Below, piece by piece: positions 1 through 64,000 of a DNA stretch of 64,000 bases (its first letter is position 1; each line of letters opens with the position of its first letter). The stretch is from an uncultured delta proteobacterium (GTDB lineage: Bacteria; Myxococcota; Myxococcia; Myxococcales; Myxococcaceae): positions 2,880,001 through 2,944,000 of the forward strand of contig CAWCKH010000004.1 of the NCBI GenBank assembly GCA_963796055.1, in the 5' to 3' direction. The position numbers and the translations under genes were made by a program. The notes beneath the pieces are model-generated. The model was not told the origin of the DNA. It worked only from the letters and a program-made list of their open reading frames with translations, and made no database searches.

Positions 1-549
1 CCGAAGGTCGTCGAGCAGCACGCCCTTGTCGTCGGTGACGTAGATGACGTTGAGGGTCTCGACGTCCGTGCCGTGCTCGCGGATGTAGTCGAGCGCCTCG
101 CGCGCGGTCCACTCCGGCCGGACCGCGACGTACTTGGGCGTCATGAAGCGCCCGGCGCTGCCCTCGGGATAGCCGAGGAGCTGCCGGGCGATCTTCAGCT
201 GGTCCGGAGTGAGCGTGCTCAGCGCACGCTTGGTCACCTCGGCGGGGAGCTCCTCGAAGAGACGGGTCCGGTCGTCCGGAGCCATCCCGTTGAAGACCCC
301 GGCCATCTGCCCGGTGCCGAGCGCGTCCACGACCTCGGTCTGCTGATCCACCGGGAGGTACTCGAACACCTGTGTCGCGGTGTCACGCGGAAGGACGCGG
401 AAGATGACCCCCGAGTCCTCGGGTGGAAGGTCCTCGATGACCTCCGCGATGTCGGCTGGGTCCATCTCGGAGAACGCCTCGCGGATCGTGGCGTAGTCCT
501 TCGCCTGGATCAGCTCCTCGAACTCCGGCTTCAGAAGATTGCCGAGCAT
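1..549 (-). CDS. mgtE: Magnesium transporter MgtE (5' part; runs off window)
   Basis: Manual translation from ATG 549: MLGNLLKPEFEELIQAKDYATIREAFSEMDPADIAEVIEDL...LLGYPEGSAGRFMTP...ETLNVIYVTDDKGVLL, i.e. MgtE N-domain plus CBS signature; absent from the ORF track because it is truncated. Confidence 0.9.
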   Translation of the reverse strand, partial: MLGNLLKPEFEELIQAKDYATIREAFSEMDPADIAEVIEDLPPEDSGVIFRVLPRDTATQVFEYLPVDQQTEVVDALGTGQMAGVFNGMAPDDRTRLFEELPAEVTKRALSTLTPDQLKIARQLLGYPEGSAGRFMTPKYVAVRPEWTAREALDYIREHGTDVETLNVIYVTDDKGVLLDDLR

Positions 550-618
550 CGCTGTCTCGAGTCCCGCCTTCGAGGGTGTGCCGGGGCGGCATGGTGATAT
601 GAAAGCGGGGCACAAGCC

Positions 619-1239
619 ATGGCCAAAGCGAACGACGGGACCCGTAGTCGCTCCGCGGCAGTGTCCAAGGGACCGGGGTCCCGGGAGGGACTCTCCACCG
701 CACTCCACCGGCCGGACCTGGTCGGCCCGCGCATAGAGCTCGACACGCAGGACGACGGCCCGGAGCACCGCGCCTTTCCCCGCGCCAAGCTCGCCGTGCC
801 CTTCGTGCTGTGGATCGGCGAAGGCGACTCCCGGCGCTTCTCGGCCACCCTGCTCTCGACGAACGTCAGCGTGAGCGGGGCCTTCCTCAGGAGCAGCTTC
901 TTCCTCCCGGTGGGAACCGAGATGCTGGTCCGCTTCCAGGTGGAGCCAACCGGGCCCGCGGTCGAGGCCCGGGTGGACGTCCTGCGCCAGGAGACGGAAG
1001 CAGACCGCACCGGCCGGACCGGGATGGGCCTCCGCTTCCTGGAGTTCTTCCGCCAGACCGAGGTCACCCTGGCCCGGCTCTTCCTCGGCGAGCAGCTGCG
1101 GAAGTTCGCCGAGGGCTACCTCTCCTCCGCGCGGGCGCGCTCGCTCAGCTCGGAGCTGGACCGGGTGGTGGACGCGCTCGCTGCCTGGGAGCTGCTGAAG
1201 GTCACCTCGCCCAACGACCCCTGGCGGTTTGCCAAGTAG
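619..1239 (+). CDS. PilZ-domain protein (myxobacterial TIGR02266-like)
   Basis: EHRAFPRA RxxxR motif, NVSVSGAF motif, GMGLRFLE. Confidence 0.8.
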   Translation: MAKANDGTRSRSAAVSKGPGSREGLSTALHRPDLVGPRIELDTQDDGPEHRAFPRAKLAVPFVLWIGEGDSRRFSATLLSTNVSVSGAFLRSSFFLPVGTEMLVRFQVEPTGPAVEARVDVLRQETEADRTGRTGMGLRFLEFFRQTEVTLARLFLGEQLRKFAEGYLSSARARSLSSELDRVVDALAAWELLKVTSPNDPWRFAK

Positions 1240-1257
1240 CGGGCGCGCCGCCCCGGG

Positions 1258-1587
1258 TCAGACGTGCTTCTTGAAGCTCTCCTCGAGCTTGCTCTTGGGG
1301 ACCGCGCCGAGAATCTGGTCCACGACCTTCCCGCCCTTGAAGACCAGCAGCATGGGGATGCTGCGGACGCCGTAGTTCTGGGCCGTCTCCTGGTTCTCGT
1401 CCACGTTGAGCTTGGCGACCTTCATCTTCCCCTTGTAGCGGGTGGCCAGCTCGTCCAGCGCCGGGGCGATCGCCTTGCACGGCCCGCACCACGGAGCCCA
1501 GAAGTCCACCAGCACCGGCTCCTGCGACTCGAGGACCGTGACCTTGAACTCAGCATCAGAGACGTTGAACGTATCTACCCCAGCCAT
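1258..1587 (-). CDS. trxA: Thioredoxin
   Basis: DFWAPWCGPCK active site, 109 aa. Confidence 0.97.
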   Translation of the reverse strand: MAGVDTFNVSDAEFKVTVLESQEPVLVDFWAPWCGPCKAIAPALDELATRYKGKMKVAKLNVDENQETAQNYGVRSIPMLLVFKGGKVVDQILGAVPKSKLEESFKKHV

Positions 1588-1702
1588 TTATCCTCCTAAT
1601 ACACCCGCCGAGGACTCTCCATCGCACTGCGGGCTGACAGGCCTGGATGTACAACGGACCTCCCCGGCGCGCACGCCTCGGTTTGCTAAGGTGCCGACAC
1701 GC

Positions 1703-2048
1703 GTGAAGCTTTTTCTTCCGCAGACCACCCTCGAGGAGTGGGCCAGCAGCGAGCGGGCCGATGTCCGCGAGGATGCGCTGGTCCTCACCGGGGAATCCGT
1801 GAGGTACCCGGTGGAACCGGCGGTCCACGTCCGGGCTCTGGTGTCGGGTCCGGACGAGCACCACCTGCTCCGCAAGGTGAAGACGGATGCGCAGCTGACG
1901 GAGCTCGGGGCCGAGCGCCTGGCGGATTCCGTCGTCGCCGGGGAGAGCGCATACGATGTGGAGAGCGGCTATGTGGTGCAGGTGCCCGACGCCTCCGCTC
2001 CCACCGAGACCGCCCTTCTCGCCGACTACCTCCTGAACAAGACTCTGA
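1703..2048 (+). CDS. Hypothetical protein upstream of the hem cluster (stop probably displaced by a 1-nt indel near 2042)
   Basis: GTG-KLFLPQTTLEEW...LLADYLLNK in a coding-like frame; AAC AAG A CTC TGA suggests one extra base just before the next ATG. Confidence 0.55.
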
Positions 2049-2049
2049 C

Positions 2050-2847
2050 ATGGTCCGCACCTGCTTCACGCTCGCCTTCCACGCCTACGCCCTGGGCGCC
2101 CTGGCCTACCTGGCGGTCCTGGCGCAGGGCTGGAAGGGGCTGGCCTGGGTGGCGCGAGGGCTGACCCTTTTCGGGTGGGTGCTGCACGGCATCGGGCTGG
2201 TGATGCTGCTGTCCACGCAACGATGGCTGCCGAGCGGGTTCGGTCAGACGGTGAGCCTGCTCGCGTTCCTGCTCGTCGCGGTCTTCCTGGTGGTGGACCT
2301 GCGGGCACGCGCGGCGCTCCTCGGGGCCTTCCTCTCGCCGGCTGCGGTGGCGGTGCTCGTCCCTTCGCTGTGGATGCGCGCCCCGGGCCCCGAGCTGACC
2401 GAGGGCCTGCGCCAGCCGCTCCTTCCTGTCCACATCGCCGTCGCCCTGGCCGGACTGGCGGTGTTCGGCGTGGCCACCGCCGTGGCCGGGGTGTACCTCG
2501 CCGCCGAGCGGATGCTGAAGGGCAAGCGCTTCGGCCCCTTCTTCAAGCGCGTGCCGTCGCTCGAGCTGCTGGACGATCTCAACCGGCGGCTCGTCGCCTG
2601 GGGCTTCATCGCCCTGTCGCTCACGCTCCTCACCGGCGCCTGGGTTCAGGCCCGGCTGCGGCCCGAGGAGCGCTGGAGCCCTGCCGAGCTGGCGGTGGTG
2701 GTGGCCTGGCTCGCCTTCGGGGTGCTGCTCCAGGCCCGCATCTTCGCCGGCTGGCGTGGGCGGCGGGTGGCCCTCCTCACCATGGCCGGCTTCGCGGTGC
2801 TGGTGGTCTCGTTCGTCACCCGCTACGGCCCGTGGGTGAGTCGATGA
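2050..2847 (+). CDS. Cytochrome c assembly protein (CcsA/HemX family)
   Basis: About 8 hydrophobic helices, HIAVAL and VPSLELLDDLN, GWRGRR motif; overlaps hemA start. Confidence 0.85.
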   Translation: MVRTCFTLAFHAYALGALAYLAVLAQGWKGLAWVARGLTLFGWVLHGIGLVMLLSTQRWLPSGFGQTVSLLAFLLVAVFLVVDLRARAALLGAFLSPAAVAVLVPSLWMRAPGPELTEGLRQPLLPVHIAVALAGLAVFGVATAVAGVYLAAERMLKGKRFGPFFKRVPSLELLDDLNRRLVAWGFIALSLTLLTGAWVQARLRPEERWSPAELAVVVAWLAFGVLLQARIFAGWRGRRVALLTMAGFAVLVVSFVTRYGPWVSR

Positions 2848-4118
2848 GCCCACCCCTGGTCTGCGTGGGGCTCTCGCACCACACCGCTCCGGTGGACGTG
2901 CGGGAGCGGCTGGCCCTTCCCGACGAACGGCAGACCGAGCTCCTCCAGGCGATGGCCCAGGCCCCGGCCGAGGCGCTGCTGGTCTCCACCTGCAATCGGG
3001 TCGAGCTCTACGTCATCGGCCCGGGGGCGGACCTCCAGGACCGGACGCGGATTGCGCTGGCGAGCGTCGCCGGCCAGGACCTGGTCCCGTACCTCTATTC
3101 CCACCACGGCGAGGCGGCGGTGCTCCACCTCTTCCGGGTGGCGGCAAGCCTGGACTCGATGGTGCTCGGCGAGCCGCAGGTCCTCGGCCAGGTGAAGGAC
3201 GCCTTCGAGCAGGCGCAGCGGCTGGGCGCCGCGCGGGGCGAGCTGGCCCGCATCTGCGCCGCGGCCTTCGGGAGCGCCAAGCGGGTCCGCACCGAGACCG
3301 AGCTCGGCCGTGCCGCCACCTCCATGGCCTCGGCCGCGGTGGCGATGGCCCGGCACATCTTCGACGGGCTCGACGGCAAGACGGTGCTCCTGGTCGGGGC
3401 AGGGGAGATGGCCGAGCTGGCCGGTCGTCACCTGGTCTCGGCCGGAGCATCGAAGGTCATGGTCGCCAACCGCACCTTCGAGCACGCCGAGGCGCTGGCG
3501 GTGACGCTCCAGGGACAGGCGGTCCCGTTCGACCGGATGGAGGAGAGCCTGGTGCTGGCCGACGTCGTGGTCTGCTCCACCGCCTCGCCCACGCCGGTCA
3601 TCACCCGGGAGAAGGTCGCCCGGGTCCTGAAGCCGAGGAGACACCGGCCGCTGTTCCTGGTCGATCTCGCCGTGCCCCGTGACGTGGACCCCGACGTACA
3701 CACCCTGGACGGCGTCTACTCCTACGACGTCGACGACATCCAGCGGGTGATCGACGAGAACCAGGCGGCGCGCGTCGCCGCCGCGGCCAAGGCCGAGGTG
3801 CTGGTGGCCGAGGAGGTCGCCCGGTACATCCGCGAGCGCGCGGTGCGCGAGCAGGTCCCGGTGCTGGCCCAGCTGCGGGCACGGGCCGAGCAGATCCGCC
3901 GGGCCGAGCTCGAGCGCGCCATCGGAAACCTCCCGGTCCCGCTCAGCCCGGCACAGGAAAAGGTCATCGAGGCCATGACCTCGGCCATCATCAACAAGAT
4001 GCTCCACCAGCCGACGGCCAAGCTGCGCGCGGTTCAGGCGCGGGACAGCGAGCTGGTCGACGCCGCCGCCGAGCTGTTCGGGCTGGACGGCGTGGGCCGC
4101 AAGGCCGGTGAGGGCTGA
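2844..4118 (+). CDS. hemA: Glutamyl-tRNA reductase
   Basis: [46 protein letters not shown]. Confidence 0.97.
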
Positions 4119-4140
4119 GGAAGGGGCTCGCCACGGCGCC

Positions 4141-5074
4141 ATGCCCCCGCTCCGGATCGCCACCCGCAAGAGTCCCGCTCGCGCTCTGGCAGGCGCAGCA
4201 CGTGGCCGGACTTCTCCGGGCCTGCTCGCCCGACACCGAGGTGGTGCTGGTCGAGCTGTCCACGGAGGGCGACCGGATTCTGGAGGTCCCCCTGTCGCGG
4301 ATCGGCGGCAAGAGCCTGTTCGTCAAGGAGATCGAGGCCGCGCTGCTCGACGGCCGCGCCGACCTCGCGGTCCATAGCCTCAAGGATGTGACCAGCAGCT
4401 TCCCCCCGGGCCTGGTGCTGGCCGCGGTGCCGGAGCGCGAGGACCCGCGCGACGCGTGGGTGAGCCCGCGGGGCATCCGCTTCGCCGACCTTCCCCGGGG
4501 CGGGCGGGTCGGCACGTCCTCGCTCCGGCGGGCCTGTCAGCTCCGGTCGCTCCGGACGGACGTGGAGGTCGTGCCGCTGCGGGGCAACGTGGGGACGCGG
4601 CTGCGGAAGACCGAGGAGCTGGGGCTGGCCGGCTCCATTCTCGCGCTGGCGGGGCTCCGGCGCCTCGGGCTGGAGGACCGGGTGACCGAGCTGCTTCCGC
4701 CGGAGGTGATGCTGCCCGCGGTGGGGCAGGGGGCGCTGGCGCTGGAGTGCGCGGCGGACAGCGCTCACCGGGGGCTGGTGGAGTCGCTCGAGCACCGGCC
4801 GACGCGCCAGCCCATCGACGCCGAGCGGGCCTTCCTCGAGCTGCTCGAGGGCGGCTGTACCGTCCCGCTGGCCGCGCATGCCATCCTCCAGGGCGACCAG
4901 CTCTGGGTACGGGGGCTGGTCGGCGCGCCGGACGGGAGCGAGGTGGTGCGCGCCGAGCGGCGCGGTCCCGCACCGGCTGCCCGCGCGCTGGGCCAGGAGC
5001 TCGCCGAGGAGCTGCTCCGCCGTGGCGCCCGGGCGCTGCTCGAGGCGCACGCCGGAGCGCGCTCCGGTGGGTGA
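4141..5074 (+). CDS. hemC: Hydroxymethylbilane synthase (frameshift at ~4175)
   Basis: [12 protein letters not shown] then +1 frame [49 protein letters not shown]. Confidence 0.92.
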
Positions 5075-5837
5075 CGCTCGGCGGCTGGCCGGGATGCGCG
5101 TCCTGGTCCCCCGCCCGCGCGAGCGGGCCGAGCCGCTCTGCTTCCTGCTCGAGGACGAGGGAGCGGAGGTGCTGGCCCTGCCGCTGCTCGAGCTGGAGCC
5201 ACCCACCGACGCTCGCCCGCTGCGGGCCGCGGCGGAGCTGCTGCGCCGCTTCGCCTGGGTGGCCTTCGCCAGCGAGCGCGCGGTGACCGCGCTGGTGGAG
5301 GCGGCGCGGACGGCGGGGACGGTGGACGTGCTCCGGACGCGAAAGCTCGCTGCGGTCGGCCCGGCGACGGCGGCGGCGCTCAGCGTTCACGGGCTAGAGC
5401 CGGCGCTGGTGGCGACGGTGTCGACCGGGGAGGGGCTGGCCCAGGCGCTGCTGCCGCGGCTCCAGGCCGGGGAGGCGGTGTTGCTCCCGGCGGCGGAGCA
5501 GGGGCAGCGGGCGCTCGAGGAGGGGCTGGCGGCGGCGGGGGTGACGGTGGAGCGGGTGGCCGCGTACCGGGCGAGCCCGGCCGGCTCGGCGCCACAGGGC
5601 TGGGCGGAGGTGGTCGCGCGTCCGCCCCGGTGCGTGCTCTTCGGGTCTCCACGCACGGTGGAGGCGTTCCTCTCTCTCCCCGGGGCGGAGGCGCTGGTCC
5701 CGGTGGTGCGGGCGGTGGCGGTGGGGCCCACCACGGCCGCGGCGCTGCGGGCCCGAGGGTGGGAGCCGGCGGCGATTGCCACCGCGCCGAGGCCTCCGGA
5801 GTGGGTGGAAGCGGCGGTGCGGGCCGTCGAGGGGTAG
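5067..5837 (+). CDS. hemD: Uroporphyrinogen-III synthase
   Basis: [30 protein letters not shown]; directly after hemC. Confidence 0.88.
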
Positions 5838-5853
5838 ACTCCCGGCTCGCCCC

Positions 5854-7671
5854 ATGACCCAGGCCGCCGTGGCGCGCACCAGCGCCGATTTCACGCTGAG
5901 CTTCGTCCTCAACGCGCTGGTCCAGGCCAGGCTGCTCACCCCCAGCCAGGCCCAGGACGTGCGCTCCAAGGAGCAGGCCGCACGCGCGCGCGTCTTGAAG
6001 TCGGTGGGCGCGGACAAGGACGAGGCCCGCTACACCGTCTCCCCCGTCGAGGTGGTGGCGGCGTTCCAGGTCCCGCTGGCCGGTGGACGGGCGCTGGACC
6101 AGGACAAGATCTCCGAGGCCGTCGCCGCAGCGGCCGGGGTGGGCTACAAGAAGATCGACCCGCTGAAGCTGGACATGGCGCTGGCGACACGGACGGTCTC
6201 CAAGCCGTACGCGCAGAAGCACGTGCTGCTACCGCTGGAGCGGACCGAGGCCGGCGCGCTGGTGGTGGCGGTCGCCAACCCCTTCGACCGCGAGCTGCTG
6301 GAGAACCTCCACCGTCTGGCGGGGATGCCTATCGAGCCGGTGCTCTCGGCGAAGGCGGACATCCTCAAGGCCATCGCCGACATCTATGGCTTCAAGCGGA
6401 CCCTGGCGCAGGCGGCGACGGACTTCGCCCAGCCGACGGGTCCGCAGATCCAGAACTTCGAGCAGCTGGTCTCGCTCTCCGGCAGCACGGAGCTGGACGC
6501 CTCGGACAAGCCCATCGTCCAGGCGGTGGACTACCTGCTCCGCTACGCCTACGACAACCGGGCCTCGGACATCCACATCGAGCCGAAGCGGGACAGCACC
6601 GTGGTGCGCCTGCGGATCGATGGCGTGCTGCACCCGGTCTACACCCTGCCCACCGGGGTCCACCCGCCGATCGTGAGCCGGGTGAAGATGCTCTCCCGCA
6701 TCGACATCTCGGAGAAGCGCCGGCCCCAGGACGGGCGGATCAAGACCGAGCGGGACGGCCGGGAGATCGAGCTCCGGGTATCGACCTTGCCCACGGCCTT
6801 CGGGGAGAAGGTGGTGATCCGCATCTTCGACCCCGAGACGCTGGTGCAGGACATCGCCCAGCTCGGGTTCGACGAGGACGAGAAGGGGCTCTTCGAGTCG
6901 TGGATCGACGAGCCGCACGGACTGATCCTGGTGACCGGCCCCACCGGCAGCGGGAAGACGACCACGCTCTACTCGGCGCTCAAGGCGCTGGCCGGTCCCG
7001 AGGTGAACGTCACCACCATCGAGGATCCCATCGAGATGGTGTGGGACGGCTTCAACCAGGTGCAGGTGCAGCCGAAGATCGAGCTCGACTTCGCCAACGC
7101 CCTCCGCCACATCCTCCGCCAGGATCCGGATGTGATCATGGTGGGCGAGATCCGGGACCCGGAGACGGCGGAGAACGCGATCCAGGCCGCGCTCACCGGT
7201 CACCTGGTGCTCTCCACCCTGCACACCAACGACGCGGTCGGGGCGGTGAGCCGGATGAAGGACCTGGGGGTGCCGCCGTTCCTCCTCTCCAGCTGTCTGC
7301 TGGGGGTGATGGCCCAGCGTCTGCTGCGCCGGGTGTGCAGCCGCTGCGCCCAGGAGCAGAACCTGACCCAGGACGAGCTTCTGGCCCTCGGCGCGCCGCT
7401 GCCGCTGCTCCCGGGCGGAGTGCAGATCCTCCAGGGCGCCGGCTGCGTGCACTGCCGGGGAACGGGCTTCTACGGCCGGACCGGCGTGTTCGAGATCATG
7501 CCGGTGACGCCGGAGATCCGGGAGGCCATCGCCCACGGCGCGAACACGCCAGAACTGGTCGCGCTCGCGCGCAAGGTGGGGATGCGGACCCTTCGAGAAG
7601 CCGCTGTCCGGAAGCTCGCCGCCGGCCAGACCGCCTTCGCCGAGGTGGTCCGGATGACGGCCAGCGCCTGA
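5854..7671 (+). CDS. GspE/PilB-family secretion/pilus assembly ATPase
   Basis: ASDIHIEP, Walker A GPTGSGKTTT, TIEDPIE, LRQDPDVIMVGEIRD, tetracysteine CSRC/CVHC. Confidence 0.93.
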   Translation: MTQAAVARTSADFTLSFVLNALVQARLLTPSQAQDVRSKEQAARARVLKSVGADKDEARYTVSPVEVVAAFQVPLAGGRALDQDKISEAVAAAAGVGYKKIDPLKLDMALATRTVSKPYAQKHVLLPLERTEAGALVVAVANPFDRELLENLHRLAGMPIEPVLSAKADILKAIADIYGFKRTLAQAATDFAQPTGPQIQNFEQLVSLSGSTELDASDKPIVQAVDYLLRYAYDNRASDIHIEPKRDSTVVRLRIDGVLHPVYTLPTGVHPPIVSRVKMLSRIDISEKRRPQDGRIKTERDGREIELRVSTLPTAFGEKVVIRIFDPETLVQDIAQLGFDEDEKGLFESWIDEPHGLILVTGPTGSGKTTTLYSALKALAGPEVNVTTIEDPIEMVWDGFNQVQVQPKIELDFANALRHILRQDPDVIMVGEIRDPETAENAIQAALTGHLVLSTLHTNDAVGAVSRMKDLGVPPFLLSSCLLGVMAQRLLRRVCSRCAQEQNLTQDELLALGAPLPLLPGGVQILQGAGCVHCRGTGFYGRTGVFEIMPVTPEIREAIAHGANTPELVALARKVGMRTLREAAVRKLAAGQTAFAEVVRMTASA

Positions 7672-7711
7672 CGGGCATGCGGGCATCCTGCCACCCTCCG
7701 GGCGTGGCAGC

Positions 7712-8518
7712 TCAGCGGAGCAATCCCGCTCGCACCGCGCGGTCCAGCACCTCGGCGAGCACGTCCACCGAGCCTCGGGTGTCGCTGCGCCGCACCTCGG
7801 CGCCCCCGGCCCGGGCCACCTGTGCCCCGCCGAGCACGAACGGCAGGGTGCGCCGGCCCAGCCGGAGCAGCCGGTCGTCGTGAAAGGCGCGGGGAGCGTG
7901 TCGCTTCAGCTCCTGCGCGATGGTCCCCATGTTGGCCGCCCGCGCCGGCTGGAGCAGCGGACCGAGCCCGGAGAACTCGAGCGCGTGCTCGGCGAGGAGG
8001 ACCCGCTCGCCGTCCTCGGCGTGGACCAGGACGAACTGCTCGGACGCATCCTGCCTGTCCTGCACGGTCGAGGTCGTCTTCCTGGTCATCACCAGGCCGC
8101 CGGTGAGGATCGCCCGGCCCGGCGCGAACTTCCGGGAGGTCTCGGTGTGCTCGGTGGTGGTCTGGCTCGCTCGGACTCCCCGCAGCACGAGCCGCACCGC
8201 GTCCCACCGGACGGTGAGCGTCGACCCGCTCCGTGCAGTGACCCGCATCCCCTCCGGCTGGAAGGCGAAGCTCCGTGCCTGGAACCGGTCCGCGTCGGTG
8301 GGAACGGCCTCCTCGATCGAAAGCGCGGCCAGCCCAGCGGCCTCGAGCGCCCGGACGAGCGACTCGGCGCGATCGGGCGGGAAGCGGGCGAGCAGGGCGG
8401 GCGGCTCGGGCGCGAGGCGCATCCTCGCCTCGGCAGCCGGCATGCCCGCGGCGGCCACCAGCGCCGAGACCGCCGCCTCGACGTCCCTCGGCTGCAGAAC
8501 GGTCGCCACCAGGTGCAC
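7712..8518 (-). CDS. Hypothetical protein
   Basis: Long ORF with coding-like codon use; GTG start at 8518 inferred. Confidence 0.6.
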   Translation of the reverse strand: MHLVATVLQPRDVEAAVSALVAAAGMPAAEARMRLAPEPPALLARFPPDRAESLVRALEAAGLAALSIEEAVPTDADRFQARSFAFQPEGMRVTARSGSTLTVRWDAVRLVLRGVRASQTTTEHTETSRKFAPGRAILTGGLVMTRKTTSTVQDRQDASEQFVLVHAEDGERVLLAEHALEFSGLGPLLQPARAANMGTIAQELKRHAPRAFHDDRLLRLGRRTLPFVLGGAQVARAGGAEVRRSDTRGSVDVLAEVLDRAVRAGLLR

Positions 8519-8576
8519 ATCCGGACGGTAGCAAGGGCAGCGGCCGCGCCGCTCGCGTGGCATCCTCCGCAGGACA

Positions 8577-9274
8577 ATGGATGGTTCGCCCCCCGACGTG
8601 GTGACCGGCATCGAGGTGGTGGAGGACGTGACTGCGCGCTCGCGCTGCGACGAGGGATTCCTCCACCTGAAGCGGCTGGTGTGCCGGAACCGCCACGCCG
8701 ACGGCTCCGCCTCCCGCGACTACCGGGTGGACGTGGTGGACCGGCCCGTCCCGGACGCGGTGGCGGTGCTCATCTGGCGGCGGGCTCCCAGAGGGGTGGA
8801 GGTGCTGACCCGGAGGACGCTCCGGCCGGCGGCGCACTTCCGTGCCACCCTGAGGCTTCCGGTCCCGGATCCGCGCCTGTATCTGCTGCTGGAGGAGCTG
8901 GTGGCCGGCGTCCTCGAGCCCGAGGACCAGGGTGAGGCCGGCGTGCGCCGTCGCGCGGCGGAGGAAACGCTCGAGGAGGCGGGCTTCCGCGTCTCGCCGG
9001 ACGAGGTGACGTCTCTCGGGGGAGCTTCTTCCTCGCCCCCGGAATCCTCTCCGAGAAGATCCACCCCGCCGCCGTGGAGGTCACCGGTCGGGCGCAGGGA
9101 GAGCCCCACGGCGACGGCTCGCCGCTCGAGGAGGGCGCGACACTCCACTGGTGGCCCATCGAGACCCTCCTGGAGGCGTGCCGGAGCGGCGAGGTCGAGG
9201 ACGCGAAGACGGAGATCCTGGTTGCCCGCTTCCTCGCCCCGGGGGTGGTCACGACCCCCACCGGGGCGCGCTGA
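8577..9274 (+). CDS. NUDIX hydrolase, ADP-ribose pyrophosphatase-like (frameshift at ~9024)
   Basis: Nudix box AGVLEPED...RRAAEETLEEAG; the shifted frame continues FFLAPGILSEKIH...GDGSPLEEG...EDAKTEI. Confidence 0.82.
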
Positions 9275-9338
9275 CCCACCCCCCACTCCAGAATTCCCGG
9301 ACCTTGCGGCCGGCCCGGCCGGTGCAGTGGCAGGAGGC

Positions 9339-9536
9339 ATGGCCGATCCCGCCAGCCCCCGTCCCGTCCCGGTGCTCGACCTCGTCGGTGCCATCCGGCT
9401 CGACCCGGACTTGCGGATGGAGGACGTGCTCCGCGCGCTGGACAGCATGACGCCCGAGGAGCTGGAGGAGCTGGCCACGCTGCTCGACGAGCACGACGCG
9501 GCGGTTCGCCGGCGTGCCCGCGTCCTGGCGAGCTGA
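9339..9536 (+). CDS. Small hypothetical protein (65 aa)
   Basis: GGAGG RBS before ATG; helical acidic sequence DLRMEDVLRALDSMTPEELEEL. Confidence 0.5.
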   Translation: MADPASPRPVPVLDLVGAIRLDPDLRMEDVLRALDSMTPEELEELATLLDEHDAAVRRRARVLAS

Positions 9537-9584
9537 GTCAGGGGTGTCGACGTACCCGGGTCCCCGGCGGTAGAGGGGCCGGGC

Positions 9585-10334
9585 ATGCAGTTCGCGCCCC
9601 AGCCGGAGTGGCAGAGCATCCTCGCCGACATCCTCGTGGCCGCGCAGGCGGTGGGTCCGGCCGGCGTCATCGTCTTCGACCTCGACTCGACCTTGCTGGA
9701 CAACCGCCCCCGTCAGGCGGCCATCGTGCGCGACTTCGCGCGCCTGCACGGCATCCCGGCCCTGGAGGGATTCCAGCCCGAGCACCTGGTCACTGGATTC
9801 GACACCCGGGAGGCGCTGGGCAGAGCCGGGCTGGATCCCGACTCCGTCGCCCGATGGCTGCCGGACCTCCGCAAGCACTGGGTGGAGCGCTTCTTCACCT
9901 CCGAGGCGTGCCTTCACGACATTCCCATCCGGGGGGCGGCCGGGTACGCCCGCCGCGCGCATGCCACGGGGGTCCAGCTGGTCTACCTGACGGCCCGCCC
10001 GGAGCGGATGCGACCCGGGACCGAGGAGGTCCTCCGGCGCTTCGGCTTCCCGCTCCCCGGTCCGGGGGTCCTGCTGTGGATGAAACCGGACGATCCCTCC
10101 GTGGGGGACGATGCCTTCAAGCGCTCCGCCCACGCGCGGCTGGGCTCGCTGGGGCGGCTGGTGGCCGCCTTCGACAACGAGCCGGGTCACGTGAACGACT
10201 TCCGGACGACCTTCCCCGAGGCGGAGGTGGTGCTGGTCGCGACCGGCCACTCGGGCCGTGTGTCAACGCTCGCCCCACGGGTGCGCGTGGTTCCGCACCT
10301 CGCGCTGGAGGGGGAGGCGCCAGAAAACCTGTGA
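9585..10334 (+). CDS. HAD-superfamily hydrolase
   Basis: FDLDSTL motif I, YLTAR motif II, FDNE motif IV. Confidence 0.8.
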   Translation: MQFAPQPEWQSILADILVAAQAVGPAGVIVFDLDSTLLDNRPRQAAIVRDFARLHGIPALEGFQPEHLVTGFDTREALGRAGLDPDSVARWLPDLRKHWVERFFTSEACLHDIPIRGAAGYARRAHATGVQLVYLTARPERMRPGTEEVLRRFGFPLPGPGVLLWMKPDDPSVGDDAFKRSAHARLGSLGRLVAAFDNEPGHVNDFRTTFPEAEVVLVATGHSGRVSTLAPRVRVVPHLALEGEAPENL

Positions 10335-10407
10335 AGGGGGCGCCGCGACGCGGCATGGGGCGAACGCTTGGAAAATCGGGCCTCGAGTGGATATGCAGCG
10401 GCCCGGC

Positions 10408-11541
10408 ATGGCACCTCCGTACCCCAAGGACCTGATCCTCTCGATGTACCGGAAGATGTACCTGATCCGCCGGTTCGAGGAACGGGCAGCGCAGGCCTAC
10501 ACCCAGGGCAAGATCAACGGCTTCTGCCACCTCTACATCGGTCAGGAGGCGGTCGCGGTGGGCACCACCGAGGCGCTGCGTCCCGACGACTACCAGCTCG
10601 GCGCGTACCGCGATCACGGCTATCCGCTGACCCGCGGGGCCGAGCCGGGGATGATCATGGCCGAGCTGTTCGGCAAGGCCACCGGCTACTGCAAGGGCAA
10701 GGGCGGCTCGATGCACATCTTCGACGTCGAGCATTACGTGCTCGGCGGCTACGGCATCGTCGGCGGGCAGATTCCACTTGCGGCCGGGCTGGGGTTCGCC
10801 TCCCGCTACCGCAACGATGGCCGGGTCACGGTCTGCTACTTCGGTGAGGCCGCGGCGAACCAGGGCGCGTTCCACGAGACGCTGAACATGGCGGCCAAAT
10901 GGTCGCTGCCGGTCATCTTCCTCTGCGAGAACAACCGCTACGGGATGGGGACTGCCTTCGCCCGTGTCTCCCCGATGCCCGAGGTCTACAAGCGCGCCGC
11001 GGCCTACGGCATCCGCGGCGAGCCGGTGGACGGGATGGACGTCCTCAAGACTTACGAGGCCGTCAAGGACTGCGCCGCCCACGCCCGTGCCGGGAAGGGG
11101 CCGGTGCTGCTGGAGGCCAACACCTACCGCTACCGCGGCCACTCGATGTCGGACCCGGCGACTTACCGGACCAAGACCGAGCTGGAGGCGGAACGGAAGG
11201 GAGACCCCATCCCCAAGCTCCGGCAGTGGGCGGTGGAGAGCCTGAAGATCTCCGAGTCCGAGTTCGAGAAGATCGACGCCGAGGTGAAGGCCACTGTGGA
11301 CGCGGCGGTGAAGTTCGCCGAGCAGTCGCCGGAGCCGTCGCTGGACGAGCTCCACGAGGACATCTTCGTCGAGCCGAGCGAGCCGGACGTGAAGCCACGC
11401 GAGCGGGTGCTGGGGATGAAGGTCGAGTGGCCGCACCACCCCGGGCCGAAGGACTACCGGGTGACCTGGGACCTCGAGCCGCGCGAGCAGGCCGAGGTGG
11501 CGGAGCAGCAGGCCGGCCTGAAGCAGCCGGCCCGGGCCTGA
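10408..11541 (+). CDS. pdhA: Pyruvate dehydrogenase E1 alpha
   Basis: GFCHLYIGQEA, GKGGSMH, TPP-binding GEAAANQG...NN, YRYRGHSMSDP. Confidence 0.96.
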   Translation: MAPPYPKDLILSMYRKMYLIRRFEERAAQAYTQGKINGFCHLYIGQEAVAVGTTEALRPDDYQLGAYRDHGYPLTRGAEPGMIMAELFGKATGYCKGKGGSMHIFDVEHYVLGGYGIVGGQIPLAAGLGFASRYRNDGRVTVCYFGEAAANQGAFHETLNMAAKWSLPVIFLCENNRYGMGTAFARVSPMPEVYKRAAAYGIRGEPVDGMDVLKTYEAVKDCAAHARAGKGPVLLEANTYRYRGHSMSDPATYRTKTELEAERKGDPIPKLRQWAVESLKISESEFEKIDAEVKATVDAAVKFAEQSPEPSLDELHEDIFVEPSEPDVKPRERVLGMKVEWPHHPGPKDYRVTWDLEPREQAEVAEQQAGLKQPARA

Positions 11542-11570
11542 GACAGCGAGCGACGAGGGACGATCGATCG

Positions 11571-12560
11571 ATGGCTGAGATTGCGTGGCGCGAGGCGCTG
11601 AATCAGGCGCTCTCCGAGGAGATGGAACGCGACGTCAACGTCTTCCTGATGGGAGAGGAGGTCGCGCGCTACAACGGGGCGTACAAGGTCAGCCAGGGGC
11701 TGCTGGACAAGTTCGGCAGTGCCCGGGTGGTGGACGCGCCGATCAGCGAGCTGGGGTTCGCCGGCCTGGGCGTGGGCGCGGCGATGGTGGGGTTGCGGCC
11801 GGTGATCGAGATGATGACCTGGAACTTCGCGATCCTGGCGATGGACCAGATCGTCAACAACGCGGCCAAGCTCCGCCACATGTCCGGCGGGCAGCTGCGC
11901 TGTCCGATCGTCTTCCGCGGACCGAACGGCGCCGGTGGTCGGCTCTCGTCGCAGCACAGCCAGTCGCTGGAGGCGAACTACGCCCACTTCCCGGGACTGA
12001 AGATCCTCGCCCCTTCGACGCCGGCCGACGCCAAGGGGCTGCTCAAGGCGGCGATCCGCGACGACAATCCGATCATCTTCCTGGAGGCCGAGCTGCTCTA
12101 CGGGGTGAAGGGCGAGGTCCCCTCGGGTGAGCACGTGCTGCCCATCGGGAAGGCGGACCTCAAGCGGGAGGGGGAAGACGCGACGGTCATCACCTGGTCG
12201 CGGATGTACTACCTCGCCGAGCAGGCGGCGCAGCAGCTGGAGAAGGAAGGGATCCACGTGGACCTGCTCGACCTGCGAACGCTCAAGCCGCTGGACGAGG
12301 AGGCCATCCTGGCCTCGGTGCGGAAGACCAACCGGGTGGTGGTGGTCGAGGAGGGCTGGAGCTTCTGCGGGGTGGGCGCGCAGATCGCCGACCTCCTCCA
12401 GTCGAAGGCCTTCGACGACCTCGACGCGCCGGTGGAGCGGGTCACCGGCCTGGACGTGAATCGCAGCTACGCGGCGGTGCTGGAGAAGGCGACCGAGGTG
12501 TCGGCGGAGCGGATCGTCACCGCGGTGAAGAAGGTCATGTACCGGGAAGAGGGGACCTGA
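11571..12560 (+). CDS. pdhB: Pyruvate dehydrogenase E1 beta
   Basis: REALNQAL, MGEEV, DAPISELGFAG, QHSQSLE. Confidence 0.96.
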   Translation: MAEIAWREALNQALSEEMERDVNVFLMGEEVARYNGAYKVSQGLLDKFGSARVVDAPISELGFAGLGVGAAMVGLRPVIEMMTWNFAILAMDQIVNNAAKLRHMSGGQLRCPIVFRGPNGAGGRLSSQHSQSLEANYAHFPGLKILAPSTPADAKGLLKAAIRDDNPIIFLEAELLYGVKGEVPSGEHVLPIGKADLKREGEDATVITWSRMYYLAEQAAQQLEKEGIHVDLLDLRTLKPLDEEAILASVRKTNRVVVVEEGWSFCGVGAQIADLLQSKAFDDLDAPVERVTGLDVNRSYAAVLEKATEVSAERIVTAVKKVMYREEGT

Positions 12561-12562
12561 CG

Positions 12563-13894
12563 ATGGCCATCGAGGTGCAGCTTCCGGCGCTCTCCCCGAC
12601 GATGACCGAGGGGAAGATCGTGAAGTGGCTCAAGAAGGAGGGCGACAGCGTGTCCTCCGGTGAGGCCATCGCCGAGGTCGAGACCGACAAGTCAAACCTC
12701 GAGGTGGAGTCGTTCGACGACGGCGTGCTCTTGAAGATCCTGGTCAAGGAGGGCGAGACCGGCGCGGTCGGCGCGCCCATCGCGGTGATCGGCGCCAAGG
12801 GCGAGAAGGTCGAGGTGGCCGCACCGGCGGCGAAGGCCCAAGCTCCCGCGCCCGCTCCGAAGCCCGCGGCCCCGAAGCCCGTCGCCGCGCCCGAGGCCCG
12901 CCGCGAGCAGCCACAGCCGGAAGAACGCGGCCAGCGACCGGGTGCTCCGGCGCAGGTGGTGCCGATCCGCCGGACCGAGGAAGCGGCCCCGGCGCCGGTG
13001 TCCGATGACGGCCGCCTCCGCGCCTCGCCGCTCGCCAGGCGGATGGCCCGTGAGGAGGGTCTCGACCTTGCCGGCGTCCAGGGCTCCGGTCCCAGCGGCC
13101 GCATCGTGAAGCGCGACGTGGAGGCGGCGATGGGCCAGGGACAGGCGGCCACCGCCGCTCCGGCGCCCGCCCCGCGTCCCGGGCCCGCGCCGGCACCTTC
13201 CCCGGTCTTCGGCCGGCGCGAGCCGGAGGTCCTCCCGATCTCCGGGATGCGGAAGATCATCGCCCAGCGCATGGCCGAGGTGAAGCCGGGCGTCCCGCAC
13301 TTCTACGTCACGGTCGACATCGACATGGAGGAGGCGGTCAAGGTCCGGGAGCAGGCCAAGGCCGCGGAGGTGAAGGTCTCGATCAACGACCTCATCGTGA
13401 AGGCCGCGGCGATGGCGCTCCGCCGTCAACCGAAGGTCAACGTCTCGCTGCAAGGGGACCGGCTGCTCCAGTTCCACACCGCGGACGTGGGCATCGCGGT
13501 GGCGATCGAGGATGGCCTCATCACCCCGGTCATCCGGGACGCGGATCTGAAGTCGCTGGGAACCATCGCCGCCGAGGCGCGCGAGCTGGCCGAGCGGGCC
13601 CGGCGCAAGGCACTCAAGCCCGAGGAGTACTCGGGCGGCTCGATCACCGTGTCGAATCTAGGAATGTTCGGTGTGGACTCGTTCATCGCGGTCATCAACC
13701 CGCCGCAGGCGTCGATCGTGGCGGTGGGCGCGGTGGCGGAGCGGGCGGTGGTGCGCGACGGCAAGGTGGTGGTACGCAAGACGATGTCCGCGACGTTCAG
13801 CGGGGACCACCGGATCGTCGACGGCGCACTCGGGGCCCAGTACCTGCAGGAAGTGAAGGCGCTGCTCGAGCAGCCGACCCGGTTGCTGTTCTAG
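12563..13894 (+). CDS. pdhC: Pyruvate dehydrogenase E2 dihydrolipoamide acetyltransferase
   Basis: Lipoyl ETDK, E3-binding ASPLARR...GSGPSGRI, catalytic DHRIVDG. Confidence 0.96.
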   Translation: MAIEVQLPALSPTMTEGKIVKWLKKEGDSVSSGEAIAEVETDKSNLEVESFDDGVLLKILVKEGETGAVGAPIAVIGAKGEKVEVAAPAAKAQAPAPAPKPAAPKPVAAPEARREQPQPEERGQRPGAPAQVVPIRRTEEAAPAPVSDDGRLRASPLARRMAREEGLDLAGVQGSGPSGRIVKRDVEAAMGQGQAATAAPAPAPRPGPAPAPSPVFGRREPEVLPISGMRKIIAQRMAEVKPGVPHFYVTVDIDMEEAVKVREQAKAAEVKVSINDLIVKAAAMALRRQPKVNVSLQGDRLLQFHTADVGIAVAIEDGLITPVIRDADLKSLGTIAAEARELAERARRKALKPEEYSGGSITVSNLGMFGVDSFIAVINPPQASIVAVGAVAERAVVRDGKVVVRKTMSATFSGDHRIVDGALGAQYLQEVKALLEQPTRLLF

Positions 13895-14009
13895 GATGGA
13901 GCGACCCGTCAAGTCAGCTCTCTCGTTCGTTGGTGGCGATGCGTCTGTTCGCTTCGCAGCTCCTCGTGGTTCGTACTTCGAGGCCTTCAGGCAGGGGACG
14001 AGCGAGGGA

Positions 14010-14155
14010 GCTGCGACGGTTGATCACTCTAGGATTCGCGGGTCGGCGGAGCCGCCGCATGACCGTGATTCGTCGGGAGGCTTTCTCGCTCTAGCGGCGT
14101 GGGTCGGCGGGTCGAGCCCGCCGCCACTTAGAACTGTCGAGAGTCCCTCCTACGT
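14010..14155 (-). ncRNA. Putative bridge/seek RNA of the IS1111-type element (boundaries approximate)
   Basis: Two stem/internal-loop/hairpin modules; loop arms match the donor junction (TCTAGGAT 14028-35) and the target (TCTAGC 14090-95, TAGAAC 14129-34). Confidence 0.7.
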
Positions 14156-14210
14156 TCCTGGCTCATCCACTGCCTGCCGGCTTCGAAGCGATGCACGTAC
14201 GTTGCTCCTT

Positions 14211-15306
14211 TCAAGCGGCGCGGGCGATGGCCCAGACAAAGCCGCAGAGCTCGCGAGCCACGGCGACGGCCGCGACCTGCGAAGGTTTGCCGCGGGAGAC
14301 GAAGCGGTGGAAGCGCCGGTGCAGCCGCTCCTGGGCTTTCCATGCGTGGGCTACGACCTTTGCATCCTGGCCCTCCCAGCGCTGTTTGATGACGCCGCTC
14401 TGGCGTGGCGGGCGCCGGTAGTGCCAGGCGGCCTCGACCAGTACGCGCCGGGCGTGTCCGTTGCCCGTCTTGGTGATGCTGCCCCGCCGCTCCTTGGCTC
14501 CGCTCGAGCGCTCGCTCGGGACGAGGCCGACGAAAGCCATGAACTGGTCGGGGTGCTCGAACCGCTGGAAGTCGCAGAATCTCGGCGATGAGGATGACGG
14601 CCGAGAGCGTGTCGATGCCGCGCAGGCAGCGGAGCTTCGCAACGGGAGTTTTATAGGGCTCCTTCTCGGCGGCTGTCGCGAGTTCCTGGTCGAGCGCCTT
14701 GAGACGTCCGAGCGTTCCCTCGAGGCGGGCCAAGTACTCGGTGAAGACCGTCTGTGCGATGGGGGCCTCGAACGTCTGTTTGCGAAGCCACTTCCAGTGC
14801 GGCATCGACCAGTTCTTCTTGCCCTCGGTAAAGCTGCGCCCGTGGCGCAGGAGGAACTTCAGGAGTCGGTCGCGCTCGCGGATGACGTCCTCGCGCGCAT
14901 CCTCTCGGCAGCGAACGAGATCCCGCAGCGCCTCCTCGGCCTCGGAGGGGACGCGAATCGAAGTGAGCTCGCCGGCGCGGTAGAGGCGAGCGAGCTTCTC
15001 GGCGTCGCGCCGGTCGGTCTTGACCCGATCGCCGGCGCGCACCGGGATGAGCGAGGGCGCGACCACGTCGCATGGGATCTTCATCGCTGCGAGCTGCCGG
15101 TAGACCTCGTAGCCGCAACTCCCGGCCTCGTAGCAGGCGCGGACCGCCCCTTCCTTTTTGAGCCTGCCGAAGCAGCGCTTCAGCTCGAGCGCATCGTTCC
15201 GGATCTTCACCGTGGGCCGAGCGCCTCCCCGGTCACCGGCCAGCACCGAGAAGGAAATCGACTCCTTATGCACGTCCATTCCGACGGTCAGCGTTGTAGT
15301 TTTCAC
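14211..15306 (-). CDS. IS110-family DEDD recombinase/transposase (frameshift at ~14579)
   Basis: GMDVHK, CYEAG, KTDRRDA; the shifted frame gives FVGLVPSERSSG...GSITKTGNGHARRVLVEAAW; GAGGAG RBS. Confidence 0.92.
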
Positions 15307-15462
15307 TCGACCGGCTCCTCGTTTGCGGCTCTGGCCGCGGCGTTGCCGAGGCTAATCCGCGCTGAACGAGCGAGCCGGTCGCTCCATACTGTCTAGCTCT
15401 CGGGGCCCGGACGCGCGCGCCTCGAACGGCCGTCCCCCTGGTCTGAGCACTGCCCTCCAACA

Positions 15463-15487
15463 CCCGGGGCTCCGCGTCCCCCGGGGC
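15463..15487. terminator. GC-rich hairpin between convergent pdhC/IS and kinase gene
   Basis: CCCGGGG-ctccgcgt-CCCCGGG inverted repeat; no strong U-tract. Confidence 0.3.
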
Positions 15488-15548
15488 GCTTACGCACAAA
15501 TCGCGTCTTCAGAGGCCTGCGCTCGTCCAGGTTGAGTGACCGAGCGAT

Positions 15549-17642
15549 TCAGGCCGCGACGTCGCCCGAGCGGCCGGGCGTGGCGGGCGCGGCCAGCGCC
15601 GGCAGCAAGATCCGGAACGTGGTCCCCGGTCCCGGCTCGGACGCGACCTCGAGCGTTCCGCCGGCGCGCTGGACGATGCTCCACACCAGGGTCAGCCCGA
15701 GCCCGATGCCCTGGGTGCCGCCGCGGGTGGTGAAGAACGGCTCGAAGATGCGCGACAGGTGCGCCGCGGGGATACCCGGTCCCTCGTCCTGCACCTCGAT
15801 CACCACCGCGCCCTGCTCGTCGTGCGTCCGGACACGGAGCGTGCCCGAGGGCGCAGCGAGCCGCGCGTTCCGGATGAGCTGGACCAGCGCTTGCTCCAGC
15901 TGCCCCGGGGTCACCATCACCCGCGCGGAGCTCTCGGCCCGCAGCATCTCGGCCCCGGCCTCCCCGAGCTCGCCGCGGAGGACCTTGACCACGCAGTCGT
16001 TGGGGTCCACGGCCTCGGGCCGGGTCACATCTTGCCGGGCGAGCTCGCGCAGCCCCTTGACGATGGCGCCGATGCGCTGCGCGCCGCCCTCCACGTCCTG
16101 GAAGAGCTCGCGGAGGCTCGCGGCGAGATCGCGGATCTGCACCTCGGTGAGCGCCCGGACCGCGGCCGCGGCGTCGCCCTGCCCGCCGAGGCGCGCCGCC
16201 CGCTCGATGGAGTCGGCGCCGGACTCGAGCTCGGCGGCCACGCCGCGCAGTGCCGAGAGGCTGTCCAGCATCGCCCCGAGAGGCGTCTGGATCTCGTGAG
16301 CGGCGCCCTGCGCCAGCTGCCCGAGCGAGGCCAGGCGCTCCTGCTCCCGCAGCCGTGCTTCCAGCCCGCGCTGGGCGGTCACGTCGCGGTAGTGGACGAC
16401 CACCAGATCCGGGTCCCCGGCGGCCTCGGTCCGGAAGCCGCTGAAGCGCACCTTCCGGCCGCGGGGCAGGGAGATCTCCGCGGTGAGGTCCGGCGCACCG
16501 GTGGCGAGCGGGCAGCCCACGCACGGCGCCACCCGTCCGGCGAGCAGCTGATGACAGGTCTTCCCCGGCACCTGGGTGATCGGAAGGCCCGCCGCGTCGG
16601 CGTAGGCGAGGTTCGCCCGGCGGATGACGAAGCCGTCCTGGAGGGCGATGGGCTCGCGGATGGCGTCGAAGGTGCGCTCCCACTCGCGCTTGGCGTGCAC
16701 CACCGCCCGGGTGCGGAGCTCGATCTTCGCCTCCAGCGCGGCGTTGGCGGCGAGGATCTCGCTCTGTACCTCGTGGAGCCGGGCGGTGTTGAGCGCACCG
16801 GCGAGCGCGGTTGCCACCTGTGAGCCCCAGGCCGAGAAGCGCTGGCGGTCGGCGTCGGAGAACGCCGAGCGCCCCGGGCGACGAACCGCCTCCAGCACGC
16901 CCACCAGCTCTCCGGCGCGGACCAAGGGGACGGCGAGCATCGCCCCGGGTTCGGCACCGTCACGGCGACGTACCGCCTCACGCCACGGTTCGGGCAGCTC
17001 GCCCTCGGCGTGGCAGAGCAGCGCGGGTTCGGCGGCGCAGGCTCCGGCGAGCAGCTCGCCGATGGCCATCGACGCAGGGGGAGCGGGCAGCGCCGGGTCG
17101 GCCGCCCCAAGGGTCAGGGTGACCTGCTCACCGATGCGCCAGCAGAGCACCCGATCGGCCTGCACCAGCCGCCGGACGCGGCGCACCGCCTCCCAGGCGA
17201 TCTTCTCCGGGGTGGGCAAGAGGTGGAGCGCCTGCACCTCCGAGGAGAATCGCTCCGCCTCGGACAGTCGCTGCTCCAGCGTGGGCGCCACCTGGGCCGG
17301 AGCAGTGTCCAGCCCGCGGCGGGCGCGGGCCTCGCGGAGGGCTGGTGCCACCTCGTCGGTGCGGGTGACGGCGACCACCCCGGCGGGAAGCGCGCGGGGG
17401 GCCGGGCCCTCGCCCACGTGGAGGAGGGCGGTGGCGCCGGAGGCGACGACGCGGGAGAGCAGGAGGCGCCAGAACGGGACCGGTCGGGCGAGCACGGCCT
17501 CCGCCACGCCCGCTCCGAGCAGGCTGAGGACCTCGTCCGGGGTACAGGGCCGGGGATCGAGCCCGCCCGCACGGAGCTCGTCGAGCAGCGCCGGTGGGGG
17601 CGCGTCGGGGCCGACGACGAGGACCGGCAGGGTCGGCTCCAT
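15549..17642 (-). CDS. Sensor histidine kinase (GAF-PAS-HisKA-HATPase)
   Basis: GAF AVPLVRAGELVGVLEA, PAS WERTFDAI, H-box AAHEIQTP, DEGPG, FEPFFTT, GLGL. Confidence 0.9.
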   Translation of the reverse strand: MEPTLPVLVVGPDAPPPALLDELRAGGLDPRPCTPDEVLSLLGAGVAEAVLARPVPFWRLLLSRVVASGATALLHVGEGPAPRALPAGVVAVTRTDEVAPALREARARRGLDTAPAQVAPTLEQRLSEAERFSSEVQALHLLPTPEKIAWEAVRRVRRLVQADRVLCWRIGEQVTLTLGAADPALPAPPASMAIGELLAGACAAEPALLCHAEGELPEPWREAVRRRDGAEPGAMLAVPLVRAGELVGVLEAVRRPGRSAFSDADRQRFSAWGSQVATALAGALNTARLHEVQSEILAANAALEAKIELRTRAVVHAKREWERTFDAIREPIALQDGFVIRRANLAYADAAGLPITQVPGKTCHQLLAGRVAPCVGCPLATGAPDLTAEISLPRGRKVRFSGFRTEAAGDPDLVVVHYRDVTAQRGLEARLREQERLASLGQLAQGAAHEIQTPLGAMLDSLSALRGVAAELESGADSIERAARLGGQGDAAAAVRALTEVQIRDLAASLRELFQDVEGGAQRIGAIVKGLRELARQDVTRPEAVDPNDCVVKVLRGELGEAGAEMLRAESSARVMVTPGQLEQALVQLIRNARLAAPSGTLRVRTHDEQGAVVIEVQDEGPGIPAAHLSRIFEPFFTTRGGTQGIGLGLTLVWSIVQRAGGTLEVASEPGPGTTFRILLPALAAPATPGRSGDVAA

Positions 17643-17656
17643 CGAGAGGCCGGGGT

Positions 17657-18196
17657 TCAGCCGACCGCGACCGCGGCTGCGGCCCGCTCCTCGGTGTCGT
17701 CGAGCAGGATCGAGCCGGTGGCGTCACGGATGACGTTCAGCTCGGGGTTCGCGCTGGCGATGGCCTGGCGAATCTCGCCCTTCACCCGGTCGAGCAGCTG
17801 CGAGTTCTCGCGCTCGCGGTAGAGCCGGTCCACGGCGGCCCGGACCACGCCCCGGAGCTCGACCCCGTCCCAGGGCTTCACCAGGAAGCGGTAGACGTCG
17901 CCGTGCTCCATGGCCTGGAGCGCGGTTCCCACGCCCGCAGGAGAGGTGAGCAGGACCCGCATGGTGGCCGGCTGGATGCGCCGAACCTCGAGGAGGAGCG
18001 CCAGCCCGGTACCGTCCGGCAGCGCGGTGTCGGCCACCACGACGTCGACTGGTTCGCGGGCGACGATGGCCAGCGCATCCTTGAGGCAGGAGACCTCGTA
18101 GAGGCGATGGGCCTCGTGGTCGAGGCTGTGGTGGAACGCGTCGGCGCTGCGAGCGTCCCCGGCGACGATCAACACGGTCCGGCTGGAGATGGCCAT
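17657..18196 (-). CDS. Response regulator receiver protein
   Basis: VVVADTALPDGTG, VLLT, FLVKPW; the acidic pocket is atypical. Confidence 0.85.
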   Translation of the reverse strand: MAISSRTVLIVAGDARSADAFHHSLDHEAHRLYEVSCLKDALAIVAREPVDVVVADTALPDGTGLALLLEVRRIQPATMRVLLTSPAGVGTALQAMEHGDVYRFLVKPWDGVELRGVVRAAVDRLYRERENSQLLDRVKGEIRQAIASANPELNVIRDATGSILLDDTEERAAAAVAVG

Positions 18197-18346
18197 TCTC
18201 AGGCTCCTCTGTCCCGACCGGTGGCCTGTACAAGCCCCGGGCCAGCGCGGACGCCCAGCAATGCCGCTGGGTTCCTGAGTGAGGGCCGGGGTGCACCCTT
18301 GGTCGTGGGGTCGGCGAGACCTTGCGAAGGCATCGGTAGAGGTGCG

Positions 18347-19519
18347 ATGCCGGGGGCCCTGATGCGCGAGTCGCCTCCCGCTGAGAGCCCGGCCCCCACG
18401 GTGGTCTACGTGGACGCCGATCCAGGACAGCTCCGGCTGTTCGAGACGCAATTCGGCAGACGCTACCGGGTGACGCTCTCCGCCTCCGGGGAGGAGCTCC
18501 TCGACCGGGTGGGGAGCATGGCACCGGTGGCGGCGCTGCTGGCGGATCATGGTTCGGGCCGCGGGCTGCTCGAGGCCGCGCCGGTGGTGCTGCCCGACAC
18601 CGAGCGGCTCCTGGTGGCCCGGACCGGGGAGCTCTCCCAGGCCCGGGCCGCGGTCGAGCGGGGCGCTGCCAAGCGCTGCTTCGTGAAGCCCTGGGTTGCG
18701 TCCGAGGTCGGTGCGGCGCTCGAGGACGCGGTGCGGATCTTCGAGCTGCGCTCGCTGCTGCGCACGATGCGGGTCCGCCTGGAGACCTCCGAGCGGCTCG
18801 CCACCCTCGGACGGGTGAGCGCGGGGCTGGCGCACGAGCTGTCCGGGCCGGCGGGGTACATCGCCCAGAACGCCGCAGCGCTGCGGAAGGAGCTGGCCGG
18901 GGTGGCGAGGTACGTGCGGCGGGTGGCGCGGATCCGCCCGGACCCGCGAGTGCTGGAACAGCTCCAGGATCTCTCGGAGATCGCCCAGGACGTCGAGGCC
19001 GGCGCGGAGCACCTGCGCCAGCTGTCACGCGGCCTGACCCGGCAGCTCCGGGACGAGGCGCCGATCGAACGGTGCGACGTGGCCGCGGTGGTGCAACAGG
19101 TCACGCGGCTGGTGCGACCGGAGCTCCAGGGCAAGGCGTTGCTCTCGGCCCACGGGGGCCCGCTCGACGTGTGCGCCAGCCCGCTCCGCCTCACACAGGT
19201 GCTGATCAACCTGGTGGTGAACGCGGGCCAGGCGGTGGGCGCGATGGAGCGGACCGACGTGGGGCGCGTCCAGATCATCTGGGCGCCGCGTGGCAGGCGC
19301 GCACGGATCGAGATCGTCGACGATGGGCCCGGGCTGCCTCCACGAGTCGCGGACGCCGAGGAGGATCTGCTCGTCACCACCAAGCCCCCCGGGATGGGAA
19401 CCGGCCTCGGGCTCCCGCTCTGCCGGGAGCTGGTCGCGGAGATGGCGGGAACCCTGGAGCTCCGCTCGCTCGACGGGGGTGGAACCACCGCCTGCATCGA
19501 GCTGCCTCTGGCCGCCTGA
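18347..19519 (+). CDS. asgA: Hybrid receiver-histidine kinase, AsgA-like
   Basis: N-terminal receiver (VYVD..FVKPW) then SERLATLG..AGLAHELSGP, QVLINLVVNA, TTKPPGMGTGLGL; ~390 aa and next to pdhABC, as recalled for Myxococcus asgA. Confidence 0.65.
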   Translation: MPGALMRESPPAESPAPTVVYVDADPGQLRLFETQFGRRYRVTLSASGEELLDRVGSMAPVAALLADHGSGRGLLEAAPVVLPDTERLLVARTGELSQARAAVERGAAKRCFVKPWVASEVGAALEDAVRIFELRSLLRTMRVRLETSERLATLGRVSAGLAHELSGPAGYIAQNAAALRKELAGVARYVRRVARIRPDPRVLEQLQDLSEIAQDVEAGAEHLRQLSRGLTRQLRDEAPIERCDVAAVVQQVTRLVRPELQGKALLSAHGGPLDVCASPLRLTQVLINLVVNAGQAVGAMERTDVGRVQIIWAPRGRRARIEIVDDGPGLPPRVADAEEDLLVTTKPPGMGTGLGLPLCRELVAEMAGTLELRSLDGGGTTACIELPLAA

Positions 19520-19705
19520 AGGCGCGGCGAGAGGTCTTCGACGCATCGTGTCGAAACGGGCAAGGCCGGCTCGACCTCGAAGCTCTCCCGGGCGGAGGCG
19601 GGACCGAGCAGGCGACGAGGATGGGCGCGCAAGCCCTGCGCTCTGGACAGTGACCCGCTCCCGGGTCGAGATCGGCCCCGGTTTCCGCGAGGAGGAACCA
19701 GAGCC

Positions 19706-20452
19706 ATGTCTTCCGATCGCATCGCGCTGGTCACCGGGGGCGCCGGCGGCCTGGGGTACAGCATCTGCACCAAGCTCCACGAGAAGGGGTACCGGGTGGT
19801 GCTGACGCATTCGCCGAACAACACCACCATCAAGGAGACGCTGGCCGACATGAAGGCGAGGGGCCACGAGTTCCACGCCTACCCGGTGGACGTCGCGGAC
19901 TTCGACTCGTGCCAGCGCTGCGTGGCGGACATCCAGAAGGACGTCGGCCACATCGACATCCTGATCAACAACGCCGGCATCACCCGCGACATGACCTTCC
20001 GCAAGATGACCAAGGCGGACTGGGACGTGGTGATGCGGACCAACCTCGACAGCATGTTCAACATGACCAAGCCGGTCATCGACGGCATGGTGGACCGGGG
20101 CTGGGGCCGGGTGATCAACGTGAGCTCGGTCAACGGGAGCAAGGGTGCGTTCGGGCAGACCAACTACGCCGCGTCCAAGGCCGCCATCCACGGCTTCACC
20201 AAGTCGCTGGCGCTCGAGGTGGCGAAGAAGGGGGTGACGGTGAACACCATCAGCCCGGGTTACATCGGCACCAAGATGGTGATGGCCATCCCCAAGGAAG
20301 TGCTGGAGACGAAGATCATCCCCCAGATTCCCATCGGCCGGCTGGGCAAGCCCGAGGAGGTGGCGGGGCTGATCATCTATCTGTGCTCGGACGAGGCGGC
20401 GTTCGTCACCGGAGCGAACATCGCGATCAACGGCGGCCAGCACATGCAGTGA
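19706..20452 (+). CDS. phaB: Acetoacetyl-CoA reductase
   Basis: TGGAGGLG, NNAGITRD, SSVNGSKGAFGQTNYAASK, ANIAINGGQHMQ; GAGGAG RBS. Confidence 0.9.
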   Translation: MSSDRIALVTGGAGGLGYSICTKLHEKGYRVVLTHSPNNTTIKETLADMKARGHEFHAYPVDVADFDSCQRCVADIQKDVGHIDILINNAGITRDMTFRKMTKADWDVVMRTNLDSMFNMTKPVIDGMVDRGWGRVINVSSVNGSKGAFGQTNYAASKAAIHGFTKSLALEVAKKGVTVNTISPGYIGTKMVMAIPKEVLETKIIPQIPIGRLGKPEEVAGLIIYLCSDEAAFVTGANIAINGGQHMQ

Positions 20453-20534
20453 CCGCCGCCGGGCTCAGTTGTTCGGCGCGCCTGCCCGGATCCACCACTC
20501 GAGCCAGCCCCAGCCCCCGTCGGCCTGAAGCCTC

Positions 20535-20759
20535 CTAGCCGCGCGGGCGGCGCGGCGTCTTCGAGGCAGAAGCGCCCGATCCGGAAGGGTCTTCCGGTTT
20601 CCAGGGAACGCCGCGCTTCCGCTCGATGTACTCGCGGATGAGCCGGCGCACCACCTGCGACGGAGTCACGTCCTCCTCGGCGCAGAGCTGCTCGAAGACC
20701 GCCTTCTTCCGCGGATCGATCAGGATGGTGAGCCGGGCGGTGCGATCCTCGATTGGCAT
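20535..20759 (-). CDS. Ribbon-helix-helix (CopG-like) regulator
   Basis: RLTILIDPRKKAVFEQLC...TPSQVVRRLIREYI; divergent from the hyf-like operon. Confidence 0.85.
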   Translation of the reverse strand: MPIEDRTARLTILIDPRKKAVFEQLCAEEDVTPSQVVRRLIREYIERKRGVPWKPEDPSGSGASASKTPRRPRG

Positions 20760-20774
20760 CAGACGTTCATGGGA

Positions 20775-20803
20775 GTGACACTGGAGACGATTCTGATGAT
20801 AAT
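20775..20803 (+). promoter_or_regulatory. Candidate sigma70-type promoter of the hyf-like operon
   Basis: GTGACA-17 nt-GATAAT in the short AT-rich divergent spacer. Confidence 0.5.
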
Positions 20804-20812
20804 ACGATGATC

Positions 20813-22813
20813 ATGGGTTCGGCGCCATCCCTCTCCGTTCTTCTGGCGCTGATCGTCGGCTGGTTCGCGCTGGGCCTGGCAGGGCTGATCCGTCCGCACG
20901 CGCTCGGCTTCGTCGGTCGGGTCCTCTTCCCGCTGGGCGCGCTGATCGCCCTCGGGGTCGCGCTGATCGGTCTCGGTGCGCTGCGACCGGACCAACCGGC
21001 AGAGCAGCTGGTGCTCCCGCTCGGCCTCCCCGACCTTCCGTTTCACCTGCGGCTCGATGCTCTCTCGGGGTTCTTCCTGCTGCTGCTCGGAGCGGCCGGA
21101 GCGGGCATCTCCATCTTCGCCGCGGGCTACTTCCGCGCCGGCGAGGGAACCGCACCGGGATTGCTCTGCCTGCAGTACCACGTCTTCTTCGCCAGCATGG
21201 TCCTGGTGGTGGTGGCCAACGACGCCTACCTCTTCATGGTGGCGTGGGAGACCATGGCCCTCAGCTCGTACTTCCTGGTCACCACCCAGCACCGCATCCC
21301 CGAGATTCGACGGGCGGGTTTTCTCTACCTGCTCATCGCCCACGTCGGCGCGCTCAGCATCCTCCTCTGCTTCGGGGTCCTCCAGGGTGGCAGCTGGAAG
21401 TTCACCTTCGATGCGATGCGAGGGCCGACGCTCTCGCCGGACCGGGCGACCATTGCCTTCCTTCTGGCCTTGCTCGGGTTCGGAGCCAAGGCCGGACTGG
21501 TCCCCCTCCACGTGTGGCTGCCCGAGGCGCATCCCGCCGCGCCCTCGCCGGTCTCGGCGATGATGAGCGGCCTGATGCTCAAGACCGCCGTGTACGGCGT
21601 GCTGCGGGTGACCTTCGACCTGCTCCACACCGGCTTCTGGTGGTGGGGGGCGCTGACTCTGGGCATCGGGCTCTTCACCGGACTGCTGGGGGTGGTGTTC
21701 GCCGCGGTCCAGACCGACATGAAGAGGCTGCTGGCCTATTCCTCGATCGAGAACGTGGGGATGATCTTCTGCGGGATCGGCCTGGCGATTCTCTTCCGGG
21801 CCTTCGATCTCCGGCTCTTCGCCGCGCTGGCTCTGAGCGCCGCGCTGATCCATTCGCTCAACCACGCCTTCTTCAAGAGCCTGCTCTTCCTCGCCACCGG
21901 CTCGGTGCTCCACGCGACCGGGGAGCGGAACCTCGGAAAGCTCGGGGGGCTGATCCACGGGATGCCCTGGGTGGCGGTCCTGGCCCTCATCGGAACGCTG
22001 GCCATCGCCGGGCTGCCGCCGCTCAACGGCTTCGTCTCCGAGTGGCTCCTGCTCCAGGCGTTCCTGGTCACCCCGCGCATTCCGCAGACCTTCGTCAACA
22101 TGCTGGTCCCGCTCGGCGCGGCGGCCCTCGCCCTGACCGCTGCGCTCGCCGCCTACGTGATGGTGAAGTTCTACGGGGTGATCTTCCTCGGGCAGCCCCG
22201 GGAGCCTTCGCTGGTGAAGGCCCATTCTGCGGGGTGGCTCCAGCGGCTGGGACTGGGATGGCTGGCGGCCGGGTGCGTGGTGCTGGGCGTCTTCCCCCAG
22301 CTGGCCCTGACCGCCACTGCCGGGATCACCCGCGGCGCGGTGGGGGAGGCGGTGCGGCCGGGCTCCTGGCTCTTCATCGCCCCGCTGGCGCCGGAACAGG
22401 CCTCCTACAGCGGGGTGCTCTTCCTGGCCGGAATCGTCGGCGTCTTCGCGCTGACCTTCGTCTTCGTCCGGCGTCTGTACCACGGGCGGGTGCGCCGGAC
22501 GGCCCCCTGGGACTGCGGCTACCCGTGGCTGACGCCTCGGATGCAGGACACCGCGGAGGGTTTCGGGCAGCCGATTCGCCACATCTTCGGCTCGGCGTTC
22601 CGGATCGAGCGGGAGCTGCCCTCGGCCTGGGACAGCTCGCCGCGCTACCGCGTCCACATCGAGGACCGGATCTGGCGCGCGCTCTACCTCCCACTCGGTC
22701 GCGGCGTCCAGCGACTGGCCGACGCGGTGGCGGTCATCCAGGGCGGGCGGCTGGCCGTCTACCTCCTGTACGCCTTCCTCACCCTCGTCGCTCTGCTGGT
22801 GTTCGTGCTGTGA
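20813..22813 (+). CDS. hyfB: Hydrogenase-4 subunit B-like antiporter subunit
   Basis: WETMALSSY, KAGLVPLHVWLPEAHPAAPS, KRLLAYSSIEN, GLPPLNGFVSEW. Confidence 0.92.
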   Translation: MGSAPSLSVLLALIVGWFALGLAGLIRPHALGFVGRVLFPLGALIALGVALIGLGALRPDQPAEQLVLPLGLPDLPFHLRLDALSGFFLLLLGAAGAGISIFAAGYFRAGEGTAPGLLCLQYHVFFASMVLVVVANDAYLFMVAWETMALSSYFLVTTQHRIPEIRRAGFLYLLIAHVGALSILLCFGVLQGGSWKFTFDAMRGPTLSPDRATIAFLLALLGFGAKAGLVPLHVWLPEAHPAAPSPVSAMMSGLMLKTAVYGVLRVTFDLLHTGFWWWGALTLGIGLFTGLLGVVFAAVQTDMKRLLAYSSIENVGMIFCGIGLAILFRAFDLRLFAALALSAALIHSLNHAFFKSLLFLATGSVLHATGERNLGKLGGLIHGMPWVAVLALIGTLAIAGLPPLNGFVSEWLLLQAFLVTPRIPQTFVNMLVPLGAAALALTAALAAYVMVKFYGVIFLGQPREPSLVKAHSAGWLQRLGLGWLAAGCVVLGVFPQLALTATAGITRGAVGEAVRPGSWLFIAPLAPEQASYSGVLFLAGIVGVFALTFVFVRRLYHGRVRRTAPWDCGYPWLTPRMQDTAEGFGQPIRHIFGSAFRIERELPSAWDSSPRYRVHIEDRIWRALYLPLGRGVQRLADAVAVIQGGRLAVYLLYAFLTLVALLVFVL

Positions 22814-23760
22814 CCACCTCGGCCGTCCTCCGCCAGACGGGCGAGGTGGTGCTGGCCATCGCCCTGGCCCCCTTCTTCATGGGGTGGATCGCCCAGTGCC
22901 GGGCCTGGCTCCAGAACCGGTCCGCGCCGCCGCTGCTGCAGCCCTGGCGCCTGCTCCGCAAGCTCTTCTGGAAGGACGCCGCGCTGGCAGAGAATGCCTC
23001 GCCGCTGTTCCGGCTGACACCCTACGTCCTGTTCGGAACGATGGTCCTGGCCACGGCCATCATCCCCTCGGTGGCGATCGATCTCCCCTTCGCCTTCGTG
23101 GCCGACGCCATCGCCCTGGTGGGTCTGTTCGCCACTGCTCGGGTGTTCGTCGCGCTCGCGGCGATGGACATCGGCACCGCCTTCGGAAGCCTCGGCGCGC
23201 GGCGGGAGATGATGATCGGCTTTCTGGCCGAGCCGGCGCTGCTGATGGTCTTCTTCAACGCCTTCCTGATCTCCGGGAGCACGGCCTTGCCCAGCGTCGT
23301 CGAGCGCCTGGCCGCGCCGCCCTTCATCATCTATCCGAGCCTGGCCTTCGCCGGAGTGGCCTTCGTGATGGTGCTCCTCGCCGAGAACGGGCGGCTGCCC
23401 ATCGACAACCCGGCGACGCATCTGGAGTTGACGATGATCCACGAGGCGATGGTGCTGGAGTACTCGGCCCGCCACCTGGCGCTGATCGAGTGGGCATCGG
23501 CGCTCAAGCTCTTCAACTACGCCTGCCTCGGCTTCGCCCTCTTCGTTCCCTGGGGCGTGGCCACCAGGGGCGCCGGGCCGGGGGCGCTGGTGGTGGCCGT
23601 CCTGGCGCTGCTCCTCAAGCTGGGCGCGGCGGGCGCGGTGCTCGCCCTGGTGGAGACGGTCTCCGCCAAGCTGCGCATCTTCCGTGCGCCCGAGTTCCTG
23701 GCGATGGCGTTTCTCCTCGCCGTTCTCGGGCTGCTGGTTCACCTCATGCTGGGAGCCTGA
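22810..23760 (+). CDS. hyfC: HyfC/HycD (NuoH-like) membrane subunit
   Basis: QPWRLLRKLFWK, GSLGARRE, ENGRLPIDNPATHLELTMIHEAMVLEYS. Confidence 0.9.
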   Translation: MTTSAVLRQTGEVVLAIALAPFFMGWIAQCRAWLQNRSAPPLLQPWRLLRKLFWKDAALAENASPLFRLTPYVLFGTMVLATAIIPSVAIDLPFAFVADAIALVGLFATARVFVALAAMDIGTAFGSLGARREMMIGFLAEPALLMVFFNAFLISGSTALPSVVERLAAPPFIIYPSLAFAGVAFVMVLLAENGRLPIDNPATHLELTMIHEAMVLEYSARHLALIEWASALKLFNYACLGFALFVPWGVATRGAGPGALVVAVLALLLKLGAAGAVLALVETVSAKLRIFRAPEFLAMAFLLAVLGLLVHLMLGA

Positions 23761-23762
23761 AC

Positions 23763-24428
23763 GTGCCGCCGCCGAGCCTCACCGCGCAGCTGCTGAATCT
23801 CTTCGCCGCCGGCTTGCTCCTGATCTCCTTCGCCATGCTTTCCCAGCGAAGGACGCGGCGACTCATCGCGCTCTTCGCCTTGCAGGGGACGATCCTCACC
23901 GCCTCCACCACCCTGGTGGCCTACAGCGCCGGGCTCCATCACCTCTACTACTCGGCGTGGCTCACCCTGGTCCTCAAGGTATTGTTCCTGCCCTGGATCC
24001 TCCTCCGTCTGGTCGACCGGCTGGGGGCGCAGTGGGACACCGAGCCGCTGCTCAAGATCCCCACCACCATGCTCATCGGGGTGGGGCTGGTGATCTTCGC
24101 CTTCGGCCTGGCCCAGCCGATCAGCGCCCTGGCCACCACCATCACCCGGAACACGCTGGGCATCGCGCTGGCGATCATCTTCCTGGCCTTCGTGATGATG
24201 ATCACCCGGCGCAAGGCGGTCACCCAGGTGATGGGGTTCCTCTCCATGGAGAACGGCCTGTTCTTCGCCGCGACCAGCGCCACCTACGGGATGCCGATGG
24301 TGGTGGAGCTGGGCATCGCCCTCGACGTCCTGGTGGGCGTCTTCATCCTGGGCATCTTCTTCTTCCAGATCCGGGAGCAGTTCGAGAGCCTCGATCTGCA
24401 CCACCTCGAGAAGCTCAAGGAGGATTGA
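23763..24428 (+). CDS. hyfE: HyfE membrane subunit
   Basis: ITRRKAVTQVMGFLSMENG, GMPMVVELGIALDV. Confidence 0.9.
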   Translation: MPPPSLTAQLLNLFAAGLLLISFAMLSQRRTRRLIALFALQGTILTASTTLVAYSAGLHHLYYSAWLTLVLKVLFLPWILLRLVDRLGAQWDTEPLLKIPTTMLIGVGLVIFAFGLAQPISALATTITRNTLGIALAIIFLAFVMMITRRKAVTQVMGFLSMENGLFFAATSATYGMPMVVELGIALDVLVGVFILGIFFFQIREQFESLDLHHLEKLKED

Positions 24429-24429
24429 G

Positions 24430-25878
24430 GTGGAGCTACTCCTGGTCCTCGGGATTCCCCTGCTCGGCGCTGCGGTGCTCGCGGTGGTCGGCGCACGCCG
24501 TCATGCGGCCGAGGTGAACGCGGGGATGAGCCTGGCCACGCTGGGGGCGGCGGCGATGCTCGTCCTCCGGGTCATCCGCCACGGGCCGATGCTGGTCTGG
24601 CGCGAGCAGTTCTTCATCGACCCCTTCAACGTCTTCCTGGTGGCGCTCACCGCCTTCGTGGGCTTCACCACCGCGCTCTTCTCCCGTCCCTACATGCGCA
24701 TCGAGGAGCACAAGGGTCGGATCACCCCGCGGCGGCTGCGGCTGTACCACAGCATGTACCAGCTCTTCATGGCGGCGATGCTGCTGGCGCTGCTGACCAA
24801 CAACATGGGCATCCTCTGGGTGGCGATGGAGGCCGCGACGCTCTCCACCGTCCTCCTGGTCTCGCTCTACCGGACCCGGGCCAGCCTGGAGGCGGCCTGG
24901 AAGTACTTCATCCTCTGCGGGGTGGGGATCGCGCAGGCGCTCTTCGGGACCATCCTTCTCTACTTCGCCGCGGAGGGGCTGCTGGGCAGAGAAGGGATGA
25001 CGGCTCTCCTCTGGACCCATCTCGACGCGGTGAAGGGGCACCTCGAACCGACGGTGATCGCGCTGGCCTTCGTGTTCCTCCTGGTGGGCTACGGGACGAA
25101 GGTCGGTCTGGCGCCGCTGCACAACTGGTTGCCCGACGCCCACGCCGAGGGTCCGACCCCGGTCTCGGCGGTGCTCTCGGGGCTGCTGCTCAACGTGGCG
25201 CTCTACGCGGTCATCCGCTGCAAGGTGCTGGCCGAAGGGTCCCTCCACCAGCTCCCCGGCCGGATGCTGATGGGCTTCGGGCTGCTCTCGGCGATCCTGG
25301 CGGCGTTCTTCCTCTGGCGGCAGCGGGACATCAAGCGGCTCTTCGCCTACTCCTCGATCGAGCACATGGGAATCGTGACCTTCGCCTTCGGGATGGGCGG
25401 CCCGGTCGCGAACTTCGCGGCGCTCCTCCACATGACGGTGCACTCGCTGACCAAGTCGGCGATCTTCTTCGCCGCCGGTCACGCCACGCAGACCGCCGGC
25501 ACCCAGCGGATGGACGGCATCCGCGGTCTGCTCGTGCTCAGCCCCACCATCGGCTGGGGCTTGATGCTCGGGGCGCTGGCGATCCTCGGGCTCCCGCCGT
25601 TCGGGGTCTTCGCCAGCGAGTTCCTGATCCTCACCACCGCGATGCGCGATCATCCCTGGGCGACACCGATCCTTCTCGCTGCGCTGGGAGTGGCCTTCGC
25701 GGCGATCTTCGGCCGGGTCCAGCCGATGGTCTTCGGGGAGACGCACGGCCGGCCCCTGCCGCACTCCCCGGCGCTGCTCCCGGTGTTCGTCCACCTGGCA
25801 CTGGTGCTGCTCCTCGGTCTCTACATGCCGCCGGCCCTGGCCGAGTGGTACCGCCTGGCGGCGCGGTTGATCGGCTGA
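24430..25878 (+). CDS. hyfF: HyfF antiporter-like subunit
   Basis: WVAMEAATL, LEAAWKY, GYGTKVGLAPLHNWLPDAHAEGP. Confidence 0.92.
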   Translation: MELLLVLGIPLLGAAVLAVVGARRHAAEVNAGMSLATLGAAAMLVLRVIRHGPMLVWREQFFIDPFNVFLVALTAFVGFTTALFSRPYMRIEEHKGRITPRRLRLYHSMYQLFMAAMLLALLTNNMGILWVAMEAATLSTVLLVSLYRTRASLEAAWKYFILCGVGIAQALFGTILLYFAAEGLLGREGMTALLWTHLDAVKGHLEPTVIALAFVFLLVGYGTKVGLAPLHNWLPDAHAEGPTPVSAVLSGLLLNVALYAVIRCKVLAEGSLHQLPGRMLMGFGLLSAILAAFFLWRQRDIKRLFAYSSIEHMGIVTFAFGMGGPVANFAALLHMTVHSLTKSAIFFAAGHATQTAGTQRMDGIRGLLVLSPTIGWGLMLGALAILGLPPFGVFASEFLILTTAMRDHPWATPILLAALGVAFAAIFGRVQPMVFGETHGRPLPHSPALLPVFVHLALVLLLGLYMPPALAEWYRLAARLIG

Positions 25879-25881
25879 GCG

Positions 25882-27430
25882 ATGGCTCCCGCGACCTCAG
25901 CGGTGAAGGGAATGCCGCTTCTGGCCAACGTCCGGGGCAGGCGCCTGCTCGCTTCCGAGCGGGCGCAGTGGAGCGGCATGGCCGAGTCGATGAAGGCCGG
26001 GGGGGCAGGGCTCCTGGCCTTGTGGGGCACCGACGACCGCGACCGTGACGGGCATTTCCGGATCCACGCGACATATCTGCTCTCGGCCGAGGTGGTGCTG
26101 GTCGAGCATCCGCTGCCTGGCGGGGCCACGACCTACCCCAGCCTGGCGCCGCTCTTCCCGGTGGCGGGCCGGCTGGAGCGGGCGGTGGCGGATCTCCTGG
26201 GCTTGCGAGCCGAGGGAGGCGACGAGCGGGGATGGCTGCGGCACGGCGGCTGGCCCGAGACGTTCTTCCCTCTCCGGAGAGACAGCGCACCGACCGCGCG
26301 CTTCCCACCGTCCCCGGCCGCGTACCCGTTCGTGGCGGTGGTGGGCGACGGGGTGCACGAGATCCCGGTCGGTCCAGTCCATGCCGGGACCATCGAGCCG
26401 GGGAACTTTCGCTTCTCCGTGGTGGGGGAGAAGGTGCTCCGCCTGGAGGAGCGACTGGGCTACACGCACAAGGGCGTCGCCAAGCGCTTCGAGGAGCGGT
26501 CGCAGTCAGAGGGGCAGCAGCTGGCGGCGCGCGTCTCCGGGGACTCGGCGGTCGCCTTCTCCTGGGCGTACTGCGCGGCGCTGGAGGCCATCACCGGCAC
26601 CCAGGTGCCCCCGCGCGCCGCCGCGCTTCGAGCCCTGGCGCTGGAGCGCGAGCGGATCGCCAACCACCTCGGAGACCTGGGAGCGCTGGGCAACGACGCC
26701 GGGTTCGCCTTCGGCCTCGCCCAGTTCTCCCGGCTCAAGGAGGACCTGCTCCGGGCCAATGCCACCGCGCTGGGGGCGCGCTATCTGCTCGATCTCGGTC
26801 GTCCCGGGCGGCGTGGCGATGGACCTCGGCGCGGACAGCCCGCGCGTGCTGGTGCAGCAGTCCTTCGAGCTGGAAGTTGCCGTCGCCGGATTGCGTGCCC
26901 TCTACGACGAGCATCCCGGGCTCCAGGACCGCTTTCGCGACGCGGGTCGACTGGACGGGCAGCTGGCGGAGAAGCTCGGCGCCGTGGGGCTGGCGGCGCG
27001 CGCCTCGGGCATCCGGCGTGACCTCCGGCTCGACATGCCCTGGGCGCCGTATGACCGGCTGGGTCCGAGGCTGGTCGTCGAGGCCCGGGGCGACGTGGCT
27101 GCGCGGGTGCTGGTGAGATTCGGCGAGCTGCTGGAATCGGTCCGGCTCTGCCGGGCGCTGCTGGAGGAGCTCCCCGACGGTGCGGTCCGCGTCGAGGTTC
27201 CGGTCGCACCGCCGGATCGTCTGGGACTGGGGATGATCGAGGGCTGGCGCGGGCCGGTGCTGATCGCGCTTCATTCCGGCGCGGAGGGGACGATCCGGCG
27301 CTGCCACGCCCACGACCCCTCGTGGCAGAACTGGCCGCTCCTGGAGCACGCCATCCTGGACAACATCGTCCCGGACTTCCCGCTGATCAACAAGTCGTTC
27401 AACCTCTCCTACAGCGGGCACGACGGGTGA
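25882..27430 (+). CDS. hyfG: HyfG/HycE-like (NuoCD-like) large subunit lacking NiFe cysteines (frameshift at ~26798)
   Basis: VGPVHAGTIEPG, LGYTHKG, RVSGDS, ERIANHLGDLG; after the shift EGWRG, DPSWQNW, DFPLINKSFNLSYSGHD. Confidence 0.88.
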
Positions 27431-27438
27431 GGTGATCG

Positions 27439-27963
27439 ATGCTCGATCTCCTGAGGCGCATCTTTCGCACCGGGGTGCTGAGTGAGCCGCTCCCTGTGCC
27501 GGCCGAGCTGCCGGTCGACGAGCGCCGGCTGCAAGATGAGCTGCTGGCGGTGCTCGGCCGTGCGCTCTCCATTCGCCACGTCGACGCCGGATCGTGCAAC
27601 GGCTGCGAGCTGGAGATCCACGCGCTGAACAACCCCTATTACAACCTCGAGGGAGCGGGGATCCGCTTCGTCGCCAGTCCCCGGCACGCGGATCTCCTCC
27701 TGGTGACCGGTCCGGTCTCGGTGAACATGGAGGAGGCGCTTCGCCGCACCTACGCCGCCACCCCGGACCCGAAGCTGGTGGTGGCGGTGGGGGACTGCGG
27801 GGCGTGCGGTGGAGTCTTCGGCGAGAGCTACGCCAGCCTGGGAGGGGTGGGCAAGGTGATCCCGGTGGACGTCACGGTCCCGGGATGTCCGCCACGCCCG
27901 GTGGCCATCCTCCAGGGGATTCTCGCGGCGACCCGGAAGGTCTCACCGCGAAAGGTCGGGTGA
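27439..27963 (+). CDS. hyfI: HyfI/HycG (NuoB-like) Fe-S small subunit
   Basis: GSCNGCELE, SPRHAD, AVGDC, PGCPP. Confidence 0.92.
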   Translation: MLDLLRRIFRTGVLSEPLPVPAELPVDERRLQDELLAVLGRALSIRHVDAGSCNGCELEIHALNNPYYNLEGAGIRFVASPRHADLLLVTGPVSVNMEEALRRTYAATPDPKLVVAVGDCGACGGVFGESYASLGGVGKVIPVDVTVPGCPPRPVAILQGILAATRKVSPRKVG

Positions 27964-28130
27964 CTCGCCCGGGTGCCCGGCGTCAGACGCACGGACGGGA
28001 AGCGGAGCGTAGGTCGTCACCGGTGACGCGGCCGTCGACTCCGCCCCTCGAATCTCCCCGAAAGGACGGCCGTTCGGGTACTTCGGCCAGAATGGCGGCC
28101 CACCAGAGCAGAAACCCGGCGGGCCGGAGG

Positions 28131-28769
28131 TCACGGTCCTTTGGCGGGTAAAGTGGCCACTGTCCCGGTCTCTCCCTCGGCGGCGACCAAGACATCGGCT
28201 CGCTGAATCTCGGCGCAGTTCTTAAGGATGATACAGCCCCGACGACGGAGCATGTTCACCTGGTCAAACTCAGAGTCGGCTTGGCTGAGAAGCTTCGTGA
28301 CGTCGACGGTTAAGTCACTGGCACGGGACTTCGCTTCGACAAGATCCTTCTCGAACCATGCCGACCGTGCCAACCATGCTTGCGGGACCGACCCGACATT
28401 CACGGTGATGGTTGCGACTAGCCGCTCCCTCACGGCGATGCCGTGACTATCCAACTCTTGACAGCGACGGCGCTGATCGAGGAAGGCATCGAAGCTCTTG
28501 CGCGCGCTACTTTCGGCACGTACGAGAGGAACGACGTTCGCGTAGTTTCGAAACATCGCTCTCTGGTGAGTGTCGTGGAGAAGCGAGAGCTTGCGAGCAA
28601 GGAGTTCACTTCGCTCGTCCAGGGCTCTCAGACACTTCTGTACTTCGACCTCGGTTCGCGAGAGTTCGGCATCCGAGCTGGCGAGAAGATCCGCGGTTGC
28701 CTTCGTCTTCGAATGGCACCCGAACAGCACCACGATCAGGAATATCGGCCCGATACCGGCTCTCATCAA
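28131..28769 (-). CDS. Hypothetical coiled-coil lipoprotein
   Basis: GGAGGAG RBS, hydrophobic leader with LFGC lipobox-like motif; lower GC. Confidence 0.55.
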   Translation of the reverse strand: MMRAGIGPIFLIVVLFGCHSKTKATADLLASSDAELSRTEVEVQKCLRALDERSELLARKLSLLHDTHQRAMFRNYANVVPLVRAESSARKSFDAFLDQRRRCQELDSHGIAVRERLVATITVNVGSVPQAWLARSAWFEKDLVEAKSRASDLTVDVTKLLSQADSEFDQVNMLRRRGCIILKNCAEIQRADVLVAAEGETGTVATLPAKGP

Positions 28770-28967
28770 CTCCTCCGTCAGGACGGTTCCTTCAGTCGTA
28801 TTCTACGCTGACCAAAGAGCGGAGTGAGTCCATGGTCCGGAATTGGAATCCCATCGCGTGCGCACGACGAGCTGAAGGTCTTCCGGAAGCGGGTCGAGTC
28901 GGGAAAAGTGACCGTCAGCGGGCTGGCGAAGAAGCTCAAGGTCTCCGTCCCGACCGCATGCAACTAC

Positions 28968-29338
28968 CCTCCACGAACTTCGCAATCCCGAAGTCGAGCA
29001 GCTTCACGTGCCCGTCCCGTGCGCCGCGGCCAGCCCCCTGGCCATCTGCGCCGCCCAATCCAGTGCCGTGGCCATGGGCACGGGGCCCTTCGCCAGCCGC
29101 TGGCGGGCGTCTCGCCCTGGAGCAACTCTGTGACGAAGTAGGATTTCCCGTCGTAGAGCCCGACGTCGCGCAGGGCGACGATGTTGGGGTGGTTCAGGGA
29201 GCCGGCGACCTTCGCCTCGCGCTCGAATCGTTCGAGCGAAGCTCCGTCACCCCCGAGGGCCTCAGAGACGACCTTGATGGCCACCTCGCGACCGAGGCGG
29301 GTGTCCTTGGCTCGGTACACCTCCGCCATGCCCCCCAC
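28968..29338 (-). pseudogene. Ser/Thr protein kinase remnant
   Basis: GGMAEVYRAKDTRLGREVAIKV...RFEREA...LNHPNIV...VTELLQGET, then out of frame GHVKLLDFGIAK; the HRD loop is missing. Confidence 0.85.
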
Positions 29339-30038
29339 CTCGGGACGATCCGCGCCGCGGGCGAAGGCTGACGCATCCGAGGTGAATCGGAGAGCATTGT
29401 CGATTTGAGCCGGTCAGCCCTCATCGGGGTGCCCCCAGAACGACTCGAGGAAAATAGTAGGGGGATGGTACAGGCGCGCGCATCGGGGGCACGCGGTGAG
29501 CTCTGTGGGCGGGACTGCTTCGGCTGGTCTCGACATCGGTCGCTCCGTGGAACGGGAGCGACGAGGCGCCGCTCCTCACCGGGCGCGGGGAGCGGCGACG
29601 AGGAAAGCGGGCCTGGAGCTATTCCAGCGTCAGGTCTGGTCGGGAGCGACCGCCGGCGGCCGTGACGCGGTGCTGTTCCGCGGCGCGGTCGGAGAAAAAG
29701 GATCCGCGGTGTGCTCGTCAGAGCCTCAGCAACCGGCGTCTTCGGCCCACTTGGTGCGGCTTGACCAGACCCCGGAGCGGTGATCAGCGGCCTCGGAACG
29801 ACCGAGAAGATCCTGCCGTCAGCGTGCTTCGAGTCTCGCCTTCGCGGCCTCACGGGAAGCCCGTCGGCACCGCTCCGCTGCCCGGAACAGCCTTCCAGAT
29901 TAGAGGCTCGTGCGCTCGCTTGCAGGTCCCCTTCGACCACGGGCTTAGCCTCTGGTACTTGGCGACCCAGCGCTTCCCGTAGTGGTTTCTCTAGCTCGCA
30001 CGTCGCCAGCATGGTGTCAGCTCGCAGGAGGCGACAAC

Positions 30039-30917
30039 ATGCCGCCAGCACCAATCGGGACAAACGGAGGTGGGGACGGAAGCGGAGGCGTCGACGAACT
30101 CGAGGACGTGACGCTCGAACACTTCACCGCGAATCCAACCGCGATCGGACCCTTCGACCACAGCGTTCTGTCCTGGCATGTCAATGGGGTCAGGCCGCGG
30201 GTACAGATCCTGCTGAACAACACCCAGGTGACCGCCGTGGGCCAGGCTGTCGTCAATCCGGCAGTGACCGCCAGCTATACCCTGTCAGCCAAATCCGGGG
30301 CTGCCCGCAAGACCCTGGGTCACGTCACCGTGAACGTGGACACATCTACGTGTGACGAGGTGGAACTGATCAACTTGTTGGCTGTCCTGCGACAGCAGGT
30401 CATCCTTGCGATCGCCAACCGCACGGACACCTACTGGTCCAGCAATCTTAACGATTCGAACATCCTTTCGGTAGGGTTGAGCGACGAGCCCCTGCCGCGA
30501 ATCTTTGTCCGAGCGGTTTTCCGCCAGCGCTTGGCGAACTTCCCAGACCCGTGGGTCACACTCGAGCTCTCGTTTGGGCTCGCGATCCAGAATGGACTGT
30601 TTATCGCCGTCGCCCCCTCGTCGAAGGGTACCGTCGAGTTCGACAAGGTGACGTGGTTCCTCGGTGGGATTCTGCTCGGGCTCGCGCTTGCGGTGAGCAA
30701 CGCAAACGAAAGAGCAACAAAGGCGGGCACCGAACTTATAGCCGGACTGCTGCAATACATCAACGTCGTCCAGCTCCATCCGAGTGCTCACAAGGCGCCG
30801 AGATCGGCGGTTGTGACTCACCGCAACGGACAGCCCTTCATCGGATATGTGGAGTGCGCGGTCGGGAAACGCGGGGTGACCGTCATTCTCTCGGACGTTG
30901 GGTCCGCTATGTCATGA
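30039..30917 (+). CDS. Hypothetical protein with Ig-like N-terminal region
   Basis: AGGAGG RBS; FTANPTAI...LSWHV...VNPAVTASYTLSA beta-rich segment; lower GC. Confidence 0.65.
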   Translation: MPPAPIGTNGGGDGSGGVDELEDVTLEHFTANPTAIGPFDHSVLSWHVNGVRPRVQILLNNTQVTAVGQAVVNPAVTASYTLSAKSGAARKTLGHVTVNVDTSTCDEVELINLLAVLRQQVILAIANRTDTYWSSNLNDSNILSVGLSDEPLPRIFVRAVFRQRLANFPDPWVTLELSFGLAIQNGLFIAVAPSSKGTVEFDKVTWFLGGILLGLALAVSNANERATKAGTELIAGLLQYINVVQLHPSAHKAPRSAVVTHRNGQPFIGYVECAVGKRGVTVILSDVGSAMS

Positions 30918-31069
30918 TCCTTTCCGTGGGACCTTCACCGCCTCAGGGTGGCCCTCGTCGTGACTTCCCTCCCAACACTGGACGGTTCTCAGCTTGAGGA
31001 AGACGGGCACCGACGAGCTTCGCGAAGCATTGAGAGCCCAGCGCGCGCCCGAGCTCAGTCTTCGGATGG

Positions 31070-31213
31070 ACGGGAGCGTAATTCGACCTCCAGTGGTAGA
31101 AGGTCGTGTCGCAGACACCGAACTGCCGGCAGACCTCCTTCGGCTTCGCTCCGCCGTCGACCTCCTGGAGCGCTCGACGATCTGCTCCTGCGTGAACTGC
31201 GACTTCCTTTCCA
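31070..31213 (-). pseudogene. IS3-family transposase OrfA remnant
   Basis: MERKSQFTQEQIV then shifted ALQEVDGGAKPKEVCRQFGVCDTTFYHWRSNY, typical OrfA HTH. Confidence 0.75.
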
Positions 31214-31474
31214 TCCCATCCTCGGAGGCCATCATCGAAGGATTCCCGCTTCGGCGGGTCGAGTTTTCGTGGGGCAGGTCACCTGCTGGTGAGGCCGTCA
31301 GCGTGACCATCCGCTCGGCCAGACCTCCTCGAACAGTGGCTGCCGGGTGGGCAGCCAGGACCGGTCAGCCGGGCCGGGAGCTGCGACCGCGGGCGGTCGT
31401 GAGATCGAATCGAGGAGCGGAATTCCGTCAGCTCCGTCGCCAATCCGCTAAGCTGCTTGAGATATTGACGAAAA

Positions 31475-31546
31475 TGACCCTGCCGGGATTCGAACCCGAG
31501 TTTGTGCCGTGAGAGGGCACCGTCCTGACCACTAGACGACAGGGCC
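31475..31546 (-). tRNA. tRNA-Glu (anticodon CTC), CCA not encoded
   Basis: GGCCCTG/CAGGGTC acceptor stem, GTGCC-CTCTCAC-GGCAC anticodon arm, GGTTCGAATCC T-loop. Confidence 0.96.
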
Positions 31547-31571
31547 GTCCTTTGCCGCGGAGCGCGCTTCT

Positions 31572-31976
31572 CTAGCGAGCCTTCCGTCGGACGTCAACGG
31601 AGGCGGGCTGAACGTCGGCGTCGAGCTCCAGCCAGGCATACCCGCAGACCGTGCACACCGCCTTTCGGCCCTCGGGGAAGGTGAGCCCCGTCTTCACCTC
31701 CACCGCATGCCCCTCCGTTGCCGGGCAGCGCGAGCACGGGCTCGACGGCGGACGCACCGGGTAATCCCACTGGTGCGGAGGGAGCCGCAGCACGCGGAAC
31801 CACTCGACGACCAGCGACTCGCTCCAGCCCACGTCCACCTTCCGACCAGCGGGCACGAGCCCCTTCGCCAGGCCGAGCCAGTACACGCGCAGCTCTTCCA
31901 CGTGCCGCTTCATCTCGCGGGCGGCGAAGGTCGTCCCCAGCATCTCGACCATCGCCATGAGCCGGGCCCGGTCCAT
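31572..31976 (-). CDS. Hypothetical protein with C-terminal zinc-ribbon-like CxxC pairs
   Basis: CSRC...CTVC motif. Confidence 0.6.
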   Translation of the reverse strand: MDRARLMAMVEMLGTTFAAREMKRHVEELRVYWLGLAKGLVPAGRKVDVGWSESLVVEWFRVLRLPPHQWDYPVRPPSSPCSRCPATEGHAVEVKTGLTFPEGRKAVCTVCGYAWLELDADVQPASVDVRRKAR

Positions 31977-32054
31977 GACCGGAACATGCGTTCAGTAGAG
32001 GGCAGCCGTCAACGGCCGCGGCAACCCCGCGCCGCTGTTAGGGTCCGCCCCGCC

Positions 32055-34193
32055 ATGGCCGAGACCCGGGTCCATCACCGCGCGTGCAACCTCTGCGAGG
32101 CCATGTGCGGCCTTCGCATCGAGGTGGAAGGCGACGCCATCCGGTCCATCCGCGGCGACCCGGACGACCCGTTCAGCAAGGGGTTCCTCTGCCCGAAGGC
32201 CACCGCGCTGGAGGACGTGCATCTCGACCCGGACCGCCAGAAGCATCCACTCCGCCGCACCGGCGAGGCATGGGCGCGCATCGGCTGGGACGAGGCGCTG
32301 GATGCGGTGGCGGACCGCATCGCCGACATCCAGGCGCGCCACGGGTCCGACGCGGTGGCCATCTACCTCGGCAACCCCAACGTCCACAGCCTCGGCGCGT
32401 TGACCCACGGGGTCCCATTCATCCGCGCGCTCCGGACCCACAACCGCTACTCGGCGACCTCGGTCGATCAGCTGCCGCATCACCTCGCGGCCACCACGAT
32501 GTTCGGGCACATGCTGCTACTGCCCGTCCCCGACATCGACCGGACGGCCTTCTTCCTCGCGCTCGGCGCCAATCCGCTGGCCTCCAACGGCAGCATGATG
32601 ACCGCGCCCGGCATGCCGATTCGGCTCAAGGCGCTGAAGGCCCGCGGCGGACGGCTGGTGGTCGTGGACCCGCGCCGCACCGAGACCGCCGAGGTCGCCG
32701 ACACGCACCTCTTCATCCGTCCCGGGACCGACGCCCTCCTGGTCGCCGCGCTGGTGCGCGCCGTCCTCGAGGAGAAGCTCGAGCGGCCGGGCCGCCTCGC
32801 CGAGTTCATGGACGGGCTCGAGCAGGTCCGTACCGCCGTCGCCCCGTTCGCGCCCGAGCGGGTCACCGGCCCCACCGGCATCTCCGCCGAGCAGATCCGC
32901 ACGCTCGCCCGGGAGTTCGCCCGCGCCGAGTCGGCCGTGGCCTACGGGCGGGTCGGCCTCTCCACCCAGGCCTATGGCGGCGTCGCCCAGTGGCTCCTTC
33001 AAGTTCTCAACGCCATCACCGGCAACCTGGACCGCCCGGGCGGCGCGCTCTTCACCCGGCCCGCGGTGAACCCGATGGGGCTCACCCCGCGAGGCGGATA
33101 TGCGCGCCACCACACCCGGGTCCGCAAGCTGCCATCGTTCGGCGGCGAGTTCCCGGTGGCTGCGCTCGCCGAGGAGATCCTCACCGACGGGCCCGGCCGC
33201 ATCCGTGCGCTGGTCGTGGTCGGCGGCAACCCCGTGCTCTCCTCGCCCAACGGCGCGCAGCTGGAGCGAGCGCTGGGGACGCTGGACTTCATGGTGGCGG
33301 TGGACCCCTACCTCAACGAGACCACCCGCCACGCCCACGTGCTGCTTCCCCCGACCACCGCGCTGGAGCGCGAGCACTACGACGTCGTCTTCCACCTGCT
33401 CGCGGTGCGGAATACCGCCAAGTGGTCGCCGGCGCTGTTCCGCCCTGCGCCCGGGGCGAAGCACGACTGGGAGATTCTCCAGGCGCTCACCCGAAGGCTG
33501 AAGTCACGCGGCTCGAGTCGGCTCCTCCGCCCGATCCGCGCGGTGGTGGATCGCCTCGCCACGCCACGCCGACTCATCGACTTCGCCCTGCGCACCGGCC
33601 CGTACGGCATGCGCTCGCCCCACCGGCTCTCGGTGGGCAAGCTGGAGAGGCACCCGCACGGGCTGGACCTCGGTCCGCTGGAGCCCTCGATGCCCGGGCG
33701 GCTCATGACCCCCGGCAAGCGCATCCAGCTCGCCCCGGAGCTGCTGGTCCGGGACCTGGCCCGGGTCGAGTCCGAGCTGCTCGTCTCCCCGCCCGCGCGG
33801 AACGGTGAGCTGCTGCTCATCGGCCGCCGAGATCTCCGCAGCAACAACTCCTGGATGCACAACAGCCAGCGCCTGGTGAAGGGACCGGAGCGCTGCACCC
33901 TCCTCATGCACCCCGACGACGCCCGAGCACGCGGCCTGAGCACGGGTCAGACGGTCCAGATACGCTCGCGGGTGGGCAGCGTCCCGGTGCGGCTCGAGCT
34001 CACCGACGCGGTGATGCCCGGCGTGGTGAGCCTGCCGCATGGGTGGGGACATGGCCGCCCCGGTGTCCAGCTCAGGGTGGCCTCGACCCACGCCGGTGTG
34101 AGCCTCAACGACCTCACCGACGACCGTGCGGTGGACGCGCTCCTGGGAACGGCGGCCTTCAGCGGCACGCCGGTGCACGTGACGCCGACCTGA
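32055..34193 (+). CDS. Molybdopterin-dependent oxidoreductase with 4Fe-4S cluster
   Basis: CNLCEAMCG...GFLCPK, GANP, VDPRRTETA, IRPGTD, NSWMHN, PHGWGH; no Tat signal. Confidence 0.92.
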   Translation: MAETRVHHRACNLCEAMCGLRIEVEGDAIRSIRGDPDDPFSKGFLCPKATALEDVHLDPDRQKHPLRRTGEAWARIGWDEALDAVADRIADIQARHGSDAVAIYLGNPNVHSLGALTHGVPFIRALRTHNRYSATSVDQLPHHLAATTMFGHMLLLPVPDIDRTAFFLALGANPLASNGSMMTAPGMPIRLKALKARGGRLVVVDPRRTETAEVADTHLFIRPGTDALLVAALVRAVLEEKLERPGRLAEFMDGLEQVRTAVAPFAPERVTGPTGISAEQIRTLAREFARAESAVAYGRVGLSTQAYGGVAQWLLQVLNAITGNLDRPGGALFTRPAVNPMGLTPRGGYARHHTRVRKLPSFGGEFPVAALAEEILTDGPGRIRALVVVGGNPVLSSPNGAQLERALGTLDFMVAVDPYLNETTRHAHVLLPPTTALEREHYDVVFHLLAVRNTAKWSPALFRPAPGAKHDWEILQALTRRLKSRGSSRLLRPIRAVVDRLATPRRLIDFALRTGPYGMRSPHRLSVGKLERHPHGLDLGPLEPSMPGRLMTPGKRIQLAPELLVRDLARVESELLVSPPARNGELLLIGRRDLRSNNSWMHNSQRLVKGPERCTLLMHPDDARARGLSTGQTVQIRSRVGSVPVRLELTDAVMPGVVSLPHGWGHGRPGVQLRVASTHAGVSLNDLTDDRAVDALLGTAAFSGTPVHVTPT

Positions 34194-34205
34194 GCCCGTT
34201 GACCG

Positions 34206-34430
34206 TCAGGCGTCGAAGGGGTGCCAGAACGCGTCGGCCGGTGGCGGCGGCGCGTCGGGTGCGAGCTCTCGCCATGCCTCGGCCTCGGCGGTGTCGGCGG
34301 GCTCGCGCGTCTCGATGAGCCGGAGGCTGCGGGGGTCCCGGAAGCGGGTCGCCCGCACCGGGTGCGGGATGCCTTGCCAGTAGTACACGGGCCCGAGGTT
34401 CTCCATCTCCACCAGGTCTGTGCGCTTCAC
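34206..34430 (-). CDS. Small hypothetical protein (74 aa)
   Basis: AAGGGAG RBS, GTG-KRTDLVEMENLGPVYYWQG...FWHPFDA. Confidence 0.5.
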   Translation of the reverse strand: MKRTDLVEMENLGPVYYWQGIPHPVRATRFRDPRSLRLIETREPADTAEAEAWRELAPDAPPPPADAFWHPFDA

Positions 34431-34516
34431 GGAGCAGCTCCCTTCGCGGCGGGAGATAGCGGGTGAACGTTCCCATGACAATGCCGTGTCGGTCTGACAT
34501 CCGGACGGTCGATGGC

Positions 34517-34831
34517 TCACGCACGGGCCGAGACGGGGGCGTAGACCTCCACTGGCTCGATGCCGAGACTCCGGCCGGCCAGTTGCACCAGGGCCCGGGC
34601 GATGGGGACTCCCCGGTTGGAGGCGTGGCAGGACAGCTCGGGCTCCAGGTCCCGCAGGTCGGACTCCAGCTCCAGGGCGAACGTGAGCAGCCGCGCGATG
34701 GCCTCGGACTTCCGGAGCCCGCTCTCTTCGACCCGTGCCCGGAGGCGCTCCTCCAGCTCCGGGGACAGCCGGACGGTCACGCTCTTGCCTCTGCCGCGGG
34801 GGGCGCGGGGATGGGTGGGGAGCACGGGCAT
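34517..34831 (-). CDS. Ribbon-helix-helix DNA-binding protein
   Basis: GAGGAGG RBS; KSVTVRLSPELEERL...GLRKSEAIARLL. Confidence 0.65.
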   Translation of the reverse strand: MPVLPTHPRAPRGRGKSVTVRLSPELEERLRARVEESGLRKSEAIARLLTFALELESDLRDLEPELSCHASNRGVPIARALVQLAGRSLGIEPVEVYAPVSARA

Positions 34832-34995
34832 GGTTGCCTCCTCGGACCAGGACAGAGGGGAGGTGCGCACGGTCCCCGTGTGCGCCAAGCGCCCTCTCCG
34901 AGTACGGCGTTCTTTCGGGCACTTCTCCGCGGAGGGCTGGGCGCCCAATGTGTTGCGTGTCGCCGGGCGGACCCCGGGCGTCGGAGGTCTGTTGC

Positions 34996-36393
34996 GTGCG
35001 TTGGGCGTGGGGGATGGCGGTGGGGCTGGTGCTGAGCGTGGCCTGCTCGGACACGGTGTGGCTGTCGCGGTCGCATCCAGCGGACGCCGGTCCGGTCACA
35101 GACGCGGGACCAGCGGACGCCGGTTCGGTCACCGACGCGGGACCCGCAGACGCCGGCCCGGGCGATGCCGGGGAGAGCGATGGCGGCCCCGTCGACAGCG
35201 GTGTCCCCGACGGGGGCTGGGCAGGGACGTGGGAGCTGCTCGGGCCGCCGCTCGGCCACGAGGCGCAGGTCTTCCCGGCGATGGCGCTGGACGCCTCGGG
35301 CGCCCCGCTGGTCGCCTATGTCGAGCTGGTCGAGTCTCCCGGCATCGTCGCGACCGAGCTGCACGTGGTGCGGTGGTCCGGGTCGGCGTGGGAGCCTCTC
35401 GGCGGCACGGTGGCCAGCTCGACCCAGCGGCTCCCGTACAGCGCCCCGCTCTGGGTACGGCTTGCCACGCAGCAGAGCGGCCGTCCGGTGCTCGCCTTCG
35501 GCGACTCGGGCCCGGGCGCCACGATCGGCATCTTCCCGCTCCAGACCTGGGCCTTCGATGGCATGTCGTGGCAGCCGCTCCCGGTGCCCCTGACCGCACC
35601 GAACCTGAGCGGCGTCGCCCTGGGCCAGGGCGCCGATGGACAGGTGCGGCTCGCGCTGTCGACGGGCCGGGAGCTCGACGTCTTCGTCCTCGGCGCCGGC
35701 GGATGGGCGACGGCCGTGCCGCCCCTGGTGCATGAGGCTGGGGTGAGCGAGCCCGACCTGGCCCTCGCGCCGGACGGAGCGCCGCTGGTCGCGTTCTCCG
35801 AGGCGGCGTCGCCGGGCAGCTTCGGCACGCTGCACGCGGTTCGCTGGACCGATGGCGGCTGGACGGACCTGGAGTTGCCATCGCCCGTGGCCCAAGGGCT
35901 CCTCTTCCACACCCCACGGGTGGGAGCGCGCAGCGACGGAGGGGTGGTGGTGGCAGCCAGCGAATGGCAATACGACCCGCTCAGCAAGGTCCAGGTCGGG
36001 GTAGCGGTGCCGGTGTTCTCGCTCGGCGACGGAGGCTGGTCGCTCCTGGATGCCGACGGCGCGCCTGGTGGCTCCGCGCTCAGCGAGCCCATCCCCGGCG
36101 CCCCGGTGGGACTGCAGCTCGCGGAGAACGTCCCGGTGGTGGTCTCCACCGGTGCCGATGGCGGCGTGTCCCTCCGCGCCATCCGCCCATCGGGCGGGAC
36201 GGTCATCGCGCCGGTGCTGGGCGGATACGGCGCCGGAACGCTGCTCCTGATGCCGGACGGGACGCCGGTGGTCGGAGCGGTGATGCCGGTGAGCAACGAG
36301 CCGGGGCCCGAACAGGCCGACGGGGGGCAGGTGCAGCTCCTCCACTTCACCGGGGTACCGGCCAGCGCGAGCCGGACCGGACCTGCACGCTGA
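34996..36393 (+). CDS. Putative lipoprotein with DAG-repeat linker and beta-propeller-like body
   Basis: GGAGG RBS; SVAC lipobox; repeated ALxxDG-P-VA..W.G..W blades. Confidence 0.7.
   Translation: MRWAWGMAVGLVLSVACSDTVWLSRSHPADAGPVTDAGPADAGSVTDAGPADAGPGDAGESDGGPVDSGVPDGGWAGTWELLGPPLGHEAQVFPAMALDASGAPLVAYVELVESPGIVATELHVVRWSGSAWEPLGGTVASSTQRLPYSAPLWVRLATQQSGRPVLAFGDSGPGATIGIFPLQTWAFDGMSWQPLPVPLTAPNLSGVALGQGADGQVRLALSTGRELDVFVLGAGGWATAVPPLVHEAGVSEPDLALAPDGAPLVAFSEAASPGSFGTLHAVRWTDGGWTDLELPSPVAQGLLFHTPRVGARSDGGVVVAASEWQYDPLSKVQVGVAVPVFSLGDGGWSLLDADGAPGGSALSEPIPGAPVGLQLAENVPVVVSTGADGGVSLRAIRPSGGTVIAPVLGGYGAGTLLLMPDGTPVVGAVMPVSNEPGPEQADGGQVQLLHFTGVPASASRTGPAR
35080..35172 (+). repeat. 33-bp coding tandem repeat (ADAG(P/S)VTDAGP)
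   Basis: gcggacgccggtccggtcacagacgcgggacca / gcggacgccggttcggtcaccgacgcgggaccc plus a partial third copy. Confidence 0.85.
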
Positions 36394-36561
36394 GCGCCCG
36401 GCCGCTGCCGAAGGTCCGACCGTCCGCCTGTCGACTCCAAGTCCACTCGCATGCGTTCACTCCCGGGCTGAGCTCGCACGCCCGCCTGGCTGCCGTCGGA
36501 ACGGTGTGTTGCGCGGCCAGAGCCGTGCCTGATGGCCAGGTGAGGGTGCGGAGGAGACGAC

Positions 36562-37065
36562 ATGGACATCGGACTTCTGGTGTTGCGACTGGCAGTGGGT
36601 CTGACGATGGCCGCGCACGGCGGTCAGAAGCTGTTCGGGTGGTTCGGCGGGTACGGCCTCGCTGGCACCGGCGGCTTCATGGAGAGCCTCGGGTTCCGCC
36701 CCGGCCGCGTGCATGCCGCGCTGTCGGGCAGCGCAGAGCTCCTGGGCGGGCTGTTGATCGCGCTCGGGCTGTTCACGCAGGTCGGCGCGGCACTGGTGAT
36801 CGCGGTGATGGTGGCCGCCATCGGAAGCGTGCACCTGCCGAAGGGCTTCTTCGTGAGCGACGGTGGCTTCGAGTACAACCTGGTCATCATGGCGGCGGTG
36901 GCCGCGCTGGCCTTCACCGGTCCGGGCGCATACTCGCTCGATGCGGCGGAGGGGCTCGCCGTCTCGGGCTGGCTCCCGGGCGTGATCGCCGTGGGCGCCG
37001 GGCTGGTGCTCGGCAGCGGTGCGCTGGCAGCCCGCCGCACGGCGCCCGTCGCGCGGCAGGGTTGA
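36562..37065 (+). CDS. DoxX-family membrane protein
   Basis: LRLAVG..AHGGQKLFGWFGG, GGFEYNL. Confidence 0.9.
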   Translation: MDIGLLVLRLAVGLTMAAHGGQKLFGWFGGYGLAGTGGFMESLGFRPGRVHAALSGSAELLGGLLIALGLFTQVGAALVIAVMVAAIGSVHLPKGFFVSDGGFEYNLVIMAAVAALAFTGPGAYSLDAAEGLAVSGWLPGVIAVGAGLVLGSGALAARRTAPVARQG

Positions 37066-37311
37066 GCCGCCGAGGCCGGCGCGGGGCGGTTGGATGCCCG
37101 AGACGCCCGGCCGGGCCGGCGGGCGCCCGCACATCTCCTCGGAATGTGCGGAGTTTCCACCGTGGCGGGGGACGCAACACGCGCCCTCCGGTTCACCGCC
37201 CGCGCCACACCCGCGATCTCCAAGGTTTCGAAATCACTCGGACCGGGACCTGGTTCGCCCGGTGCATCCCTCCCGACCGCCGCGTGATGTCGGCGCGAAG
37301 GAGCCACAGCA

Positions 37312-37503
37312 ATGCAGGTCACCGGGTCCGTCTCTCCCTCATCCCCTCAGCGTGGCGGCGACGTCCTTTCCCGCCTTCTCCGGGCCTTCCGGAGCCTGGC
37401 CGTGGCCGGGCGGCCGGCGATGCGCTGGGCCGAGATGAGGCCGATCGATTTCGAGGGCGAGGACACGAGCCTCACGCAGGAGCAACTCGACGTCCTCCGC
37501 TGA
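37312..37503 (+). CDS. Small protein A (63 aa) with WAEMxPIDFEGEDTSLT motif
   Basis: AAGGAG RBS; motif shared with the downstream paralog. Confidence 0.55.
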   Translation: MQVTGSVSPSSPQRGGDVLSRLLRAFRSLAVAGRPAMRWAEMRPIDFEGEDTSLTQEQLDVLR

Positions 37504-37588
37504 CGGGGCGGGGCACCGGACACGGGCGTCAGCGGCGCAACGCAACCCGTGTCCGGTGTCCTGAGCTTAGGTCCCCGGAGTCGTACCG

Positions 37589-37775
37589 ATGCCGAGCTTG
37601 AACCCTGCGCGGTCCTCGTCGTGGCGCACCCGCGCACGCGATTCTGCTGTTCCGCCTCGTCCGCCGATCGGCGCGCGAGCCAGGAAGGTTCGTCGTCTGG
37701 GCGGAGATGAAGCCCATCGACTTCGAGGGCGAGGACACGAGCCTCACCGAGACGGATCTTCGACGCCTGAAGTGA
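37589..37775 (+). CDS. Small protein B, paralog of A (needs a +1 frameshift near 37635)
   Basis: GGAG RBS and ATG 37589; frame from 37641 reads ILLFRLVRR...WAEMKPIDFEGEDTSLTETDLRRLK. Confidence 0.45.
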
Positions 37776-37848
37776 GCATCGGCCCCCGGCGCGCCCTGGC
37801 GCGACCGGGTCCTCGTCGCTAGCGTGAGCAGCTGGAGGGACGACCATC

Positions 37849-38382
37849 GTGCTCCATCTCGCCCGTTCGACCTTCGCCACCGTCCTCGTCGCCACGGCCA
37901 CGGCGGCCATCGCCCAGGAGCCCGATGCGCAGGGGGTGCAGCAGAAGGTCGTCGAGCTCCGCGACGTCAAGGGCAAGACCGTGGGGACGGTGAGGCTGCT
38001 GGAGGCTCCGCACGGGTTGCTCGTTCACGGTGCGCTCACCGGGGTTCCCCCTGGCACCCACGCCATTCATTTCCACGAGACCGGGAAGTGCGAACCTCCG
38101 TTCAAGACCGCCGGAGGGCACTTCAATCCGGAGAAGAAGGCGCACGGCGTGCTCGATCCGGGCGGGAGCCACGCGGGGGACTTGCCCAACCTGGTCGTTC
38201 CGGTGAGCGGCAAGCTCGAGTTCGAGCTCTTCGCGCCTGGGCTCACCCTGGGCGCGGGTCCCGAGAGCGTCCTCGACCCGGACGGCACGGCGCTGGTGAT
38301 CCACGCCAAGGCGGACGACTACCGGACCCAGCCGGCGGGCGATTCCGGGGACCGCATCGCCTGCGGCGTCATCCCCCGCTGA
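37849..38382 (+). CDS. sodC: Cu/Zn superoxide dismutase, exported
   Basis: Signal peptide; [36 protein letters not shown]. Confidence 0.93.
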
Positions 38383-38456
38383 TGCGCGGGGCTCGCGACC
38401 TCGCGAACGATGGGCTTGCGCGCCAGGGCGTTGCCTCGCACGATGCCCGGTCGTTC

Positions 38457-39179
38457 ATGACCACGACTCAGGGCGACGAGCTGAAGCGGGTCGCGGCCGA
38501 GGCTGCGGCGCAGCGGGTGACCTCGGGCATGGTGGTGGGCCTGGGGACGGGCTCGACGGCGATCCATGCCGTCCCCTTCCTCGCTCGACGCCTGCGTGCC
38601 GGCGAGCTCCGCGACATCCGTGGCGTCCCCACCTCGTACCAGTCCACCATGCTGGCCCGCGAGCTGGGCATCCCCCTGGTGGGGCTGGAGGAGATCGAGC
38701 GCATCGACCTCGCCATCGACGGCGCAGACGAGGTGGGTCCCGACCTGACGCTCATCAAGGGCGGCGGCGCGGCGCAGACGCGGGAGAAGATCATCGCCGC
38801 CCTCGCCGATGACTTCAGCGTCGTGGTCGACGAGACCAAGCTGGTCGATCGCCTCGGGTCGCGTTACCCGGTCCCGGTCGAGGTCCTTCCCTTCGCCGTC
38901 GCTCCGGTCTCCCGGGCCATCGCGCGGCTCGGGGGAGAGCCCACCGTGCGAATGGCGGTGAGAAAGGCGGGTCCGGTGGTCACCGACCAGGGGAATCTGG
39001 TGATCGACGTCCGGTTCGCCGCCATCCCCGACCCGGCGAGGCTGGAACGGGAGCTGAGGATGATTCCCGGCACGCTGGAGAACGGGCTCTTCGTCGGGCT
39101 GACCCGGCGGGTGTTCGTCGCCAGCCTGGTTCAAGGCGTTCCGACGGTGCGGGAGATCCTGCCGGGAGGAAGGTCGTAG
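38457..39179 (+). CDS. rpiA: Ribose-5-phosphate isomerase A
   Basis: GLGTGST, DGADEV, IKGGG, REK, TDQGN. Confidence 0.96.
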
Positions 39180-39271
39180 CTCGCCGGCGCTGACTGCGGC
39201 CGCCCGGACCTCGCCGACTGCAGCCCACCTAACGACACCTTGACCCGGACCTCGACTGCGGCCGCCCTGAC

Positions 39272-40042
39272 CTAGAGGCTGGTGGAAACCTGCCGGCGCA
39301 CCTCATCGGCGAGCGGGTGGAGGACTTCCGGCGGGGCCGGCCCGACCAGGCTGTAGCCGACTCCCTTGTCCGCCCAGGTGAAGCCCCGGACCGACCCATG
39401 CGAATGCGGCGCCATCGGCGCGTTCTCGCCGACCGCCATCGGGCGGCTGAGGAGGACCAGGCGCACGCCGTGATCGTCGTCGTACATGAAGAGCACGGCC
39501 GGGCCATGAGACGTCGCCACCACCCGTCCCCCCATGAAGCGATATCCCGACGCGGAGAGGTCCGGGACCGTGACGTGACGTCCTACCCGTTCTGAAGCCC
39601 ACTGAACCAGCGCCGGTTGATCATTGGCGCGAAGCTCGACGGGCCGGATGCGATCGGGTGCATAGACCTCGTAGCTGTCGGTCGCTTCGCGGGCGAGCGC
39701 GACGATCCCTCTGCGTCCCGGCTCCGTCGTCGCGTGGAGGGACCAGCCACCTGCGCCTCCGATGCACACCAGCACAGCGGCGGCAGCGGCCATCCGCCAC
39801 ACGGGCGAGCGACGCCGTGCCTCGATCATCCGGGGGAGATAGAGCTCGGGAGGCAGGGGTTCCTCGGCGATTGGCCTCAGGGCCGCTCGCAGCGCCTCTC
39901 GCTGCGCCCGGTACCCCTCGATGCGCTTGGCCTCCTCCGGGTGCGCCAGGAGATAGTCGGACACCGCAACTCGCCGGGCAGGATCGAGCGCGTCGTCGAC
40001 GAAGGCGTGGAGTTCATCTTCGGTGATGGGACGAGAGCTCAT
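39272..40042 (-). CDS. Transmembrane anti-sigma factor (orphan)
   Basis: ITEDELHAFVDDAL, single TM, VPDLSASGYRFMGGRV, VLFMYDD. Confidence 0.85.
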   Translation of the reverse strand: MSSRPITEDELHAFVDDALDPARRVAVSDYLLAHPEEAKRIEGYRAQREALRAALRPIAEEPLPPELYLPRMIEARRRSPVWRMAAAAAVLVCIGGAGGWSLHATTEPGRRGIVALAREATDSYEVYAPDRIRPVELRANDQPALVQWASERVGRHVTVPDLSASGYRFMGGRVVATSHGPAVLFMYDDDHGVRLVLLSRPMAVGENAPMAPHSHGSVRGFTWADKGVGYSLVGPAPPEVLHPLADEVRRQVSTSL

Positions 40043-40649
40043 TGGATTCGGCGAGCTGCCGATCGGCGGAGGCAGCGGACGTTCCAGGGTGATGGGAGGC
40101 CTCGCCTGCCGATGCAACCAGGGCGGCTCCCAGCAGGAGTGCCAGCACCATGGGGCGCCCGATTGCTGTCACTGGATGAGCACGCATGTCCTTCGGACCT
40201 CCGGGGATGAGCTCGCTTCTCGGTGGGTAGACCGGGTCGGAGGTCCGCTATTCCATCGGGCCGTGGAGCCGCCACGCTCTGGGCAAAGGGGCGTGTTTCC
40301 GAGGCACACGACGGCGCTCCGATGTTCGGTTCAGGACCATGGACGGGTCACCGGACGAGACCAGGGCCCCCTCGGAGTCGTGGGCACGGCCGCGAACGCC
40401 CAGGCAGGTGCGAAAGCTCGCGCCGGTGATGGGCCCGGCGTGGTGCCTGCTCTCCCGGCCCGTCCGGGGGCTCGCCGTGGCAGCAGAGCTCCAGGCGGAA
40501 TCCCCCGGATGCGATCTTCCGTAGCGGGAATGGTCCGACTGGCACGTGCCAGTTCACCTATTGGAGCTGCTCTCACGGAATAAACTTGAGCGGAACTCCA
40601 TCTACCGTGGGCGCGGGCCAATGACGGCTCGTCCAAGTGGAGAACGAAG

Positions 40650-40916
40650 ATGAACAGCTGGATGAAGAAGTGGATCCCGATTCTTTCGCTGGCGGTGGTG
40701 CCGATCGCGCAGGCGCAGGACACCGTCGCCTTCAAGACCACCAGCGAGGCGACCGCGGACACCGTGCGCGGCGCCGCCGAGACGAAGCAGGGGGAGCAAC
40801 AGATCCAGGAGCTGAAGAAGGAAGTCGACGCCATCCGCAGTGAGCTCGCCGCCGAGCGAGATCTGCGCAACGTGCGGGAATTCGTTGACCAGGATTCGCA
40901 CCCGCTCTGGCCGTAG
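40650..40916 (+). CDS. Small exported coiled-coil protein
   Basis: GGAG RBS, signal peptide ending AQA. Confidence 0.6.
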   Translation: MNSWMKKWIPILSLAVVPIAQAQDTVAFKTTSEATADTVRGAAETKQGEQQIQELKKEVDAIRSELAAERDLRNVREFVDQDSHPLWP

Positions 40917-41153
40917 GTGCTCGTCGCTGTGGGGGGTCTCGAGGTCAGCTGGGGCGGGGAATTTGCCCCAGCGAGGGCAGGTGCTGACGTTGGTCCGGAA
41001 CCCTGGTCCTCGGATGAAATCCTGACAAGCACAGTCTGACCTCATTCGAGACTGGCGAAATTACATCATCAATCGTCACTGGCCTGAGCTCGTTCGGCGT
41101 CACCGCCCACTCCATCTGGTTGTCCCCTCGAAATTCGGCCATCCGACAGCGAC

Positions 41154-41489
41154 TCAGATGCAGGTCTGGTTGCAGATCGCGGGATGGCTTCCGTTCAATA
41201 GGTCGTCGCAGGACTCGTTCCTGTAGCCGTCGACGCACTGGCTGGCATTGCCCGAGCTGAAGCTCCGTCCTCCGGGGCAGGTGGTCAGGGCGAGCGTGCA
41301 GCTCTGGTTCGACACGAGCGTCTTGCAGTCCGACAAGCTTCCATAGATGTGCTGCGATTCCGTCGGAAAACACTGGAAGGACTTGTCACACAGGGCGTTG
41401 GTGGCGTCCTTGCACGCAGAGACGGGGTCACCACCACCGCAGCCGGATAGAGCGGCAACCATCAACAGCAGGAGGAATGCTCGGAACAT
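41154..41489 (-). CDS. Cys-rich lipoprotein
   Basis: LSGC lipobox; 10 further Cys in ~95 aa. Confidence 0.75.
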   Translation of the reverse strand: MFRAFLLLLMVAALSGCGGGDPVSACKDATNALCDKSFQCFPTESQHIYGSLSDCKTLVSNQSCTLALTTCPGGRSFSSGNASQCVDGYRNESCDDLLNGSHPAICNQTCI

Positions 41490-41548
41490 GGACGACCCCG
41501 TCAAGGTCGTAGTCATCGAACGCTGCGCGCGACATTCAGGCTGGGTAC

Positions 41549-42277
41549 TCATCCGAACTTGTAGGCAAGACCAAGCAGGGCTTGAAACGTAAAATCGGTT
41601 CCATACTTGGTAAAGATCATCGGCCCGGTGCGAAGGTTGAAGGTCACCGCCAGGGACCTGTCCAGAAAATACTCGACCCCTGCGCCGAAGAGGATGGGAA
41701 CAGTCAGGGTGCCGTAGTCGCCAAAGGTCACGAACACAGGGAGATCCAGATTGAGGGCAACATTGAAATTTCCCGCCACCGCTACGCCGAAGACCAGACC
41801 GGCGGGAAATGCAATGCCGAACTGCGTCCCTCCGACACTGCTGCAGACGTTGGCGGCGGAATAGACGCTGACATCGACGGTGTGCGTACCCAAGATCACG
41901 GGCATACAGAACGACTGACCCAAGAAATACGTGAGCATCCCCGGCGCGAACCAGAGGCCGAGGTTGTACCGCGGGGTCTTCAGCAGCGTGCCCTTGAGGT
42001 AGGCCAGCAGCTTGATGCCCTTGTAGGAGGCCCTGACATCGCCCTCGTAGTTGTAGTTGAAGGTGAAGACCCCGCCGAAATCGAAGTTGGGACTGCCGCC
42101 GTGAAGCACGCTGATTGAGAGTCCCGGCCAGGCCGCCTGCACGTGAACGGACGTTGCTCCTCCGCCGACTGTCTCCCCGGTCACCACCGACCACTCCTGG
42201 CCGCCAGCTGCCACTGCGTGACAGGGCGCGAACGCCAGCACGCCCAGGACCGCGCACCGCTGAAGAACTTTCCTCAC
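41549..42277 (-). CDS. Putative outer-membrane beta-barrel protein
   Basis: GGGAGG RBS, signal peptide, alternating aromatic strands, C-terminal LGLAYKFG. Confidence 0.65.
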   Translation of the reverse strand: MRKVLQRCAVLGVLAFAPCHAVAAGGQEWSVVTGETVGGGATSVHVQAAWPGLSISVLHGGSPNFDFGGVFTFNYNYEGDVRASYKGIKLLAYLKGTLLKTPRYNLGLWFAPGMLTYFLGQSFCMPVILGTHTVDVSVYSAANVCSSVGGTQFGIAFPAGLVFGVAVAGNFNVALNLDLPVFVTFGDYGTLTVPILFGAGVEYFLDRSLAVTFNLRTGPMIFTKYGTDFTFQALLGLAYKFG

Positions 42278-42438
42278 TCGAGACCTCCCGAAGCCCACTG
42301 AAGCAGCGCCCAAGGAGGCGCCGATGGTGATACGCACGAAGCCGGCGCGGTTTCTCACCAGGCGCTTCCGGAGAGGCCGGCAGGGAAGTGCGTTGTCTTC
42401 GCCTGGCCCGCCGCGTACGTTGAGCACCGCTTGATTCC

Positions 42439-42993
42439 ATGTCTTCAGCACTGGACAGGTTCTCCTCCGAGCTGGAAGCGGCGGTGGGAAGGTTCGCGGC
42501 GCTGGTCCGTCGGGTCGGGCTCAAGCATCGGCTGTCCGAGGCGGACCTAGAGGATGTGCTTCAGGAGGTCCGGATTCGCCTCTGGCGCGCGCGTTCTCGC
42601 CCGCAAAGTGAGAGAACCGAGCAGGTCTCTGCGTCCTACGTGTATCGGGTAGCGGTGTCGGCGGCGGTGGATCTCCTGCGCCGTCGGCGTGCCCGTGGCG
42701 CGGAGCAAACTGTGGCTTTGGACGAAACGGAGGAGCTCGTCGCCGACCACTCGGATCCGGCCCGATCGGTCGAGCAGGCCGAGCTGTCAGCGCAGCTGGC
42801 CCGGGCGATCGAGGCGATCACGCCCTCGCGCCGTCCGGTGGTTCGGATGTACCTCGCCGGCTACTCCGGTGAGGAGGTCGCCAAGGTGATGGGGTGGTCC
42901 GAGCCGAAGACCCGCAACCTGCTCTACCGCGGGCTCGCGGATCTGCGTGAGCGACTGACAGAAATGGGCATCGGATGGGAGACCAGACCGTGA
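42439..42993 (+). CDS. ECF sigma factor
   Basis: EDVLQEV, YVYRVAVSAAVDLLRR, GYSGEEVAKVMG..KTRNLLYRG. Confidence 0.9.
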   Translation: MSSALDRFSSELEAAVGRFAALVRRVGLKHRLSEADLEDVLQEVRIRLWRARSRPQSERTEQVSASYVYRVAVSAAVDLLRRRRARGAEQTVALDETEELVADHSDPARSVEQAELSAQLARAIEAITPSRRPVVRMYLAGYSGEEVAKVMGWSEPKTRNLLYRGLADLRERLTEMGIGWETRP

Positions 42994-43637
42994 CCGACGA
43001 GGCACTGCGAGAGGCGTACCAGCGGGCGCTCGAAGCGCGCCGGGTCAGCAGCCGGGAGCCCTGCGTGGCCCCGGAGGCGATGGTGTCGCTGCTGAGGGGC
43101 GAGGGCGCCGAGGAGCAGCGGCTGGAGGCGCTCGACCACGTGATGGGCTGCGGTGCGTGCCGCTCCGAGTTCGAGCTGCTGCGCTCGATGGAGCAGGCCG
43201 GCGCCGGGACAGCGGAGCGGGCGAGGCCCGCAGTCCTGCAGATTCCTCGGCGGATTGCGGTCCCCCTCGCTCTGGCCGCCTCACTCATCCTGCTGGTCAC
43301 GGTCGGGCAACGGCTCAGGTCGCCGGAGGGCACCGATGTCGAACGCGGAAGCATGGACGGGGTCACGCTCCTCGGGCCGCCGGCCGAGATCGCGGCGGGG
43401 ACTTCTCCGACGTTCACCTGGAAGCCCGTGCCCGGCGCACAGAGCTACGAGCTCGAGGTGCTCGACGAGAAGGGCGCCGTCGTCTGGGGCGCGAAGACGA
43501 CCGAGACCTCAGTGACCATGTCCGGTCCTGTCTTGATGGTGCCCGGCAAGAGCTACCGCTGGTGGGTGCGAACCACGACCGCCTCGGGCAATCAGCGGGC
43601 GTCCGCGGTCCGGAGCTTGCGCATCCGGATGAAATAG
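42990..43637 (+). CDS. Zinc-finger (HxxxCxxC) anti-sigma factor with TM helix and Ig/Fn3-like C-terminus
   Basis: HVMGCGAC; IAVPLALAASLILLV; PTFTWKPVPGAQSYELEV; GTGA overlap with the sigma stop. Confidence 0.8.
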   Translation: MTDEALREAYQRALEARRVSSREPCVAPEAMVSLLRGEGAEEQRLEALDHVMGCGACRSEFELLRSMEQAGAGTAERARPAVLQIPRRIAVPLALAASLILLVTVGQRLRSPEGTDVERGSMDGVTLLGPPAEIAAGTSPTFTWKPVPGAQSYELEVLDEKGAVVWGAKTTETSVTMSGPVLMVPGKSYRWWVRTTTASGNQRASAVRSLRIRMK

Positions 43638-46576
43638 GCCGCCGCACCCGCTGCGGCCACCACCGGAAGCGCCAGGAGCAAGCCCACCCACCCGGAAGCC
43701 ACCAGCGGCGTCCGCAGCGGGACGCGGACGAGAGGGTCGCCCACTGCCGTGAACACCGCCCATTCATTCGGTGCAGCGCCCCGCCCAAGCGCATCGAGCT
43801 TCGCCGCGCGCAGCGCATCCGCGACCGGCAGATCTCGTGCGAGTGCATCGTAGAACGATTTCACGAATGCGACCGTGGCCTGGTCGCGGATCCGCCAGCT
43901 GGTCGCGACCACGGAGCGCGCGCCGGCCTGCAAGAGCGGGGCGGTGAGGCCCATCACCCCCTCTCCTTCCACCACTACGCCCCGCGCGGTGCGGCACGCC
44001 GAAAGCACCACCAGGTCCGCGTCGAGACGGAGCGCGGCCAGCTCTCCGGGACTGACGAAGCCGCTCTCGCCCTCGCCGGGCGCGAGCGCAAGGGCAGTGC
44101 GCGCAGCGGTGCCCTCGTCCACCAGGGCATGCGTGGCGAAGTGCAGAATCCGGAATCGAGCGAGGTCGGCATGCTTCAGATAGGCCGCGCTTGCCGCCTC
44201 GCGGAGCCTGACCTCGGCCTCCGGCGCGTAGCCTGCGACGAGCTGGATCTCGCGAGCACTGGCCTGAAGACGCGGTAGTCCACCGCTGACCTTGAATGCG
44301 GATCGGAAGACCTCTGCGTCGTCGTTCGCCGACGGGACCTCGCCACCCTCGCCAGCGCGGGGGAAGGTGGGATCCCCGAAAGCGAGAAGCCGCATCGGAC
44401 GGGCAGAGGTGCCAGCCTCGCGAGATCTTCGCCAGAGCGCCGACACCACTGCCGCAGAGGGCGCGACGCTCACCGAATAATGCTGAACGACGTGCCGGCC
44501 ATCGGCCAGGCGGAGGGCGTCCCAGGGTAGGCGATGCAACGGGCCGTCCGGGACGATCACCAGTCGGGTGACGTTGGGGCCAAGGCCCGCGAGCGCCGGC
44601 TGGAGCAAGGCCTCTCCGAGGGCACCTGCAAGCTCGCCGGCGTCGGCCCCGCCTTCCAGGAGCGCGACGAAGCGCGCCACCTGGGTCGACAACTCCTTCG
44701 GCACCTCCAGGGAGTGGACCTGCAAGCCGGAGCGCTGGACCACGAACAGCGTCGCCGGACCATCCTGGTTGCCGACGATGTACTCGAGCAAGGCAGTCCT
44801 CTCGTCGGGGATCGAGGTGGCGATGGCGTCCGCGGTGACCGGGCCGGAACCCCGCGCTTGCAGCGACTTCGCGTCGGCCTTGGCGCCGATACGCAGCGCC
44901 TCGGCCTGGAGCAGCGCTTCCATCAGCTCGCGAGCGCGGCGGCGTTCCGCAAGCTCGAAGGCGGAGGCGGCCCGACCACCCGCCGCGAGCAATCCCAGCA
45001 AGCGCGCCACGCTGGCGTCCTGATCGCTCTTGCCAACCGTCTTCAGCTCCGCTGGGGAGGTCTGAAAGGCGAGTAGCCGCAGCTCGCGGTCGCCGAGGCC
45101 GGCTCTCCAGCGATCCAGGTCATCCCAGGCGGACATCGCCTCCTGCTCGGCGCCACCGACCTCCCCGCGGAGGGCATGAATTTCGGCGAGCCTGAGGCGC
45201 GTCTCGTAGCGCGCGACGGGCTGGGATGCGTCAGCAGTGGCCAGGTATGACTTCAGGGAGGATTCGGCTTCGGCCAGATCGCCGCGAAAAAGCGCGAGAA
45301 GCCCGAAATCGAGCTTGAGCTGGTCGGTCCACCGCTGCATCCGAAGCCGGTGGGCGAGCTGCTCGGCATCACCGAGCGCCCGGGCGGCGGCTGCCCAGTC
45401 GGCCTCGCGCATGTCGATGGCGGCGAGCATGCGGTGAAGCTCGAAGACGTCGGTCGCCTCGCGGGTGGAGCGGTAGAACTCCAGGACCTCGAGCACCTGG
45501 CGCCTCGCCTCTTCCGGCTTTCCGGCGGCCAGCGAGAGGAAGGCCAGGTACCTGCGGGGGATGGTTGTGCTGGACGGATCGCCCTGGGCCTCGTACATGG
45601 CCACGGAGCGCTCCAGGTGTTCTCGGGCAGTCGCCAGGTCGTTGACGTGCATCGCGACGTCGGCAAGCCCGTTGTGGGCTCCGGCGATGGCGAATAGGTT
45701 GTGCGACCTCTCGGCCTCTGCGAGCCCCACGCGCAGTGCTTCCAACGCCTCTCCGAAATCGCCATACGACAGATGAGCTCCCGCGCGGTCGGTGATGGTG
45801 ACCGCGAGCCAGCTGACGTCGCGCGCTCTGCGGAATCTCTCCTCTGCCTGCCGGAAGAAGGCGACCGCCGACGGGTACTCCGAGCGGTAGAAGTGCACCT
45901 TCGCCGCAGAGCGCAGCGCCTGCGCCTCGGCCCTCAAGTCGCCCGCCCGGCGCGCGATGGCAATGCTCGCCTCCGCGTCCGCCATTGCTTCCGGAGCGCC
46001 GGAAACACCACGGAGGCCCGCACGATGACTCAACAGATGCGAATGCAAATCGAGCGCGCCCTCCGGGATCAATTGCAGCGCCCGATCCAGGAGTGCCAGG
46101 CCAGCCGGCACGCCGCTCACTCGCCCGGCGACGAAGGACAGAGCGATCAGCGCCTCTGCCTCCGCGGCTCTGTCGCGCGCCGCGTGCGCTGCCTTCCGGA
46201 CAGCTTCGAACTCCGCTTCGGCGCCGTTGCTGAACCCGCGCTCCTCGAGTGCCCAGGCCTGGCCAAGACGGGCATAGATCGCAAAGCCGTCCGCCGGAGA
46301 GGAGGTGGGATCACTCAGGCGGCGATAGAGGGCCTCCGCGTTCGGATAGTCGTAGGTGAGTCGCGAGAGCGTGGCGAGACCGAGAAAGGCTCCCCGGTTC
46401 GTGGAGTCGCGCGCGAGCCTCTCCTGCCAGAGCCCTCGCAGTCCCGCCCCGCCGTCGTTCTCGATGGCTCGCGTCGCTTCGCGCACGACGGCTCGGGGGT
46501 CATCCAGCGCACCCGCCGGGGTTGAGGTCACCGCCAGCGTCTGCGCAATGGCCAGAGTGCAGAGCAGCGGCAGCAT
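43592..46576 (-). CDS. TPR + CHAT (caspase-like) protease with signal peptide and C-terminal TM helix
   Basis: Helical repeats; IVPDGPLHRLPW, LHFATH and LVVLSAC dyad; WAVF; hydrophobic tail followed by RMRK. Confidence 0.9.
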   Translation of the reverse strand: MLPLLCTLAIAQTLAVTSTPAGALDDPRAVVREATRAIENDGGAGLRGLWQERLARDSTNRGAFLGLATLSRLTYDYPNAEALYRRLSDPTSSPADGFAIYARLGQAWALEERGFSNGAEAEFEAVRKAAHAARDRAAEAEALIALSFVAGRVSGVPAGLALLDRALQLIPEGALDLHSHLLSHRAGLRGVSGAPEAMADAEASIAIARRAGDLRAEAQALRSAAKVHFYRSEYPSAVAFFRQAEERFRRARDVSWLAVTITDRAGAHLSYGDFGEALEALRVGLAEAERSHNLFAIAGAHNGLADVAMHVNDLATAREHLERSVAMYEAQGDPSSTTIPRRYLAFLSLAAGKPEEARRQVLEVLEFYRSTREATDVFELHRMLAAIDMREADWAAAARALGDAEQLAHRLRMQRWTDQLKLDFGLLALFRGDLAEAESSLKSYLATADASQPVARYETRLRLAEIHALRGEVGGAEQEAMSAWDDLDRWRAGLGDRELRLLAFQTSPAELKTVGKSDQDASVARLLGLLAAGGRAASAFELAERRRARELMEALLQAEALRIGAKADAKSLQARGSGPVTADAIATSIPDERTALLEYIVGNQDGPATLFVVQRSGLQVHSLEVPKELSTQVARFVALLEGGADAGELAGALGEALLQPALAGLGPNVTRLVIVPDGPLHRLPWDALRLADGRHVVQHYSVSVAPSAAVVSALWRRSREAGTSARPMRLLAFGDPTFPRAGEGGEVPSANDDAEVFRSAFKVSGGLPRLQASAREIQLVAGYAPEAEVRLREAASAAYLKHADLARFRILHFATHALVDEGTAARTALALAPGEGESGFVSPGELAALRLDADLVVLSACRTARGVVVEGEGVMGLTAPLLQAGARSVVATSWRIRDQATVAFVKSFYDALARDLPVADALRAAKLDALGRGAAPNEWAVFTAVGDPLVRVPLRTPLVASGWVGLLLALPVVAAAGAAAYFIRMRKLRTADAR

Positions 46577-46769
46577 GAGATCCCTCGTGCTCGTGCGTCT
46601 GGAGGAGCCAGCGGGACATTAGGCTCCTGCTGAAACGGGTGCAACGAAGGGCTGGGAGCTGGCGAACTTCTCATGTCAGATCCGATGCTGCGGCGCATGT
46701 GCCCTGGCTTGCGCTACGGGGCCAAGCCTGCGTCTCCGCACGTGTCAGGCCACCTCAGGGCTCTACCAG

Positions 46770-47051
46770 GTGCTTGAAGGTCACGAGCTCGACGAGGGCA
46801 TCGAGCAGATGGTGGCGTTCCTGGAGCACTTCCCGTCGTTCCCTTACGCACAGACCATTCGGCTCCGGCTGGCCACCGAGCTCGCCATCGTCGGCAGGAC
46901 GTGCGAGGCACTGATGCAGTTGCGTCAAATCACCGGCACGCCGCAGGAGCCTTTCGTGCTCGAGGACGCGCGGAGACTCATTGCGGCAATCAACGCACCA
47001 GATGCCGGAACAATGCGGCCCCGGCATGACGCGAGAATCCTCGAACCGTAG
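46770..47051 (+). CDS. Hypothetical helical protein or fragment
   Basis: TPR-like FLEHFPSFPYAQTIRLRLA; start uncertain. Confidence 0.3.
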   Translation: MLEGHELDEGIEQMVAFLEHFPSFPYAQTIRLRLATELAIVGRTCEALMQLRQITGTPQEPFVLEDARRLIAAINAPDAGTMRPRHDARILEP

Positions 47052-47444
47052 ACAGACGACTGGTCGAGCTGGCCCGTTGCTCATTCTGCACCGGCGTGCT
47101 CGCGGCAGTGCCTTTACTGGAAATTATCAATCTTGAGCCTCTTAGTTCCTGGACCGAAACGACGGTGTGGACCAGGGTCGCAGGGTGCGCCGGCCATCTC
47201 GCGCGGCGCGCCTCGAAGGAGGGACGACGATGCCGTCGGAACCTGCCCGCAACCTGGTGAACGGGCTCCTGCTCGCCGTCTGCTTGGCGGGGCTGGTGGT
47301 CACGCTCAGCCCCCTCGCCCACCCCGCGGCGCTATTCGCAGTGGCGACCACCCTGCTGGTCAAGCGGACCGGAAGCCCACTGTGGGGGTGAGGTCTACAA
47401 CTGGGGAGCCTGAAGGCGCGTGGCCCGGTCCGAGGCGAACCGGG

Positions 47445-48425
47445 ATGTGGGGGGGATTTGTGGGCTGCCTCCTGGCGGCCGGGGTGGGGGCAGTGCTCGA
47501 CTACACCGCCATCAGCCGCTCGACGATTTCAACGGCGGCCGTGGGCCTCATCTTCGAGCTACCCATCGTGGCTCTTCTTTGGGGCATCCAGGGCGGGCTG
47601 ATTGGATTCTGCACCGGGTACTTGGTGGCCGCCCGTCGAGCAGGTTGGGGCTGGAGAGGGACAGGTACCTTGGTCGCCGGGCTCGTCCTGCTCGCGGTTG
47701 GCGGCCGGCTCGCCCTCGAGGTGGTCACCGGGATCGTCGTCGGTGCCGAGGTCCGGCGGGTGGGTAGAATGGACGAGCCTCAGCTTCGAGGAGTCCTCGA
47801 TTCACGACTGTTCGGACGCAACCTCTTCGTTCTCGCCGCGGTGGCCGGAAACGAGCGAGCCAGCGCGGACATTCTTCGACAGATTGCCTCCCGTTCCGAC
47901 CCGGAGCTGCACCGGAAGCTCGGGAGCATCTACGACGTGATGGGCACCAACACGCACGGGTTGGCGGTCATGCGCCTCGTGGCGAGGAATCCTCACGTCG
48001 ACGGGGAAACCTTGGAGATTCTGTCCCGGAGCCCGGACCCCGCCGTGTTGGGAGACGTGGCGATGAACTCAAAACTGCCCGAGGAGGCCTTGGCCCGCCT
48101 CCTCGGGCGAGAAGAGCGGATGGTGAGCTGGGGCGTGGCTCTCAACCCGAAGACTCCCCCGTGGGCGCTGTCGCGACTCTCGGGGAGCCCGGATGAGTAC
48201 ATTCGTTCCAACGTGGCCAGGAACCCGAGCACGCCACCAGATGAGCTCCGCCAGCTGGCACGCGACTCCCAGTGGCACGTGAGGCGAGACGTGGCGACGA
48301 ATCCGAAGACTCCACCCGACATCCTCGAACTCCTCAGGAGAGACCCTGATGAGAGAGTTCGAGGGGTGGCTGCAAGTTCGCCGACACACTGGGTGGTGCC
48401 GTTCCGCAGCGAACAGGGGCGTTGA
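47445..48425 (+). CDS. Membrane protein with leucine-rich-variant/HEAT-like repeats (may start at 47230 via a frameshift)
   Basis: TM helices then ~24-aa VAxNPxTP..L..L..D repeats. Confidence 0.75.
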   Translation: MWGGFVGCLLAAGVGAVLDYTAISRSTISTAAVGLIFELPIVALLWGIQGGLIGFCTGYLVAARRAGWGWRGTGTLVAGLVLLAVGGRLALEVVTGIVVGAEVRRVGRMDEPQLRGVLDSRLFGRNLFVLAAVAGNERASADILRQIASRSDPELHRKLGSIYDVMGTNTHGLAVMRLVARNPHVDGETLEILSRSPDPAVLGDVAMNSKLPEEALARLLGREERMVSWGVALNPKTPPWALSRLSGSPDEYIRSNVARNPSTPPDELRQLARDSQWHVRRDVATNPKTPPDILELLRRDPDERVRGVAASSPTHWVVPFRSEQGR

Positions 48426-48896
48426 TGGCGATGGGGTGCAGGCAATCGAGTGCCCGCCGTTCTTCCGCCCGTGGCGACAGAATCTTGCAAGGATTCGTTG
48501 GTCCTTTCCGACCACCTCGAGGATCACGAACGTGGGGAGAAACCAGAGGCCAACCAGGCCCAGCCCGATGGAGAGCCGGCGCATCGCCGATGGCTACGGA
48601 CCTGGCTCCACGGGCGCGTCCATGCGATCGCATTCTAGGGCGGCTGTCGGAGCCCCGTCGCGGGCACCGGTGGCGTCGACGCATCGCCTCGACCAAGAAG
48701 CCTTGGGGTACGGCAGCGACGTTCCGGCGGCGGCATCAGTGGGTACGCCACCGGCGCGAGGCTCCTCGTCCGAGAGGAGTCCCCCTGGCCGCGGCGTCGC
48801 CCGCGGCGAAGAGCCCTCCGCGAGGAAGGCCGAGTGCGGAGGACGAGACAGAAGGCCGCCGTGTCGTCGGCTATCAACCCGAGGGGCGCCGGCGAT

Positions 48897-49475
48897 TCAT
48901 CCGGTCCTGAGGCGACGTTCCAGGAGCACATCAGCCGATTTGACGCCCGCACCGACCAGCAACAAGAACGCCGCGGCAAGGAGCATCGAAAAGTCGGTTC
49001 TCGCTTCGTGCAGCATGCTCCACAGCCCGGTCTTGGTGCCCGACGGACTTGCGAAGAGAAAGTAGCCGCGGCCAATCAGGATCGGCACCTTCGTCGACGC
49101 GATTGCGACGAGCATGTCGATGACGAGCAGCACCGCCGCGAGACGGGTGAAGAGCCCGGCCAGGATAAGCAGCCCGCAGACGACCTCCACGGCCCCGACG
49201 AATGGCCCCATCACTCCGGGCGCGGGAATGCCGATCTTCGCAAACCGGCCGGCGCCGAGTGCGGCCGGATAGAGGAACTTTTGGATGCCCTCCGACACGA
49301 ACACGATCGCGACGGCAAAGCGGATCAGGAACGTCGCTGCTGGAGCTTTGCTCTCGAGCACCCTACGCCGGAAGCTGGCGTGTTCCGCTGACGAGGTCAT
49401 GGCGTGCTTCGCGTTGGTCAGGGCTGCCTCACTGCTGTGAATCTCGACGAGCTCCGCTCTTGGGTCTGCTTTCAT
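48897..49475 (-). CDS. DoxX-family membrane protein
   Basis: LIRFAV..FVSEGIQKF, GRFAKIGIP, HEARTDFSM. Confidence 0.88.
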   Translation of the reverse strand: MKADPRAELVEIHSSEAALTNAKHAMTSSAEHASFRRRVLESKAPAATFLIRFAVAIVFVSEGIQKFLYPAALGAGRFAKIGIPAPGVMGPFVGAVEVVCGLLILAGLFTRLAAVLLVIDMLVAIASTKVPILIGRGYFLFASPSGTKTGLWSMLHEARTDFSMLLAAAFLLLVGAGVKSADVLLERRLRTG

Positions 49476-50288
49476 CGTCCTCTCCCGGGGGGTGTTCTTT
49501 CATCAGACACGGCGCTTGCGCGCGGTTGCAGGCTCGCGTCTGCGGATAATTGGTGCGCGGTGGCCGTGTTCGGGCATGGACTGAGTAACCCCCCCACGAG
49601 CGTCTCGTGCAGCCTCAGCCCCGCCAGGGCGAGGCCTTCGTCCGAGAGCGAGGATCCCTGGCCGGACCGGGCCCTCGCCTCTCATCGAAGGCTTCTCCCG
49701 ACTGCCTTCCAAACGCTTTGAGCTTCGGCGAAGGCGGGTGGCCGTCCAGCCCTCGCGGGAGGCGTGTCCACCGCAGTGCCCGAGGTTGCTCGTAGAGGAC
49801 GCGAGTAGAGGAATAGCGCGCTCGGTGGGAGCGCCCCTTCCTTGCGCAGCAGCGTGAGTTCGCAAACCTGGTCCGCTCAGATGCACCGGGGCGACCAGCT
49901 ACTGCGTCTTATCGAGAGCCATCGGCAGGGCCGCCGAAACGGGCAACTGCAAGGCCGGACGGCCAGCAGCGCATGTCGAAGCCGCGGCGTCCGGTAGGCT
50001 GTACAGAGCAAGCGGTGGCGACGTTTGCTCTCGATGGCCCCGGTCGAGGGACCCAGGGGTCGTGCGAGGCGTGTGGACCCGGTGGCGGTGTTGCTTGTAG
50101 GGGACGTGAGTGGAGTGAGGAGGCCTCCGCGGTGAGACTGCCCCAGTGGGGAGGGCTGCTCCTGACGGTCTCCCGAACGCTTCGAGCGTCGGACGCGGGT
50201 GGCCGTCCAGCCCCCGTGGGAGGCGTGTCGAGCTCAGTGCCGAGTTTGCTCTGCCAGGACGCGAGCACCCTGGCGTTGGGGACTCGGG

Positions 50289-50726
50289 CTACTTTGCTGG
50301 GATGAGATCTTCGGCCGCGATGATCTGCCACCGTCCGTTGCGCTTGAGCCAGGTGTCAGTCCAGATGAGGGTCTCGACGTAATCCATGCCGTCCTTGGAG
50401 GTCTTTACCTGGCTTTCGCTGCCGTAGGCGATGGCGAGTTTGTCTCCGAAGAAGCGGATCTTCACCTCTCCGAGCTTGCAGTCGCGCGCGGAGGGCTTCT
50501 CCGCCGTGGTCGGCTTCGAATAGCGCTTGCCGGAGGGGCTGGTGCCCTGGAAGTCGTCGGCGAGGAGCGTATGCACGACGTCGTTGCCGTCACAGGCGCT
50601 TTCCGCCCAACGGCGCTCCTGCGAAATCATCCAGACGGCGGTCTTGTCGTCGGCGGATGCCCAGCGGGAGGTTTGGGCGGACGCGGCGGCGGCGGAAAGC
50701 AGCAGGAGTACGGAGAGTAGGCGCAT
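50289..50726 (-). CDS. Exported NTF2-like (DUF4440) protein
   Basis: Signal peptide; LLADDFQG, WTDTWLKRNGRWQI. Confidence 0.82.
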   Translation of the reverse strand: MRLLSVLLLLSAAAASAQTSRWASADDKTAVWMISQERRWAESACDGNDVVHTLLADDFQGTSPSGKRYSKPTTAEKPSARDCKLGEVKIRFFGDKLAIAYGSESQVKTSKDGMDYVETLIWTDTWLKRNGRWQIIAAEDLIPAK

Positions 50727-50910
50727 GGCCGGAAAGAGTACCAAGTTGGCGGCTGGGCACTCCCTGGCCTCGGCGGCGACAAAGCTCCCGCGCTGCGCTT
50801 TCTCCCCGTCGGAGAAAAGGTGAGCTCCACCGGGGGGTAGCAGGGGGTAGGCGACCGGCGCGAGGCCCTCGTCCGAGAACGAGTCCCCCTGGCCGCACCG
50901 GGCCAGCGCC

Positions 50911-51213
50911 TTGATGGCGGGGTCCCGTGCAGCGAGCGTTGAAGAGGTAGTGGCCGCCTGCGACAAGATGGGTGAGAAGAAACCCGGCAGCTGTAACTAC
51001 GTGGCGGACGACAAGGGGCTTGGCGGGTGCACGCGAAACGGCTGCTTCTACTGCCCTGCGGACGGCAGTCGGCAGTGTCACGCAACGCGAGCTGGTGGCA
51101 AGAGCGGGAAGGGTGACGTCGTCGTGAAGGTCGGGGACATCCAGTTCGCCTGCGACAAGCAGGACGAGGGCTGGTGCAGGAAGCAGGCTGCTGACGCCCA
51201 GACTGGAAGATAG
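50911..51213 (+). CDS. Cys-rich small protein or 5'-truncated fragment
   Basis: 8 Cys in ~90 aa; begins immediately after a repeat fragment. Confidence 0.4.
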   Translation: MMAGSRAASVEEVVAACDKMGEKKPGSCNYVADDKGLGGCTRNGCFYCPADGSRQCHATRAGGKSGKGDVVVKVGDIQFACDKQDEGWCRKQAADAQTGR

Positions 51214-51604
51214 ACGGCCGAGGCTCGCGCCATTGCGGCGCGAGCGCCTTGATGGCGTTCGGGTGGAGGCGGTAAGGCCTCGACGAGCCGTGACGAGGCG
51301 TTCCCGGTGGCGAGGCTGGTCAGGAGCGCCCCTCGGTCTTGCAGTGCGCATCCGCGGAGCGTCTTAACGCCTCGCGCGCCGTGTCCTCCACGGCACCCAC
51401 CTCGGCAACGCCAGAGCTCAACTCGACGGGCTTCCCATTCTCGAACTCAGCCACCTTTCGGAACGGGTGGGCCAGGTCGCTGTTGTCGAACACCAGGACG
51501 TGAGGCAGCTCGTGGATGGCGTGGCGTAGGATTTCGAAGATCCGACCAAATCCCGCCTGCGCTCCTCAGTGCGATGTTAGGAGGTTCGGAGGGAGAGTAT
51601 CGTC

Positions 51605-52363
51605 ATGAGCTTTGACGTCGCCGCGGACGCATACGACTCCTTCATGGGTCGGTATTCGGCGTTGCTTGCGCCAGGCTTCGCCGACTTCGGTGGGGTGCGC
51701 GCGGGGCAGACGGTGCTGGATGTTGGGTGCGGTCCCGGAGCTCTAACCTCCGAGCTCGTTCGCCGGTTAGGGACGAAGGCGGTAGCGGCAGTGGACCCTT
51801 CAGAGTCGTTCGTTGTTGCCGCTCGAGCTCGGCTTCCCGGGGTAGACGTACGCAAAGGAACGGTCGAGCGACTGCCGTTTGAGCCAGCAACGTTCGATGT
51901 CACGCTGGCGCAGCTCGTCTTCCATTTCTTGGGCGATCCCATCGCGGGAGTACGCGAAATGGCGCGCGTCACCCGGAAGGATGGAATCGTCGCGGCATGT
52001 GTTTGGGACTTCGCAGGGGGACGCGCGCCGGTCTCCATCTTCTGGACCGTTGCGCGCGAGCTCGATGCAACCGTGCAGGGCGAGTCCTTGCTGCCCGGTG
52101 CTCGGCGCGAGCACCTCTCCGAGCTGTTTCGGACCGCTGGGCTGCGTGAAATTGAGTTCACGGAAATCTCACTGATCATCTCCTTCGAGAAGTTCGAGGA
52201 ATGGTGGCAGCCGTTCACTCGCGGCGTAGGCCCGGCAGGCGCGTACGCTCAACGGGTCGGCGAAGCGCGACTATCAACCATCCGGGACCGATGTCGCGCC
52301 ATCTTAGGGGAGGGGCCTTTTGCCATCAGGGCAGTCACCTGGGCAGCGCGGGGGACCGTCTGA
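51605..52363 (+). CDS. Class I SAM-dependent methyltransferase
   Basis: YDSFMGRYS, VLDVGCGPG, LPFEPATFD. Confidence 0.9.
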   Translation: MSFDVAADAYDSFMGRYSALLAPGFADFGGVRAGQTVLDVGCGPGALTSELVRRLGTKAVAAVDPSESFVVAARARLPGVDVRKGTVERLPFEPATFDVTLAQLVFHFLGDPIAGVREMARVTRKDGIVAACVWDFAGGRAPVSIFWTVARELDATVQGESLLPGARREHLSELFRTAGLREIEFTEISLIISFEKFEEWWQPFTRGVGPAGAYAQRVGEARLSTIRDRCRAILGEGPFAIRAVTWAARGTV

Positions 52364-52587
52364 GAACCACGAGCGTCGAGATGGTCCTGCTCCGAGCGGG
52401 AGGTTCTGACGAGCACGAGAGGCCGTCCCTTGCAAGCTGGCTCGAGGACGCCACCCCGAGTGGAAGCGCCAGCAAACGCTTGAAAGTCTCTCGCGATCCT
52501 CGCTCCGGGGAATCACCCGCCGCGCTTCCGTGCAACGGCGGCAGCTTGGGACTGCCACGTCCTCCAGACAGGACCCGCCGGTCTTCT

Positions 52588-52956
52588 TCAGAGCCCGCTG
52601 AGATTGCTGCTCCAGATCGGGCTGTGCGAGCGCCGCTCGTCGCGCGCGGTGATGAATCGGGACTTCACCAGGCCGAGGGCGACCTTTCCGATGACGTCCT
52701 TGGCCACCGTTCCCCGGTAGTGGGGGACGGCGCGTCCGAGCCGCAGCGCGTGCTCGAAGAGCACGACCGGTTCCCAGCTCGAGGTGGCTGTCTCGGGCGC
52801 TCCCTCGACCGATTCGGTGAGGGTGGCCCAGGCTACAATCGGGTGGAACGAGACGTGGCCGTCACTTCCGTCCGCGGTCTCGCAGAGGAGCAATTTCAGC
52901 CCGAGGTCTCCAGCGGTGAGTTGGCTACAAACGATCCGGCGCGCGGGCTCCGTCAC
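52588..52956 (-). CDS. Hypothetical protein
   Basis: GTG-TEPARRIVCSQL...HPIVAWA protein-like frame; weak support. Confidence 0.35.
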   Translation of the reverse strand: MTEPARRIVCSQLTAGDLGLKLLLCETADGSDGHVSFHPIVAWATLTESVEGAPETATSSWEPVVLFEHALRLGRAVPHYRGTVAKDVIGKVALGLVKSRFITARDERRSHSPIWSSNLSGL

Positions 52957-53385
52957 GCTGCGCTCTTCCAGCGGAAGGACAGGCGTGCCCCCTGTTGCAG
53001 GGTCTCGCGCTTGAAGCGAGCCAGTACAGGCGCACTGCCGAAGTCGTCGGCGACGGGCACCTGGATCACGCCATTCCGCGTCCCCTCGGGACACCCGGGC
53101 CAGGCACAGATGAGGAGCGCTTGGTCGTGGAGCGGGTGCCGCTGCCGGAGATGAGCACAATGCACCGCATCGCGCCCCCACAAGGACGCTGAAGCATCGG
53201 AACCGGACATTTGAACTCCCAGACCTCGGGTTGCCCGGCAACCGGGTCGGGAAGTCTCTTTTCGTTTAACACCTCCGACGGGACGCGGCAAACGTGGCCA
53301 GCCGAGTCGAGCCGATGCGTTCGGGGTCTTCGGCTCGCTGCGCGGCGCGACTGGCCTCACCTCGAGGGAGCCGCTGGCCGAACGT

Positions 53386-56300
53386 TCACCGGATGCGGAA
53401 CACCGCGGTGTGCGGACGGCCGTCGTCCACAAGGGGAATCGCGCTGCCCTCGATGCTGCCTCCATCGAGCGTGATGCCCGGCGCGCCGCCGCCCCGCTCG
53501 ACGCGAAGTGAATAAAGGCTTCCCCCGAAGCGGTAGTCGATGGCGTATTCACGCCACGCGGCTGGAACACAGGGGAGCAGCTGGAGCGAGTCTCCCCGCC
53601 GGGTGAATCCCAGGATGGCCTCGAGGCCCACGCGGTACATCCAGCTCGCCGAGCCGGTGTACCAGGTCCACCCCCCGCGCCCGCGCTGGCCCTCCGCGGT
53701 GTACACGTCCGCCGCCACCACGTAGGGCTCCACCTTGTACGTCGCTACTTCCGCCGCGGTCCGTGCGTGGTTCAGCGGGTTGAGCATCTGGAAGAGCTCC
53801 AGCGCCCCCTCCCCGTCGCCGGCCATCGCCCGGGCGAGCACCGCCCACACCGCGGCGTGGGTGTACTGCGCGCCGTTCTCGCGCACCCCGGGGAGGTAAC
53901 CCTTGATGTAGCCCGGATCCTGCGGCCCGTGGTCGAAGGGCGGCGCGAGCAGGCGCACCAGCCGAGCCTCTCTATCCACCAGGTGCTCCTCCAGGGAGCG
54001 CATCGCCTGCAGCCGCCGCTCGGGTCGTCCGCCGCCGCCGATGACGCTCCAGCTCTGGGCGATGGAATCGATGCGGCACTCCTCGCTGGTGCTGGACCCG
54101 AGCGGCACACCGGCGTCGTCATATGCCCGCCGGTACCAGGCGCCGTCCCAGCCGTGCTCCTCGACCGCGGCGAGGTAGCCCTCCGCGTGCTCCCGGAGCT
54201 CGGAGGCGACCGTGCCGTCGCCTCGCCCCGCGGCCTGCTCCGCGAACGACCGGAGCGTCGCCGCCAGGAACCAGGCCAGCCAGACGCTCTCTCCCCGGCC
54301 CTCCGCGCCCACCCGGTTCATCCCGTCGTTCCAGTCACCCCCGCCGATCAGCGGGATCCCGTGAACGCCCCGGGTGCTGGCCTTCCTGAGCGCGCGGAGA
54401 CAGTGCTCGTAGAGGCTCCCCACCTCGGCGGAGGTCTGTGGCAGGTCGTACGCCTCCTGCTCGCCCGGCTGGAGCGTGCGCATGGTCAGGAACGGCACCG
54501 GCTCGTCGAGCACCCCGCGGTCGCCGGTGACGTTCACGTAGTGGTCCACCGCGAAGGGCAGCCAGGCGAGATCGTCGGAGAACCGCGTGCGCACGCCCCG
54601 ACCGCTCTCCGGATGCCACCAGTGCTGCACGTCACCCTCCACGAACTGCCTGCTGGCAGCACGGAGGAGGTGGGCCCGTGCGACGTCCGGGGCGGCGTGG
54701 AGGAAGGCCATCGAATCCTGGAGCTGATCGCGAAAGCCGTAGGCCCCGCTGCTCTGGTACAGGGCCGAGCGGCCCCACATCCGGCAAGAAAGCGCCTGGT
54801 ACAGGAGCCAGCGGTTCAGCAGGGCGTCGAAGGCAGGCTCAGGCGTGTGCACCTGGACGATCGAAAGCCGCTGCTCCCAGCCGTCCACCGTCTGGTGGAT
54901 CGCCGCCGCCGCCCGCGCCGGATCGCGGAGCCCATCCACCGTCCCCCGCGCCCGCTGCGCCGACGGCGCCGCCCCGAGGAGAACCACCACCTCCCGGCTC
55001 TCTCCGGGCCCGATGGTCAGCGCGCAGTGGAGCGCCGCGCACGGGTCGAGCGCTGCACCCGTGCGACCGCTGAGGCGCCCGATGCCCGCCGGAGCCTCGA
55101 TGCTCCCATGGCGGCCGAGGAACTCGCGCCGATCGGCCGTGTGGCCCTGCACCTCGGGGGCGAGCGCACAGAACGCCACCCAGCCGGCGAACTGGGGGTC
55201 GAAGGTGTTCCGCGCGAAGAGCGTCCCCCGGGCGACGTCGAATTCGGTCCGGATCTGATGCTGGGTGTGCTCGCGCTGGCTCCCCAGCGTCCACTCGACG
55301 TAGCTGGTCACCCCGATGCGGCGCGTCCGGGGGCTGTGGTTGGTCAGGCGCAGTCGCGAGATCCGCGTCGCCGAGCCGTCGGCAAGGCCCACCGTCAGGA
55401 GGCTCTCCACGTCGGAGTGCCGGTGCTCGAAGGTGGACGCGCCGGCGTCGTGGCGGATGAGGTAGGCCGAGGCGTGACGGATGGGCGCGGGAGTCGGGGT
55501 CCACAGCTCGCCCGTCTCCTCGTCCCGGAGGTAGAGGACGTCACTCACCGGGTCCGTGACCGGGTCGTTGTGCCAGGGCGTCAACCGGTAGAAGAAGCTG
55601 CTACCGGCCCAGGTGAAGCCGGCTCCCCGTTCCGAGACGAGGAAACCTCCTTCCGGACTGGCCACCACGTTTGCCCACGGCGCCGGGGGGAGGGCCGAGC
55701 CACGAAGGCGGATCCGGTATCTCCCCTCGGCGTCCAGGCTCCCGAGCCCGTTGTCCAGAAGCAGGGGCGTGGGGGCCGGCGCATCCTCGCCCGCCGCCGC
55801 CAGGTCCACGGGCCCGGCTCGCGCGGGCGCCCGTCCGACGCTCGCCACCGGCGTTGGGACGCGCAGCCGTTCCACCAGACCGGCGAAGGTGCGCTGCAGG
55901 GGCCGGCGCGGAGGAAGCCGGAGCTCCTTCACCTCCTCGGTGGCATCGGTCAGCGATTCCAGGATCGGCCCGAGGCGACGGCCGTCGCAGGGCAGGTGCA
56001 CCCGCGCAGTGGCGCGGAGCATGCGTAGCTCGGCCGGGCCGAGGAGATCGCGGCGGCGGACGAAGACCCCGCCCGGACGGTCGACCATTCCCGCCTCGCT
56101 GGAGGAGAGAACGGTCGCCGTCACCTGGTCGCCGAGGGCCTCCAGATAGGAGGAGGCCCGGGTGTTCAGGATGACCAGGTCCACCATCATCCCGCGCCGG
56201 CGCCAGTACTGGTGCGCGGAGAGGAGCTGCCGCAGGGTGGGCAGCCCCTCCGTCGAGTCGATCGTGGCCAAGAGAATCGGCCAGTCCCCCGAGAGCCCGA

Positions 56301-59300
56301 CGGCCCAGAGCATGGGCTGGGAACCCTGGTTGGCGAGGAGCTCCGCCTCCGGCGCGCGCAGCTGGGGATCGGAGAAGAAGAGCGCGCCCGCGAGCTGCTG
56401 GAAGACGCCTGCGTCCACCGACGAGGTGTTCAGCTCGCGCAGCTCGATCTGCGCCGCCGTCCAGGCGAGATCCAGGGCACGGTGCGCCGAGCGGGGATCG
56501 CGATAGCGGTCGGCCAGCTCGAAGGCTCGCTCGGCGCTGGTGGTGACCAAGGTGGTGAAGGCCGCCGAGGCCGAGCGTCCGGGCTCCACCCGGAGGCGGC
56601 AGCGGAGCGCGAAGATGGGGTCGATCACCGCCCCCGTGCTCCCGCTCAGCTCCGCACCATGGTCGAGCGCCGCCGGAGCGCGGGTGGACCGGCCCCGCCC
56701 GAGGAACCGGCTCCGATCGGTCTCGCAGGTGATCTCACCCACGCGTTCCTCCCCGGTCGCCAGGACGTGGGTGCACCACACCCGCTGCTCGGAGGGAGCA
56801 CGGGGCCGCCGCGTTCCGGTGACCGCCGAGCACCAGGCATGCCACGCGGTCTCGACGAAGAGGCTCCCGAAGGCGGGGTGGGCGCGGTCGGCGCCGGGCG
56901 GAGCCAGGACCAGCTCGCCGTAGCTGGTGAGCTCGATCTCGCAGGGAGCGCCGCCGTTGTTGGTGACGGTCACCCGCCGCACCTCCGCCGCATCGTCGGG
57001 GACGGTGGTGATCTCGGTCCGGGTCTCGATCGGGCCGTCGGTCCGGTGGAAGACGGCCCGGTCGGTGGCCAGGGAGACGTGGTAGGTGTCGGCCCGCGCG
57101 CAGACGGGCTGGTGGGCGGTGGACCAGATGCGCCCACGCGTCACGTCCTTCACGTAGCAGTGCTGCCCCGTGGAATCGGCGGTCCCATCGGCGCGCCAGC
57201 GGGTGACGGCGAGGTCCTCGTACCGGCTGTAACCCGAGCCGCCGTTGGTGAGCATCACCGTGTACGGGAGCCGCCCCAGCAGCGCCACCCGGGGCTGCGG
57301 GGTGAACGGGGTGTCGAGCTCTCGCACCGCCGGCGCCTCCAGCTCGGGGTTGGGGAGCGAGGCCTCGGGGCGCGCGGTCTGCGGCTCCTGGAGCATGAGC
57401 CGGCGCGGGATGCGCTCGTAGAGCAGGAGCTCCGCAGCGCGCACCAGCGGATCGGCGTGGAAGCGGCGCTGCCAGATCAGGCCGCTCAGGGCGTTGGTGA
57501 GCGCACCGAGGCCCATGCCGAGGTGGTGGGCCATGAAGGTCTCCACCACCGAGCAGGCCTTCCCCGGTTCCGGCCGGGTGTAGTCCAGGGCGTCCCGGAG
57601 GCCGTATGGCCCGAGCGCGCCCCTGCGTTCCAGCGAACGCAAGTTCGCCAGCGCGCGTTTCGGATCGACCATCGCCGCCAGCGCCGAGGCGTAAGGGGCG
57701 ATGACCAGATCGCTGTCCAGGCCCCGCTTGAGCGCCAGGTCGGGCACCCCGAAGGCCCGGTACTGGTACGTCCCGAAGCGATCGCGGACGTTGTAGGCGC
57801 TCTCGCTGATCCCCCAGGGCACCGCGTGGCCCGCTGCGTAGGTCATCTGACGCCGGACCGCTCCCCGGTAGGTCTGGTCGAGGAGCGTTTCGGGGAACGA
57901 GCGCATCAAGAGAAGCGGCATCAGGTACTCAAACATCGTCCCGCTCCAGGACATCAGGGCGGTCTCTCCGGCGACACGCGACAGCTCGCGTCCGAGATGG
58001 AACCAGTGGTCGACCGGGACGTCGTCCTTGGCGATGGCCACGTAGCTGGCCAGCCGCGCCTCGGAGGCCAGGAGGTCGTAGTACGACGGGTCCAGGGTGT
58101 GACTGGTCAGCTGGTATCCGATGGAGAAGAGCGCGCGCTGCCGGTCGTAGAGGAAGCTGAAGTCCATCGCGCTCGCGTGGCGGCTGGCGGTGGCAGCCAG
58201 CGCCTCGAGGCGAGCGATCAGCTCCGCGGCCCGTGGCGTGCTGGACGAGAGCTCGCGAAGCGTCGGGAAGATGCGGGTCGCTTCGCCCAGCCGGCCGACG
58301 CCCGCCCGCGTCTCGAGCCCTTCCACCCGGCGGCGCTGCTCGCCGACAAGCCGGCGCGTCCAGGCCGTCCACTCCCTCGCCTCACCCAGCGGCACGCGCC
58401 GCTCGGCCACCCCTGCAATCGCTTGCTCCAGCTCGTCCAGCCGTGCGAGGACGACATCGAGCCCGGCCGCGACATGACTCACCCGCTCCGCCGCCGCCAG
58501 GGCCGAGCGAGCCTGGCGGAGCTTCGGCTCGATCCTGGCGCTGGCGGTCGTTCCAACCATGCCCAGGGCGGTCTCGGCGGCCCGCCACGCGCGGCGATCG
58601 AAGACCGGCTCGTCGGGGATGGCCAGACAAGCCTGGCGCACGGCGATGAGCAGACCGGCCAGGTTGCCGCTGTCGACCGTCGAGACGTACGCCGGGGTGA
58701 GCTCCCGGAGATCGCGGAGATCGTACCAGTTGTAGAAGTGGCCCCGAAACCGGGGCAGGCGCTCGAGCGTGGCGAAGACCCGCTCGAGCTGGGAGATCAT
58801 CTCCTCGAGCGGAAGAAAGCCCAGGTCATGGGCGCTGGTGACCGCCAGGAGCTGCAGGCCGATGTTGGTGGGCGAGGTGCGCATCGCCACCACCGGCCAC
58901 GGGCCTTCCTGGACGTTGTCGGGCGCCAGCCAGTGCGTCTCGGCGGTGACGAAGCGCTCGAAGAACCTCCAGTGCAGGAGTGCGTACCGGAGCGCATCGG
59001 CCCTCAGCGCGGGGGCGAGCCTGCGCTCGCGACGCCTCGGAGACTGGTCGAGCCAGTGGGCGACCTGGGGCGCGCAGATCCACGCCCCGGTGAGCACGCT
59101 GCACGCCAGGATCCAGGCCCAGCGCTGTGGGCCAGTCTCTCCCACCTGCCCGAAGGGGTGACGGAGGAGCAAGGCGAGGAAGAGCCCTGCCGAGAGGAGC
59201 ACCGAGGGCCACATGGCCCGCCAGACGGCGCGCGCCGAGCCCGAGCGAAAGCGCTCGGACTGAAACGCGGTTTGCCATTCGAGCAGGTGCCGCCGGGAGA

Positions 59301-62046
59301 TCCCCATCCGCCACAGCGTCCGGATGATGGCGTCGGCGGAGATCCACGCCTGGTGGGGAAGAAAGACCAGCGCCAGGCCCAGCTGCCGCGCGCTGGTCAC
59401 CGCGTCACGGCCGATGGCCGCGTAGTAGGCCCGCCAGGAGCGGTCGAGCGGCGGGCGGAGCGCGCCGAGGAGGAGGGTGACGATCCACGGCGCAGCGACG
59501 GCCAGGATCCACAGCGCCGTCCAGCGCAGGGGAGAGCCTGGGACCACCGTCCAGCCCGCGACCAGGAACGCCAGCTGGGCGAGCTCGACCACGCTGCGGC
59601 GCAGGTTGTCGATGACCTTCCACAGCGAGATTGCCGGGAGCGGGTTGGGCGACGGGCCGCCGGGACCGGGGATGGTGCGCCGGGTCCAGGGAAGGAGCTG
59701 CCAGTCGCCGCGGATCCACCGGTGCTTGCGCCGGGTCCAGGTGAGGTAGCTCGACGGATAGTCGTCGTACACCTGGATGTCGGTCGCCAGCCCGGCGCGC
59801 GCGAAGCAGCCCTCGATCAGATCGTGCGAGAGGAGGGTGTTGGGCGGGAATCGACCGTGGATCGCGCGCTCGAAGGCGTCGACGTCGTAGATGCCCTTCC
59901 CGGTGAAGCTGCCCTCGCCGTAGAGGTCCTGGTACATGTCCGAGACCGCGGTGGTGTAGGGATCCACGCCCGGGTGGCCGGAGTAGATGGCGGCGAAGCG
60001 GGTGCGGTTGGCGCTGGGCAGCGAGACCCCGACGCGCGGCTGGAGGATGCCGTAGCCACGCGCAACTCGCGCGCCGGCCGCATCGAAGCCGGGTCGGTTG
60101 AGGGGGTGGGCCATGGCCCCCACCAGGAGCGGGGCGGTCTCCGGGGGGAGGACGGTGTCGGCGTCGAGGGTGATGACATACCGGACATCCCGCAGCACCG
60201 CGAGGTCCCCCAGCACGACCGAGAACGCGCCCTCCGCGCCTCCCCGCACGAGGTGATTGAAGTCGGCGAGCTTTCCCCGCTTCCGTTCCCAGCCCATCCA
60301 CACCCCTTGCTGGGGGTTGAAGCGTCGGGGGCGGTGGAGAAGGTAGAAGGCGTTCTCGCCCGGGCCGTAGCGCGCGTTGAGGGCTTTCACTCCGACGACT
60401 GCGGCCTGCACGATGGCGGCGTCGTCCTCCCCTACCTCCGTGGGCGCGTCGGTGAAGTCCCCCAGCACGACGAAGTGGAGGTTCGCTCCCCGGTTGGCGA
60501 GGAACTGGACCTCGAGGTTCTCCAGGGCGTGCTCCACCGACTCGACGCTCGCCAGGAGCGTGGGGATCACCACCGCGGTGCGTGACTCGGCGGGGACGCC
60601 GCTCTTGCGAAAGTCGAGCTTGGGCAGGCGCTGCGGCCGGAGGAAGCTGGTGAGCAGTTGCTGGATGACGTTGAGCGCGACCTCGTTGCCCGGGAGCAGG
60701 GCGATGAGGACGAGCAGGGGCCAGGCGGGGCGGGCCTGCGCTCCGGCCATCCACAGGACTGCCATCAGGGCTGCGACGGTGCCGAGCATCGCGCTTCCGG
60801 CCAGCGCCAGGTCCGGGTGGCGGCGGGCGGCCCGGAGCAAGCGCTCGCCCAGCGGAGGCCGGTAACCGACGGCCTCCTCGAGCGTCGTCCGGCCGGCTCC
60901 GAGCAGGAAGAAGCCCACGTGGGCACTGGCAGGCGGCCTTTCTTGCGGCAGGCGCTGGGCGAGTTCCACCGCGGCCCTCGCGACCTGCTCCTCGGGCCGT
61001 CCGGTCCTGCGAGCGAGACGCTCGACCACGTGTCGGTACTGGTCGCGCGTCTCGAACGTCATCCGGGAATAGATCTCCGCCGGGTCCTTGCGGAGCGCTG
61101 CCTCGAGCACGCTCTGCGCTTCGACGAACTCGGGCCAGTCCATCCCGCCCAGGGTGCGGAGGCTGGTGATGCTGTTGGCCATCATCACCTGGGTGAGGGC
61201 GAGCCTTTGGGTGGCGCGGGCGGTGGACTCCTCGGCGCCGTGACCCTCGTCGTCGAGCCAGCGGTCGAGCCAGGTCATCGCGGTGGCGCTGCCGCCGAGC
61301 TGCCGGAGCTGGGCGCGCAGCCGGGAGACGAGTTCGGCGGTCAGGGCAGGGTGGTCGCCGATGAAGCCCTCGAACGCGGCGACCAGCTCCACCGGCCCCG
61401 CGGCGTCGGCAGCGTGGAGGCGGCTTGCCCAGTCGTCGGCCAGCGCGAGCTGCTCGAGGCGCTGGACGGTGCGCAGGGTCATGCGCCGCACGTTCTCCAC
61501 CAGCCCGAGCCGGAACATCGCCGGCAGCGCCCACAGCTCGCCGATCGCGAGCGGCGTCACTTCCTGAAACGCGGTGGTGAAGGCGCCGATGTTCTCCGCG
61601 TCGAGCCGGCCCTCGGAGTGGGAGATGAGGCCGATCGCCAGGTCGTACACCCTGGGGTAGCCGGCGAGCGGGCCGTCCGACAGGTCGGGCAGCTCCCCGT
61701 AGTACCCGCGCGGAAGATTCTGGCGGACGTCGGCGATGTGATCCCGGACGACGTAGAAGTTGTCGAGCAGCCATTCCCCTGCCGGACCGATGTCGAGCGC
61801 CGACGACTGGGCGGCGATGCGGGCGTGCGCGTCCTCGAGGATGGAGAGCGTGCCGTCCAGCCGGCTCAGCAGCGGGCCGATGCGCCCGATGCGGCGGCGA
61901 GGCCGGAGGTGCTGGTGACGGGCGACGGAGCGGGCGTGGTCGGCGAGCCCCTCGGCCCCGAGCAGCTCGCCCCGGATCGGGCCGGAGAGAAGGTCAGACC
62001 GCCCGCGATGGCGCGAGAACCCGCCGAGCAGTGTCCCCCAGGCCAT
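53386..62046 (-). CDS. ndvB: Cyclic beta-1,2-glucan synthase (Cgs/NdvB/ChvB; GT84 + cyclising domain + GH94 phosphorylase)
   Basis: EWLLDNFY, WMGWERKRGKL, ITLDADT, LSHDLIEG, RWIRGDWQL, SWSGTMFEYLMP, YQSSGAYGFRDQLQD, GDWNDGMN, RENGAQYTH. Confidence 0.93.
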   Translation of the reverse strand: MAWGTLLGGFSRHRGRSDLLSGPIRGELLGAEGLADHARSVARHQHLRPRRRIGRIGPLLSRLDGTLSILEDAHARIAAQSSALDIGPAGEWLLDNFYVVRDHIADVRQNLPRGYYGELPDLSDGPLAGYPRVYDLAIGLISHSEGRLDAENIGAFTTAFQEVTPLAIGELWALPAMFRLGLVENVRRMTLRTVQRLEQLALADDWASRLHAADAAGPVELVAAFEGFIGDHPALTAELVSRLRAQLRQLGGSATAMTWLDRWLDDEGHGAEESTARATQRLALTQVMMANSITSLRTLGGMDWPEFVEAQSVLEAALRKDPAEIYSRMTFETRDQYRHVVERLARRTGRPEEQVARAAVELAQRLPQERPPASAHVGFFLLGAGRTTLEEAVGYRPPLGERLLRAARRHPDLALAGSAMLGTVAALMAVLWMAGAQARPAWPLLVLIALLPGNEVALNVIQQLLTSFLRPQRLPKLDFRKSGVPAESRTAVVIPTLLASVESVEHALENLEVQFLANRGANLHFVVLGDFTDAPTEVGEDDAAIVQAAVVGVKALNARYGPGENAFYLLHRPRRFNPQQGVWMGWERKRGKLADFNHLVRGGAEGAFSVVLGDLAVLRDVRYVITLDADTVLPPETAPLLVGAMAHPLNRPGFDAAGARVARGYGILQPRVGVSLPSANRTRFAAIYSGHPGVDPYTTAVSDMYQDLYGEGSFTGKGIYDVDAFERAIHGRFPPNTLLSHDLIEGCFARAGLATDIQVYDDYPSSYLTWTRRKHRWIRGDWQLLPWTRRTIPGPGGPSPNPLPAISLWKVIDNLRRSVVELAQLAFLVAGWTVVPGSPLRWTALWILAVAAPWIVTLLLGALRPPLDRSWRAYYAAIGRDAVTSARQLGLALVFLPHQAWISADAIIRTLWRMGISRRHLLEWQTAFQSERFRSGSARAVWRAMWPSVLLSAGLFLALLLRHPFGQVGETGPQRWAWILACSVLTGAWICAPQVAHWLDQSPRRRERRLAPALRADALRYALLHWRFFERFVTAETHWLAPDNVQEGPWPVVAMRTSPTNIGLQLLAVTSAHDLGFLPLEEMISQLERVFATLERLPRFRGHFYNWYDLRDLRELTPAYVSTVDSGNLAGLLIAVRQACLAIPDEPVFDRRAWRAAETALGMVGTTASARIEPKLRQARSALAAAERVSHVAAGLDVVLARLDELEQAIAGVAERRVPLGEAREWTAWTRRLVGEQRRRVEGLETRAGVGRLGEATRIFPTLRELSSSTPRAAELIARLEALAATASRHASAMDFSFLYDRQRALFSIGYQLTSHTLDPSYYDLLASEARLASYVAIAKDDVPVDHWFHLGRELSRVAGETALMSWSGTMFEYLMPLLLMRSFPETLLDQTYRGAVRRQMTYAAGHAVPWGISESAYNVRDRFGTYQYRAFGVPDLALKRGLDSDLVIAPYASALAAMVDPKRALANLRSLERRGALGPYGLRDALDYTRPEPGKACSVVETFMAHHLGMGLGALTNALSGLIWQRRFHADPLVRAAELLLYERIPRRLMLQEPQTARPEASLPNPELEAPAVRELDTPFTPQPRVALLGRLPYTVMLTNGGSGYSRYEDLAVTRWRADGTADSTGQHCYVKDVTRGRIWSTAHQPVCARADTYHVSLATDRAVFHRTDGPIETRTEITTVPDDAAEVRRVTVTNNGGAPCEIELTSYGELVLAPPGADRAHPAFGSLFVETAWHAWCSAVTGTRRPRAPSEQRVWCTHVLATGEERVGEITCETDRSRFLGRGRSTRAPAALDHGAELSGSTGAVIDPIFALRCRLRVEPGRSASAAFTTLVTTSAERAFELADRYRDPRSAHRALDLAWTAAQIELRELNTSSVDAGVFQQLAGALFFSDPQLRAPEAELLANQGSQPMLWAVGLSGDWPILLATIDSTEGLPTLRQLLSAHQYWRRRGMMVDLVILNTRASSYLEALGDQVTATVLSSSEAGMVDRPGGVFVRRRDLLGPAELRMLRATARVHLPCDGRRLGPILESLTDATEEVKELRLPPRRPLQRTFAGLVERLRVPTPVASVGRAPARAGPVDLAAAGEDAPAPTPLLLDNGLGSLDAEGRYRIRLRGSALPPAPWANVVASPEGGFLVSERGAGFTWAGSSFFYRLTPWHNDPVTDPVSDVLYLRDEETGELWTPTPAPIRHASAYLIRHDAGASTFEHRHSDVESLLTVGLADGSATRISRLRLTNHSPRTRRIGVTSYVEWTLGSQREHTQHQIRTEFDVARGTLFARNTFDPQFAGWVAFCALAPEVQGHTADRREFLGRHGSIEAPAGIGRLSGRTGAALDPCAALHCALTIGPGESREVVVLLGAAPSAQRARGTVDGLRDPARAAAAIHQTVDGWEQRLSIVQVHTPEPAFDALLNRWLLYQALSCRMWGRSALYQSSGAYGFRDQLQDSMAFLHAAPDVARAHLLRAASRQFVEGDVQHWWHPESGRGVRTRFSDDLAWLPFAVDHYVNVTGDRGVLDEPVPFLTMRTLQPGEQEAYDLPQTSAEVGSLYEHCLRALRKASTRGVHGIPLIGGGDWNDGMNRVGAEGRGESVWLAWFLAATLRSFAEQAAGRGDGTVASELREHAEGYLAAVEEHGWDGAWYRRAYDDAGVPLGSSTSEECRIDSIAQSWSVIGGGGRPERRLQAMRSLEEHLVDREARLVRLLAPPFDHGPQDPGYIKGYLPGVRENGAQYTHAAVWAVLARAMAGDGEGALELFQMLNPLNHARTAAEVATYKVEPYVVAADVYTAEGQRGRGGWTWYTGSASWMYRVGLEAILGFTRRGDSLQLLPCVPAAWREYAIDYRFGGSLYSLRVERGGGAPGITLDGGSIEGSAIPLVDDGRPHTAVFRIR

Positions 62047-62386
62047 GCGACGGCTCGGCCTCAGCACTCGCCCGTGACGGGCAATGCGAGGGCGATGTTG
62101 CGAGGCGCGGCCATCAGGGGGGGACTGTGGGGGGTCGAGGCTCCAGTCTCAAGCCGCATTCTCCCGACAATCCCCCATCTGTTGCCTCGCGGCGACATGG
62201 GACCAAGGGCCAACGTCGCGCACGGACTCGACCCTTCCGAGTCGTCGATCTCCGATCTTGCGGCGCGGACGCCCCGGGTCCTTCGCTCGCCGGTCTCCGC
62301 GAGGAATGATCCAGCGAGCATGTCTCCGAGCAGCACCCTGCCCATGGTGCTACACCTTCCATGGTCCTGGCTGGCTGAGGCGTCTC

Positions 62387-62680
62387 GTGCTCCACGATTT
62401 CATCGAGCTGAATCGCGACGAGCTGATCGCGCGCAGGAGCGGAAAGGTCGCCTCGCGCCCGTTCGAATCGAGGGAGCCCCGGGAGATCGAATTTGGGGTC
62501 CCCCTGTTCCTGAGCCAGCTCACGGAGACGCTCCGACGCGAGAAGACGGGCTCGCCCTTCCCACCGAACGCGATCGGATCGGCCGCGGCGAAGCATGGCC
62601 AGGAGCTGCTGGGAATGGGCTTCACCGTGGCGCAGGTGGTGAACGACTACGGTGACATGTGCCAGGCGATCACCGACTGG
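62387..62680 (+). pseudogene. N-terminal sensor fragment of a histidine kinase (RsbRD-N-like), truncated
   Basis: MLHDFIELNRDELIAR...GVPLFLSQL...AAKHG..LL..GFTVAQVVNDYGDMCQAIT, then protein-like sequence is lost and no H-box follows. Confidence 0.65.
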
Positions 62681-62868
62681 CAATCGCCGCTGCGATCGAG
62701 CGACCCCGGGGGCTTCGAGCGGGTCCAGCGCTGGCGTCGTAACACGCCCGGGGGCGCGCGGGAGCCTGCGTCACCAGGGGTTCTCGACCAAGGCTCTCCG
62801 TTCGTGCCGGCTCGGCACGACGGGGTACCACGGAGGGCAGGTCCTCCCGCGCCCTCAACCCGTGTCGC

Positions 62869-63027
62869 TCAGGCGATCCGGCGGCCGGAGATGATCCGGA
62901 CCAGGACAGCGATGACCGCCAGCACCAGGAGCACATGGATGAAGCCGCCGACCGTGACATTGGCCACCAGCCCCAGCACCCACAGGGCGGCGAAGACGAT
63001 CGCCAGGACCCACAAGAGATTGCCCAT
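62869..63027 (-). CDS. lmo0937-family small membrane protein
   Basis: GGAGG RBS; LWVLGLV...GGFIHVLLVLAVI..RIISGRR. Confidence 0.85.
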   Translation of the reverse strand: MGNLLWVLAIVFAALWVLGLVANVTVGGFIHVLLVLAVIAVLVRIISGRRIA

Positions 63028-63242
63028 GACTCGACCCTCCAGTTGTTTCAGCGCGTCGCATCGGTGAACGTAATGCCGTCCATCGACTCCTTCAGTGGTC
63101 ACGGTTGCATCGAACGTGCCTGCAGGCCTCCCTCTCGAACGCCGCGCGAGCGACTACGGAACGCGCAACGCAAAGAGTCATCCGCACGGCGGTGACCGAG
63201 CGCACTTAGTGCGGCGCCACGGGCGTGCCGTGGGGAGCAGTC

Positions 63243-63512
63243 TCAGGCGGGGCGATGGCGGCCCGAGCGCACCACCCGTAGCAGGGCGAGCAGGAGCACT
63301 GCTCCCACGAACGCCACGGTGATCGTCCCGGCGATTCCGGCGAATGGCGCGTGCCAGCCGAGTGAGCGGAAGAGCAATCCTCCGATGAACGCACCCGCCA
63401 CGCCGATCACGATGTCGCCAACGAGCCCCAGGCCACCGCCGGCGACGAGGGAAGCGAGGTACCCGGCAACGGCTCCGATGGCAACCCACAGCAGGAATGT
63501 CTCGAGCGTCAT
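63243..63512 (-). CDS. GlsB/YeaQ/YmgE (transglycosylase-associated) membrane protein
   Basis: IGAVAGYLA..GLGLVGDIVIGVAGAFIGG..AFVGAVLLL. Confidence 0.88.
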   Translation of the reverse strand: MTLETFLLWVAIGAVAGYLASLVAGGGLGLVGDIVIGVAGAFIGGLLFRSLGWHAPFAGIAGTITVAFVGAVLLLALLRVVRSGRHRPA

Positions 63513-63774
63513 GTTCACACCTCAGGGCCTGAAGACTTCCGCGCCCTCTCCTAACGTAGCCATGCGAGAGCGCGGCGCGAGGCGTTCCGTCCGCACGCGC
63601 AAGCTGCGTCCCTGACAGCGTCGTCCGGCGAATGCCACACGAACAATTGCGAGGGGATGGATGTGAGCCGGGCGAGGTTGCGGCAGAACGTCGCTTCCAG
63701 GCGCAATCGATGCGCGGCAGGGTCTGGCGGCCAAGGGGACAGAGGTAAGCTGTACTCCCTTTCGAGGAGCCACC

Positions 63775-64000
63775 GTGTCCGTGAAACAGGCCCTGGTCAC
63801 CGGAGCGAGTCGAGGGATCGGAGCTGCGGCCGCAATCGCTCTGGCCCAGAGCGGGTTTCGAGTGTGGCTTCACTACCGTGCGCGCGAGGACGCTGCCCAA
63901 CAGGTGGCCCGAACCATCGTCGAGAGGGGAGGGCCAGAGCCCATTCTCGTTCGCTTCGACCTCGCCGATCGGAAGGCCACGAGCGAGGCAGTGCAAGCTT
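63775..64000 (+). CDS. FabG-like short-chain dehydrogenase (partial)
   Basis: GAGGAG RBS; ALVTGASRGIG, VWLHYR; runs off window. Confidence 0.85.
   Translation, partial: MSVKQALVTGASRGIGAAAAIALAQSGFRVWLHYRAREDAAQQVARTIVERGGPEPILVRFDLADRKATSEAVQA

Follow-up and report, generated by a model that had tools for sequence, protein, structure and literature searches.

A predicted guide RNA that would read target and donor junction in an IS1111-type insertion sequence from an uncultured myxobacterium

The window analyzed here is a stretch of 64,000 nucleotides of contig CAWCKH010000004.1 (GenBank assembly GCA_963796055.1), from an uncultured delta proteobacterium assigned to the Myxococcaceae. Positions 10258–13894 of the window hold an intact run of pyruvate dehydrogenase genes—i.e. 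E1-alpha, E1-beta, and E2, the E1 genes being named by reading and E2 by Pfam—that ends at an insertion sequence and faces a GAF/PAS histidine kinase gene at 15549–17642. The last gene of the run, encoding dihydrolipoamide acetyltransferase (E2; 12563–13894, plus strand; PF00198, PF00364, and PF02817), is intact and ends inside the right end of the element, with the C-terminus EQPTRLLF found in 8 of 9 relatives. This gene end is element-free in all 9 same-genus genomes with a match, and locus L182 carries an unoccupied GTTCTAGC at the end of its E2 gene.

The whole insertion sequence (13893–15394, minus strand, with one copy of a 2-nt core counted at the left end) belongs to the IS110 family and has an IS1111-type layout. 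It was delimited from copies with differing flanks, and its ends obey the extension rule given for IS1111 elements, whose inverted repeats are set in by 7 nt at the left and 3 nt at the right (PMC11187229; this and the other papers on these elements are cited from the available portions of their text). The left extension AGACAGT (15388–15394, minus strand) starts with the core AG, which reads CT at 15393–15394 on the plus strand. It borders an 11-bp sub-terminal inverted repeat (15377–15387, minus strand) that is the perfect complement of its counterpart on the right (13896–13906, minus strand), the IS1111 range being ∼11–13 bp. The right extension is CCT (13893–13895, minus strand), and its first two plus-strand bases (AG, 13893–13894) complete the stop codon of the E2 gene; the T of that stop is supplied by the core, and the E2 protein ends as it does in relatives. 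The non-coding regions, ∼320 nt downstream of the transposase and ∼90 nt upstream, are likewise those of the IS1111 group.

A −35-like hexamer, TTGACG (13907–13912, minus strand), would stand 17 nt ahead of CAGTAT (15391–15386) if the element formed a circle and, as read from the sequence, may contribute to a promoter there. A loosely defined TTGAC-like motif lies within the last 40 nt of the element in 57 of 58 relatives, and a promoter scan of 13850–14300 finds no sigma-70-like promoter in the linear element. The contigs of 4 DNA runs contain neither a circle joint nor an empty-site joint, and contigs cannot exclude either; the 19 sequencing runs listed for the element include no RNA run. 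In another group of related elements (G413, L217–L236), seven copies differ by a 3-nt duplication around CTAG in the right end, just before the −35 hexamer.

The source genome carries five copies of the element, which are 99.7–100% identical and have different flanks. All five share the same target and orientation, with a short shared core and no true target duplication, as is typical of the IS110 family, and five copies this similar show that the element moved recently. It was not found in 12 same-genus genomes examined, and within the phylum 17 of 400 genomes carry relatives.

The recombinase gene (14211–15306, minus strand) encodes a DEDD protein of 364 aa in the intact copy L002, matches PF01548 and PF02371, and scores 253 bits against NF033542 (cut-off 140). 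Its DEDD RuvC-like domain and C-terminal Tnp domain with a catalytic serine are those of the IS110 family, and residues D11, E60, D98, D101, and S268, which are invariant in 58 homologs, correspond to the IS621 active site (D11, E60, D102, D105, and S241; PMC11208158). Four of the five assembled copies carry a frameshift, caused in the window by one extra base near 14578. That base is missing from the contigs of all 4 short-read runs, one contig of which extends into this locus's own flank, and the frameshift is probably an assembly error. As such, the recombinase probably does not need the frame repair that an earlier sequence-only reading of the locus had assumed. We also considered the element as likely dead and set this reading aside, given the intact assembled copy and the absence of the extra base from the contigs of all 4 runs.

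Downstream of the recombinase gene, the minus strand holds the conserved core of a predicted bridge/seek RNA (14014–14155), in which a target-binding module is followed by a donor-binding module; its covariance-model score is 107.7 bits, this sequence having been in the training set. The target module consists of an outer stem (14150–14138/14088–14076), the left target guide CAGTTCT, which ends in the core CT (14130–14136; arm CAGTTCT(A), 14136–14129), a hairpin (14127–14099), the right target guide GCTAG, with three target bases and the core (14091–14095; arm GCTAG(A), 14095–14090), and a handshake-like dinucleotide at 14089–14090. The donor module has a stem ATCAC/GTGAT (14069–14065/14027–14023), a putative left donor guide ACGGTC that is short and partly within that stem (14061–14066), a hairpin (14058–14038), the right donor guide ATCCTAG, made up of the inverted-repeat end, the 3-nt extension, and the core (14029–14035; arm ATCCTAG(A), 14035–14028), and a second handshake-like dinucleotide (14027–14028). 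All of these features are on the minus strand, where every motif named in the sequence-only reading is found in place (14150–14014).

The region from 13960 to 14200 folds at −115.2 kcal/mol (z = −4.99), a stability reached by none of 200 shuffles, and its minimum free energy structure holds both proposed modules together with a CGACG/CGTCG stem that the sequence-only reading had left unnamed. A long outer stem (14190–14160 with 14010–13975, minus strand) is also predicted around both modules and may define the ends of a longer RNA. Across 40 sequences, 27 specified pairs are formed in 88.8% of cells, with two-sided changes at 16 of the 27, for a structure drawn from the same 40 sequences, which favors it. 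None of 500 shuffles reaches these values, and slid controls give 27–44%. Stem support is strongest in the target module, where two pairs, for example, show 19 and 23 two-sided changes; the donor module has less, and its ATCAC/GTGAT stem is the weakest (72% paired). RNAalifold alone recovers 12 pairs. Conserved stems with compensatory changes are a trait of bridge RNAs, and a search of Rfam gives no family match for the region, with one chance match at E = 1.8.

The flanks of the copies share GTT-CT-AGC, as the target loop predicts. Read on the strand opposite the transposase, GTT lies ahead of the core in all five copies, and C follows CTAG in the four with the other flank on the contig. At the window locus, the left half of the target and the core CT (13885–13892, with CT at 13891–13892; plus strand) are the last codons of the E2 gene, and the right half is AGC (15395–15397, plus strand), common to all 4 copies that have this flank. 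Ahead of GTT, the next two bases are more variable (CT, CC, AA, CA, and CA in the five copies, and CA at a sixth site from a run of another study). The first arm, CA-GTT-CT, is thus fully matched at 2 of the 5 genome sites, or 3 of 6 with the site from the other study, and its match to the window site is imperfect. The view that GTT and C are part of the element was rejected: in relatives these bases belong to codons of the host, and they change along with the guides.

Two scans of sequence collections returned at least 160 loci at 42–88% identity. Overall, 176 loci have a near-complete gene, redundant loci of the source genome included; ends were called in 111 of them, giving 102 distinct junctions, and 65 were left aside. 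The ends were called from the inverted repeats without use of the RNA, with a bonus for AG at the junctions, and the RNA is present behind the transposase in all 102 elements with called ends. We removed 8 manually (in 4 the repeat had been mis-called inside the RNA, 3 were irregular, and 1 lacked a flank), as well as 2 partial alignments and 4 with short flanks, which left 88, or 58 and 40 representatives at 90% and 80% RNA identity, respectively. The system, put forward earlier as a myxobacterial example, is not specific to myxobacteria: relatives are found in records titled Acidobacteria, Actinomycetota, Elusimicrobia, Gammaproteobacteria, and others. Among the divergent loci, five (L029, L030, L043, L151, and L195) have non-coding tails of ∼550–620 nt, with the RNA 95–105 nt from the right end in L029, L030, L043, and L151, and a 43%-identical element (G021; L008, L011, L013, and L015) has a 6-nt left extension and different guides.

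With positions numbered from the AG core in element orientation, the target guides vary with the DNA that they would pair with. The left target guide matches target +3, +4, +5, and +6 in 53, 53, 52, and 48 of 58 representatives (16–20 in shuffles) and target +7 in 28 (15 expected), while +8, at 20 of 58 (14.5 expected), is not significant. The right target guide matches target −1, −2, and −3 in 55, 55, and 38 of 58 (33, 21, and 15 expected), with no signal at −4. In total, the 58 representatives have 54 different targets, and in 48 representatives at least 6 of the 7 variable positions match. Both target-loop arms thus covary with both target strands, as in bridge RNAs.

The right donor guide, which also covaries with the donor as bridge RNAs do, equals the 3-nt right extension in 58 of 58 at each of its three variable positions (41, 37, and 36 expected), over 11 extension types and with 4–8 changes per position on the tree. 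Because this 3′ donor arm follows the right-end extension throughout, over so many types and changes, the donor module appears to be under selection to match the element end. By contrast, the left donor guide ACGGTC, which had been read as a firm match to the donor, agrees with it in 27–42 of 58 per position (18–30 expected). In its best register it gives 164 of 232 matches versus 116 expected, and on the tree it stays near control columns except at donor +4. The arm is three bases shorter than its target counterpart, and the plain register fits 41 of 58, a one-base shift being better in 13 of 58 (a sub-clade). The proposal that the arms covary with their DNA therefore stands for three of the four, with weak support for the left donor arm.

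The permutation test gives P ≤ 0.0002 at 9 variable guide positions, crossed controls are flat (i.e. left target guide against donor and right donor guide against target), and the matches persist among the 40 representatives at 80% dereplication. In a tree of 56 transposases, from which L041 and L161 were omitted, a DNA difference within an independent pair goes with an RNA difference in the same direction, and almost never in the opposite one, at target +3 to +6, at −1 to −3 of the target, and at donor −3 to −1, with sums over the four letters counting some pairs twice. A second set of 17 RNAs obtained in later searches, ∼4 of which belong to elements already in the first set, gives matches of 56/68, 46/51, and 51/51, and 16 of 17 at the handshake base. 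Multi-copy elements of other genomes, delimited by copy-to-copy comparison, share the flanks that their own guides predict. The overall proposal of two loops, the first reading the target and the second the donor junction, is borne out by this covariation with flanks and ends.

Several multi-copy groups have peculiar surroundings. For example, four copies of a related element (G220; L204, L210, L212, and L214) lie in a conserved repeat and are alike well beyond the guide-matched bases on both sides. The flanks of G107 copies (L195, L209, L211, and L213) have runs of short CTAG-containing repeats, with two copies in tandem on contig C21, possibly through repeated insertion into regenerated targets. 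In G418 (L239, L246, L247, and L248), 4 of 5 copies end at one point inside the RNA donor module, without a normal left end, and look like a composite or truncated unit that nonetheless spread.

Next to the guides, the handshake-like bases follow the non-cognate DNA at the level of the family, another trait of bridge RNAs. In the target loop, the first base is identical to donor +3 in all 58 representatives (32 expected) and to target +3 in 12 (13 expected), with only 4 changes on the tree, and the second agrees with donor +4 in 39 of 58 (24 expected). The final A of GCTAGA, taken earlier as part of the match to the target, thus follows the donor. In the donor loop, the first base equals target +3 in 26 of 58 (13 expected), and the second, at 7 of 58, has no signal. 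For the element in the window the handshake bases are neutral: A stands at +3 in target and donor alike, and the second base agrees with neither, which leaves no net gain.

The core is another point on which the family departs from the sequence-only reading, which had named CTAG. This element is the one case in 58 with CTAG in target and donor alike, whereas the target and donor junctions are AG/AG in element orientation (CT on the other strand) in 54 of 58, AG/AA in 3, and AA/AA in 1, a count biased by the bonus for AG in the end finder and in agreement with rule-free copy-to-copy comparison. By these figures the core is 2 nt, CT, as in IS621, and the CTAG proposal was rejected. Where the core is AA (L028 and L039), the guides change along with it. 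In the sub-clade of L027, L037, and L054, the left target guide ends in TTTT and the sites read TTCT, which implies wobble or a mismatch at the core.

Taken together, these patterns make it very probable that an IS1111-type bridge recombinase has its guide RNA encoded here, with arms that would read the target and the donor junction around a 2-nt core. A mechanism has been published for IS621 and ISEc11 (PMC11208160, PMC11208158, and PMC11187229), and by analogy with both the element would circularize, its joined ends would form a promoter (TTGACG-17-CAGTAT), and a transcript would run through the recombinase gene and then be processed to the RNA. The target loop would pair with (CA)GTT-CT-AGC on both strands, and the donor loop, mainly by its 3′ arm, with the right end (AT-CCT-AG), while the handshake base of the target loop would pair with the incoming donor strand. 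Strand exchange, again as in IS621 and ISEc11, would occur at the CT core. Relative to IS621, target and donor are on the other strand from the recombinase gene, which results in the arm order reported for IS1111 seekRNAs. Single-strand, donor-only excision has been reported for IS621 in a preprint (10.64898/2026.08.31.748434), and the strong match to the donor end seen here would also fit such a reaction. From the natural variation of the guides we infer that the RNA may be reprogrammable.

The donor module is where another reading of this RNA has most room. The target module alone could be the working guide, as in the short ISEc11 seekRNA, with the ends recognized by the protein through the inverted repeats and the donor module an accessory; a 70–100 nt seekRNA with target matches suffices for ISEc11 (PMC11187229), and this family combines long inverted repeats with a weak 5′ donor arm. 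We consider this unlikely, as the 3′ donor arm equals the right-end extension in every one of the 58 relatives, whichever of the 11 extension types they carry.

It is far less probable still that the matches are relics of local duplication or conversion among the ends, flank, and non-coding region rather than traces of RNA–DNA pairing. In favor of such a relic, the 3′ donor arm directly repeats the right end of the element at a distance of 130 nt. The target arms, however, find their matches beyond the element, on opposite strands and with 54 different targets among 58 representatives, and they predict where other copies of multi-copy elements sit. Coincidental matches within a GC-rich hairpin region, e.g. 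a terminator or mRNA stabilizer, would be in keeping with arms of just 5–8 nt and with the lack of an Rfam family, yet this account is the least credible of all given the permutation values at the 9 variable guide positions and an RNA behind the transposase wherever ends were called.

In the source genome, the insertion site of 4 of the 5 copies is the TAG stop codon of a called gene (E2, pheS, and two genes without a Pfam match), and one copy is intergenic; because the target contains TAG and the right end starts with AG on that strand, insertion at a TAG stop rebuilds the stop. Among relatives, target −1 is T in 42 of 58, with TAG making up 9% of NAG in the flanks, and in 47 of 58 the right end would rebuild TGA or TAG. 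The junction ends an open frame of at least 100 codons in 31 of 81 cases, compared with 32 of 474 for the same 4-mer in the flanks, and 18 of these 31 frames have a Pfam match. For 28 related elements, 14 are at stops, 13 in non-coding, and 1 in coding sequence, against 7, 47, and 30 local controls (P = 3e-4 versus non-coding alone), a count obtained with a crude gene caller in GC-rich loci, on stop-bearing 4-mers only and with one junction per element.

Other observations weigh against this trend. Insertions within genes are purged, and of the 1006 CTAG sites in the source genome that are non-coding or at stops, 391 (39%) are stops, so that the gap to 52% is much smaller. Similarly, in that genome occupied sites are at stops in 4 of 5 cases and unoccupied GTTCTAGC sites in 11 of 17, which is not clearly more often. 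The IS621 target also has A after CT, and with this in mind the trend could possibly be a biochemical preference. A literature search on stop-codon targeting by these elements returned nothing on point, most subscription journals being outside the search.

That the sub-family evolved guides aimed at stop codons as a safe harbor is a tentative and rather doubtful proposal. Under it, the right target guide would usually set T before the AG core, the core would keep TAG on one strand, and the commonest right extensions would rebuild TGA or TAG on the other. If true, freely reprogrammed elements would land at gene ends without truncating the gene, and the trend, should it hold, would illustrate how a reprogrammable element keeps damage to its host low. 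In G021 (L008, L011, L013, and L015), 3 of 4 copies are called at TAG stops on the element's own strand, and the fourth also ends a 160-codon frame. In two further relatives (L083:821–1381 and L085:2883–3689), the insertion point is the stop codon of a different transposase gene (DDE_3).

Genome editing now makes use of bridge recombinases, and the structural studies available to us in part cover IS621 and ISCro4. Right-end (IS1111-type) RNAs are less resolved, the two founding papers differing, in their available portions, on the need for a donor loop. The element and its relatives give a guide code position by position, with ∼5–6 + 2 + 3 target bases, 3 + 2 donor bases, and the handshake bases. 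If the interpretation is true, the family also offers natural material for studying an IS1111-type donor loop in which one arm does most of the work. The target is short, as reflected by 17 unoccupied GTTCTAGC sites left in the source genome, so this would not be an unusually specific tool.

The closest named elements found are ISEc45 and ISSso6, whose transposases are 44% and 43% identical, respectively, and the plasmid matches include no named element above 50% identity. The covariance model of the RNA has a match of 85.5 bits behind ISSso6 and 40.1 bits behind ISEc45; of the 26 sources given it matches 23, and two of the misses are loci with the gene end but no element. In an ISEc45 copy (L191:2007–2430) the RNA is present (40 bits) with no right inverted repeat evident by eye, and this copy may be truncated by another element. 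A third element, ISCARN28, belongs to the six for which Durrant et al. (PMC11208160) predicted a bridge RNA; that paper appears to place it with the IS1111 group, and the source table of PMC11187229 puts it between ISSso6 and ISEc45. By reading, it shares long motifs with our transposase and would fall in the same clade, and protein length together with the order of that table suggests a separate sub-clade with ISCARN28. The guide sequences and target of the ISSso6/ISEc45/ISCARN28 clade differ from those of our element. A literature search on the name ISCARN28 returned only the Durrant paper and its preprint; the figures or supplements of the founding papers may already contain this structure. 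Bridge RNAs have also been mined at scale (32,190 scored with 86 models; 10.64898/2026.10.21.760802), and for this reason the family may already be in the mined sets.

Compared with the IS1111 seekRNAs of ISEc11, ISKpn4, ISPst6, and ISPa11 (Siddiquee et al. 2024, PMC11187229), the element has the same 11-bp sub-terminal repeats with 7-nt and 3-nt extensions, the same non-coding region downstream of the transposase and putative junction promoter layout, and the same order in the RNA, with the top-strand complement 5′ of the bottom-strand match. It differs in its transposase (364 aa, against 330–350 aa), in the position of its clade, away from IS1111/ISEc11 by the order of the source table, and in its donor loop, the available portion of that paper assigning no donor-binding loop.

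The bridge RNAs of IS621 and ISCro4/IS622 (PMC11208160, PMC11208158, PMC13626964, and 10.1101/2025.05.14.653916) likewise have two loops, target then donor, with four guide arms and a CT core, and the same handshake bases pairing with non-cognate DNA (a pattern described in PMC11208158 and PMC13626964) and DEDD and serine active site. Unlike theirs, which lies at the left end, the RNA described here lies at the right end, target and donor are on the strand opposite the recombinase, and long inverted repeats go with a short, degenerate left donor guide; the IS621 and ISCro4 proteins are distant relatives of this recombinase (E = 3e-8 and 5e-9). On sequence comparison, it is well supported that the element is a new example of a known RNA-guided system and that ISSso6 and ISEc45 carry the same RNA.
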